Assembly: GCA_038496445.1 (NCBI GenBank)
Contig: JALMLS010000390.1
Coordinates: 50,653-114,652, forward strand
Origin: Trichosphaerium sp. ATCC 40318
Taxonomy: Eukaryota > Protista > Tubulinea
Length of the DNA: 64,000 bases
Direction: 5' to 3'
Every line of letters starts with the position of its first letter. The stretch's first letter is position 1. The translations under genes and the position numbers were made by a program. The notes under the pieces were generated by a model that saw only the letters and a list, made by a program, of their open reading frames with translations, made no database searches and had not been told where the DNA came from. This document shows positions 1 to 64,000 of the stretch, piece after piece.

Positions 1-860
1 CTTTTCATCACCGATCCAGAGCGAGTTACTGTGAGTATTGGCAAACAAATTGAATATTGGAATTTTTTTGTTTTTATGATTTTTTTTGACCTTTTCTTTT
101 TACAGGTTGAGGGTCAGTATCTGAATGCAAATAAATGGCCTAGAGTATTCTTTACTCTTATTCAACTCGTTATGGTTGGTATAATATTTGGTGTTACAAG
201 AACAGTAGCAGCAATTGCTTTTCCTGTATTTATTCTATTATTGGTTCCTCTTAGACTTTACATACTACCTTATTGTATGTCTTTGCCCCATCGCTTGTTT
301 CTTCTTATTGTACTTTTAGTTTTTAAAGATGATGATTTAAATAAGCTTGATAATGAACGACTTGATTGTGTTGCTCCAGCTGTACGTCATATTTTGCTGC
401 ATCAAAAACAAGTAAATTTTTTTGTTCTTTTCATCGAACTCTTCGTTTTTCACGTGCTTGTTGTCAACAACAAAGATGTTGTTGGTACTGCAATATTTTT
501 ATTCTGTGCTATTTGAATTTTGGTTCCGAGCACGTGATGGTGAGTACTTATAATGAAAAGGATTTTGGAGATGATGCTTCCGATTCTGGTGATAGTGACG
601 ATTCACCAGATAGTACCGATTCTACAGATGGAGGCAAAGGAACTCATAAATCAGCCAATGTTGTATTGTCTACTGTTAATACTCCAAAAACCGCTGCTGG
701 CGCTGATGCAATAGTTGATGTTGAAGAATCTGCTACAGATTATCATAGCGTCTCTGAAGGAGATGTAGGAAGCGAAAGCGAAAGCGAAAGCGAAGATGAC
801 GAAGACGATGAAGATGATGAAGATGAAGATGACGTATCTGTCGATTCCTATTCAGATTAA
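1..860 (+). CDS. 3' end of an SLC4/BOR-family anion (bicarbonate/borate) transporter, spliced, with acidic C-terminal tail (partial)
   Basis: Exon LFITDPERVT, GT-AG intron 31-105, then VEGQYL...RVFFTLIQLVMVGIIFGVTRTVAAIAFPVFILLLVPLRLYILP, intron, then FKDDDLNKLD. This matches the HCO3-cotransporter C-terminal pattern (FTxxQ...FP...LVPxR...LxxLD). Asp/Glu-rich tail ends TAA 860; splicing of the last exon is uncertain. Confidence 0.8.
770..833 (+). repeat. Coding microsatellite, (AGCGAA)n followed by (GAY/GAA)n
   Basis: agcgaaagcgaaagcgaaagcgaagatgacgaagacgatgaagatgatgaagatgaagat, encoding SESESESEDDEDDEDDEDED. Confidence 0.8.
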
Positions 861-1225
861 CGCGTTGACTAATTTGGAAAGAGGTTAAAACAAAAACCTT
901 TTAAAATGACGTCAGACTCTTCTCTTGTTGTAATGATAATAAAAAAACAATTTCAGAAAAGAAAATTAATACGTCTGTCCTTATGGGTGAACTGACGGTT
1001 TTGCTTTTTTTTTTTTGGATTTCTATCCACAAATTTGACAGGACCTTTTGCGTATATTCTGATGTTATATTTTTAGACACAGGTTACTTACTTGCTTCAA
1101 AGTGCCGAAAAAGGTTTTTTTGTTAACCTGTGTTCATTTTTTTTCGCAATTTTTCATTGTTTCTGATAAACATTCCGTGTAAAAGCAAAAAAAGATTGTC
1201 GTATAAATGCAATAGATAGCAAGTG

Positions 1226-3143
1226 ATGGTTCTTATACGCGAGTTTCGCGTGGTTATGCCATTCTCGCTTAGAAATTATAAAAAAGGTACAACATTGGTA
1301 TACAGTAGTGCTGTAGTTATTTGTGGAGCTATACACCGAAAATGATCAGAGTAAATGCGCGTTCTCACAGAATTGAAGGAGCTCAGCATGGAGCGATTAC
1401 AACAGCAGCTACAGTCACTTTGGGATCAAAAGGAGGTTCCGGAGTAGAGGTAATGGTAAAAGAACCGTGGATTGATCAAAGCGGTAAAGAAGGTGTTTAC
1501 GCTAAGCGTGTGTATCATTTTGAAGAGTAAGCATACTTTTTTGTAATATTGATAGTTTCTTAACCTTTCACCAGTTGGGTACCAGGATGGCTAAAACTGC
1601 TACTACCAAAGAACGCTCTGACGTTGCAGGAAGAGGTACTAATTTTTGCTGAACAGTTTGATAAAACTATTGTAATTGGCTGATACGCTGTTTAAATAGA
1701 TGTGGTACAGCTTCCCTTATTGTAAGACTGTTATGACGTAAGCAAGCTTATTTAGTCTTCTTTTTATTTTTCCTTAACGAAAAGGGTTACTCTTTCGAGT
1801 ACTGACGTAATGTAGCTCACCATTTCTTGGTAAAAAACTCAAGTTCACGATAGAGTCTTTTCATGTACGCAAAAACTTTTTACTCGCTGCTAAAACTAAA
1901 CCGTGAAACACGGCAACGAAGTACACGCGCCTGCGAGATCTTTTTTTTGGGATTTACCTAAAAAGATTTAGACAAAAATCGGCGCTTGTCATGAAGATAA
2001 TCCAATGAAACTAGATCCAAAAACTTACAAAGCGCGTGGGAAAGTAGATTTCGTATCCTACAAGCGATTACTCAGCTTTACTTGAATTTCACTTCAACTT
2101 TTTCTCACGAGTTTTTTTTGGTTTCCTTGACAGTAAACGATTGATATAACAGAACCCCTCGAAGATTCTCGTGGATTTGAACCGCAGATAGACATGTGTG
2201 AAGATTGTCTTAATTCTAAAGAGATAGGACCACTAACAGATGGTTGGGAGAAGGAGTTTGGAAAGATATGCGCTTACAAGCTCGTAACTGTTGAGGTACA
2301 TTTGATCTTGATTTTTTTTTTTGTAAAAAGGGTCTAACCTTTGCTATCAATAGGTTAAAGGTGTTTGGGGTTTTCAGAGTAAAATCGAGAATTATTTAAT
2401 GAATTTTCAACGACAAGTGTTTCTACGATTTCACAAGCAAGTGTACGTAACCACATATTGCTGTAAAGCCTCGGCTACAAAAACTTGACTTACGCGTACA
2501 TAGATACTGTTCGGCAGATGATTGGATTGGCATGTCCAGCAAGGAAATTGATCACTACGAGCAAGATCTCATCATAAAAATGAATAAATGCTTTGAAGGA
2601 GAGCATAAGGTAGAAAAGAAGCCATCTCCAAAGCAATCACCAGAAACAAGCCCAAAGAGGCAAAGACCAAAATCACAAGCAAATGATCTTAATTCAGCCA
2701 AGCGAAAAACATTGACAGGTTCGATTAAGGCAAGGGGTGTTGCCGTTAAGAATAGGGCTGGAGAGTTGACTACTCGTGCTGGAACGTCTATACGTACGCG
2801 TGCTGATAGTATTAAGAACGCTGCTGGAGAGTTCAAACTGAAGGCAGGAGAATCTTTTACTGGTCTCAAAAACCGTGTTATAAAGCCACATGAGAAGCTA
2901 GAAAAGCACGAGAAGCAAGAAAAACCGCGTGCACGACGGAAAAAAGGAAAACGTAAAGGACGTAAACCAAGAACAAAAAGGCGTCCTAAACCACAAGGAT
3001 CAACTGATGATGAGTACTATAGTTGTGAAGAATCGTTTGCATCTGAAGCAGAGTTTGAAGATTTTGTTTCTAAAAATCACGTCTTTTATGCAAATGGAAG
3101 AGGAAAACATAAGGCTAAGAATAAGAAGCATCAAAGTCAGTAG
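1226..3143 (+). CDS. Phosphatidylinositol transfer protein (START-like PITP) with long basic/acidic C-terminal extension, about 9 exons
   Basis: Spliced translation: MVLIREFRVVMPFSLRNYKK, GSGVEVMVKEPW...GVYAKRVYH, WVPGWLKLLLPKNALTLQEE, WYSFPYCKT, IDITE, GPLTDGWEKE..ICAYKLVTVE, WGFQSKIENYL...FLRFHKQVYC..DDWIGMSSKEI. These are all the hallmark PITP blocks. Confidence 0.92.
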
Positions 3144-3398
3144 TTACTACAAAATTTTTTTTTATTCTTCCTCAACAGAAACCACGAAAAATATAGTATT
3201 GTAAAGCAAACCACACCTTACCTTCTTGTAACATAGACAACTTGATAAAATATATTGTAACTTAACTTCTGTCTACTTAGTGGTTACCTTTTGTGCATGA
3301 GTTTTAATCTTTCATCGTAATCAATGGTGCGCCTTGATTCACAAATTCTAGTAAGATGTAAACCTCAAGGTCCCAATCTTCGTTCCAAGAAATTAAGC

Positions 3399-3545
3399 AT
3401 CAGATGAAGGCATCAAAGCTCTTTCTACCATTCACACCATCAACCTTTGCAAGCCTTCAGTGACAGATGAAGGTTTACAAGCGCTTTCAGGTGTTAATAG
3501 CATCAACTTGGTGAAAAGCACTTGCTGGTATTCATACCATGTTTA
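3399..3545 (+). pseudogene. Decayed leucine-rich-repeat gene fragment, paralogous to 55735-57060
   Basis: Translates as SDEGIKALSTIHTINLCKPSVTDEGLQALSGVNSINL, then frameshifts into ALAGIHTM. This is the same repeat as TDEGIKALSGVHTINL in the intact LRR gene. No start codon or full ORF. Confidence 0.8.
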
Positions 3546-3632
3546 TTTTATTATCATTAAGTGCTTTGTATTTTCCAAACCAGTGCGTCAGCAGCAGCTT
3601 TTGTAATTTTGGTTTTTAACTCCATTTAGTCC

Positions 3633-6544
3633 ATGGTAAGTACTTTCTTTGACTCTTGTGACTTTTTTTTATTTGGAGGTTAACACAACTTTGGAAAGAT
3701 GACATCAAATAAACAGCGACCAACGTATTTTAGCAAATAAAAACTCGTAGTAAACTATTGTGATTGACTCCAACGGTTTTTTCAGTTGGTTTCTTTCCGC
3801 GCTTGTATCGCTTGTTTCTTTGAGCTTACTCTTCGTTTTTAGATATACTGAATATTTGAACGCTAGTAAAGTTGTGACGGACAGTAAACTTAGTGTACAC
3901 GTGCTTTAAAAAAAAGTTTAAAAAGTAATCACAAAAATGAACTAGGATTGGGATACACTTGTGGAACTTTACAACAAGTCTATGACCGAAATCAGTCACC
4001 CAGAATTCAAGGTAGTACTATGAGAATGAAAATATGTTAAAATGATTGTATACTTAGGAGCCAATACTCCTCCAAGCCATCAGGAAGAATAAAATCTTGG
4101 TTAGTCCTCGCGTTTTTTTTTGTTTTTGCCTAACAACCAAGAAGACTGCACTGGCTTTACTTGAAACTTTGGGCTTTCAAGGTATTTCATTTGAATCATG
4201 GGCTAACATTATAGATGAAGGATGTCCTGGTATATACCATGTATTCAGTACGTCACTCGTAATTATTCCACGTGCTTACCAAGGGTTTTTTTATTTTTTT
4301 TCACTAACCTAATAGGCGATCAGTTTTTTTACAAAAATCGATTGTACTCTCACCTTCAAGTCATTGAGCTACGAACGGAAAATCACTGTATTGGTACAAA
4401 AGAGTGTTGGGTTGAATACAGTAACATGGAATTAAGGTGATGCAATATACGCAGAAACATGGACCAGACAATGTTTGTCAAAGTCAACAATACCCAGAAA
4501 CGAGTTTAGATCCATTCGAATACCACTTCCTGAGTACCCTTTTGATAAAGGTAATCAAAAGATTTAGAATTTTATTAACTTATAAATACTCTTTATTACA
4601 CAGGAGATGAAGTAGAAGTAATGTTTACAAAGTCAGGAAAAACTGTCGCTGTAAAGTCATTTGAAGAATCTTTGCACTCAACTGATATTTATTGGGTACG
4701 CCCTGTTGCTCTTGGAAATTGGTGTTTTCATGAGTTATTTTTTGTGCCGAGTATCTTTAATTGATATTTAATCCTTCAGATACCAGGGGTCATTCGATCA
4801 AGAATATCAAGTTCAAACAGACAGATGTTTGAAGTAGGAATAAATGAAAATCCTAAAATTTTTACTTAGTATTTAGGTGGTTCTGGATGCAAACAACATA
4901 CAAGTTGTTAGAGTATTTTCTACCCAATTATCACTAATACGGTCAACCAGTAAGTTTATTGTTATAAGTCTGAACTCAAACGCGATAGCAACAAAACAAT
5001 TGTAAAATGAAAAAACAATCTTTTTTTTTGCCTAATAAACGAACTCAACCTTGACATGTTATGCAGATAAAATACTACTTCACAAGAATAACGGGAAATT
5101 TGAACTATCCAGACACTATGGGCTATCTCTCAGAAGCAACATTTTCGCAAAAAGGTTAGTTCGTACTTAACTTTTTTTTATTGGTTTAAGTTCTAATGTG
5201 GATCTTAGCGTGCCAATAAAGCTCATCACTTGTCAAAAGTGCCAGTGCAGTAAAAATATGACATTTTCTAATTTGAATAAAATAGACGCATCAGATAAAT
5301 ATAACTGCGATAAATGTATCACGTGCGAGCATTGCGGTAAGACACAATTTATACACTTTTTTTTTGAAATATGTTTGAGTCTCATTGTAACGCTCAGGTA
5401 AAGATGGTTGGTCTAAAAAGCGTTGTATGCTTCGAAGATGTATCGCATGCTATTTATCTGGATGGTGTTGTAATTTAGATAGTGCTGGCGTATGTAGTAA
5501 ATGCAGTGAGTACAAGGTACAATATATAGAGCTAGATTTAGAAGACGACGATGACATTCAATTACATACATCTCCTCAAATTCCCATTCCAGAAGCTCCT
5601 CTTACTAAACCCTCTGATGAAAACGTAAGCTTTTTTGTTTGTGCTTTACAACAGTAGTGTACATTTACTAAACAATGACAAAGGAGTTTCAAGAAGAAGA
5701 GTTAAAACTTGATCTTAGTGTGGAGAGCGATTATGATAGTTTAGACTATGCTTCGACTGATTCTCCTTCGGATTGTGCGTTTTTGATAGAGGCATTAGCA
5801 AAACCAGATAAAAAATACAATAGCATTGACGGCAATCGATCACTTGTTATCAAACCGGAGGAACCAGCCAACGTTGAAGTTGAGGTACCATACAATTGTA
5901 GCTTAAATAAACTCACCTGTGGTTTTTTACTTCTTAGAACAAGCCGATTGATGAGCATCCAGTTGTCATGCAGGACATTACTCATAAACCAATATTGCCA
6001 GTCGCATCAACAAAACAAGTTGTTGTGGATTTGACTGAAGAAGATGAAGACGAACAAATGGCTGATTCTCAGAACATAAATGGCCACTCGTCGCCACCTA
6101 CACCTATATCTAACGTCCCTGATGCTATGTTGAGTAATGAATATGAAGAGAATGAAATAATGAAGGAGTTCTCAAGAGGATACAAGTCTTAGAAGTAGAC
6201 AGTGGAGAGCAAGAAAAGATTTTCTTGCAGTTAAAGAAAAAGCGGAAGAAAATATCAAGAAATGTAAAGAACGACTTGCTACTATTAAGAAGAGTCAAGG
6301 GGATTTGAAGAGGAAGACAAAGGATTCTCTAAAGAGGAAGAAAAAGATACCTAAAAGTATTTATAGAGAAGGATCAGATAAAGAATTGGAACAAGTTGAT
6401 GATGTTATTTCAATACTTATAAAATTGATTGATGAACAATTGGATCTATTACCTGAAAGAGAAAAAATAGAATTATACATTAAAGATCAAGAAAAAATAT
6501 TGGCAACGGCTGATACTGAATTAGAAAAGCTTGACAAATTATAG
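3633..6544 (+). CDS. Multi-exon hypothetical protein, possible chromatin reader (Tudor/Agenet-like segment, Cys-rich PHD-like segment, acidic region, C-terminal coiled coil)
   Basis: Chain of GT-AG flanked exons: DWDTLVELYNKS, FDKGDEVEVMF...GNW-IPGVI...FE-VVLD (Agenet-like), LITCQKCQC..YNCDKCITCEHC..RCIAC...CSKC, then a Lys/Glu coiled coil ending TAG 6544. The start codon and domain calls are tentative. Confidence 0.55.
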
Positions 6545-6796
6545 CGAAAAATAAACGGACAAAACAATCTTAATAAAATCCGAATGAAGTTTTTTGTTGA
6601 TACTATTTACCAAGCGGAAGGCGCTCTCTTCAGCTATGTGGATGACGTGCTACCTATAACCTATTAATGTCTTTAACTTAGACTTGAATATTTTTGATAC
6701 TTCTTTTTAGCTCTAAAACACGTGCTGCGCACAAACTCGTCACAAAAACGATTATGTATCAAAAAGTTTTTATTTTGATGGTTTCTTATTTTTTTC

Positions 6797-8035
6797 TTAC
6801 AAAGAAGCCTTCAATAGTGACCCAGCAGGTTTATCTAAGAACCATATGAGACTGTTCTTAGGTGATATTAACTTTGCTGGAATATCACCCCAAGCTACAT
6901 TTTTATCTTCCATAACACGAGCTAGTACTTCTTTTTTTGAGTCACCTAGAACAAAAAACCATAATTAACAATACGACTCATTTTTGTTCAAATCTGGCGT
7001 GCCTGCAGCAACAAAAATTGCAGTAGATGATGCATTAATCATATCCAATGTTAGTGTAATACGTTTTGGAGGCGGCTGTAGATAATAAGTACTCCAAAGT
7101 AAGAAATAACGCAAAGTGACGGAGAAAACCCTTACTTTTGGAGAGTTAGCAATGCAAGCTGCGATGCCCTTAGCCTTGAGTAAGTCATGTCCTGGGAACA
7201 GAGAAGCTGTATGTCTATTCAATTATCAATTTAAGATAACACAGCAAGTAAGGGACTCACCCATCTGGACCCATGCCAAGAATCATAACATCTGTTGAAG
7301 GAAGAGCATCTATTGAAGAACAGCCAACTTTTGAAGATATTTCTGAAGCATACTTCTTTGTTGCTTCTTCCAATGTCAAGCTTGAATCAACTGTGATTAC
7401 AGTAGGTTGTTTAGGGAGATGTTTTAATAGAGCCTCTTTTGTTCCACTAACACGTGTCAAATTGCAAAAAAAAAGCACGTGACATTGCCAGGCGAGACGG
7501 TTTTTTTTTCGTTGTCCGAAACAAAAATAGTTCGCGCTCATTGATTGGGTAACTACGCGAGTAGATAGTGTGTAATTTGGAAAAAGAGAAACACCGTAAG
7601 TAAAGAAAATAGCGTTGAGTCTAGCTGGCAACTGTAGCGTACCCATAGTTACTGTCTTTGTCAGTGAGAGGTACGAAACGCTCATCAGCGAAGAAAACTA
7701 CCCATTTATCCCACTCAATGGTACTAACATGAGGTTCGGTGACCTGAAGTGAGTTTTTAGCGTCTGCTGCTAATACCGGCGAAAAAACGTACCAAACAAG
7801 ACGCAAATAGTGTCGTAGAGGATCCTAGTATATTAGCGATCTATAAATGATAGTTTACGTACCTCCTGACAAGCCTATTGTAAATTTTCCTTTATCCTGT
7901 GAATAATTACTATTTAACGCATCAACATAGACTACTACGCACAGCAATAGCTTTTTTAGATAAATCAACAACAATCTCAGCTAATTGCTGTGATATCTCT
8001 TGTTTATTAGCGCAAACTTTAACCGTTGTACTCAT
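6797..8035 (-). CDS. PGLS: 6-phosphogluconolactonase
   Basis: MSTTVKVCANKQEIS, KFTIGLSGGS, WDKWVVFFADERFVPLTDKDSNY, DVMILGMGPDG-HTASLFPGH, NSPK-PPPKRITLTL, FVAAGDSKKEVL, WFLDKPA. Confidence 0.95.
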
Positions 8036-8120
8036 GATGTGAAACAAAGCGTTTTAAACAACTGCTTAATACTACTGATTTTGACAGGAAAAAACTTCAA
8101 AATCGCCTTGTTTTCCAGCA

Positions 8121-10447
8121 ATGCAGCTAGTGTTCGCTAGTATCCTTTTTTTATTTGTGCCCATAATAATAGCTCAAATGGCACCAACTCCACCTCGTGG
8201 TTGGAACAGTTATGGCACGTTTTTTCAGCAACAAACAACTTTCTCAAACTTTTTTTAACTCTTACTTGATTTACAGATAGTTTTACGTGGATTGTACCTG
8301 AGGAAGCATTCCTTGAGAACTGCGAGTGGATGTCAAAGTAATTGTTTTTCGTTTTTATGCAAAAAGCTAACTAGAACACTTACAAAGAAACCTACTTCAA
8401 CACGCATACGAGTATTGTGTAATAGGCAAGTTTTTATTCTTTTTTAGAGTTCCTCTATAACGGTTCTTGTTAAACGTGTTGTATTAGATTATCTGTGGTA
8501 TCAAGATCTTAAAAACCAGACTTACAATTACATTGACGACTATGGAAGAGTACGATCAAACTTCAACAACAAAAACGTGATACTTTGCTTTTTTCTTGAT
8601 TACTACTTTTTGCTATATGTTTTATTTAACATTGGCTTTGATATAGCTCATTCCAGATCCAAACAGGTGGCCTTCAAGCAAAGGGGCCTTGGTTTTAAAC
8701 CAGTGGCTGATAAAGTACACGCTATGGGTACACCCTTACTACTTATAGAGTTTGTGAATGATGTTAATCTAGGATTAAAGTTCGGTATTCACATTATGAG
8801 GGGCATCTCAGATGCAGCTGTAGTGCGTGTTAAACCTTGTTATTACAACGTAGAGAGTTGATAAAAGAATGTAGGCTGCTAATTCTCCAATAAAAGGAAC
8901 TTCACTGCACGCAAGAGATGTTGCACTAGTAAATGAAAAGTACGTTATAAAAACTTGTTTCTAAATTACCAGTATCACAATAGATGCCCATGGAAGACGG
9001 ACTTTCAAAGTGTTGATGTCACGAAACCTGAAGGACAGGTAAAATGGCATAAATAAAAATGTAAAACTAACACGTGATTGTGTTAAGATGTTCTACGATT
9101 CCTTGTATGAACAATATGCATCATGGGACGTAGATTTCATAAAAAACGACTGTGTATGATAAACAATCCTAATATCTTGAAATGCTGCCTATTGATGCAA
9201 ATTCTTTAGATGTTTGGCGGCCAATTTGTTCCTGATCAGATCAGAGGTTGGTAGAAAATAACCATACCAACGCAACTAACAAACATTTTTGTTAACATTA
9301 GCGGTATCTAAGGCCATATCTAACTCTAAGGCACATTAATCAAATGTAGACATATTGCTCTTAATATTGACATTAACTAGCGCCCAATGGTTTACTCCTT
9401 ATCAGCGGGAACAGCAAAAGAGACTGAGATTGCATCAGCAAAAGAAATATATAAAATTGTTAACATGTATCGGATTGCAGGAGATGATTGGTAGCTGTCT
9501 TCTGGCATACCAATCTGTTAACTAGTTGTTTAAGGGATGTCTGGAAGAATGTTCTAGATCATTTTGATATTACAGCAAACATGACAAGAGCAGGGCTGAC
9601 AGGAGCTCAAGGAAAAGGTTTGTTTTATCAAAAATAATAAAAGAGCTAGCATCTAGCACTTAACACTTACCAAGATGGATTATCGTGGCCTGACTTGGAC
9701 ATGCTACCTTTTGGATGGATCACTAGCCCGGGCAGTACCAAGGTGCCAATTTAATTAAACTTCTCTTTGAAAGAAAAGGACCTATTTTCTGTAGATTAAG
9801 GGCGCTTAAAGTTGGATATTAGGGCCCGTACAGAAACTGCAGTTTGACACATGATGAGCAAACAACCCAAGTACGTATGGTAGACTTATTATTTAATCCA
9901 ACGGCATAGATGTCTCTCTGGTGTATTGCAAAGAGCCCTCTAATGTTTGGTGGTAAGAACAAGATTAGTAAATAACTTAATCACTTTGAGCTGACAGGTG
10001 ACATGCGTAAGATGGATCCGTTTACATTGAATATATTGACGAACAAGGAAATGCTTAACATAAACGCATATTCAAAACAAAATGAACAAGTGTGGAAGAA
10101 AGGGTAACCAAACCAATTTAAATTCAAACTGTTTCTCACTCACCAACCCGCAATAGTAACCAAAGGCTTTGGAAAGCTGTCCACAATGATACAGTATATG
10201 CTGCTATGTTCAATACAGGAGAAGAAGCACAAGAATTCAATCTCATTTTCAGTGATGTGAAGCTACAGGTACAAACTTCTATTTTATCAAAACCAAACAC
10301 AACTTAATTGTAACTCATGTCTTAAAGGGATCTTGTCATCTAACAAATGTATGGAGCCAACAATCACTAGGGTCATTTACAAATGAATATACAACTTCTC
10401 TTAAACCTCATGAAAGTCAAGTCGTAGCAATAAGAGACTGTCATTAA
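8121..10447 (+). CDS. Secreted GH27 glycosidase (alpha-galactosidase / beta-L-arabinopyranosidase-like), about 20 short exons
   Basis: Signal peptide followed by APTPPRGWNSYDSFTW, YEYCVIDYLWY, IDDYGR-LIPDPNRWPSS, GLKFGIHIMRGIS, ASWDVDFIKNDC, RPMVYSLS, NMYRIAGDDW, WPDLDMLPFG, SLWCIAKSPLMFGGDMR, and a C-terminal beta-sandwich ending LKPHESQVV..CH*. Confidence 0.93.
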
Positions 10448-10669
10448 TAAAAAATTGTTTCCCCATCTTATCTTGTTCATACAACTTCTTTAAAAGCGCC
10501 TATAAAGCAATATTGGCACCACTCGTAAGTCCCAAACATAAAGAAAAGCTTAAATACCTGATTTAAAAACGACTACGGGTCAAATCATAAGTTTGAGATA
10601 ATTATTACAAATGAGAGTACAAAGAGGGCCTAAAAACAGGTACATGTGGTTCTCTACACAGTAGTCTAT

Positions 10670-12429
10670 TTAATAGGAAGCTAGAAACAGTCCCAAAGGC
10701 ACCACAAGGTGTGGGGTAGTAGCGGTTTTAAGTAAAACCTACTTTTTACCCTTTTTCTTATTGAAAACTTTATCCCATATTTTACGCAAGACAACCTGCA
10801 GTTCTGCCTTGAGTTTATCATTCTCATCACAAGCGAAAAGTTGATCAAGAGTTTCCTTTTTACGCAAGTAGTCAATCATTTCATTCATTCTAAAAAAACA
10901 TTCATAAGACAACTAATACACTCTACAAGCTAAAACAAGCACAAAAAAAAAAAAGAAAAATAAGAAAAATCAAAACAAGAATTTCAAAACGCGTAAACTC
11001 CCAAAATACGCCAAATTACGTTGGGAGTATTACAGTGCTATTGAGAAAACACGTACTTGTCCATATTTTTTTCAGTCAAGTACGGTCTAATTAATTTATC
11101 GATTTCCTTTTGTAGGTTTGCTATATCAGCGCCAAGCTTATCAGGTTCATAAGCAAACGACATTTCACAATAATCCAAAACATTAGACCAAATAGGTTTA
11201 ATCAATGGAATAGGACTGAGAAGCTCTAAATAATACTCCGTAAGCATTTTATAGTGTAATTAAAATATACATAGTACTGTAAAAGTATAAAACTGCAAGG
11301 GAAAAAAGATCTACGCGTTCAAGAAGAAACTCAAACGCGTAAACAAACGGCTTTTTCTTGTGTTCGAAAAATAAAACTGGCATAAAAAAGCATGTATCCT
11401 CAAGGGTACCTTCTCTAGTAACACGACCATTTTTAAACAAAAGCACAATCTTAACGAGAATACGTATTGTACCATCCTCAATGTCTTTTGCTTTATCTTT
11501 ACCGTCTTTACTCTCTACTACGGCCTAAAACAAATAAGAATTTTAGTGTTTAAAGCGAGAATGTAAGAATTAATGAAAAAAACAAAATATTCTCTGTAGA
11601 CGCCAAACAAAATAAAAATAAAATAAATTGTCCTTAAATGGTTCCTACCTTGATCATGTCCATAACTTTAACACCATCAGAGCCTATAGCGTCCCTGACT
11701 ACTTTTTTTCCTTTAGATGTGCTCATTGCGATACTCCCTGCTTTTTTCTGCATCTTTAGCTTTAGTGTTTGTTTCTAATGTACAGTAAGTCTCAAAATAG
11801 ACTGGTAGTGGTGGACATTTTATGTTTTTTTGTTCACGAGGTTCTGGTTTAACGTGTACCTTTCCCTTTTTCTTTTTAGACTTCTTGTCTTGCTTGACGT
11901 TAGCCTCTATCTCTTTTATCCACTCTTTAGGGGCGTCTGTAAAAAATTGATAAGTGCTGCCATCTTTTGTAACCAACGAGAAGGACTCCTTCGTCTTTTC
12001 GACTTTAGCCGATTTTAAGTCTATAACTTCTTGTGCCTCGTCGTCCTATCCTGATCAGAAACAATAGCGTAAAAACAACACTAAGGCACTCTATAACTAT
12101 AGAAACGCCATGCGTGATACACGCAACAAAAAACCGGTTGAAAACGACACTTTTTGGCTCCAATAAAGCTCAGGTGAATGAGGTGATCATCGGAGCAATT
12201 AACAAAGCCAGTTTTGCGCGAAACACAGTGTTTTGAAACCCGTAAGCCGGATCTTTTGTGCTCATAATAACAAAGTCGTCGGAGAACGTACCTCTTCCTT
12301 ATTTTTGTACAACAGAGATGTACCAGCAATCAAAACCCAGAATTTGCTCCTCTTTTCCTTTGGTGCTACTACTTCAAGCTCCCCTTCTTTGTCAATAAAC
12401 AAATCGCAATATACATCATCGTCACCCAT
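10670..12429 (-). CDS. PH-domain protein with helical C-terminal region
   Basis: MGDDDVYCDLFIDKEGELEVV...SKFWVLIAGTSLLYKNKEE, intron, then EAQEVIDLKSAKVEKTKESFSLVTKDGSTYQFFTDAPKEWIKEIE (PH fold pattern). Further exons lie at 11038-11247 and 10750-10890. The 3' end is approximate. Confidence 0.7.
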
Positions 12430-13608
12430 CTCGTGAGGTTTTCAAGTGCAGCAAGAGGCTATTTTGCTATTTTCGGACGGTCTAAAAACGTAAACAAAAA
12501 AAGAAACAGCTTAATTGTACAAGCCAAAAACCGTACTTGTAGTACTATGTAAGGTAGATTATCATGTTTCTGTTTGATCAAATCGGCATAGAAGGATGAT
12601 TCTGCAGCGTTTGAGTTAAACTCCGTATGAATATTGTTTATGGTATTGATAGGCGTAGTAGAACAATTTCGTGGCATGACGAATTCTATTGTTCAAATCA
12701 AGCTATTGTAAGAAATTGATTTATTGGCTTTTCTTTCTGCTACAAGAACTTCTTGTTTTAGCCGACGAGCTTTTTCTGCAAGAGTACACATAATTTACGC
12801 GCCAATCTTCTACGCAGAGAAAGTACACCGGAGTAGATTGCCAAGCAATTAATTTGATTAAGCGGCTACAGTGATGTCTGAAGAGCGCTGCGCACTGTCA
12901 GTTGTTCGAAACTAAACAGAATATACTTGAACTGCACGGGAACTGTTTAAGCATACGCGGACTCTGCTTGAGTGGTTCTTTTTGATATATACGCGCTAGT
13001 TTTAGGATGAAAATGTCAAAAAGCTTAACACATAATTCAATTCAATGTGCTCTGTTACTACTAGAGGTTAACGCCAAGTCTTTCCCTGGACTTGTATGAC
13101 GATTTACCCAACAAACGATAAAATTGTGTCTTAGCACGTTTTATTTGCTCTTTACTAGGTAGGTGGAACAGTCTTTGTTGATAAAGTATTCAATAAACTA
13201 AATCACGTGTCAATTTGCGAAGAAAACTGTCATTAATCCATGTTAAAGTTTCAAAAACCTATCTTGAGTTTGCTGTAAAATCTCAATATCTCATGCCGTT
13301 CAGTTGATTGTGGGTGGTAATAATGATTGTGGAGTATCTAAACCACAACACCTTTTGTAAAACAACCCGAACGGCGCTTGATCAATAATATCTGTAATAC
13401 ATACTTAGGTTGACATTTAGATAACATACACGTGTGGAGTGCAACACAAACGAGTTGAAGACTCTGAAGAAATATCAATGAAGCAATCAGCGTAGTTTTT
13501 TAGAAACAACAGTCATTACCTTACTCACTAACCAACCACAAGAAAACTTAGACTTTGATTTCATTTTAAAATTGTTTGTACATTTTATTGTCATTTTGTT
13601 TTCTGTGG

Positions 13609-16600
13609 TTACTTTCTGACAATTTCGAAAAAGTTCAAGTTGATAGAACGTGTCATAAACAAAATACGCAGATTATAAGTACCAGCAGGTACAAATCCTA
13701 AATCTGTTTGAACAGTAATCCAGGATTGATAACCTCCTGTTCTTGTGAATATAACTCTTCTTCTAGTAACTCCATTTAGGAAAACATCAAATCCTCGTCT
13801 TCGTCTTCTCCAAGCTGATACACGTGCTTTGAATATGTACTCACCAGGCTCATCGAAAGTTACACTGTAAGTAACAGACTCACGACGTTGTATCCAACCG
13901 ATGAAACATCCTGAATCTGGATATTCTGGGTCTATTGCAGGTGCCATATCAATACGATTTCGTCTGTTACATCTCAGATTGTTGCTGCATGTAGGTCTGC
14001 CTCTATCGCGGCGAGTTTTATCACGGCAAGCAATGTATGATTCTGCTTGAATAATTCCTGGTCCAGCATATGCTGCAGTTGGAGCAGCTGTTGGCGCATC
14101 AGTTGGGGCGTCCGTTGGCGCATCAGTTGGAGCATCAGTTGGAGCGTCTGTTGGAGCATCCGTTGGAGCATCAGTTGGAGCATCCGTTGGAGCGTCCGTT
14201 GGAGCATCAGTTGGTGCATCTGTTGGTGCATCTGTTGGCGCATCCGTTGGTGCATCAGTTGGTGCATCTGTAGGTGCATCTGTTGGTGCATCTGTAGGTG
14301 CGTCTGTTGGGGCATCTGTTGGTGCGTCCGTTGGGGCATCCGTTGGGGCATCTGTTGGAGCATCCGTTGGTGCATCAGTTGGTGCATCTGTAGGTGCGTC
14401 TGTTGGAGCATCAGTTGGTGCATCTGTTGGTGCATCTGTTGGAGCATCTGTAGGGGCATCTGTTGGTGCATCCGTAGGAGCGTCCGTTGGGGCGTCCGTA
14501 GGAGCATCAGTAGGAGCATCAGTAGGAGCATCTGTTGGTGCATCCGTTGGAGCATCCGTAGGTGCATCAGTTGGTGCATCTGTAGGCGCATCCGTTGGAG
14601 CATCAGTTGGAGCATCCGTAGGAGCATCAGTAGGAGCATCAGTAGGAGCATCTGTTGGTGCATCCGTTGGAGCATCAGTTGGAGCATCCGTAGGCGCATC
14701 AGTTGGAGCATCAGTTGGTGCATCTGTAGGCGCATCTGTTGGAGCGTCCGTTGGAGCATCTGTTGGAGCATCTGTTGGAGCGTCTGTTGGAGCATCCGTC
14801 GGAGCGTCTGTTGGCGCGTCTGTTGGAGCATCCGTAGGTGCATCAGTTGGCGCTTCTGTTGGCGGTTGTGGTCCTACAATAGGTTAGCATATGACACTAA
14901 AAGATACTGAGCGTACCATTTGACATACACCATTCAGAAACTGGAGGAGTCGCAGGTTGAGGTTGTACATGCTCTACTGGATCAGGTCTGAGGTCTACGT
15001 AATTATCAACACAGCCAGGAGGACCGGCTCTTAAAGAAGAAGGTGGTCTAATACAAGCGTCAATAGACATACAAAATGAGGTTTTTTGGTTCTAAAAAGT
15101 TGTACCCAAGTTCGTTGCTTTGATCGGCAGGTAAGTTGTTGATGAGACTTTGGTCTTGTGTGAAAAGACATGTATCAAGTCTAGCACCATCCTCACGCAT
15201 CTAAAAAAGTAAGAAAATGAAAGATGTTGGTGGTTTTTTGACAATGATGAACGTACCCAAAGGTTAAGTGTGTAGTCACCAGCAGCAGGGAAAGTGTATT
15301 GAGCGCCTGATCTTGGTCTCCATCTAAATCCAAATGCTACTCCACCAACTCCTGAAGAACCTTGAAGAAAAATCAGCAACAATGTCCTAAATAGGTGGCA
15401 AACAAAAACCTAACATGTGGTTCATTGTACGCACCTGTTTGTTGAACACCGTCCACACCCCAATGGTATGAATCATCGCCACAACAACGACCACGTCCAC
15501 GACAAGTGAAATAGTATGTACCAGGAGTAGTAATCTAACAGTAAAAGGTTAGCAACACATACTGGAATGATTGCCAAAAAACCAAAGGGCTGGTTTTTTT
15601 AATTGCTGATGTACCTTAATGGTGTAGTCAAGTCTTGGTGAATCAGCTAGATTGTTGAATTGGTTGCCTTGATCAGTAACCATAACAAGAGCATTTCCGC
15701 CTAAAACACATTACTTAACATTGTACAAACATATCATTCAAAAACGTACTGGTTCCAGCCTCAGTAAATGTTTCCCACATGATGGTGTCAGATGAGTTCA
15801 TTGGATTTGTTACAGCGTTGTTAGCATCGAAAATCTCGGCCTCAACAACAACTAAACCGTTGTTCTCAACGTAGTGATCACAAGGAGGCTATAGGTTATA
15901 CTATTAGATAACAAGAATACCAGTTTAAAGAGCGTACAGGTGGTGGCGGTGCTGTCTCACCAGGTAGAGGAATATCAGAATCAGTAAGTGTCATTACTTG
16001 AAAGTGACTTTGTGGTGTATTGTAAAAGTACGGTCTCTGTCTATCATCTGGATGATCTTGCCATAGAGTATCGTCCCAAACATGTACCCAAGCGATGTCA
16101 CCGTTTGGTTTTGTTTGAAAGACATCTATAGTTTAGAATATTAACACGTGACGATCAGAAGGGTTTGTTATGAAATAGCGTACCATTTCTGAGAGAAAAG
16201 TACGCTGTGCGCGTGATATCTTGTGGTCCACGTTGGAACACACCCTCTAAATAATTAGTTAGTTCAAGGAACAAATACTTGACGGTGATTGAGTTTTTGG
16301 TAGGTTTGTTTTCTTACCTTCATTGATTTCAGCAACATAGTAGTGCTTTGGTCCACTAACAATCTGCCATTCTGGCGTAGTGTACCAGAACAACAAGTAG
16401 TTATTACGCTTGTAGCTGATGATACGACCACCGCGGGCCCATTTCAAGTTGTAGTCAGTGAGCCAATAACGTTTGATAACATTACCATCAACATCCAACT
16501 GAAAGAATTGTTAAGTTGTTTATTATCTGACTCAAGATAGCGTACCTTCATCATACCGACGTCCATACCATCATCCCATGTTTTTTCAGCACCATATGTT

Positions 16601-18229
16601 TGGTAACGTGGGGCACAGAAAGTTAAAAGGAACGCATCACCAGCGTGGTTCAAGATAATATCACCTTTTGGAAAAGTAAGTAAAAAGCTTGATTCTTGAA
16701 CAAAAGTCTTAAATGCCCGTACCAAGTCCTGCTTCAATTCTTACGTTGAAACTTAGGTAGTTGAAAATAGAAGGATCTGATGACTGAGAACCTGTTCTAC
16801 CAGGGTTGATAACATTCATGGTGTTAAGATCACCAAGATGAACTAGAAGAAGCCGTCAGTCTAAAATTCTACGATGTGCTAGATTTAGCGTTTTTCTTAC
16901 TTGGGAGGAGATTTCCTGAGGTAGGATCAGCTCCAATTCTCATGTCAACAGGATGGCCATTACCACCTTTAGTGTAAACGTTAGAAAAGCACAAGGAGAA
17001 AACAAAAAACAAAGAACGTACCCCAACATTTACCGTACACTTCAGGTGTAGGTGTTGGTATGCCTTGTCCGTATTGAATATTTCTTGAAGGATCGAATTG
17101 AGGTGGTCCGTCAGCAGAGAAATATCTCCAACTTCCGCCCTCGTGACCAACAGTTCCAGGGAAAGCGCCTTGAAGAAAATTGTAAGAAAAGAAAAAAAAA
17201 AACAATCAATTCCATAAAAAAAAAGGTACGTACAAGAAGGCACTCTTCCAGAAACAGGTGTGAAAGCCAAATACGATGCTCCCCTTCCGTAAAGATTTGG
17301 AGAGTATCCTAGACGAGATTCACCTGAAAGCCTGAGAAGAGTATTAGTGGACGAAGAACGTAAGACAAGTAAAGAAAAAATGGCTGAAATTGAAGATATT
17401 CGTACCATTGCCAACCACCTATTCTGTTTTCAATAATCTCTTCTGTGACTTTGTTTCCGTTTGAATCAAACTTGACAAACATAACATCTTGCCATTCGGC
17501 ATCTTGATTTGGTGGAGGTGTTTGATCTTCATAACGAGAGTACATAAGAGCCATTGATCCATCATCGTGAAGATGAAATCCCATTGCTCTTCTTGGGTAC
17601 ATTTGATCAATTTTCATATCATTCTAATGTAAAACAAACATTAATAAAACAGACACGACGACATACAAGAACAAATTCTCCTCAAATACTCCGCGGAGGA
17701 ACCAAAAATCCAAAACAAGATATTTGACCAAAGACAATTTCATTAAAAAAAACGTACGACTACTGTCCAGTTGCTGTTTGAGTCCAATGTAGTGACATGA
17801 ACAGCTCTTGTATCTTCTCTTCCTTGTGCAGTACAACAAGGGTAAGTACCCTCAGTCCAGAACAATACAGCATGTCCATTTGGCTTCATACGGAACCACA
17901 TAGGAGATACGATACCAGTGAATCCAAGCCTAAAAAGGAAAACGTTAAAATCTCTCTCCGGCGCGCAGTATATCGCTTTAAAACAATTCCAGTAGTAGTA
18001 CACCACTGTTTTCTTTGATTATACGCGTATAAAAGTGGACGTACTGAATCGCTGATCGCCATCTGTAGACACTTGAGTCAAAAACGATAGGAGCATCTCC
18101 TGGCGTTTCAACCTTAGTTACTTGTATATTAAAAGGGTCTTTCCACTCTGGGTACGGATTTTGTGCGTTGCACAATCCTATGAATGCTAGTAATACTACT
18201 AGCTTGAGTACTATATTGTACTCTGTCAT
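13609..18229 (-). CDS. Large secreted modular protein: N-terminal beta-rich domain, CBM/GH115-C-like beta-sandwich, (PTDA)n stalk, C-terminal CBM6-like module
   Basis: Signal peptide MTEYNIVLKLVVLLAFIGLCNA and many GT-AG exons. Middle module HYVENNGLVVVEAE..SPRLDY..PGTYY..DSYHWGVDG..GDYTLNLW-MREDGARLD. Terminal module IIQAESY..IGWIQRRESVTYSV...GEYIFKARVSA..TGGYQSWITV..AGTYNLRILF..INLNFFEI follows the CBM6 pattern. Confidence 0.8.
14089..14862 (-). repeat. Coding 12-bp minisatellite, about 64 units encoding Pro-Thr-Asp-Ala
   Basis: Plus-strand unit (a/t/c/g)gc(a/g)tc(t/a/c)gt(t/a)gg equals minus-strand CCN ACN GAY GCN; variation is almost only at third codon positions. Confidence 0.95.
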
Positions 18230-20653
18230 ATTGAATATAATGAAAGGGAGTTGCTGCGAACTAGGGGAGAATAAGCCAAATATGATCAAATTAGGAATAA
18301 TGGTTTGTAATCAAAAAAAAAATGTCACGATATCAACTAACTCCACAAACCTGCCTTATACGTATACTTGTTCCTTTATATTCCTTCTCGCTGTATTGAT
18401 GAACTCAACATTCTTAACTACAAGTAAACTTCAAGTTAGACCCAACTTGAGAAATTTGTGAGTTTTTCAATTTTTTTGAGTACTTCGTTTTCAATACAGC
18501 GCGGTAACGAGAGTCTGAACTATACGCGTTGAATATCAAGCGAATTTTAGGTACGCCTTTGTATTGAAGAACAAAACTATCAATTGTGTACTCAAGTACA
18601 ACAGAAAACATACGTATTGAGCTCAATGCAACCCTCCATCGGTGAAAATTGCCCGAAGAAGAACTAATTAAAAATTCGCTGTATTTGTCTTTGTTTTTCA
18701 ATTATGAGCACTGTAACAACTCACAAACACTACTCGATATCCTTGGTTATCTCGTAAGTACGTAACATCCCAAACTAGTATAGCGGTCATAGATTCTATT
18801 CCTTTTTGGTCAACTAGCGAACAACTCTTTATTACGCCCTATTACGTCATTACATGATGGTATGAGCGTAGTCATACCGTAAAATACGATTATTACGAGT
18901 AAACAAGCGTGAACAAGATAAAACAATCCACTTTGAAATATTTTTTTGGTGGAAGGTTTTTCGCTACTTCCATCAACTGTCCATAAACAAGACGCAGTTA
19001 ACCTTATTTTCGGAAACGACTCCGAACCCATTGCCAAAAAAAAAGCTGGTGCCGTCATAATTCTACCTGTTTAGCGCTTTGACATCGCGTAGTTCGAAGT
19101 TTCATGACACTCTAAATTTTTCGTACATTGCACATGCAACAATGTAGCCTATAAAACTTAATTTTGTCTAGTTGCGGGTTTTAAGAATGGGATAGTTGGC
19201 GGACATAATGATCTGGATAAGCTTCGCTGTAAGGTCGAAGCTTATATGAAATGGCCACAGCACAAACACACAAAGATAGCATTCCTATTCATCAACGCTT
19301 ACGACAGGGTTTTTTTTTTTTCAATAAATCAATGAATCCAAAGTTCCGTTTCACCCCAGATGAACATTAAAGGGTTCGATACGCTGATATTATGAAGGTT
19401 TTATTTTCATGGCTGGATCCAGTCGTACAATTGGCTATTAACAATGATTAACACATTGATAGTACCAAGTTAAGGCACATGCACAAAAATCGATAGGTTG
19501 AATTTGTTTAAACTGTTTTTTTTGTTGAAACTGTTTCGTCTTTTGTGTTGCCTAACTGTACGTGATGCACATATCTTAAGTGCTACCGAGTACGAACTAA
19601 CATTTTAGAAAATATATCACTGATAAAAGCGAGACTAATTGCACAATAATAGCGCTTGTATTAAATAACCAAGTAATTGATTCTATTGCTTACAACAGCT
19701 CACTTTAAGCCAAATTTAGATTTTACACCTCTGCTATTAGTATAATCTTTATGTACATCACACTACTATTAACGTTTAAGTCCAAGTAGTAACGTGAGAT
19801 GACGTAAATCGAATTTTGTCAACTTAATTTGTGCCGACTTAATGACGGTTCGCAGAGACGGAAAATAGAAACACTCGTAGCAAAATGGCTAGTTGGCTGA
19901 AGCTAATACTGCTAACGCTTACTTTATGTTGGTTGCACACAAATGCACAACAAAACCATATCAACAAGGATTGCACATATAAATGGTGTTCTAAACTATA
20001 TCATGTATACGATAACAGTACGGAGTTTGGTTTGTATCGTTTAAGCTAAAAATGGTCGAATCACTTTTATCGAAACGTTTTTTGCTTAATTCGTTGTTAC
20101 ACGTATTAGATAAACGTATTGATGAGCACCTACGATGTATTAACCTGTGGGGAGTGTGCTCAGCTGATAGGATAATGCATAGAGTGCGGAGAAACCCTTT
20201 TTTAATCAAAACGACTTACAGTGTGTTCTGTGTTAGGATAGTAGTATAGATAAGCATATTACAAGTATATTTGATGCGGCAGAGTGCATAACATGCGAAA
20301 GACGGAGTTTTAAGGGAAAAAGTTGCACAAGAAAAATGAATGAAGAATCAAGAGATTTCTACCATGACGTACATATTTGTGAATAAGAAAAAAGAAAAAC
20401 TTGACAATACCATTCCAAAAAAAATCGAAAAAAAAATGTATTTGTACTGAGTAAAGTAAATATTAGGACTTGTTAGTCCATACATATAATAACACTATTA
20501 TACTTGTATATTTTAAGGTTATGTAGAGTGAATGAATTTTATCGCGTGTCCAGTTTTACTGATATTTTTGACGTTAGAATTTTTTTTATTTTTGGAAAGT
20601 AAAAAAAATCTTGTTGTGCCATTTCAGCTGTTTAAAATTGTTGTGTATATTCG

Positions 20654-23645
20654 TTAAACCTGGTATATGAATGCTCCACTTTCTGGAGGAGTCGCAAACA
20701 AAACTTTCTCAATAGTCTAGCAGTGGTGTCAGCAGAAAGAAGAAAACAAAGGTAAGTTTTTACGTACCTTTAGCGCATCAGGTTTGGATTTTGCGTAGTA
20801 TGCATCACGCACGTGCTTGAAGAATTTTTCTTCAATTCCTTGTGGTATTAAGGAAACAGTACATCCACCTAGATGATTGAATTTATGAGACAACAAACCC
20901 CAGCGAAACAACAAACTAAACAAGAAACTTCCAAAAAGGGACGACTGGGACTTGAACCCAGATTAACACGTTCCAAACGTGCGGTGCTGACCAATTACAC
21001 TATCATCCCTCGCCTTGAATATAAAGGCTCCTTCGATAACGTAGCGCTCAAAAGAAGCGAGAAAAATGGCACAGAATCGCAAAATAAAAAAATTGAAAAA
21101 ACAATTTCAGATGGAACAAAGTCAATCGTTAAAAGCTGGTACATACCCCAACCTGCACCAGTCAAACGTGATCCATAAGCCCCAGCTTCTCTACAGAGAA
21201 AAAACAGTTAATAAACAAAAAAAAGCAATAAAACAGACTCATTACCTGCAAATTTGTGTTAATGTATCTAGTTCAGGACAACTACAATCGTAGTTATCTT
21301 TACAACTAAAATGACTTTGATTCATCAAGTCACCAAGCTTCTTGAGTGTATCCTTCAATTAACATAAGATTTTTGTGGTGAAATAGAAAGAGGAAGGCAG
21401 TCTATTTTGATCTCTGCGAAGATCTTACGGGCAAAATGACTTACACCACTTTTTGAGCCGTTGCATAGGTTTGCGAAATCACGGACTAGCTTAGATTCCA
21501 TATAAACATGAAGTGCTCTTAGATGACAGTTGAACTCTTTTGCTTCTATTTTATCACCAATGTAACTTTTTGTCAGTTCTTCAACCTAATGATTCAATTA
21601 AAACCACTTTTGTAAAAAGTCACTCAGGAAAAAAAAAGAAAAAAATTGGTTGCTCGATTATCAGTCAAGTCAATTTGTTATTATTAAACACCCACAGAGC
21701 CGCTGTAGGTTTTTCGAGGCACACAACGGAGTAATATTTGAGACTGGAATGAACCTGAAAGAATTTGATGATTGTTTTCTTCAAAAATTTCGACGGCGAC
21801 AGGATTCGAACCTGCGAGCCCAAGGGCACTTGATTTCGAATCAAGCCGCTTTAACCAACTGGCTACACCGTCATTGCTTGTATAAACACCATGCCCGGTG
21901 TCAATGCGGCCAGAAAAGACACAAAAAAGCAAAAACAAATAATGAAGAAGTGATTCAAAGTTTAACCTTTTTTGGAAAGTGAAAAAAATTTGTTGAAAAG
22001 AATTTTTTCTTTTGTTGTATTTACTAACCTCTAGTCCCATTTCTTTTGCAATCTCATCTCTGGTATATGCTTCCTTATGTAAGTGTTTCTTTACAAAATC
22101 AACAAGTTGATCTAAAGTATACTCTCCAAGATTCTGTACATCCTTTAAAATCTTGACATTTTTCCATTCTAAGCCAAGTTTTTTTGCAAGCAAAATTGCG
22201 CCAAGACGACACTCTACAACCCTTTCAAAAAAATTAGGCTAAAGATAGACCATAATAACACATCCAAAAGAGGCATACCTCATATTATAACAAGTATCAG
22301 CTGATAGATACTTGTAAGAGTCGACTAAACTGTTTGCAACGAAAAAAACAGCTCTAAACAATGACATCAGAATGTTGAAAAAAACTTTGTCACGTGGACT
22401 TACCCCTCTGGCAATTGTATTTTTTCAGCACGGACTGGATTAAAAAATATACGAGATGCCTGTCCTTTAAGTCCAAGGTATGAAATAGCTTGATCCATTC
22501 CGCCACTCTGAAGGCCAATGTAGTTTTCGCATTTTGCACATAAATCAGCCAACTCAAGCTAAATAAATGTAAATTATAACCAGCTCATGATTTCAGCTTT
22601 CTTCGCTTTATTTACCTTTGTAAAAGGTAATTTATTGGCGTGGGTAGTAGCAAGTGCTGCAGCGCATACAAGAGCACTAGAACTAGATAATCCAGAACCC
22701 TACAAAGTTAGAAAATGAGAAACAACTCAAGTCGTAAATCAAACAATAAAAACAAAAAATAGGAAATACCATTGGTACAGAACCCCAAACAAGCGCTTGA
22801 AAACTCACTTCCTCGCCTGATGCGATGCTTGCTTTTTCCAGAACACCTTTATACCTGAAAAAAAAAAGGAAATGTCAACCGAAGATTAAAGACACTTTTC
22901 TCGCTTCAAACCCACTAGATGAAGCAAAAATAATGGTATTTTAACGTACCCTGCCTTGACGTAATTGCTCCAGCCATGTACAGATGGATCAATGACGAGG
23001 TCAGCTAGTTTTTTAGTAAACGACATGGCATCAAATTTTGGATTGTAATTCGAAACGGAAATGTCAGACGACTCTGGCGTTAAACGAACAGCGAATATGA
23101 CATCGCGATCAATCGCCTACGCAGCGTTATAAAAAGGGACTAGAAACATCCAAAAACGCCATGACGCCACAAAAAATTTTAAATGTCGAAATGTGGCATG
23201 TAATGTGGTAATAAAGCGTTTAAATGTTCGTTTGGTATGAGAAGGTACAAAGAGCAGCATAAAAGAAAACGATCACAAAAGTGTCATTAAAATGATTTAT
23301 CGCTTGTGCAGCGATTGGTGCGCCTTTAAAGAGTTTTGGCGGCAATTATGACGTATTTTGTACCATTGGTAAAACAGGGTATCCACAATAATCTACATGT
23401 TCCCCAATGATGTTTACGCGACCCTTTTTCAGCTTGTTAGTAATTTTGACAGTTACAAAACAACTTACCGGTGCTCTACAGAAAAAATCAGGCTTGTTGC
23501 CATAACAGGACTCAAATTTAGTGCCTAGTTCAGCATAGCGCCTATAAATCAATAAACAAAAGAAAGTGTGAAAGTGGGTCTACTTTTTGGCATGTGCTGA
23601 TGCTACGGGTCCTAAATCCGTGTATACAGGTGGTTTTTCGCTCAT
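20654..23645 (-). CDS. Galactokinase / N-acetylgalactosamine kinase (GAL1/GALK2 type, GHMP kinase)
   Basis: [139 protein letters not shown]. Confidence 0.95.
20937..21009 (-). tRNA. tRNA with anticodon UGG (nominally Pro) on a Gln-like body, inside a galactokinase intron
   Basis: Reverse complement GGGATGA TA GTGT AATTGGTCA GCAC C GCACG TTTGGAA CGTGT TAAT CTGGG TTCAAGT CCCAG TCGTCCC T gives a full cloverleaf with A and B boxes, followed by a T5 Pol III terminator. Confidence 0.88.
21791..21872 (-). tRNA. tRNA-Ser(CGA), inside a galactokinase intron
   Basis: Reverse complement GACGGTG...CTTGA TTCGAAA TCAAG, long variable arm (GCCC TT GGGC), GCAGG TTCGAAT CCTGT, CGCCGTC G73. TTTTT terminator 3 nt downstream. 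Confidence 0.93.
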
Positions 23646-24015
23646 TGTCACAAATATGCCACTTGTGTCCAAAATACATTTTCAACTACGTTCTCGGCAA
23701 CCCAAATGGTTATTTTCTTATGTGCACTAAACAACCATCACTTTTCAGTTTTACCGGTTCCTCTTTGCAAAAACTACAAATAGTATTTGTTGGAGTTTTT
23801 TGGACACACAAGTCGTCTACTAACTAGGAGTTTTTACCAAAAGCCTCTTGGTCATTTTCTAAAACAAAAACAGAACTAGAACAACAGCAAATTGTTTTAA
23901 TTTAATTTAATGGTAACAATAGAGTTGAGGGCGCTTGCATCTTTCAAAGATTCCTATTTTACAGCGTCGAGCAAACTATCCCGTTGGGGCTTTGAGGAGG
24001 AGACGTCAGGGTGCT

Positions 24016-24931
<916 letters not shown>

Positions 24932-26159
24932 TTAGCCTAACAGAAAGGTTTTTGGTTTAGCCTAAACCACGGAGTTTGGCGGGCAAAATCGCATACTAAA
25001 ACACAACTGATTCAAGAAAATAACTCCACAGGCTTTGCTAGAAGTCCTTGACGCCATTGCGGTTCGTGAGGAAGTGATATCATCAAAGTACACTATAAAA
25101 ATGAACAAAATACATCAAACACCCCTTTTCAATACCCAACATCGCACATCAATAATGTAAGGTCCGTGCGACGAATTAAGCGGTTTTCGTAATACGCGTA
25201 AACCCATAAATAAGTACTTGTTTAAAATGACGAAATATGAAGCAATCTACAACGCGCGCTAAACTGCAATCATTGTTTTAAACATTGCAGTTTAGCGTGA
25301 ATTGTAGTTCCAAATAACTGTGAACATTGTGGCGACATGAACGTGTTGTCATTATTTGATAAACCAGCTAAGAGTTTAGAGTAGACATGTGACAACGTGA
25401 AGCATCCGGCATTACAATTAATTAGCCTAAAGCGGCAAAACACACTTCCCGTCAATACACTACAGCATATGCAATCGTTGTCTGGATCGTTATAGAAACA
25501 ATGGACGCATCTCAAACCAGATTGTTTTATCAGATTGAGGCGAATCCATAGGAAGTCACACTTCAAGACGCGTCATCTAGAATAGTTTAACCACAAATAC
25601 ACGCAAGCAATCGCATTCTGTCTTTTTCCTCGTTTCCTGAAACTTACAATATTTTTCAACCACGTCTTTTTTTACGTTCAGCTATTCCGTCTATAAATAC
25701 TCAAGTGCGTACACAAGTATATTGAAGGTGCATAGTAGAAGTGCTTCCACATCCAGACTCTGGACACAAAATACTTCGAGAAATATAATTGCTGAGCCCT
25801 GACCCTTTGATTGAATAAATACTTCGATGGATGTCATACGACTTCGGTCAAAGGGAATAGTCTGGATACCTTACTTCGTAACTCTGGTTAATGAAAAGAA
25901 ACTCCTTTCTTCGTAATTTGGCATTAATGATAAGTGCAAAGCATGAATTATTAGTGGCCTACAACAAATAGGAAGCACGCTACGCCAACACCTCTTTTTG
26001 TTATGTTCTGTAGTGATTACTCTTGTAGTATCAATAATATCAGTCTTACGTATTGGTTATGTGCGGTCGCGCATGAACTCGTTTTTAGATGAGAAATAAA
26101 AAACTAAGCATTATTTTTTTTGAGCTTGTCCAGCCAAGTGATAGGATTTTATTTTTTTT

Positions 26160-27234
26160 TTACATAGTTTTCGCAACCTGTAACCAGTAAGTAAAGTGAA
26201 ATTATATATTGTTGTAATAGTTTTACCTTTCTGTATTCTGTCATCTTTGTGCTAGGGCATTGCATCATTTCCCAACTGATTGGAATCATTGTACTTCCGC
26301 CAACACTTTTGGCAAATATTACACCGTATGTGTTTTGTGCTGTTGATAGGTAGTACCCAGATCTTGAATCTTTTCAATATGTTAATATAGTACTAATTGG
26401 CCCATATTGAGTTTTCGATTAACTTACCTCCAAGAGATACAACTTGAGCTCTAATAATGTCACCAGGTCTGAAACATTTGTACATTTCTACTTGATCTGT
26501 TTTTGTCAGTCGTACGTCATTAACACGCACAACGCCTTGGTTCAAATCAGTGACAGTCGTTTATTGTGAGTGCATTGATAATGGAATCAAAAAAGCGACA
26601 TGTACAAAAAAAACCCACAAAAAGATTTCATTTAATTTGTTTTGTGGTACAGTGACGTACCTGGGAAAGGTGATGGTAGTGCTTTATCATGCACAGATAA
26701 TATATGTACATTTGCGCGCATTGTATTGACCATAGTGACCTATAGGAATGCTTACAAGGAGAACGAAGAGGCTGGCTTTTTTTTTTGCATACCCTAGCAA
26801 TTACTATGCTGCCTTGTGTTGGTACTACTGTCTCTTTTGCGGCGGCTTGAATAACTGCTATGACAGGTTTGTCCTATGAGTGTTAGAGGCTGCGCACGAA
26901 TTGCTCTACGCGATATTGTGTGCTATGGAGTGGCGTAGAATGTTCGTTGATTGTGTTTACACAGTGACATGCTAAACAAAAAGCGTACTTTGTCTGTGAC
27001 GGCATCAGTTATTGTTACAAAACCAACTAGGACGCTATGAGCACTTATTGAACGCGTTTTTATGTACCTAAACACGAGAAAATTTTGCCATCGCGTTTAT
27101 ACGTTCCTAGGCGCAATTTAGGGACCGTCGCGGATAATTATCGATGTTTTACCTTCACCTGCGAAAAATTTATCTGCGGTCTTTGCTACACAGGTCCCAG
27201 GAACTACGGCACCTGTTTGTGTTTCTTTTTCCAT
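26160..27234 (-). CDS. CSL4: Exosome complex component Csl4 / EXOSC1
   Basis: VVPG..FFAGEG, VVPTQGSIVIAR-VT, GVVRVNDVRLTKTDQVEMYKCFRPGDIIRAQVVSLG-DSRSGYYLSTA..GVIFAKS..MIPISWEMMQCPSTKMTEYRK-VAK. Confidence 0.93.
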
Positions 27235-27373
27235 GCCTAAAATAATGTTATTTTTTCTAGTGCGATTCTTCACAATTCAAACTGCCTGTTAAAACCTGCG
27301 CTTAATGCTTTGGGTTGTGTAGCCTTATTTAAACTTATTACAGAGCACCTGAGTTTACATTAGTACCAGGGCC

Positions 27374-30300
27374 ATGATTTTGGCGAGAGGATGCGTAGTT
27401 CCCAAGCTCACTGCCAAAAAATACCGTACAAGCGTATTTTTATCAATCCAGACTGATGTAGCGTAGATAACCGAACATCGTCCGTTCAGCGTGTCACTGC
27501 GCTCACGCCAACGCGTGTATTTAACAATACACCCTCCAGATACATCTTTTCAGCTACACGTTATTCTCCTCTTACATCGCATGCTATAAGTGTTAATAAT
27601 ACATTGGCGCTAACGCCATCGCGATTCTTGACAGACAAGTCTACGAACAAGAAGAAAACCAGTAATACAGCCACTAAAAAGACCAAAACTGCTAAAAAAG
27701 GAGGTAAAACCGCTTTGGTGCCGTTGTACTGCATATAACTGCTTACAAAATTTTTCCAAGGTGTCACAAAAAAATCTTCTCTGAAGAGCTCCAAAACAGC
27801 ACTAAAGACTAAAAAGAAAATAATACGAAAAAAGAAACCGCCTACATTAGATTCAAAGAGCAACTCCGAGCCAACTATTACAAGCCTGTCAGATTTCGCA
27901 GAATTATTCCCTATCGATAGAGAGGTACGCCAAAACATCGCTCCACGATATGCTTTATATTACAACAATGTTGTCTTATACTAGCGTTTTCTAAAACGTT
28001 TTTGTAAGTGGTTATGAACGTAAAAAGACTGATAAAATTCTTACTTTTAGGTTGACATTGAAAAAGAATTTCCGGATGAGTTGCCAGATGACATGAAGGA
28101 GGAAGCTGATATGGAACTAGAACAAGCTGAAATGGAGTTAGAAGCTATTAAGAAATTTAAAAAAAGTATTCAAAGGCCGAAATCAGGAGACAAAAAGAAC
28201 TTGGACAATGTTGGTGCAAGCGAGAAAAAAGATGTTTCAAAATCAAAAAATTATAAATCAAGAATTACAGACATACAACGTGAGGAGATAAAGGATGAGC
28301 TTCAGATGGAGTATGAGGCTGCGTTACATGGTGGATTACCTAAGGAAGAGTTTGAAGGACTTGATGATGATGAGGATGATGTCGAAGGCGTAGAGATTGA
28401 CGCAGGTGAAGCCGATGAAGAAGAGTTTGATTTTGCGTTCCCAGAGGACTATGATAATATGGAAGAAGCTGGAGATGGTAGAGACAAAAAAGGCAAAGAT
28501 AATAGGGATGATGGACGTAAAATACCAAGAGCATTTGAGAGAGACGTAAAAGACTTGAACGTTCCTGTCAACGAATTAAATATTCAAAAACTAACAAATG
28601 AGATACTTGATTCAGCAACGTTTGCTGAACTGGGTATAAACCAAGAGGTTGTAAAACACCTCGCAAATGAATTTAATATTGTGGTACCTTTTGGAATTCA
28701 AGTACGTACACATATCGTCATTTCACGTGAGATGACAAGGCGGTTTTTAATTTTTGAAAAAAATTTCTTTTACTTGAGTTATTACATCTCAAATCATCCG
28801 TACCTCCCTATTATTGTACCTTAAGGTACTTAAATATCTTATTTGCCACTATGGTAAAATTGAAGGTATTTCAGTGGTCTACAGGAAATGAAAGCTTGAA
28901 TTTTGACATTCCTATGCGATTTTGCTGATATTTTTCTTTCTATAGAATATGTCTTTACCTACATTATTGGAAGGTAAAAATGCAGTTATTGCTGCTCAAA
29001 CGGGAACAGGAAAAACACTTGGCTATCTTCTTCCTTTGTTTGAAAAGCTTGCAGAAGACAAAACAAAGGCACGTATTAACACTCAATCGTACGTAACTTG
29101 AGCTCATAAAAAGTACAGCGTAAGGGTCAAAGAGCAAGAGCTATTATTGTACAACCAAACAGAGAACTTGTTAATCAATGTGAAGTAAGTGAAACTCCCC
29201 AAAATTATCACGTGTAAGGCTGACTCTTTAAAGGATGTATGTAGAAAATTAATGGAAACAAAGAGGTACTCACGTTTTCGGGTATATTCTATGGCTGGTG
29301 GTATGACGAAACCAAAGCTTGAAAGGCATGAATTAAATATTGGTGTTGATATACTTATTACAACACTGGATCGACTGGTAAATCAATTCGATCAACGTAC
29401 GTTTGCAGCCCGAAAAAATAACAATTGTTTTTCTTTATTAATATTTTTTGACACGCTTTTTTGTTCACAGGTCATTTTGTCTTTGAGCAAACACGTACTT
29501 TTATTCTGGACGAAGCTGATACTCTTTGGGCAACTGAACGTACTTCAGAGCTTACCTCAAAAGTTTTTCAAGAACTTCGACAAGTACGAGCATCCATTTG
29601 ATTTGTGTCAAAACAGCTTTTTTTTGATAGCATTGTTATCTTACATCGTTGATAGGCAGAAGCGGTCAGTAGTACTGCATTGAAGGTCCAACATGTTTTT
29701 GCAAGTGCAACAATAACTAAACCTTTGGCTACAATGATTGAGAAAGAGTTTCCTGTATGCTCTTTTTGTCGTTTTTTATATTGTTAGCACAAATCTAACT
29801 TTCTTTTTAGAAAACTGTTGAATGTATAGCACCAAATGTACATAGAAGTGCACCAAATACGAACCTTAATTTCATATACGGCCATGGACTGAACTTTAAA
29901 GAAGGTACAAGCCATCATAAATAACAACGAACTAGTTTGGTTTTGCTTACCTTTTTTTTCAAAAAGCACTTCTTCCACAGGTTCTACAAGAACACAGAGG
30001 AAAGAGATCTTTAATCTTTGTAAACAGCCTAGACGCTTGCGGAGGTGTAGTTAAACAACTAAAGAACAGAGGTACATACAATACAACAAAGTGTTCCCGA
30101 GTTGACAAAGCTTTCAACAAAGCTTTGGGTGTTTTTTTGTTTTTTTACGAGAATAAATGCCGTTTAGGTTATCCTGTATCTAAAATGCACAGAAAAATGC
30201 CGTACCGTATGAGAGCAAAGGATTTTGAACGGTTTAAAAGTGGTAAGACACAAATAATGGTTGCAACTGATGTTGCATCTCGTGGATTGGATTTTTCAGA

Positions 30301-30799
30301 TGTACCTGTACGTTCGTTCTTATGGTGAACACTAGCCGATAGCAGGTGATTAACACGCTCGGTTTCTTGTAGGTACAACACCTTATCTTGTATGACTTTC
30401 CAAGGAATGCTATTGATTATTTACACCGTATTGGACGTGTTGGAAGAGCAGGTAAGCAGGTTTCTCAGCTTCGCTATTTGTTCTTGCCTGTGTTTTGTCG
30501 TTCTATTTGGTTCGGTACTTACTGTTTTTTAAGGCCTTCAAGCGCATGTAACAGGATTTGTGGGGTTGCGAGATCAGTCAATGGCACACAGAATCAAGAA
30601 TGCGTTTGCAGAAAATAAGAGCTTACAAGAAGTTAAACCGGTTAAAAGCAAGCCTAAGCTCCTTGTGAAGTACGGATTTGACACAAAGTTGTTGTTTTTG
30701 GTCTCATTTTTTTGTCACAGGCCAAAACACGTAAGGATGATACGTCAACAGAAGAGACAAGAACGTAAAGCACGCCAACGGTCAATAGCCAATAAATAA
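27374..30799 (+). CDS. DEAD-box RNA helicase, probably organellar (DDX28/RH39-like), with long N-terminal extension
   Basis: Q-motif FAELGI..PFGIQ, AAQTGTGKTLGYLLP, QPNRELVNQ, ILDEADTL, FASAT, LIFVNS, VATDVASRGLDF, YDFPRNAIDYLHRIGRVGRAG. The basic Ser/Arg-rich N-terminus resembles a targeting peptide. Confidence 0.9.
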
Positions 30800-31043
30800 A
30801 TGTAAAGTACCACTTTGAGCTTATTTGTCAAGCAAATGTGACGTTTGCCGGTGCTTGCTTTGTTTTGAGTTTTTTTGGGAGTGATTCAGTTTGACCACGA
30901 CAACTTGGTGTTTGAGGTTGAAACGGTTTTTTATATCTCTGTACAGCAGTTTATTTCCTGTGGAGAGGCATAAAATAACAATACAGCGTAACGAGCGCAA
31001 AAACGTCCACAAAAGCGCGTAACAAAATTAGTGGAGTGCTGCC

Positions 31044-32804
31044 ATGGGTGTTTGCAGCTCTAGCCCTCAAACAAAACAGAATCGGAAGATCAATCGAATC
31101 TTGGCAGGAGAGAAAAGAAGGGTAAATGAGGAGGTAAAACTTCTTTTACTAGGTAAGTCTAGTGTGTAGCTGTTTGTTACAACTCATTCTGTCGCGTACA
31201 TGCCTAATACAGTTTAGGACCCGGAGAATCTGGTTAGTGCCCTTTGCACTGTAATACAACACGCTAACCTTAAACGCCAGGAAAGTCTACAATCTTTAAG
31301 CAGATGAAGATCATATCGTCAGACAAGGGTATACAGATGAAGAATTACAAGGTTAGTTTAAACATACCGTACACCAACACCCAAAAATGTCGAAAACACC
31401 AAAAAAAAAAGACCAAAAAAGTTTGGCGTGTTTTACCAACCATTTTTAGGTTACCGCTTCGTTATCTTCTCTAATTGTATAACACAAATGAAGGCTGTAG
31501 TTCAAGCAGCAAAAGACCTTGAAATACCTTTGGAAGAAGAAAATAAGGTATACCTTCCTTTGCTAGGACCTTTAAACTGTCCTTTTTTTTGTACCGCTTT
31601 GACCGCTGTTTCGTTTGTATAGCGACATCCAAAAAAGACTGCTTATAATACTTCCTCTGTTCCCAAAGTTTTTTTTTTTGGTTTTCGTTCTGTGTTCTTA
31701 CGTGTTATCTCTTAGAAAATTGGTGCTTTGATTTCATCACTACCGTCTGGTGGTGACTCTTGGACAGCAGAGATAGGCGTTATTATTGAAAAATTATGGA
31801 CTGATTCTGGCATTCGTAAAGCTTTTGATCAAAGGGATAGATGTTATCAATTGAATGATAGTGCTATGTAGTACGTGGACACCCAAGATTGCTTTTGAAC
31901 GCCTTTCTGCGGTTTTTTTGTTGTTTGTTTTTTTTCTCACTTTTGGTGTAGCTTTTTTGAGCAAATGTCACGTATCCGTGACCCTTCTTATGTACCAAGT
32001 ACAAATGACGTACTTCGTGCTCGTGTGCGTACTACTGGAGTTGAAGAAGCAGAATTTTGTGTAGAGGATTTTGCTTTCCGCATGTTAGATGTTGGTGGGC
32101 AACGTAGTGAGCGCAGGTACAGTGTTTAGTATTTTTAAAGAAAAATCTTGAATAACTATGACGCCTAGCGTGGCAACTTTTTTTCTTTTTTTTCTTTGAC
32201 ACTTACGATTTTTTTTAAGGAAATGGATTCATTGCTTTGACAGTGTTACTGCTGTAATTTTTTGTGTGTCTATGTCTGAATATGATCAGACTCTTAGAGA
32301 AAATGAAGTACAGAACCGTATGAAGGAGTCTTTACAGCTATTTGGAGAAGTGTGTAACAGTGCGTAATTTATTATTTATTTTTGCATTGCTTTTTTGTTG
32401 AAAAAGTACTTTTGTTGTCTTTCTAATTTGTTCGTAAGGTTCTTGGTTCTTTAAGACAGATTTTATTCTATTTATGAATAAAATCGATTTATTCAAAGAG
32501 AAGATTAACCGTGTAGATCTTAAAGTATGTTTCGATAACTATAGTGGTACGTGGATGGTTTACAAGGAGTGTCAACGCTCTTTTTGAAGAATTAAGAATT
32601 TAATTTTTTTTCAAAATAGGTGGCTTAAATTTTGATAAGGCTTCCGCCTTTATAAAGCGTCGCTTCTTAGAAGTGAATCAAGCAAAGCATACGATATACA
32701 CGCACTTTACTTGTGCTATCTCTACAGAGAATGTAGAGTTTGTGTTCAGGTCAGTACGTGAGACAATCATCAAGAAGATTCTCGGACAAGTTGTCGCTTT
32801 TTGA
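31044..32804 (+). CDS. Heterotrimeric G-protein alpha subunit
   Basis: MGVCSS N-terminus, [22 protein letters not shown] (P-loop split around a 15-nt microexon), [49 protein letters not shown]. Confidence 0.97.
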
Positions 32805-33505
32805 AAAGAAATATTTTTTTTCAAACAAGCTTGCATGCAACCAAAACAAAAAAAAACCCTCAAAAAATTTTTACGGTGTTTCAACAACCGAGAAAAAAAA
32901 GAAAACACGAAGAAGAAGAAACTAACTCTCCACACCACTACTACCCCAAGAACACTTTAAAAAAAGTGGTGTCTTGCGTGCATTGCACTTGACCTTATTA
33001 TTATATTGCTATTTGCAAGACACTACAACCTCACACCTTGTATATATGATTGTAATTTAACCGAAAACTTGGCTTTAGTTGTATTTTTTTGTACGAAAAT
33101 ATTTTTGTGACATATCAGACAAAAGAGTTAGTTAGCTTCTGCGTTTTGTTCAAAACTATTGATCAAACGAAGTGCATTATATGGCTTTAGACCGTGTACA
33201 CGTACAGCCTTAAGATAAGAGCAGCTGTCTTCGTAGGTTTCAGAAGCACACTTTTTGTAATTTCGCTCAGAGCAAGAATTAAGAGAAGATACACTTTACG
33301 TACACGTATAACTTTACGTTCCAATTGGCTCTAGTATCAATATTAATACAAGTTTTCAGCGTCAAAGTGTCCCACTAATCCAAAGAATAGTAAGGTGAAA
33401 CCGAGATCACGTGATACTTTGGATTGAGTAATGTCAGCTTTTTATTGATAACATTTTGTGTCAACTACTCGACACTTCTCTTATTTCTTTCCTCCTTTTT
33501 TCGTA

Positions 33506-34333
33506 TTACTCTCCTATAGCTTCTCTGTATGCTTTGAATATATGAAAATGTACAAATGCATCAAAACCCTTGCGTAGCAAGGCTGGTATGATACCTGCAA
33601 AAAAAGCCGCGTAACCTGCTGCTTGGTACATATCTGAACAAAATTGAGAAATACCGAACGCCCCATAACGACCAGCTTGTAATGAGCACATATTAGAGGC
33701 TATAGCATCAAGAGGTACATTTATAACATGAACAGCTACACCAAGAGCCATCATTGCGTTAGGAGAAAGCCACTTTTTTCGAAGTGTCAAATCCAAAAGT
33801 AAAAATTGTATCATCAATGGAATGAATCCAACATAAATATCACTATAGAGGGATCCTGTGATAACAGCTGGTGTGATTAATCTCTCTACTATGCGTACTT
33901 GTATACAACGAGTTGGTGTATATACTAGAGCGCATGCGACGGCTAAAAAGTGTTATTCGTTAGCGGGTTTTTGTTTTATTTGAGTGAAAAGCTCAAAACG
34001 TACATAGGAGTACTCCAAATAGGATTTTAGACTTGATAACGCTTCCTTTAACGTATTTAAACATAATATGTCGTGTAGCCATCTAAATTGAGGTATAAGC
34101 GTTTGTACTTGCGTAAAAAAGCGTACTATAGGGAGTTTAGCGAGTAACGCAGGTACTGTTGCAGTATAGAATCCAAGTATGCCAAACTTGTTAATAATAT
34201 CTCCTAGCGTATCTACAGTGTTCGTATACGCCAGTTGCTGTATTATTTGAGCTGCTTGAAGCGGAATATAAACAAGCTTTGCTGTCAGGTTCGCAAAGAA
34301 AAGCGCAGCGTAGTCTTTCCATTTGGCATCCAT
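33506..34333 (-). CDS. Divergent mitochondrial carrier (SLC25) family protein
   Basis: Three repeats with P-kink helices (IPLQAAQ, TPTRCIQ, VPLDAIA) and G-x-x-x-[FL][YF] matrix helices (GILGFYT, GSLYSDI, GYAAFFAGIIPALL). Two short introns. Confidence 0.65.
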
Positions 34334-34541
34334 GACGCAAGATGTGATAACGTTATACGCTTTTGGGAGGAGTGAACTTAAAAACCAACCGACACAACTT
34401 AACCTTATCCTGTTATATAAACCAAGCTCTCACAGTGATGTATAGAGAATAGAGACAAACATGAGCACTTTGCGGGATGAAATACTCCTTGTTAAGTCAA
34501 TATAGAAGTAAAAGAAGGCAAACACTTTCAATCCACTTTCT

Positions 34542-36456
34542 TTATTCCTGAGGATCTTTCGCTACATTCTCGTGAAGTAATCTCGCCACTTTTTTGTATA
34601 TTCTTTGTGCAATGAGATTGCGTGATTTTGAACATTTGAATGTAATCCAACGATCAGCGTCTTGTGTGTGAAATCTTTCATAAAACGAAGAAATTCTTGT
34701 TTGGAATGAGATAAAGTTGTCCAAAACGCTCTGATTTGGGTCTCCGATATCAAGCCCTGCTTCGTAAACAGACACCAATGAATCCCCAGCCTCTACTTTA
34801 TAAGATAAGGCATCATCAGACAATGAAGGCTCGTTTTCCTTTGAACGGAGTAAAACACGTTCTGTTGCTAAACCTGGATCCACTCTACAATAAACAACCT
34901 AAACAATATTTTTAACAACTTGTTTACAGTCACTTGTCACCGTACCATATGAGGCCTAACGTTAACTGCATAAATATTCAATAGCCATTCCTTTCTGAAT
35001 CCACGTGCTTGACCACGTGCAACACCAGTGAACCAGTATCTATCAGATACTACAACTTTTTTTGATTGAAGCGCTGGAATTATACTCTTTGTTACTATGA
35101 ACTGAAATTCTAATGCTTGCACAACTGTCAATAATACGCTCCTCATATCCTCTTCACGTTTTAGAAACTTAATATACTTGTAGTGTACACCCTTACGACA
35201 CCAGCGAGTTGTCAAGGTCTATACAGATGAAAATGAGAGGTTAACATATTGGAGTGACATACTGAAAAGTTCCATCTTAGTTTTGATTGTAGCATCTGGA
35301 CTTGAGTAGATTTTCCAGCCCCATCAAGACCTATTATGTTGTTTAGATACGTTAAAGCTCCATTAACTAATGACCTTCAAAAACAATGAGTATTCCTTTT
35401 TGAAGCTTTGTTCCACGTAGGAATATGATTAGAGCTGCAAAGAGTACCATCAAAATGTAAAATTTCATAAAACTTTCAAAATCAGGATCAGACAATGGTG
35501 CTACCATCACGAATACTATAATCAATATTGACGCAAGTATTTGAACACTGTCATTAAGTGGGTTCAGATCTTCAATGACTAGAATGAGGTCATCAACAAA
35601 GACAGTAAACAGAAGAGTGAGTACCTTCTTTGTGAATGTCAAATCGGATTGTGTTGTAGAAACCACAGATGAACATAGATGCAGCAAGATTAATCAATAT
35701 CGCTTCATATCGTTGTAAATACAAGGGTATACAACAAACAAAAATAAATACTAATACTGGAGGCAATGGCTAATAGTTGAAGAGTAAGTTAAAAGTACAA
35801 AAAAAACCCATCACCCATTTTGATGTTACAACAGCTTCTCTTTTAAACTCTCTTTTCTGTTCCAATATGGCGTCATATGGTCTTCTCACTGGTATTATAG
35901 GTACTACTACATCGGGTTGTAATTGATTAATATGTTCTTGTGTACTTAGAAGAAGACCATCAATCGCTCTTGAAGTTACAAAATCTTGCCTACCGAGATA
36001 TTCACGCAATGACTCAACAAGCGAAATGCTACATTTCATTTGGTTTAAAATCTTTGTAAACCCTGTCATATTCAAGGCAACACTTTCAAGAACCTTTGTC
36101 AGCATTGCCTCAAAGTTTTTATATTCCCTCAAGCGTCCATTCCTCAGTTGATCTTTTTTTCATGAAAATGTCATAAAAACATAACAACTTTTTTTTTTGT
36201 ACCAATGCGCTGAGACCTCGTTTGACATTTCCTTATCATCCGTTTAAATCCATCATTTACTTTACAAATTTGACGTTTAAACTCTTTTGTGATGACACTG
36301 TTGCTCACTAATTGTTTTAATACGTTTATGCTATTCTTGACGTTACAACGTACCAAAGCGTTGCTTCACTACACCCAAAAGTTTTGTATAGTCAAGGTAC
36401 GTATGTTCTTGAGCTTTTTGGCTTTGTAAGTACAAAGCGTACTGAGTTTGAGCCAT
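34542..36456 (-). CDS. SPX domain + 4 TM helices + thymidylate-kinase-like (PPK3-like) P-loop kinase fusion, 8 exons
   Basis: The frame is continuous across 7 GT-AG introns: YLDYTKLL / EFKRQICKVNDGF / LNMTGFTKIL / FVTS (SPX); four hydrophobic helices; GILIVFEG-LDGAGKSTQ, IIPALQSKKVVVSDRYWFTGVARG, RPHMVVYCRVDP, YEAGLDIG..FISFQTRI. Confidence 0.85.
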
Positions 36457-37394
36457 GTTTTTGTTATTTTAACGTAAAACCGTTATTTTGACACGTCAGC
36501 AACAAACTGGGCTTAACAACTGTGTACAGTCAGCGCCACCAAGTTAGAGAACAACTAGCATTGATTAAACCATCTAGGCGTACATTAGTTCTAGATTGAC
36601 GGTGTTGTACCAAGGGTTGTTTTCACAATTTTTTTTGTGTGGTTTTTTTGGGAAAACTTGTGCAATATTTACAGCGCCAGGTTTTTCGTTTGATAGATCC
36701 ATCAGCGGTATTTACCAACCTTCATACCCTCTTACCATTAAATACCATTCTCATGCCTACTTCACTTCGCCAATGGATCGTTTTATTTTCGGGAAATGAG
36801 TTGTTTTTTGGGAAATTTGAAGAAAGACACGTGATTAACTTATCTAGGTTAACATTGTTGGCTGAAAAGTACCAAAAGAAATTCTGCTTTATCAGTAGAA
36901 GTAAAAGTAAATCTTCTGTGATGTGGAGGTAAACAAAGGCGAGAAATTTAAATGTTTGACCGGATAGACATTTTTCTAATGCGAGAATATTATGTTGGTT
37001 CACCTCGTTTAAGAGAAACGTCTGTTTTGTCCTTTTTAACCAAATGAGAAGTGAAAAGGGCGTTGCTTTGTTTAGCGATCTATATATGATATCAATTACG
37101 CATTAGTTGGATGTGTATTTCTCTATTACTTCGGAATATGTAGTGTCAACACAAAATTTGTGATTTCGTTAATTCATGTAATCAAAATTACCTTCTATGT
37201 TTTGACCCTTTGACCTTTGTTCTTCTTTATCTTTGTTAATCACGTGTACCTTGTTTTGATATTATTTTGGTAAAAGAACTTCCATGCTTCTAAGGCTGAT
37301 TGTAGTTAATTGATAATATCAGAATTTTTGTCGTCAACGGATCACAACTGTTTCCTTGCGTTCTGTTTGTTTAAAAATCCTACCTTTACAAATC

Positions 37395-38976
37395 ATGTAC
37401 ACCTCCACCTTAAATTACATATGCTTAATATCTATACTTGTAGTCTTTAGTTTGATATCCTCTTCGCTCGGAGATGTTGGTACGTTGCCTTTGAACTTAT
37501 GATCAGTACACCAAATGACGTAAGCACCTTACAGTGTATGCGTACATTTGCTGGCTTTACCACATTCTTCTTTTTTCTTAAAGCTAACCAGAATTACAGG
37601 TGTAGGCAGTACTGGAACATGTACCTATGAAACAACCAATAATCCACCTGTATCTTTCTTCTTTGGACAGAATGGTCCCAACTTTCCAGACTTTATTATT
37701 GACAATAATGAAGTTGAATACTTTGTAAATACTTTTGGGCGGATCCTCTCTCTTGATTTTACAGATAACAGCTTTGAGTATAGACTTGTACTCGGGACCG
37801 CCGCAACTGCCGCCATATTAGAATGTACATTCACAAGTGGCGATTTTGGTGGTACGACGAGGGTTTCATATAAAAAACCATTACATTGTGGTTACTCACA
37901 ACTTAAAACAGGTATTGCTATTGTTGAAAACTCATTAGACCTTATGGTTACAAGTACACCAACATCATTCACGTGCGTAATCGTACTATATTTTTGTTTA
38001 CAATTTTTCTTTTTTTTGCTACCAGCTAATATGTTTAGTGTGATGGTGCCTCAAGCGGCTACAAATGACCCGGACATTGTATTAAGACTTACACTTGGAC
38101 CAGCTACAGAAGCTCCTGTTGCGCCTGTATATGCAGATGACAGACAACCGTGCATGCGAAGACTATCTCAGATGGTAAATTAGTGATCATCTATATTCTT
38201 GTTGTTTCCTCACGGCAGTAACTTTGTGAGTAGAAAATCACGTGTAAATAAAGCGATCTCCACAAAAGAAGCTACTTTTTGTAAAATTTAATAACAGGAA
38301 ACTTGTGTCAATAGCTGACGCGGATGCCAACGCATGTGGATGAAGGAATTTATTTTGGAACAAGTTTATTTTTTTTGTACATATTATTTCGGTTTCAACA
38401 AAAAACTAACATACATTACTTCAAGTGTGTAATGGCATCCTACAGAGGGCTGTCAGCTGGACTCGCGTTTGGTGAGTATGAACTAGCTGTAGGTCAACTT
38501 AAAACTTGAAAACTTGCGATTTAGGCCCAATTTGGTGCTTTCTATCCTCCCTTTTTTAATCGAACAGTTCCACATTGTTCTGTTTCTTATGAACAGCTAC
38601 TTTCTTGACAGGTCAGGAGATGTCTTGTTTGTTGAGGTCTACCAAAGAGCAACATGCCAGGCGCTCCTTAGATTCTTATCCAACTGTTGCAACTTTTTGT
38701 TTTACCTCAGGTTTACAGATGGTTCAAACCCTTACCGTATAATGTGCCTTGCTGTGTAAATTAATTGTACAGAAAGTTACAACAGTGTGGGCGTTTAAAC
38801 AGAAAACTCGCACCATTTCGGCTTATTTAGCTTGGATGCCAAACATAGTTCCTCATTTTATTCAACCAAATAACGACGTGTTGCCTAGGTTTTTGTTACC
38901 AAATGTACACAAAAGAAACAAGTCTAAAACGCGTAGGACGCCTCTATTGTGGCAGGTGTGTAAAAATAACAAATGA
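37395..38976 (+). CDS. Secreted protein with beta-rich N-terminal part and Cys-rich C-terminal micro-exons
   Basis: Signal peptide MYTSTLNYICLISILVVFSLISSSLG, then exons GVGSTGTCTYE..., and Cys-rich short exons (CVNS, CGCQRMW, CLC.GLPKSNMP, CKNNK*). The exon structure at the 3' end is uncertain. Confidence 0.55.
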
Positions 38977-39564
38977 GCAGGATTTTATTCCGGTCTTTTC
39001 AATTCTGTAAATCATTGTAAGGTAACTCAGCTGAGGAAATTCTGTGAAACGTGTTTCAAAAACAACAAACCAACCTTCTATCACCCACAGCCATGTACTA
39101 AAATCACGTTTTAGTAATACTTTTTACTTACATTTTCACTAGTGGACTACATTTTACTTTGGGGACGAATCTGGACTAGGATTTTTACCACTACTATCAT
39201 CTGCCAAACACGTGTCCATCGTTTACTTGTTCTGTCTAGTCCCTCGCGTCACCGTCTCGGGTAGAGTTAGTCACTAAACTGTCGTAGGTTTTCTCACCAA
39301 ACTTAGCAATAATGACTATGGTCCTGCATGCACTACTACCACCTGCCGAGTAGGTTTACCACTAGTCTGGATCAACGTTAGTATGTGTTCTATCGCTGTT
39401 GCCTTATTGATATTATTTGGTATTGTAGCGGGCTGTTTCTGTTGTAAAACGAAAGAAGATGTGAAAAATGGCTTTTATTATGCGTTAGGGGCAGCAACAG
39501 AATGATTAAAGTTTGGTAAACCAGTTTGTTTCCGTTTAGTGTTAAGTTATTCTCCAAACATAAA

Positions 39565-40342
39565 ATGTCTAACCCGTTTGGTGCTGACGGTGATACAGTA
39601 AACTTGGTAGCGCAAGTAGAGCAGGGTTTATCCAAAATCGTTTCTGTATCAATACCAGAAGCAAAAAAAGTGGGTGAAAAAGGGGATAGATACACAGTAC
39701 GATTTTTTACGCGAACACGTGATTTATTGCGTGAAGTTTTTGTTTAAACGACTTTTCCTAAACACATTTGGTTATCTGTTACGAAAGAATGCACGTTATG
39801 AACTGCGTGGGGCTTGGTAATCGTTTAAAAGCGGATTTGTTTATTTTTCCGATTTTTGTTAATTACACAACAGGTGTATGTCATTAAACTCGTTACCAAC
39901 AATGAGGGTATACGTATAAGTATTGAGAGAAGGTTCAGTCAATTTGTTGATCTCCACAAACAGGTATGCCACGCAAACTAGCATCATAACTGACACGTGA
40001 AGCTTAAAAAAATGACCGAATACAGATTGTTACCTCGGTTACCCGAAAAAAAGTCTGTAGGACGGTTTAACAAAGATTTCGTTGCTACGCGAAGACGTGG
40101 TCTAGAAGAGTATCTAAGAGCTCTTCTTAAATTACCTGATTTCACGAGGTAGGAGTTTTTTGTCTATCACAAAAATCCTAACAAAGAATTTAGAAATATT
40201 CTGTTTCTTAATTTCATGGACCCAGCAAACGGTGCGTAATCACGCTCTTACTCAAAAAGGGTGCACTAACGTAGATACTATAGTGAGGGCTTTGGATACT
40301 ATACCGGTGGGATTCACACAAACCGGGTCCCTCACGCTGTGA
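39565..40342 (+). CDS. Small PX-domain (sorting nexin-like) protein with N-terminal NPF motif
   Basis: MSNPF...RYT-VYVIKL...IERRFSQFVDLHKQ-LKK...LPRLPEKKSVGRFNKDFVATRRRGLEEYLRALL..-NILFLNFM. Confidence 0.9.
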
Positions 40343-41524
40343 TAACTTAATTAGAATTGAACAAAAAAAAAACCCGCAATTCCGTTTCGGTGTGAAGAAA
40401 GACACAACTAGCCACGAATTTTTGCTATTAGTGTAGTGTAGAGAAGCGCATGTAGCTCATAAACACCATTTACTGACTTGTGACAGACATGTCTACAAAG
40501 AAATGTAGCGTGAGTGCAAAGCGTACTGATTGTTTTGTCTCGTTGAAGTCGCATAAATTGTTTTTTTTTGGCGATGTCTGACAAAACATTGTGATAATGT
40601 TGTAGATGTAAGGGTTTTTTTGTACAAAGTAGTTGTATGCTTTAGAATCCTTGTTGTTGTTGTAGAGCTTGTTGTTCTTGCATTTTCTCTGTAAAGCGTC
40701 TATTTACGAGGTCGAATACGTCAAAAAACTTGTTACCGCATCTAAGAGCGTTTAGACAGGTGATGGTTACAATAGTAGAAAAATTAAGAAATAAGCGCTT
40801 GGTTAAAGACAATGTAAGCGCTCGTGCATGTATTGGTGATTTAAGTGAGTGAAGGAGCGATGATAAGAAAAGATGATTTCATTATTTTTTCTACGCTTGT
40901 TCTATATTACGTACCGCTCTAAGCAAGTGGCTTCACCTACAGATAGTTCTCCTTCGGTAAACCTCGTAACACATTTTTTCCAGCATAGCTCGGCTCCACT
41001 AGTACTATTAGCGTGTGTAAATAGGTTTTTATGCCGTACGCATGGTAAACATTGTTGGAAAGCTCAATTTCCATCATTTGGAGAGCTTGTTGTTGCTTTT
41101 GTGACATTTGAGTGTTCATGGCGACTGAGTTTACGTGTGAAAGGCTTGTTGAGACAATGAGCAGCAAGAAAGAAATTGACCTTTTTCGGCAGCGTCGTAC
41201 TAGTACAGCTTTGACGTGAGTAAACGTTCAGCAAGGTGCCTCAAGTGAGCACGATCATATAAACGAGGTGGTTGATGGCTTTGTAACGACTAGTATCATT
41301 CATTTGTAAACTACATCCTTTACAAGGTGCGTTACTGCATTTATACATTCTTTAACGCGCGTCGAACAAATTTTTTTTCGTTTTTTGGCATTCCCTTCTT
41401 GTGAAACAGACGTATATCGCGAGCGTATGCGTAGCGGTGTTAGAAATTAAACGTAGTTACCATTTCTGAATTTTACTTTTATATTTTATTAGCCACTTTT
41501 GATTAAATCGCCCATCTGACGCTC

Positions 41525-44151
41525 ATGATATTCACAGGAGAGATGTCCCAATTACTAGCAACACTTGCATTCCTTTTCTTACTATTTGCCACTCAAACGC
41601 ATGCAAACGTATTATATTGTATTCTAAAACACACACCAACGACAACATCACTTGCAAGTATCACAATACGTGACACAGCGAAAATTTCTGATTTTCAGCG
41701 ACAAGATGCTTCTCATGTATCTATTGATGTCCATGACCCTCTCACAATAACAGCAGATTACCATTCAGAAGAAACAGGGGAATACGAAGGCGTAGAACTC
41801 TTACAGAAGGAAGCATACTCACGTGTGTCACTTCCAATGTCGCTTTGTGATAAAATTCTAAATGTCCGTGTTTGGACACATGGTGTCTTGGACGTGTTTC
41901 CTTTAAGGTTGTCTTGCGCTGTGCCAAAAACAAAGAGAGGCTCGATTAACGATACAGAAGTACGGGATCTACTTATATCAGGAGATCCCCAGTTTCATGA
42001 GAGCTTAACATTTGTTAGTGATGGGTAAGGGTTTTTCTTTTTTTGTTCTAGGACATTTTTTTACTTGTTTTTATCGTTTTGTTGCCAAAAAGTAATGTAT
42101 TTTACAATTTTATGCGCTGCTATATTCTATGACTCACTACACAACTGCATCCTTGGCAGTAGCTGGAATAGAAGGGATTTTTATACATTTTCATCCTCAT
42201 TCTTCGCCGTTCTCATCTTTTTTCTCAGGTACCTGGCTTCCCAAAAAGAAGATTTCTTTGACGACTGTGATAGAGCCATAGCAGATATTACAAATATTGA
42301 ACCATATAAACGCTACTCTGGCCTCCTTAACTTTTATGCTGTATTCTCTCCTTCTGAAGAGGAAGGCACAAGTAATCCTAATACTGGCCTTGTTGTCAAC
42401 AACAATCTTAAATGTACACATACCTTGAGACTTGAAAGACTCTTGACTTGTGATACAAACCTTGCAGCAACCTTAGCAGGGCATGCACCAGCACAAGACG
42501 TAATAATCATCATGACAAACAGTGCATTTTATGGTGGTGGAGGGTATCAGACGCTTGGTATAGCTGTTGTATACAGTGGTATAAGGCTTGGCGAACTTGT
42601 TGCTCATGAACTTGGTCATGCTGTAGCAGGTTTAGGAGATGAATATGAAAATTCTCCCTTCGCAAATAGTGAGCCTTCTAACTCTGTAAACTGTTTCAAC
42701 CCAGGCTATAATAGTAGCGCACCATTACCTTGGCAATATTGGGTTGATAATGAAGAAGGTGAATCCGTAGGAGTAGGTACATTTTCAACCTGTCAGTACG
42801 CAAATTGGGTTAGACCGACAAATAACTATTGCCTTATGAGGAGATTATCTCCAAATTACTGTCCAGTTTGTCGTCAAGGTGTAGTAAAGGCACTATATGG
42901 ATTTAATCCGGTACTTTACCGTGGAGTATCACCTAGCAATTCATCGATATTGATGAGTCATAATAACACAAACATAATGATTAGTGTTGACATCAAAATC
43001 GAAGATTTGCATGTGACTTGGAGGAGAAATGGTGAAGTTATTCGTTCAGGGCTTGGATTGAATTCTGTATCTAGCTTGGAGGTAGTACCAAGAGCATGGG
43101 ATAGATATGTTGCTGGTTCGTATAATATCTCGGTGGATCTATCTGATCGTACTTCTTTTATTCCTCCGCTGGAGAGGTTTCCTGAACTTGAAAATCAAAA
43201 TATTTTCACTTGGCAAATAAACGTTGAAGAGGGACCACCTACACCTCCAGTTGTTCCAACCAAACCACCAACTGTTATGCCTACAATGTCACCCACAACG
43301 TCACCAACAATGACACCTACGATGGCACCCACGATTATACCTACTACGATTGTACCCACTACACAAATGCCATCAACGTTGCCAGTATCGTCTCTTCCTA
43401 CAAGGTTACCGACATCAACTCCAACTACAGGTAACAGCATAAATAATCCAACACAACAACCGACTATACCTACAGGTGCAACTGTAACTGTATGTCCCAA
43501 AAGGTTATTTCCAAGAACAAATCGCTTACTATTTTTTTTTGTAGGTAGTACTTAACCTTAAAGTAAACTCAGGAGTTGAAGATGTTGTCATTGTTGATCA
43601 AATAAGAGTATGTCCATATTCACATTTAAAACTACACGGTTTGATTATTTCTAACTGACTATTTTAGATGGCTTTACCACCTTCACTTCACATTGTTTCT
43701 ATAACAATAATTAATACAACTAAGCGTGTATTACGTGATGTTGCTGTAAATATCACTATTGGTAATGAGAACATTACCATAGAAACCAATAGGGTTGACA
43801 TATGCAGTGACGTATCTCTTGGTGAAATAAATGGAAGACTAGAAGGTTTTAGCATAGACAACTGCGAACCAGGTTTGTTTTTTTTTTAAAAGCTCGCCTT
43901 TTAATCACGTGCTTGACACTTATTTTTGATGTTTAGCAAGTACAGATCAAGTTGTGTTTTTTGGTAAAGGTGGTAACAAGACTGCAGGTTACATTGCTGC
44001 TTCAATAATTATGGGTGAGCGATTTTTTTCATAGCTTCTTATTATTTTCTTCTTTTTTTTTGTTGAGAATACTTATTTTGTATTAATAGCTTTGGTGTGT
44101 ACAAGTTTATTGTTGATTGTTATTGCTTTGTTAAGAGACAAGGAAGGATAA
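41525..44151 (+). CDS. Membrane-anchored M64-family (IgA-peptidase-like) metallopeptidase with PT-rich stalk
   Basis: Signal peptide, LTFVSDG-Y...FFDD..IEPYKRYS..NFYAVF.PS.EEG, YGGGG, VAHELGHAVAGLGDEY (HExxH), RPTNNYCLMR..YCPVCRQ, PTxx repeats, and a C-terminal TM helix followed by RDKEG*. Confidence 0.85.
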
Positions 44152-44494
44152 AGTAAATCAATGTATATTAAAAAAAATTCTACCAAAAAGCCTTTTTGGT
44201 GACAGGACCAAGTCACATAAATGTTTTGAGCTTGAAAGTCACTGCAATACTTTTTAGCTGTGGCCGCTCGATGACGAGTGACTAAAAGAGCGTGTCAAAA
44301 TGTCGTACGAAGGAGAGGTACACCAAAGGAAGGGAGAAAAGTCACCAAGAAAACAAAAGTGCTGAGCAAACGATAGGCGACACCGTGTAGTTTGAGACTT
44401 TTTGTCACGTGCGCACTGTTGAATTTTGATAAAATTAGTCAATGTAAAGTCTCGTTCATTTGTACAATTAATTGTTTTTAGCTAACACTAGCAT

Positions 44495-45527
44495 GTATGG
44501 ACATGCTGAACGTGCTACAAAATGGGTCAGTGGTGTTTTAGAACGATGGGCAATAAAACAGCTCAAACAATCGATTGCGTTGGTTACATTCGTTGGTTTT
44601 TTTATATTTTTGACGTTTATTGAACAATTGAGCATTATAAAAGTAATTGGCGGCGTAATCGGAGCGATTGTGGGTATTTCCTTCTTGCTATCGATACCAT
44701 TCAAAGCATGGTTTCTCACAATAGGCACGTCGCTATCTAAACGCGTAATAAAGTCGTTAACTGTAATTGTAGGTTTTGCGCTTTTGAGCGTTACAACTAA
44801 CGCTCTATTACCTCTCCTATCACTGAGTAATGGACTAGCGAATGGTGGTGGCATTTTATGGACAGTAATGCATTTGGTGATATTCCACGTTAACAGCCTA
44901 AGTTTTAACCTTTGGTACAAACAAGCGTCGATGCCTGGCTCAATACTACAAGCGCTTGATATAACACTACGTATTATTGTTGCACTCATCACAGGTATGG
45001 GGTACACAAGTACACTCTTTGTACGCAAAATGCTGTTCATAACGTTAAACTACATAATATCACAACGTGCTATGAGTCCTGCAAATGTCATATTACTTGC
45101 TCTATACTGTTGGCGTAACCCACAATGGACGTATGAGACGTTTGTTAATGGTATTAAAGGTGCTTTCAATATCGCATCAAGAGAGTTCCCTGGAGCTACG
45201 ACTTTTGTATTTTTGGTTTGCTTACGCTGTTTTCTATACGTGGTAGCGATGGTTGTCATGTTCACACATTTAGGCACGAGATATTTTTTAATTCACGCAA
45301 TCATGTTTAATACTTACATTTTGATAGGTTTGGGCGTATTCTCATTGGTTGCAGTTGCTTGGATGCTTTTTTTGATCATCAGAGATTTCCTATTCGTCTT
45401 TTATGCTCAACACGTAGCGATGCGCGTATTCGTTCTTACAGGCTCCGATTTATTTGTTAAGATTGATAACGCTTCTGGTGGTAAGTTATTGAACGTTTGG
45501 ACGAAGCTGTTCAACCTATTGTCATAA
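44495..45527 (+). CDS. Intronless multi-pass membrane protein of unknown function
   Basis: Open frame of about 343 aa from ATG 44495, with 8-10 hydrophobic segments and no recognised family. Confidence 0.6.
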
Positions 45528-46008
45528 TAATGTAATATATACAACAAACTACGCCTAAATAGATAACGCGTACTATTAAAGTGTTCTATTAAGCTGGATT
45601 TAGCAAACATTTGTTTTTGTTTTTTCCAGCCTTGAAGATACTGATTTTTGTGCACAAAGTTGTGTACTTGTTGTTGATTTTATTTTAAGTAAAGTACTCA
45701 ACCTGTTTTGAGCTTTGAGTAACACTATTTTATCCGATTTTCCGACAAACTATTGTTTTAAGTTATTGTGCGTCAATGCAAAGCGCAAGCCAAGTACAAA
45801 GCATTTAGCGCACATTATATCAAGGTTATCTTATCTCCTACCCCAACGAGGAACAAAAGGCTTTAATACAAAAAGCTGGTGGTATGATTTATTTTTTTTT
45901 GGTTTAAAACCGTACTATGGACATATACTTATCATTTATAACTCGTTGCAATCGTTCAGCAGTAAAATCGATTAAAAATTTTTAATTAGTTGCAAAACCC
46001 AGTTGGTG

Positions 46009-46740
46009 ATGGGAATTTGCTCTTCTAAGAGTGAGAAACCACGTTCTCTTGCTGTTAACGCGCAAACACGGGAATCAACAAATGAAATCCAGACAGCACA
46101 AAAAGAAACTAATGGCTCTGTAACAAAGTTTAAAGTGTTAATTTTGGGCGATGTTGGTGTTGGTAAAAGCAGTTTGCTTTTATCTCTTGATGGACAGGAA
46201 TTTCGAGAAGGGTTTATAAGTACACTTGGATACGACTGTAAAGAGTTCAATTTTGAGGTTTATGGCGATACGTACGTGTGGACCAAAAAAAGGCATTGTG
46301 AAAACGTTTTTTTTGTTTTGGTTAAAACCTGTTTTAGCGCTCTTTTTACTATCATGCGCATCAGAATATATTGTTTTTAAAACGTTTTTAGCATTATTCT
46401 CGAACTTTGGGATACAGCTGGCCAAGAAAGATTTCGTTCACTCTCGACGTCTTATTATCGTTCAGCTAGTGCTGTTATACTAGTATATGATGTGTCAGAT
46501 AGGATAACGTTTAACAATATAGACAAGCATTTACGCGATATAGACAGATACGCTCCTGATAATACGCCTATATTCCTTATTGGCAACAAAACAGACTTGG
46601 AACCTCAACAAGTATCTTACGGTGAAGGTTTCGCTTACGCTAATAAGATAAAAGCGCCTTTTATTGAAGTGTCTGCTAAGAATGGAGATAATGTAAAGGA
46701 AGCTTTTGATAAAACAGCCAAAAAGCTTGCTTTGTTGTAA
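46009..46740 (+). CDS. Rab GTPase (Rab1/Rab8-like core) with N-terminal acylation motif, 2 exons
   Basis: MGICSSK, KVLILGDVGVGKSSL, STLGYD, intron, WDTAGQERFRSLSTSYYRSA, LVYDV, GNKTDL, EVSAK; ends KLALL*. Confidence 0.9.
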
Positions 46741-47137
46741 AAACTAAGAAAAAAAACCACAGAACAATTTAGAGACATGATGATGTAATCAATGAATTTT
46801 TAAATTGATTGATGTGGTAAAACAAAAAAAAAAAAAAAGAGTCGCGTAGTGAAAAACGAGAAGAAAACTAAAACAAAAGCAAACATCCCTAAAAAACGGA
46901 GTTTACTTTACTAATGCTTGTACATATAAACCATTAATAACAAAGGACAAAGTTTAACTTATACACCATCAAGCTACTTATCAGGTTAACTTAACGATGA
47001 CTTGATCATAAATAAATAAAAAGTCAAATGTAATTGTACCTTTGAATATGAGCTAGATTTATTGATGTAGTAAAGTTATGGCTCTTGATCAAAATGCGTG
47101 TTTTTATTACAATGGATTGCGGTTGGTTTGAGAAACA

Positions 47138-48064
47138 CTAAATCATTTTTTCAAACTTGAGCATTTCACTAACCACTTTACAATGAACTTTGTTGTCTTT
47201 GATAAAAAAGAATCCAACAGCTTTAACAGCAAATGTATCAAGTAATGAAATCAAATCGCTTGAGGTTATATCTAGGCACATTGTGTTGTTAATACTCTGT
47301 AATACATCTCTCACTTTATCCCAGTCATTGCAATTGTTGTCTAGTCGCTTAAAAGAAATACAAACACTGTCCTTGTTGTCGCTTTCACCATTTTGATTTG
47401 TCTTGCATTCAATATCAATAGAATAGTCGTTTAATAGTTGAAAATATCCATCCATGTGATCTAGAGTATTTGCCTCGTAGTAGTAACGTTCAGTTATGCG
47501 ATACACAGCTAAGTTGACTTTGGCGTGGAACGCATATTCTCGTGTTTCTTGCTTAGAACCAACGTTGTCCCAACGTTCGAATTCACCAACAGGGTAATTT
47601 TCCCATTGGTCGTCTTCGGACACTAGTAGTAAATCTTCATTCTGTATGGCGCCTTTTTGGACATAGTAATCAGATTCCAAGCCCCTTCTATCTATAAAAT
47701 ACGATTTCATAGCTTTCCAGTCGGCTTTTGAAGATTCCAGGTTCATGTTCCATTTTAGCCTCATAATACTCTTCCATAACATTGTGGAGTGCGTTAACTC
47801 GTGCCATTGCTTACAAACTGTCAAAAGTGCTCCAACATTTTCGTTTTGTGCGTAGCACGCACTTAGTACGCATAGCCACACATCTGGTACGATTTTATCG
47901 TTGTTTAATCGGATGGCGTCTTTTTTCGATTCAATAGTCTTAATAATATCGGATAAATCCCCTCCCATCTCTGTAAACTCGTTCAAGGCTTTTTTAGCAT
48001 CAATGTACTTTTTTTTTCGCTCCGGTTGAAGCTTCTCTTCAAAGGTGTCTCTAGCTCCCCACAT
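47138..48064 (-). CDS. F-box-like protein (single long exon; a 5' exon is possible)
   Basis: 308-aa ORF with an F-box pattern, IVPDVWLCVLS...LLTVCKQWHELTHSTMLWK. Confidence 0.65.
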   Translation of the reverse strand: MWGARDTFEEKLQPERKKKYIDAKKALNEFTEMGGDLSDIIKTIESKKDAIRLNNDKIVPDVWLCVLSACYAQNENVGALLTVCKQWHELTHSTMLWKSIMRLKWNMNLESSKADWKAMKSYFIDRRGLESDYYVQKGAIQNEDLLLVSEDDQWENYPVGEFERWDNVGSKQETREYAFHAKVNLAVYRITERYYYEANTLDHMDGYFQLLNDYSIDIECKTNQNGESDNKDSVCISFKRLDNNCNDWDKVRDVLQSINNTMCLDITSSDLISLLDTFAVKAVGFFFIKDNKVHCKVVSEMLKFEKMI

Positions 48065-48549
48065 ATTGTATCGAACACTTTGCGTAGTGCGTTTTTTAGC
48101 GTCAGAAAAAGAAAGGATATGACATTTTTTCGTATTATTTTCTCATCTGATTTCAGCAAGTTGTAGATATATAAAATGAAAACATGAGTACACTTCCGCA
48201 TAGATCGCCTCTTTGTGGTAAAAACTGACGTATTAGGCGACAGTAGGAAGTGGATGATGCAGAAGTTGTCGAGAATTGGAGTACAATAGTTGTCGGGCAC
48301 AGGCCAAGAAAAACACAACAAAATAAAATTATGTTGAGCACCATACGGACGTTGGCACTTATAGCGATCAAAGGCTACATACTCGTTGGCAATCCTTAAA
48401 AAATACAGCTGTTAAGTTTTTTTAGCAAAACTGTCATTAAAACTAAAGCAAAATGTCTGTTGTACCTTTCGAAATAAAAGTACGCTTACAGTTAACGTTT
48501 CAAAGCAAAACGAACCGCTAGAAAAACTTTCTCAACATAACGCAAATAG

Positions 48550-49350
48550 ATGGTGGAACTTGAGTTCCCACAGTTCTCAGATGAAGAGAAGAAGGGATTT
48601 AGAGAAGAGTTCAAAAAGTATGACACAACAAACGATCAAAAACTTCAGGCACGCGGTTTTGGTATAACACGTGATACCCTCTTTCTTTATCTAGCGTGCC
48701 ACACGTTTTAAAGCGTTATTAATTAATTAACTGATTTTTAAAGACTTTTGAGTTACACCGCATGTATGAGTCGCAAGGCCAAACAAAGACTAATGATCAG
48801 GTAAGACTACGGCACTTTGGAAAAAAGTTGTTGACGTTTTTTTTTCTTATTTGTTCTAACATTACTAAGCTGCTTGCTCTTTGTCGTGAGGCAAATCCTA
48901 GCGTGTCTAATGCAACGTATATTGATTACAAGGGATTTTTGACAATATTGCTCAAAGAAAAGAAAGGAATCTTGTCGGTATGTCATGCGCTCACGTGCTA
49001 AACACTGTGTTAACTTATAGTAGACAAGTTTCGGTCTTATGGGTCTTGTAGGAAAGGTGCACGATAATAAAAAGGACGTAGGCACGTGTTGACATCAATA
49101 TAATCACGTGTACTAACTTAAAACACTAAAGGTCGCAAAGCCAATGTGTTTGAACAAATGGCAATCAAGGTATGTACAACTAGATTCCAAAGGAGAAAAC
49201 TGACATTTGTGTTCTTTTGTGCAGGAAAAAGAGGAAGAACTAAGACGTCAACACGATGATGAAGAACGCCGTGCAAAGAGGAAAGAAGCTGAGCGTAAAA
49301 AGAGAGTACAAGCAAACCTTGCAAGGTTCAAGTCTAACATCAACAAATAA
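48550..49350 (+). CDS. EF-hand + coiled-coil protein, EFHD1/2 (swiprosin)-like
   Basis: EFPQFSDEEKKGFREEFKKYDTTNDQKLQ-TFELHRMYESQGQTKT, IDYKGFLTI, KANVFEQ, EEELRRQHDDEERRAKRKEAERKKR..FK. This matches the EFHD layout (EFPEFS..., FFEAK, C-terminal coiled coil). Confidence 0.82.
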
Positions 49351-50372
49351 AACCCGAAAACAATAAAATGATGTTTTGGAAAGAGGTAATCTGCTTTGTT
49401 ACAGTACCCACGTATGGGGGAGGTTTACAGGAACAAGCTGTAGTTGATTTTTGGGAATTATTCAACGAAGAATTGGAAAGCCCAAAAGTTGCACAGAAAT
49501 TCACCATTTTTTTGAGTTAAAGTACAAGGATTGCATCAACAGTTGCAAGCATGTATGTATTTATAAAGAAGGAATTTAAGACATCAAATGGTCAATACGC
49601 CAATAAGAAAGTCCTACATATCATGTCGCACCACAACGTTGATGGAATAATAAAAAACATAAACAATAGCCTCGTTACATACAAAATCGAAAAGAAATCA
49701 GTAAAAAACCTCTTGTTCTCTCAAACAGGCACTAACTACGCGTTACCATTGACCCACGACATCCAGAAAGTACTTGCAACTTAATTTCGCGTTTACCTTG
49801 TACTAGCGTTGTTTCTTTGTGTACTAAACGGGAATTCTATGTAGTATCTGGAAGAAGACATACTTATAACGATTCTGGACAACTTTGGCGCAAATGGTTA
49901 TAAATTCGTGCATCAGTACGATAATATTATACACTCAAGCAAAGGTTTTGGTTCAAGCATCACGTCAAAGGAAGTTATTGTACTGCAAAAGTATGTCCAC
50001 GTCAAAAACGCTAAAACTCTTGTTTTCATCGCTAATAATGTGCGTAGGAGACAATAGAGCACTGATGGATCCTTAAGAAGCAAAACAAATGTATCAGGAT
50101 GAGAATCAAGAAAAACTTTATTTAGTTGTCACAACGAGTTTTTATGTTCACCAGCGAAGTTAATGCGCGGTTTAGTACCTAAATAAAAGTTTTTTTGGAA
50201 AAAAATCAGTACATCGCTTTCTCAAGACACGCTTTACTCATATAGTTACGCTGCGGATTAACGCTTTCGTTATTACTCACCTAGAGAGTCATTAGTTTGC
50301 GTTCAAGTTAACTACGAGAGGCAAAATATTTTGAAAGTATTAGAATCAGGCTTGCGATGGTTTATCAATCAC

Positions 50373-53300
50373 ATGAGTTCAGGCGAAAGGTAGCAATAAG
50401 CATCATGCTGTTTAAAATTTGCGATAAACTGTAGAAAACGTAAATATGTGCGTACCTCAAACAAAACAAACGGGAGAAGCTGCTCTGAAGACGATAAAAA
50501 AAATTAATGGCTAAGTAGCGTGTTAAATGTTAAGTCGCCTGAGTGTTTTCGAGGTAGCCTAAACGGAAATGAAATAGCCTTCCAATGAGGTTTGTTGATA
50601 CTTTTACGCTTGTTGCTTATATTTTTACAGCCGTTATTACGTTGCGCTAGGAAATTATGAAGCAGCTCAAAAGGGTGACCTAAGCTTCAAAAAGGGTGAT
50701 GTCATAAGGTTTATACACGATCGTGAAGTATGTGTTGCCTAAAACGAATTGTACTAACTTTTACGCAGGATCCGTGGTGGTGTGGTGAGCTTCGTGGCTC
50801 TCAGGGTGTATTTCCATCCAATTTTGTAAAAGCGTGCCAAAAACCACCTACTTTACCGCGCCGTAAGCCGTCAAACATGGGTGAACCGATACATAACGTA
50901 AACAAGCCAACAATCGGCGTTTCCAAACTGCGTATAGGCCAATCTGGTACAATCCATAAACGGCTTATCAGTTTCTTTTTTTGTCAACAACTCACCTAAT
51001 CCGAAGGAGACAACCGTCCTAAGATTGGATTCACGAGAGCTGGGGTTGCTTCCAAGCCATTATCAAGGTATCAGTCTGTGGATGTAATAAAGAAACCAAG
51101 TGTCAGACCAGGAGGAAAATTGCCAATACGAAGTCAAACAGAATCAGTGTTATCAAAGAGAAAAGCAAACTTTGTTCCTTCAGATCGTGTTACATCAACC
51201 ATGTTGAATCAGCTGGATATGGAGCTACTAGCACTTATGCCACCTGGTCTACGTAAGCGCGAAGAAGAAGCTCAACGTAAAAGAGAGCAAGAGGAGGCTA
51301 ATAGTAAGATAGTAACACAAAGTGCAACAAGCATGCCAATTGTTCGTCAAAATTTTTTTTATCTACTTGCCTTATATTCTATGTTAGGTGAGTGTTGCAC
51401 CTCCAAATACCGGACCTGCACTTCCACCACGTGGTAGACGATCTACATCATCTCCTGTTAAGCCGTTCTTACCAAAAAAGCCAAAACAACAAAGAAATCG
51501 AATGCAGAGTTCTTGTCAATCAAAAAATCAGAAAAGACAGAAACCTTTACCTGCTATCAGAAAGGAGCGTAAATTAACTTCTCCTGGTGTATCTCATCAG
51601 AATCAATCAGCTGCTAGAAAGCCTAGAGGCCATATCCAATCAGGTTTGTCTTCGACATCTTTTTTACATCATGTGCGTTTGGTCTTACTCTGTTTCTTCA
51701 GGCAATCGTCCAGCAAGAACAAGTTCAGGGAGGTTGGTAAACGTTAATGCTATATCCTTTGAACAGCAAGCACAAGAAATGAAAAGGGAGAGAGATCGTG
51801 AGTTATCAAGAGATCAACAAACTCCACCACTTCCAAGTACAGTATTGGATACAGCAAACATTGATCAAGATGAACTTGATTCTCTATACTCTGAACTATT
51901 TGGAGAAGAAGTAGAGGGTTTGACAGAGGAAGAAGCAGACTTATTACGTGTCAAAGAAGAAAAATTCCAAAAGAGAAAGAGCGCAGATGTTAAATTTGAT
52001 AATTTTTTGGAGTCGGTTTTTGTGGATTATACAAAGGATACTTCGCCCCAATCACCCTCTTATCCAAAGAGAAAGATACCAAAATCATCACCTGGAGCGA
52101 GTAAGAGTTCTGGAAAAGCGAGCAGAGTCCCAATCACACCAAAAAACTATAGTAAAACAAAACTTGCAGCTTCCCAATCTTCTTTTTCTAGATCAACTCA
52201 GAACGAAAATTCTGGTTCTGGTACGCTTTGAAAGACCTCTCAACATGTTAAATGATATTAATATTGTAAAGGACAAGACTTGTATCACCCACATGGCGCA
52301 AGAGGTGCTTCTAGACCAGGAAAGAAAATAAGCAAAAACAAAATACCAAAAAAATCGTTTGTACCAAACAGTAGACACAAACCGCAATTATCAAGTAGTA
52401 GTGGAGGTACTGAAGATTCGCGGGAAACCGCAGGTTTTTCTTCTGGGAATAAGAGAGGACAAAAACCACAAAAAAGGTATCAATGTGACCTTTGTTTTTT
52501 CTTATTTCTCAATATCTTTAAGGAAGGCGCACTCCTATGTTACTGGCGACTCTACACCTGAGAGAGCAACTTGTACAAGTAGAAGCGAAAGTACAGGTTC
52601 GTATTTTAGCCAACGATACGTTTATTGATGCTAATAGGTGGTAACAACCTTGCGTCCTTAGAAGCAGCAATGCTTGGTGAGGTAGCTACTAAAGTTGGTG
52701 CGTTTTTTACTTGCTTTAAAAAAAAGTCTGTCACGTGTTATTTTTAATTATGGTTTTTCTGTAGTTTCTAGTAAAGGAAAGACAAAAAAGATAAAAGAAC
52801 CAAAGTCACCTAAACCTTCGAAATACAAAAAGTCTACACAAAAAACACCAAAAGCTAAAGAACAAGGGACACAAAGGGAAAAGAATCGTCATAAGGAGAA
52901 GTTTAAAGTAAAACTTGGTTTTAAGAACTTTAAAAAGAGAGGCTTGGGTACACTAGCATCAGCTAGTGCAACATTGCGTACAGCAATGCGTGATACTGTT
53001 GACGAGTACGAAAAAGTTTTCTCGAACGTTTTTGTCTTGGTTGAAGCCTCCAGTCTGAGTTTCTTAACAATGCTTCCTAACTTGTATGTTGACGCTATTT
53101 ATAGGAGTGATAAACGGTATAATAGACCTGTACGTGCTTCTTATAATCCACATCATGAGAGAAAGTGTGCATGGCTTAAAATGCCTTCAACTGGATCAAA
53201 TCCAAAGGTGTCACAGTTTGCGTATGGTTTTACGAAACGCTGGATTGTTTATACCCCATTGAATAGAACTATTGCATACTGGTCTAAAAAGAAGGTACGT

Positions 53301-55414
53301 CATTTGTTCCATGGAATTACAATGCTTCTTTTGGCATAACAATTCGTTTCTGCACGTTTTTTTTGTGGTTGATTGTCTATTCGTAGGAAGAACCTTATCT
53401 CCCACCAATGGAAAGGATTGTTCTTGATAGGTACGTGAATGATAGGTATTAAACGCAAGAACTAAATTAAACGATAGGGGAATGGTATCGAGTTGCTGGA
53501 ATCCTAGAAAACTTGCTTTTAGAATTTATGCAAGCGGGCAAGAAATATATTTTGCTGCTAATTCTGAGGACGAGAAAAAGTAAGTTCAAAAATGGCTTGT
53601 TTATAAATCACGTGACTAATGGTTATTAATAGTGAGTGGATACAAACATTTTTACAAGGATTTGAGACATGGCTTGATATTTCAAGCCTGCCTTGGAGGG
53701 TGAGTAAAAAACTTTGTTTTGGTTTTATATTTTTTTTTGTTGGTGTACAATACCTCTTGTTCGTTCCTGCTTTTTGTTCTTTTTTGCTTATTTACGTAAA
53801 GGGTAAAGTTCCACCGCCTGATTTAGATCTGAAATTAGCTGAAGAAGGTTTTGGTGAAGTAGTGAGTGTACAGAGTCTTGTACATTATTTAGATAAAGGT
53901 ACTCATGTTAACTTTAACTTCTTCTCAAACTTGTTCTAGGAGCGAATCCTAATGGGTACTATAAGACTGAAGAAGGTGATTATGTAACTTTCTTGGAGCA
54001 TGCCGTTCTTTTGGAGTCTTTACGACATGTGAAGGCTTTGTTACAGTATGGTATGAGTTACACTTTTTATTTCTTTACAATGTTATTTTTATGATAAGTT
54101 TAACTTTTTACATGCTGAGTATCTTTGTAGGCGCTATTGTAAATATCAAAAATGCTGAAGGTATACCATTGTTATTACTTATAGCATATGGTCTTATCCA
54201 TGAGCGTGAGCTATCTGTTACATCAACACGAACAGTGTATTCTTGGTATGTTTGTTTAGCAAAAAAACACTTTCAACTTGTGTTGTTTTATGGTCTTACA
54301 GTTTTTAAGGTGGGAAATATTTGTGCTTCTTATTGAATCTGGTGCTGATATGAAAGCGCAGTCAACTGAAGGTATGTTTATTTTAGTTTATCCATGGTGA
54401 CCTGTAAAGATTTAATGTTTTTTATCAGGCATGAATTTATTACATCTTTTACCTATTGTAAAAAGAAAGTTTGGTGACTTTTACGCTGATGAAAAAACTC
54501 GTATTGATAAAATGATAACATCATTGATAAAACAAGGTGTAGATACAAATAGTTATAGTGAAAAATTAGGTACTACTTACGAGAGATTTTCTTAAAATTA
54601 AGGCGAAGAAGTTAACAAGTATTTTTTTTTAGAAGCAACAGCTTTTCAAGTTCTGTGCAAGGAAGGTGATATGCAACATGTTGACCTCATTGTAAAAGCA
54701 AGTACGTAATGACTGGCCACCAATAACATTGGTGTTGTTGTGTTTAAGTAATATAACTTGTATTGTAGTTGGTTGTAACTATGGCGGTGCCATACAAGCA
54801 GCAATAATGGGTGATAAAGTTGAAATGTTGGATTACTTAATAAGTAATAAACTAGTTGACCTGGGCAATATACCTGCATTGCTTGGTACTGCAATTAACC
54901 CAGATACATTATCTAGAGTAGTAGAAAAGCTAAACTTGAGTGATAAAGCTAATGAACAAGACGACTTGGGTATTCGTTTTTTTTTTGTTTATTCTTTTTT
55001 TTTTCTTACTTTTTTCCTTCCAGGTAATACCTCACTCCATTATGCTGTCTTTGCACCTGGAGCACTGTGTGTAGAGTATATTGTTAATACATTAAACGCT
55101 AACGTTAATATACGTAATGTTATGGGGTTTACACCCTATGAAGCCGCACGTCGAGAGCATAAAAAAGCTAAAAGCTCTCTTGATGATGCTTCTTGGTCAA
55201 ATGTCTTCAAATATGCGTCACCAGAGGAGTTATAGTTATATGCATAATATATTGCATTGACCTAAAGTAATTAGATATTCAACTGCATACTTTGTGGTTG
55301 ATATTCTTCGGAAGAACTCAGGTTCTTCTTATGTACAAAAAAAATGTAAAACTACAAGGTTGAAGACTGTAAATAAAAAAGAATCAAACCAAAAAACTAT
55401 ATCATGTCACGTGA
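50373..55414 (+). CDS. SH3 - Pro/Ser-rich - PH - ankyrin repeat protein
   Basis: SH3: YYVALGNYEAAQKGDLSFKKGDVI..WWCGELRGSQGVFPSNFV. PxxP motifs. PH: KCAWLKM..TKRWIV..IAYW..KGL..FRIY..IYFAANSEDEK-EWIQ. Ankyrin: GANPN, GAIVN, GADMK, GNTSLHYAV, ANVNIRNVMGFTPYE. The stop is either 55235 or about 55414. Confidence 0.85.
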
Positions 55415-55734
55415 CCCGACATTAACAGTGGCGAATTAATAGTAAATGTCCATGTTACAATATGTACAAAATCGACCTGCCTAAAAGTTACAGCGAATTC
55501 GGTTTAGAGGAGCAAAATTTGTAGTTGAACTCTAAAACACGTGCTTCGTTAATAATGCACAATGGCGGGAACCGATATGGAATTCGAAATTCGAGTAACT
55601 TGGGACGTCACTTAGCATTAAAAAAGATAGAAGGGCAGCTAAAACAAACATTTGTTTTTACAATACTTTTACAAACGAGGCTGTGGTAATAAATGGAGAA
55701 TGAGAGTAGAAAACTATTAGTGTATTGTTGGTAA

Positions 55735-57060
55735 TTAATATGTTTCCTTGTATAAAAGCTCAGGTACACCAGACAACACTTTGACACCTTCATCAGTTAT
55801 CAAGTCGCAACAATACAATTCGATAGTATGTACACCTGTCAATGCCTTCAAACCTCTATCTGTTATATTGGCACAGTACTTCAAATTTATAGCATATACA
55901 TTGTACATTGCCTTGATGCCTTCATCTGTAACATATGTCTCTTCTAAACTAATTGTGTGTACACCAGATAAAGCTTTGATACCTTCATCAGTAATCGATT
56001 CACAACAATCCAATATGATAGTATGTACACCTACCAACGCCTTCAAACCTTCATCAGTAACACGTGTACCTGACAAATCGATTGTGTGCACATTAGATAG
56101 TGCTTTGATCCCTTCATCTGTCACAGAGGAATATGCTAAATTAATTGTGTGTGCACCAGATAAAGCCTTGACACCTTCATCTGTTATCGAATCACAACTA
56201 TACAATTCTATAGTATGTACACCTTTCAATGCCTTCAAACCTTCATCAGTTACACATGTACTTGTCAAATTAATTGTATGTACACCAGACAACACTTTGA
56301 TGCCTTCGTCAGTTACAAGTCCACAACTATCCAAGTTGATAGTGTGTACGCCCTTCAATGCCTTTATACCTTCATCTGTCACTTGAGCACCTTTCAAATT
56401 AATTGTGTGTACACCAGATAAAGCTCTGACACCTTCATCTGTTATCAAATCACAACAATCCAAGTAGATAGTATGTACACCTTTCAATGCCTTTAAACCT
56501 TTATCTGTTACCTTTGTATGTGATAAATTGATCTCATGTACTCCAGATAATGCCTTGATACCATCATCTGTTATTTCCTTGCAACCATACAAGTTAATAC
56601 AATGTACACCATTCAATGCCTTCAAATCTTCATCTGATACATGTGTTACCGATAACTCGATCTCATGAACACCAGCCAATACATGTATACCTGTATCTCT
56701 TCTCTTTTGGAAAGATGTAAGATCGACAGTGCGCGCACCTTTGATCTTGAGCAAGTGCTTATCATTAGCTCCTTTTAAGTACCTCAGCGAAATACGCGTA
56801 TTTTGGAGCAAAGGGCTGCCCGAAAGCAATGTTAGTTCGTTTTCATGCCTTACGTAAATACAACCGTATCCAACGTGGTGGTGAACAACATCACGCATCA
56901 TACGGCATGTTTGAGCTGTTTTAAGCGTAAAAGTACCACATTTCAAAATAAATACGACTATTTCGATTGGTAGTGCAGCAAGACTAAATGTTTGCGGTTC
57001 TATCACGTTTGTCAGTGTTTGTTGCTTTTCAGCTTTGGAGGCGTCCTTGTTTTGTTCCAT
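55735..57060 (-). CDS. Intronless F-box + LRR protein (alternating 24/25-aa repeats)
   Basis: LAALPIEIVVFIL..TCR (F-box), followed by about 13 repeats alternating GVHTINLxxxxVTDEGLKAL and GVHTIxLxxCxxITDEGIKAL (147-bp super-period). Confidence 0.9.
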   Translation of the reverse strand: MEQNKDASKAEKQQTLTNVIEPQTFSLAALPIEIVVFILKCGTFTLKTAQTCRMMRDVVHHHVGYGCIYVRHENELTLLSGSPLLQNTRISLRYLKGANDKHLLKIKGARTVDLTSFQKRRDTGIHVLAGVHEIELSVTHVSDEDLKALNGVHCINLYGCKEITDDGIKALSGVHEINLSHTKVTDKGLKALKGVHTIYLDCCDLITDEGVRALSGVHTINLKGAQVTDEGIKALKGVHTINLDSCGLVTDEGIKVLSGVHTINLTSTCVTDEGLKALKGVHTIELYSCDSITDEGVKALSGAHTINLAYSSVTDEGIKALSNVHTIDLSGTRVTDEGLKALVGVHTIILDCCESITDEGIKALSGVHTISLEETYVTDEGIKAMYNVYAINLKYCANITDRGLKALTGVHTIELYCCDLITDEGVKVLSGVPELLYKETY

Positions 57061-57379
57061 AATTAATTGCGCTTAATGTATTATAACGTTGAAGGTATGT
57101 GATACGTAAGGACCGGATTTGAAGCTACAACATGTTCGTAAAAATTACGACAGCACTTTACACCCAAAGTCCAAATAATTTTTCACCCAAAATCCAACAC
57201 ATTGCTACACAATAAGACGGTTTTGCTGGAACTCTGTTCTTACTACATTATTTCCTGAGCTATTTAATGTATTTACCATAAGTTTGATAGCGAACCTAAA
57301 GCAACAAACCGGACTAAAACACATCCATCACAAAGTTAAAAAACCAAAAACAAGCTAAGGGAAAACATAGCAGTTTTAT

Positions 57380-58528
57380 TTATGCCAGTTGCATACTTTT
57401 CCACCAACCGCTATTGTTCAGTGCTAGTATTCTATAGCGGCGTTCGTCATAAGATTCAACTTTTACATAGTGATCTCTCCAAGCGATATTCCAGCCAGCA
57501 ATCTTACCATCTCCGTTATTCGTTGCTACTTGGGTCCACTGGTTGTTTACTAGTTTGAGTGTTTGGGAATTACCACGTAGATTAATTGCGAGCAAGTGCT
57601 GAGGATCTGTTCCGCCTACTGGTTGAACCAAGTCGAATTTTCCTGTAAGAAATCTATTGTAAGGACCGATTGTCCATGTGCCTACTTTGCCGTTTGAGCC
57701 GCCTTCAATGAACTGGAAGGTATTCGTTGCTGGGTCTAATTTCATGAGGTGATGCCATCCGTTTGGATTAATACAAAGAAGGAGATCATGTGATCGTGTT
57801 TCGAATCCACCAACAATGCACTTGTCATACGACAGATTAATAACCCACCAGTTTATCAGTCCGTTGCTTGAGCTCGAGAGAATATCCCAGTTGTTTGTTA
57901 CCGCGTTGAATGTCATTACGTAGTACCCAGTTGACTTGATCAATACAACATACTCTTTTTTTTGTACTAGAGTGTGGTCAAAGTAGCCAGCGAGGAGTTT
58001 GTCAGTGGCTTGAACATTTGCGTTCGAAGCGTACTGGAGTGTTACGAAGTTGAAGATGTAGTTAAGCATCCCGTTGTTATCGTCTATTGTAAGGTCTAGT
58101 TCAAACGTAGCATAGCGACCATCGGGGTTTGAAATGAGCAAATCTTTTGCAAGCCATCCTCTGAACCTTCCTGAAACATATTGATCGGTAGAAGACGTAT
58201 ACCAGGTTCCAATTGTACGTCCGCCTTTTGCTTGATATCTCCAATTGCGGTCCCTGTCTAACCACGCTAGCATCCACTTCTGGCCGGGTTTGATAAAGAG
58301 AGTGAAAGAGGCTACTTGGATATGCCCCAAATATTCCATCGGTATGAATTTGTCTCCAGGTTGGATTATCCACGATTCAACTGTGAAGGGACCTGAGGAG
58401 TGGAACATGTGGTCATATCTCTTTGCAGTGATATGGGTAGGCGCTGAATTTTCAGCGTAGGGAGTCCAGTACGCATGTACTATGCCGAAAATAACAAGGG
58501 ATAGGAAGATAAAGCGAATTGTTGCCAT
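57380..58528 (-). CDS. Intronless secreted protein with about 6 Trp-rich 50-aa repeats (probable beta-propeller, FG-GAP-like)
   Basis: Signal peptide MATIRFIFLSLVIFGIVHA. Repeats of G.I..W.I...D....G.F......LL..N..G. Confidence 0.75.
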   Translation of the reverse strand: MATIRFIFLSLVIFGIVHAYWTPYAENSAPTHITAKRYDHMFHSSGPFTVESWIIQPGDKFIPMEYLGHIQVASFTLFIKPGQKWMLAWLDRDRNWRYQAKGGRTIGTWYTSSTDQYVSGRFRGWLAKDLLISNPDGRYATFELDLTIDDNNGMLNYIFNFVTLQYASNANVQATDKLLAGYFDHTLVQKKEYVVLIKSTGYYVMTFNAVTNNWDILSSSSNGLINWWVINLSYDKCIVGGFETRSHDLLLCINPNGWHHLMKLDPATNTFQFIEGGSNGKVGTWTIGPYNRFLTGKFDLVQPVGGTDPQHLLAINLRGNSQTLKLVNNQWTQVATNNGDGKIAGWNIAWRDHYVKVESYDERRYRILALNNSGWWKSMQLA

Positions 58529-59276
58529 CAAGTTACCTTAGGTTTTTTTTGTCTTCCTGAATTCTTACGGAATTTTAAAAAAAGTGCACATCTCAGTTTG
58601 TACATTAAACTTATTTAGGATCCTTAGATCAATGGATTTATGGGGTTGACGGAAGGGCCTATGTACATTTTTTTTGCGTTCAACATTGAACTCCTGAAAG
58701 GAACCCCAAATTTTGGCTAAAACTTTCACATGAAACCAACCCATTTCAAATGTTTGTCAACTGCGGTATGTTCTAAGCTGCTTGACACAGAACCAAATTA
58801 GCCTTTACACCTTGTTAGATGTCGCGCACATTAGGCTTTCAGGGTAAGCACATTATTTGTTGAATCACCAATACCGATAGAATAGAATATTCAACGGTGT
58901 TAAAACGAAACAATGTCAGGATACTCTTCGCTATTTCCAATTCATGTTTCATTTTGTCACTTTGTACAGTCATCAACTCACAAGACGTATATTTGTGGGA
59001 AGTCTGGCTTACAACACTAGGCGGTCAAGACGGTGCAACTTACAATTCATCCTTTTTTCTTTTTGCGAACAAAGATAAATATTAAAAAGACTAGAATTAT
59101 TTTTTAAGATGGCCAGGTTTATTAGTTACGTTTACAAAGAAGATAAGCTTCTATGGCGAGGTTATGGAAAGGGAGGTGGTGGTAAAAGAGTAACCAGAGT
59201 GTGAGAGGTCAAGAGAGAAAGAAATAAGACAAGAGAGTGAGAACTCATCAGTTTTTTATTTATTTGGTTTTTTTTT

Positions 59277-61114
59277 TCAGAAAAAGAACGGTTTAGCGTC
59301 AACTACTGAGTTAAATTGACTCTTTTCATCAATTTGTATTGGTGATGGAGTAAAAGTAAACTTAGATTTGAATTTTAAAGCACCGTCTTTAAAATCAACT
59401 TGATTTGTCACATTCCCTTTTACGTCATACTGTGTTTCAAATCCGTGTCTTAAACCACCTTTATATTCAACATCCATCTTCACACTTCCGTCAGGATAAA
59501 ACTCCTTATAAACGCCACATCGTGCACCATCTTTCATAAAACATTCTGACAAAAGGATACCATTATCATCAACTGTTGACGCTTTACCATTCTCTTTCCC
59601 ATCAACATAATTAGTAATGTAATATGTTTTTCCCTCGTCTTTACTCATTTTTGAAGAGCCTACAGGCTTACCTTCCTTAAACGTACTTGAGTTAATCAAA
59701 GTACCATTTGGTAGCCATTTTTGATAAGGCCCATTTTTTTTCCTATTCTCAAAGTGGTTTTTCTCCTTTAGGGAACCGTTTAAGTAGTATTTTGTTTCTT
59801 CTCCATGTTTGATTCCTTCATCATTATAGGTTGTGTCGATAAATAAATTACCAGTTGGAAACCATTGTCTGTAGCGACCAATAATTTTGTCACTTTTTCT
59901 TGTTGTGTCTACTTGCAATTTACCTGATGTGTCCCATTCTTTGTAACGGCCATCAAGAACACCTACATAAAATTCCGTTAAGCTACTGAATATATTTGTA
60001 TTTGGAAAATAATCACGTGTTTTCAGATGAGCAAAACAACAAACAGTAGCTAAGAAACTACAACACAATTTCTAAAAACAAAGATAAAACTAGAAGCATA
60101 CCTTCTTTGTATTGATGATGAATAATCATCTGTCCTGTCTTTGACCATACTTTATAGTCTCCGTGTTTGAGGTTATGTTTATAATGAGATAGCAATTGGA
60201 TTTGACCGTCCTGAAAAAACTGCTTTGCTTCTCCTTCTAAATGACCATCAATATAGTTTTTGTGTTCATCGATTGAGCCATTTAAGTGATACTTCTTATG
60301 CTCTCCATTAGGTACTCCGTCTATATAATTATATTCACGGGATAACATCCCTGATACTTTGAAATAGTACTTTGAAGTTCCCTGAAGTAAACCTTCCTTG
60401 AACAGTTTTTCTGAAGTGAGTTGTCCCGTATCAAACCATGTCTTTTCAAGCCCATCCTTTTTGCCTTTCTTGTAGTGACACTCTACCTCGGGTTGACCGT
60501 TACTATGCCACGCTTTATGACATTGTATAACTTTATTACCATTGAAGGAACTATAAGTCATATGCCTCTTTAGTTTCCCATCTGAGTACCATTGCTTGAC
60601 ATCTGAAGGTTGTTTATGATATATAAGTGTATCATGTAGATATTTCTTACAGTCTTGCACAACACCATCTTTGTATTGGGTTATACAAGACTTACCATTT
60701 AAAGGATACTCAAATTCTACTTGTTCTCCATGTTTAAGTCCGTTTTTGTAGTTCGCTTTAAAGGTAAGTTTGTCTGTTTTACCTGGGCTGTACCAAAGAG
60801 AATATTTTCGTAGTTCTCCTTCCAATTTACCATTCTCATAAGATGCTGTAATGCGAACTGCCTTATTATCATTTGTTTTGAAGATGAACGACCCATGTCG
60901 TTCCAAGTTGTTGTTAAAGCGAGATGTCACTGCTGTTTGATAGCATAATAATGGCCATACCTCTTGGACAGCATAGTCTATATTACGTATAGCGTAGTGT
61001 AGCTCAATAGGTAGATTGAGTAACGTCAACGAACTATTTTGGAAAAAGCCGTTAGAAACGTTATTTACGCTTTAAATTGAACCTTGTCGTTGACGCTGAG
61101 TCTTCGGAAGACAT
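59277..61114 (-). CDS. F-box-like + MORN-variant (MORN_2/YwqK-like) repeat protein, 3 exons
   Basis: MSSEDSASTT-SSLTLLNLPIELHYAI, then about 18 repeats of YKxGxxxGxxKxWxxxG. The two track ORFs are joined by an intron of about 59964-60100 (GTATGC...ATGTAG). Confidence 0.85.
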
Positions 61115-62632
61115 TGAAGCAGTTTACGTTAAATAATATATCAATACCGTGTGGAGGTACGTCTCCAAAGTACCAAACAATTAGCGTGGTAAATATGTTG
61201 CGACACAACTGTTTCTGCGAAAAAAGCTGTTAACACTTAAACATAGTTAAGTGTTGGCAGAATTCTTCAAATTATTTTTTCCACAGCTGTCATGGATGTT
61301 GTTGCTGTACGGATCATATTGTAACCGTGTTTAGTTTCAAATAGTGTATTGCTCTGATTTTGATTGATTCTGTGTCAAACTCGCTGTCTTAGCATGAATT
61401 CAACATGGTAATTCATTGTTGTGTTTATATCACGTGACTTGAAAAAAAAAAGTTTTTGCTCTTTATGCCGAAGCAGTTTAACTGATTCGCTGTAAATGAC
61501 CTAGCACGTAAGCAATGCCACAGTCCTTTTTTGGAGTTACACAAAACCTTTATTTATTGGGTTGATAGTGGTATCCATGTCATACATCCTGCGGTTATGT
61601 ATAGTTTGCAACAACTAAGTTAGTGTTCTCCGTAAGCGCTACAAAATAGAAAAAGAATGGTATTATTGTGATACCAAGTATAGACGTCTTAACATTGTCG
61701 CCACATTCTTCTGTTGGACAATCAGTGAATAGAAAACTCAAGCATTGAAGCTATAAGGCGTAAAAGGTCCAGAAAGGATGCAGAACCTTTACGCAAACAA
61801 CAGACCGCTATCTACTTTGATGCTGAATGTACTCATAGACCTTTGCAAAGAACTATTCTATAGTTTTACTTAGTTTCTGAAGCTCACATTAAACGATTCA
61901 TACCACATTGGTTCCTGCTAGCTAACTTGGGTTCGTTTCCTTTCATCATCAGCTTGTATCTACATTTTAATATCTCTCGCCTACAGCCAATCTACTATTT
62001 GGTACTCACATGATCCCTTGCAACATTTAGCTCTTAACAACCGCCTCCCTTTGTACGCACTAATATGTCTATCCCGAATGTAGTTTTAATGGCAAAGAAC
62101 TTGATTAGGTATTCTCCAATGACCACATAGTGCTGTGCTATTGATCCTCATAATAAACATGAACCTAGAAAATCGAATTAAAGAAATAATTGTTTAATGC
62201 AGCTTTACGCTTACATCACGTGCTCAACTCAATTGGCAGGTTGTTTTATCTGAAACCTACAGATAATACGTGGCCGTTTCACAATCAGAAGCTAGCACCT
62301 GTGTAAATTGCTACTTCATAATCTCCAAAGCGGTGGCTCTACAAAGATGTAAATCCTCCCCTCTTTTTTGGGGTTCGTAGTTTAAAGTGGTTTCAGCTAA
62401 CAAATAAAAAAGCGAGAAATCTAGTGAAAGTGATAAAATCGTGTCTGACCCAAGTCGCCAAAAACTAGGCACGTGCGGGGAAAATATGTGAACTTGCGAT
62501 GACTAGGAACTACTATGGAGATTCACAATGTCATTTACAACTGACTTTTTTAACCTGGTTTTTACGAGAATAACACCTCACATTGTAATCATTGAGTCTG
62601 TCAAGGAAGCTTTTCCGTTCTATGTAATACCA

Positions 62633-63225
62633 ATGTATCACTTATCGCTACTACTTTCCCTTCTTTTTGCTATGATAGTCATTTCCGTTGTATTCTTTAG
62701 TATGGTAACAAAAGCAACCGTAAAAAGGAGTTAACGTTGAATTTACTCTTTACATAGTGCCAAGAAACTAGTAATCCTTGTATAGATGACTGTCTGGCTA
62801 TCCTTGATTCTGGAACTGTTGGTGCTCAAAGAAAAACATTTCGCAGCGTGTGCTTTGTTGCTTGTAGCCAAGACGAAACAGATAAGCCTACAGATACACC
62901 AAGTGATCAACCAAACAATGTGGGAGAATCCGAAGACCCAGATATCAGCTGTTTCGTCAGGTGCCGACACACGTTCCAAACGTGTTTCGCATCAACTACC
63001 GACAATGAAAGAAAACAATGTTTACGCGATTTCAAAGGTTGCGAGCAAGACTGTGACTCACAATCGACGCAATATCATACTTCAGACCCTTCATTCAAAC
63101 AAGCTTGTACTGGAGAGCACAGAGATTGTAGCGGAGATATTCAAGAATGCAAGGACACCCTGCAAATATGTCATACAGATCAGCGGGATGAAATCTCAGC
63201 CAACCAAAGAACATCTGTGAAATGA
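62633..63225 (+). CDS. Small secreted Cys-rich helical protein
   Basis: Hydrophobic leader MYHLSLLLSLLFAMIVISVVFF, one intron, then CIDDC, CFVAC, CFVRCRHTFQTC, CLRDFKGCEQDC, CTGEHRDC..CKDTLQIC. Confidence 0.65.
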
Positions 63226-63428
63226 TCATGGGTTTAATTATTTGTTTTTGCTAAATAAACATGCTAAATTTATTGCCCTTCCTAGTCAATGAATAGAGAT
63301 GATCCGTAACTACGTTTGTTTATAATATTATCAAACAACCAGTACTTTCGAATATTTCGTTAAAATATGCGAAAATTCGCTACAATTGTTTTTCCGTATT
63401 TGCTCAAAGGTCCAAAAGGTACAGTACA

Positions 63429-64000
63429 ATGGGCAACAGCTTTCCGAAAACCCCTTTTCACGTTAAGAGTACAGCAGCTGAGGTAACTGCATACTATAAA
63501 ACTGATTTAAAAGGGAAAACAGTTGTGATTACAGGTAAACAAACGAGTATGCCGTATATGTTCTAACCAGTACAATTAGGAGCAAATGGAGGAATTGGTT
63601 TGTAAACGTAGTACAACAAGCGCTAACTACAAGATAGGTCTGGAAACCGCCCGCGCAATGGCTCTTTGTGGCGCAACAACGGTTCTTGCGTGTCGTAATC
63701 TCCAAAAAGCTGCTGACGCCACTGAAAGCATAAAAAAGAGTCTCACAGACGCAGGAATGTCTGTAGATACTGTACTAACGAAATCTGTAAGTCTAAACTT
63801 GTTCTGGACATTTAAACTATCAAGTAACCTATGTGTAGTTGGATTTGGGATCTCTGCAGTCCGTACGCGACTTTGTTAGCGACCTAGATGTAGAAAAGAT
63901 AGACATTCTTGTATTGAACGCTGGTACACTTTCCGGCCTGATTTAACGCCTCCAGGCGTAGTATTAATATCCAGTATAGCCATTTTATATACACCAGAAA
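63429..64000 (+). CDS. Short-chain dehydrogenase/reductase, retinol dehydrogenase/WWOX-like (5' part)
   Basis: STAAE..[57 protein letters not shown]. The TGxxxGIG motif is split around an 18-nt microexon. Confidence 0.92.

Follow-up and report, generated by a model that had tools for sequence, protein, structure and literature searches.

The gene described here, on the minus strand of the 64-kb window (the whole stretch of Trichosphaerium sp. ATCC 40318 DNA that was analyzed), encodes a protein with an SPX domain, two membrane hairpins, and a PPK3-type kinase, and represents a shortened paralog of an SPX-MFS-kinase-DUF2252 protein found in the same organism, a marine amoeba-like protist. The overall explanation that we favor, at a probability of roughly 0.5, is that this short form descends from a bacterial fusion gene and would act as a phosphate or polyphosphate (polyP) phosphotransferase. 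A first-pass annotation had called the architecture undescribed, and a literature search likewise found no paper on an SPX-membrane-PPK3-type kinase arrangement.

This locus holds a single genuine gene that is eukaryotic and transcribed. A splice model assembled by hand from the sequence has eight exons on the minus strand (34542-36456) and yields a single frame of 530 aa plus stop, upholding the earlier proposal that fragment ORFs join through seven GT-AG introns; every motif quoted in that proposal is found in the spliced product.

36456-36354, 36307-36203, 36152-35815, and 35769-35625, minus strand: exons 1-4 of the splice model
35578-35375, 35330-35263, 35218-34946, and 34898-34542, minus strand: exons 5-8 of the splice model, the last including the stop
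36308-36353 and 36153-36202, minus strand: introns 1 and 2, within the SPX-coding exons 1-3
35770-35814, minus strand: intron 3, 45 nt, GT..AG, linking the SPX exons with the membrane exons
35579-35624, minus strand: intron 4, inside the four-helix region, absent from a transcript contig of run X1
35331-35374, 35219-35262, and 34899-34945, minus strand: introns 5, 6, and 7, inside the kinase-coding part

The seven introns measure 46, 50, 45, 46, 44, 44, and 47 nt and all have GT..AG borders. Retention of intron 3 would lead to a stop after 19 codons (ORF 35770-36132). Transcript data for the locus are contigs of one public run, X1, with patchy, low coverage. A 153-nt contig has intron 4 cleanly spliced out, and a 252-nt contig matches exon 8 at 34620-34871 with no mismatches. 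Read support is thus confined to intron 4, and introns 1-3 and 5-7 follow from frame, GT-AG borders, size class, and homology. The kinase part aligns with that of P0001, the long paralog, whose sequence is transcript derived and unspliced (48% identity, E 1e-79), and the alignment is ungapped across junctions 5/6, 6/7, and 7/8; modelled intron 7 coincides with a break in the tblastn alignment. On the RNA check proposed earlier, the contigs bear out the exact removal of intron 4; no mRNA covering all eight exons was seen.

That coverage leaves room for a wrong gene model, in which SPX and the membrane-kinase part belong to separate genes or the sequence is that of a pseudogene in decay. We consider this very unlikely because the frame is open through eight exons with seven introns all of one size class, the exon 4/5 junction and exon 8 are transcribed, and the same domain order occurs in P0001 on a single 3.9-kb transcript contig. 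A bacterial contaminant was rejected given the spliceosomal introns and a neighboring mitochondrial-carrier gene. We regard the gene model and domain identities as very probably correct. The protein collections searched held no copy of the 530-aa product; database searches and folds used exon pieces or P0001, and the spliced short form itself was compared locally.

On sequence grounds, the N-terminus of the short form is a true though degenerate SPX domain, consistent with its initial identification.

35911..36456, minus strand: SPX-homologous domain, aa 1-150, exons 1-3; degenerate, 62 bits against a family HMM built from four paralog and ortholog N-termini

The region includes YLDYTKLL (aa 20-27) and NMTGFTKILNQMKC (aa 97-110) and aligns with P0001 at E 3e-11. 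Pfam searches found no SPX match on the separate exon pieces of the short form and no significant SPX E-value for P0001 or P0002. Identification is transitive: the short form matches the family HMM, relatives P0036 and P0057 pass Pfam SPX (PF03105; 37.5 and 41.6 bits, cut-off 27.8), and a family profile that includes short-form exon 3 recovers, at E<=0.01, 39 chains, every one of them SPX (OsSPX1 2e-18, XPR1 1e-17, and Vtc4 3e-13). The AF2 model of P0001:1-175, which represents the paralog and not the short form, has a pLDDT of 89 and pTM of 0.82, superposes on the XPR1 SPX domain with TM scores of 0.74/0.73, and has SPX domains as its top 35 Foldseek matches (35/35), so that the fold test suggested at the outset came out in favor of SPX for the paralog.

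The surface of Vtc4 that binds PP-InsP is formed by PBC residues Y22, K26, and K133 and KSC residues K129, K132, and K136 (PMC9911596). By motif alignment of YLDYTKLL and FTKILNQMKC, the short form keeps equivalents of two of the six, Y22 and K129, and its basic binding surface is largely lost, as partial loss of the basic cluster had already suggested; P0001 keeps four, and P0036 and P0057 keep all six. With four of six binding residues gone, the short-form SPX is likelier to be an interaction or scaffold module than a high-affinity PP-InsP sensor.

The kinase domain extends from late exon 5 to the C-terminus.

34545..35411, minus strand: PPK3-clade TMK-fold P-loop kinase, aa 287-530, late exon 5 to exon 8, 249 bits against the family HMM
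35305..35375, minus strand: P-loop GLDGAGKST, aa 299-307, interrupted by intron 5, invariant in alignment A2
35030..35047, minus strand: SDRYWF, aa 379-384, the DRX motif, catalytic Arg retained in the alignment
34692..34766, minus strand: C-terminal signature YEAGLDIG...NFISFQTRI (YEAGLDIG at aa 457-464), common to the PPK3-type clade and not in E. coli Tmk

PPK3 of S. acidocaldarius (Saci_2019/Saci_2020) is a polyphosphate kinase that belongs to the dTMPK superfamily and works as a heteromer, for which a tandem-encoded regulatory partner is required, and S. tokodaii STK_15430 (5h70) is a homologue of its catalytic subunit (PMC12995831). Among solved structures, exon 7 is closest to 2plr/5h70 (E 2e-8), with canonical TMKs at 6e-3 or worse; exon 8 searched alone had no solved relative. 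The kinase domain of P0001 scores 100 bits to 2plr/5h70 (STK_15430) and at most 51 to canonical TMKs from bacteria, archaea, eukaryotes, and viruses, which thus reach no more than about half the STK_15430 score. In trees, catalytic-like, regulatory-like, bacterial fusion, and eukaryotic kinases form one clade (support of 96 in one tree and 100/99 in another), with the short form, P0001, and P0002 grouped at 100/99, and a single clade for all fusion-type kinases is compatible with the data (AU test, p 0.31). The trees contained operon-paired relatives and P0104 (E 3e-66 to 5h70) as PPK3 anchors in place of Saci_2019 and Saci_2020. Judged by these placements, fusion-type kinases are a branch of their own next to both PPK3 subunits, the catalytic and the regulatory one.

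The structure ranking and the phylogeny agree with the initial impression that the kinase is unlike CDC8 or Tmk, and the phylogenetic check set out with it placed the domain in the PPK3-type clade, outside canonical TMKs. An ordinary dTMP kinase of the organism, or a CDC8/DTYMK-type paralog with extra domains, would fit the weak Pfam Thymidylate_kin match of exon 7 (E 3.6e-4) and the public annotation of relatives as 'dTMP kinase'. However, that match reaches 20.7 bits against a cut-off of 27, and under TIGR00041 (cut-off 83.25 bits) the scores are 20 for exon 7 and 62.4 for the domain of the paralog. The 100/99 branch sets the kinase apart from other TMKs, E. coli Tmk among them, and in the alignment TREPGGT, FYAAR, and QAYQG, segments of E. 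coli Tmk that we take to be dTMP-binding, are replaced. The dTMP-binding residues are also not conserved in PPK3 (PMC12995831). Because it misses the equivalog cut-off and neither tree groups it with E. coli Tmk, the domain was rejected as a canonical dTMP kinase; we give that alternative the slightest of chances. NCBIfam holds no PPK3-specific model.

The first-pass annotation had also pointed to a TMK-like lineage encoded near ppx and CHAD genes and including crenarchaeal PPK3, and this assignment was correct (PMC12995831; operons of relatives). The closest stand-alone relatives are tandem TMK pairs accompanied by PPX, CHAD, His_Phos_1, Pst, and PhoU genes or by Metallophos and CYTH genes. 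Among the matches listed, from at least 80 genome loci that comprise stand-alone PPK3-like genes with no Sulfolobales and no fusions, a tandem TMK partner occurs in 76 of 80. The short form has no such neighbor: tblastn of the 64-kb window found no other TMK-like gene. The search for a second paralog proposed earlier yielded P0001 elsewhere in the organism and none within the window.

The short-form kinase looks catalytically intact, judging from its residues. It has the motifs of a PPK3 catalytic subunit, with the P-loop Lys, Ser, and Thr and the DRY Arg in place, and keeps 74 of the 92 kinase columns (80%) that are invariant in three long eukaryotic forms. A catalytic role has been described for the DRX arginine of PPK3, which Saci_2020 lacks (PMC12995831), and the P-loop of bacterial regulatory-like partners reads GxDGxGRST. 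P0001 aligned with STK_15430 has a segment matching the C-terminal signature; in the short form, an insertion of ∼25 residues lies ahead of YEAGLD.

These features bear on the alternative that the short form chiefly regulates or scaffolds the long paralog, as a subunit with little catalysis of its own, comparable to rPPK3-cPPK3 or Vtc2/3-Vtc4. PPK3 is a heteromer of two paralogs (PMC12995831), and long and short paralogs are both expressed in run X1. The short form has lost the transporter, DUF2252, and most SPX ligand residues, has the longest terminal branch in its clade (0.83-0.95), and has unique changes at two otherwise invariant positions (D411H and D500K). But the intact P-loop Lys and DRY Arg differ from the states of the regulatory partners just described, and with the 80% retention of clade-invariant positions they make this alternative unlikely.

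Similarity to PPK3 is weaker where the second substrate is expected. Identity between the short form and a bona fide cPPK3-like protein is only 27%. Conservation in both cPPK3-like and bacterial fusion kinases defines 67 columns; of these, the eukaryotic MFS-type clade keeps 38-41 and the short form 40, in comparison to 28 in E. coli Tmk and 60 in Ancoracysta P0057. The changed columns of the eukaryotic clade cluster at the second-substrate site of TMK-fold kinases (WNSS to W-C/S-R/K-x, LTPxTF to MR-S/N-xLL, and ARDxVRGxD to ARGxARG-F/L-R), with Arg/Lys gained and Asp lost.

The membrane part lies between the two soluble domains.

35418..35769, minus strand: four hydrophobic helices in two hairpins (Kyte-Doolittle windows >1.6), with intron 4 within

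The helices span aa 183-200, 205-220, 242-259, and 267-284, and their even number implies that SPX and kinase face the same compartment, presumably the cytosol. They do not amount to the 12-TM MFS found in paralog P0036 (MFS_1 5.7e-13). Comparison of the four-helix region with the MFS alignment of the long forms gave no homology (hhalign probability 0.1%), and the BLAST alignment between the short form and P0001 is extended by the last hairpin only.

The long forms point to the origin of the family. P0001 is 1231 aa long and consists of SPX, a 12-TM MFS, the kinase, and DUF2252. Its bacterial relatives are single genes of ∼1190 aa from Elusimicrobiota-type MAGs that encode MFS-Thymidylate_kin-DUF2252/APH fusions, are labelled just 'dTMP kinase' or 'MFS transporter' in public annotation, and match P0001 at E ∼1e-120 across 83% of its length. 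The bacterial fusions were checked for SPX and have none; their N-terminus is Ala/Pro-rich. The bacterial single-gene layout without SPX and the eukaryotic layout with SPX suggest that eukaryotes would have acquired a ready-made MFS-kinase-DUF2252 fusion, to which SPX was joined within eukaryotes, and that the short form may later have shed the transporter and DUF2252. We think a bacterial origin by way of the fusion gene likely. The earlier view of a horizontally acquired kinase grafted onto a eukaryotic SPX sensor and membrane anchor is retained in the bacterial origin of the kinase and revised in that the short form is a reduced paralog rather than a one-off graft. The eukaryotic anchor was not borne out, because the bacterial source was already an MFS-kinase-DUF2252 protein, and the membrane part most likely arrived together with the kinase.

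The bacterial fusions lie in gene islands for phosphate starvation and polyphosphate, and the genes around them include PPK1, CYTH, Metallophos, a second MFS, His_Phos_1, PHO4, PhoU_div, and PhoB/R-like genes. PPK1 and CYTH adjoin the fusion gene in three of four loci and a Metallophos and MGDG-synthase pair occurs in two of the four islands, which come from related MAGs and so are not four independent observations. The latter pair is typical of phosphate-starvation lipid remodelling. The DUF2252 model (pLDDT 85.6) matches no known structure convincingly, with a best Foldseek E of 0.19 and VIA-align Z scores of at most 6.2, mostly to cystatin-like sheets, with weak likeness to N-acetylhexosamine-1-phosphate kinase (Z 5.9) and to fructosamine-3-kinase and macrolide phosphotransferase (Z 4.6-5.0).

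We think it somewhat more likely than not that the short form has a role in phosphate or polyphosphate metabolism. As a membrane-tethered phosphotransferase, it would, like PPK3, exchange phosphate between the ATP/ADP pair and polyphosphate, either alone or jointly with the long paralog. Polyphosphate itself as the substrate is a step further and somewhat short of an even bet: because ∼40% of PPK3-conserved positions are changed, many in the second-substrate region, polyP activity is only a plausible candidate. With the same gene and ancestry, the kinase could instead take as its substrate a nucleotide or some different phosphorylated small molecule connected with what the ancestral MFS carried, for example in organophosphate salvage under phosphate starvation. 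Strong remodelling of the second-substrate region in the eukaryotic clade fits such a substrate, as do an ancestral protein composed of a transporter and two kinase-type domains and the weak resemblance of DUF2252 to small-molecule kinases; the Metallophos and MGDG-synthase pairs point to a general Pho response over polyP specifically. Nevertheless, the nearest characterized relative is a polyP kinase, PPK1 and CYTH are beside the fusion in most of the bacterial loci, and Arg/Lys gains with Asp losses suit a polyanionic substrate, leaving the small-molecule alternative rather improbable, though less so than a subunit with little catalysis. Returning to the phosphotransferase explanation, its boldest extension is doubtful: some protists may have a second SPX-headed polyP system, independent of VTC and derived from a bacterial transporter-PPK3-type kinase fusion, in which the long form would couple transport to polyP/nucleotide phosphotransfer and the short form would be a membrane-bound catalytic or regulatory partner, reminiscent of the two subunits of PPK3.

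To our knowledge, eukaryotic enzymes that make or use polyP are largely unknown beyond VTC and a Dictyostelium PPK1 of bacterial origin, and PPK3 was described only in 2024-2026 and in prokaryotes only. Proteins that combine SPX with a PPK3-lineage kinase, and in full-length form a transporter, are concrete eukaryotic candidates for polyP synthesis or use. As a shortened copy from an undescribed bacteria-derived family, the short form is a testable candidate for eukaryotic non-VTC polyP chemistry. The family further offers a clear example of how a multidomain gene from bacteria was wired into eukaryotic phosphate signalling, and it draws attention to apparently uncharacterized bacterial MFS-kinase-DUF2252 fusions beside PPK1 and CYTH that are now labelled 'dTMP kinase'.

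The short form resembles several known systems in part. It shares with PPK3 the fold, a clade apart from canonical dTMP kinases, the P-loop, DRY, and the C-terminal EAG-D...F..(F/Y)Q; a PPK3 homologue is its best solved relative, and prokaryotic PPK3 relatives are found among polyP and Pho genes. It differs in the fusion to SPX and helices, the absence of a tandem partner, a separate branch, the insertion, and retention of only ∼40/67 conserved positions. Relative to the bacterial fusions, with which P0001 is homologous through transporter, kinase, and DUF2252 and from which the eukaryotic family probably stems, SPX is new and the MFS and DUF2252 are missing from the short form. With VTC, in which Vtc4 has SPX, a TTM polymerase, and a TM channel, it has in common that one chain carries SPX, a catalytic domain related to polyP, and membrane helices. 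However, a P-loop kinase, its only catalytic domain, stands in place of the TTM/CYTH tunnel, domain order differs, there is no sign of a translocation channel, and no short-form exon piece matches the CYTH/VTC domain in Pfam. The short form is an analogue and not a member of VTC; the VTC analogy drawn earlier applies to domain logic and does not extend to the catalytic domain. SPX-MFS transporters of the plant PHT5/VPT1 type differ from the short form, which has four helices only and no detectable MFS homology. Like these transporters, the long paralogs begin with SPX and continue with a 12-TM MFS, but in them the MFS derives from the bacterial fusion and precedes two kinase-type domains.

The first-pass annotation proposed that five open fragments splice through seven GT-AG introns into one frame encoding four transmembrane helices. 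The model could be rebuilt as a single 530-aa frame in the window (eight exons and seven GT..AG introns of 44–50 nt each), and the spliced protein contains every motif quoted. The exons of the splice model are as follows.

36456–36354, minus strand, exon 1
36307–36203, minus strand, exon 2
36152–35815, minus strand, exon 3
35769–35625, minus strand, exon 4
35578–35375, minus strand, exon 5
35330–35263, minus strand, exon 6
35218–34946, minus strand, exon 7
34898–34542, minus strand, exon 8

Kyte-Doolittle windows recovered four hydrophobic helices, arranged in two hairpins (aa 183–200/205–220 and 242–259/267–284), in agreement with the proposed number. The window has short spliceosomal introns and a G+C content of ~37%, and its DNA is eukaryotic. 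Two informative contigs in X1 (the public run, of contigs only, that holds the window locus) indicate that the gene is transcribed and that at least one modelled intron is spliced out: a 153-nt contig matches 35490–35578 and 35625–35688 with intron 4 precisely absent, and a 252-nt contig is identical to 34620–34871 in exon 8. The remaining introns are predicted from the frame, GT-AG ends, uniform size class, and gap-free alignment of the junctions to the unspliced paralog; no single mRNA across all eight exons was seen among the X1 contigs. A mitochondrial-carrier-family gene (33506–34333, minus strand; Mito_carr matches on two ORF pieces) begins ~200 nt downstream of the stop of the kinase gene.

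Of 1.84 billion representative proteins searched with exon 8, only four matched: two fragments and two long proteins, P0001 of 1231 aa and P0002 of 1234 aa. P0001, a paralog from the same organism, derives from a 3.9-kb transcript-like contig without any other ORF. A 2342-nt X1 contig (record 2) meets the window only at the P-loop, touching 35300–35332, and its flanks on both sides translate to P0001's own sequence. Because the P0001 contig is in the same run as the window transcripts, both forms are expressed by the same organism in the same culture. BLASTP of the spliced protein aligned aa 3–147 with P0001 5–159 (28% identity, E 3e-11) and aa 244–522 with 573–854 (48% identity, E 1e-79), and found no counterpart in the window of P0001's polytopic region (~380 residues) or C-terminal 370 residues. 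With a neighbouring gene only 200 nt past the stop, the window gene has no hidden downstream extension.

Full-length searches, with domains assigned by Pfam, extended the family to P0036 (1393 aa; SPX, MFS_1, Thymidylate_kin, and APH/DUF2252), P0057 of Ancoracysta twista (EukProt EP00164; 794 aa; SPX, Thymidylate_kin, and DUF2252, without the membrane part), and ~20 bacterial fusions of ~1190 aa (MFS_1, Thymidylate_kin, and DUF2252/APH). The bacterial proteins cover 83% of P0001 (E ~1e-120), and the named records are Elusimicrobiota MAGs. Their N-termini are Ala/Pro-rich, and an SPX HMM found no match in them. They appear to be uncharacterised, as is the DUF2252 domain itself; public labels are "dTMP kinase" or "MFS transporter." The confidently predicted fold of the P0001 DUF2252 domain (864–1231; model ma5f04c38418e; pLDDT 85.6, pTM 0.87) has no convincing solved relative, with APH-type small-molecule kinases weakly similar, and HGxxHxxN and DFD motifs lie close to its N-terminus.

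Evidence for an SPX-type N-terminus in the window protein is indirect but consistent. Pfam made no SPX call on the exon pieces of the window gene and gave only a hint in P0001 and P0002; P0036 and P0057, which start with the classic MKFGK/MHFGK...YLDYK.LK, pass the cut-off. Window aa 9–143 score 62 bits against an HMM of four N-termini. Every one of the 39 solved chains that a profile of family N-termini plus window exon 3 matched at E ≤ 0.01 is an SPX domain (OsSPX1, 2e-18; XPR1, 1e-17; Vtc4, 3e-13; also Vtc3, Pho90, PHO1, and SYG1). Structural support comes from the paralog: an AF2 model of P0001:1–175 (pLDDT 89.3) aligns with the XPR1 SPX at TM 0.74/0.73, and SPX entries fill its first 35 Foldseek places. 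The suspected partial loss of the basic cluster proved substantial. In motif alignment to six Vtc4 ligand residues (Y22, K26, K133, K129, K132, and K136; PMC9911596), the window keeps two (the Y22 and K129 equivalents), P0001 four, and P0036 and P0057 all six.

The ranking of solved relatives, the homologues, and the trees together place the window kinase in the PPK3 lineage. The top solved match of exon 7 is 2plr/4nzy/4rzx/5h70 (E 2.2e-8), with canonical thymidylate kinases from 6e-3; P0001's whole kinase domain scores 100 bits (E 1e-27) against that chain and at most 51 bits against TMKs of Plasmodium, human, yeast, vaccinia, Thermus, Aquifex, S. aureus, and E. coli. The chain is S. tokodaii STK_15430, a homologue of the catalytic subunit of PPK3, a heteromeric polyphosphate kinase of the dTMPK superfamily whose operons contain PPX, SixA, CHAD, and Pst genes (PMC12995831). 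Catalytic-like (c-like), regulatory-like (r-like), bacterial fusion, and eukaryotic kinases form a single clade in a quick tree of 87 rows (support 96) and in a careful tree of 52 rows (100/99), where a long stem sets it off from the remaining TMKs, including that of E. coli. Within this clade, the careful tree recovers c-like together with r-like kinases as one group (97/92), the bacterial fusions as another (98/98), and the eukaryotes, weakly, as a third (64/42); the window, P0001, and P0002 group at 100/99, and at 100/100 with P0036. Monophyly of the fusion-type kinases as a whole was not rejected in an AU test (p 0.31). The first-pass annotation was right to set the kinase apart from eukaryotic dTMP kinase (CDC8) and to point to PPK3; on these trees the kinase belongs to a fusion-type branch of its own, outside the catalytic-subunit group.

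A profile built on the kinase domains of fusion-type proteins retrieved 2884 stand-alone proteins, of which the top ones are 45–50% identical to a bacterial fusion kinase. All three genomic contexts inspected have a tandem TMK-like pair, flanked in one by PstSCAB-PhoU-PPX and by CHAD and His_Phos_1, lying in another between Metallophos and CYTH, PhoU, and Pst, and in the third without phosphate-related neighbours. A second TMK-like ORF lies directly downstream in 76 of 80 loci listed from species-representative genomes; the first gene is alone in the other four, at least two of which (L055 and L069) stop at a contig edge just after. P0104, a cPPK3-like member of such pairs in a PPX/CHAD operon, matches 5h70 at E 3e-66 and barely exceeds the TIGR00041 dTMP-kinase equivalog cut-off (86.8 versus 83.25), which explains widespread "dTMP kinase" labels on likely polyphosphate kinases. 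Regulatory-type second genes of bacterial pairs (L007:6681–7424, L008:6693–7379, and L009:6762–7505) keep the DRY arginine and have a GxDGxGRST P-loop, with Arg replacing Lys. Saci_2020 lacks the DRX arginine (PMC12995831), and different lineages may have inactivated the partner by different routes.

Neighbourhoods of four bacterial fusion genes, each encoding ~1190 aa with MFS, PPK3-lineage kinase, and DUF2252/APH, connect the family with phosphate and polyphosphate physiology.

L003:8001–11594, fusion gene
L004:8001–11687, fusion gene
L005:8001–12317, fusion gene
L006:8001–11579, fusion gene

The contigs are related and represent fewer than four independent observations. Adjoining the fusion gene are Metallophos and an additional MFS, next PPK1 with CYTH, and further on His_Phos_1, PHO4, PhoU_div, and a pair of PhoB/R-like genes. 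A Metallophos and MGDG-synthase pair occurs at two of the four loci, and one fusion protein (P0048) carries a C-terminal Metallophos domain.

Eukaryotic occurrence is patchy: besides this organism, members come from Ancoracysta twista and from a small number of contigs of transcriptomes or metagenomes. A eukaryotic lineage probably took up a bacterial MFS-kinase-DUF2252 gene, to whose N-terminus SPX was then joined; a duplicate in this organism would have lost most of the transporter and the entire DUF2252 while its SPX ligand site eroded. An MFS origin of the window's four helices could not be shown. Their even number would place SPX and kinase on one side of the membrane. The product is predicted to be a membrane-tethered phosphotransferase of phosphate or polyphosphate metabolism, possibly cooperating with the long paralog. 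The first-pass annotation was aware of no described protein with this architecture, and we found no full-text paper joining SPX with thymidylate kinase; the PPK3 paper is silent on MFS/DUF2252 fusions and eukaryotic members (PMC12995831).

In favour of carrying function over from PPK3, the P-loop and DRY arginine of the window kinase are intact, and it retains 74 of 92 columns invariant among three long eukaryotic forms, which shows that it is not decaying. Retention of conserved columns argues against doing so directly. Among 67 columns that are conserved across c-like kinases and across bacterial fusions, P0057 keeps 60, the r-like partner from L008 48, P0036 41, the window 40, P0002 39, P0001 38, and E. 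coli Tmk 28. The eukaryotic MFS-type clade shares changes at positions corresponding to the E. coli Tmk segments TREPGGT, FYAAR, and QAYQG, which form the second-substrate site of TMKs. The gain of Arg/Lys and loss of Asp there would fit polyanionic substrates in general. Polyphosphate is the best single guess for the substrate, at a probability of roughly 35–40%; another phospho-substrate and a mainly regulatory role of the short form are the rival readings. P0057, soluble and with its SPX ligand residues intact, is probably the best eukaryotic member for biochemical testing.
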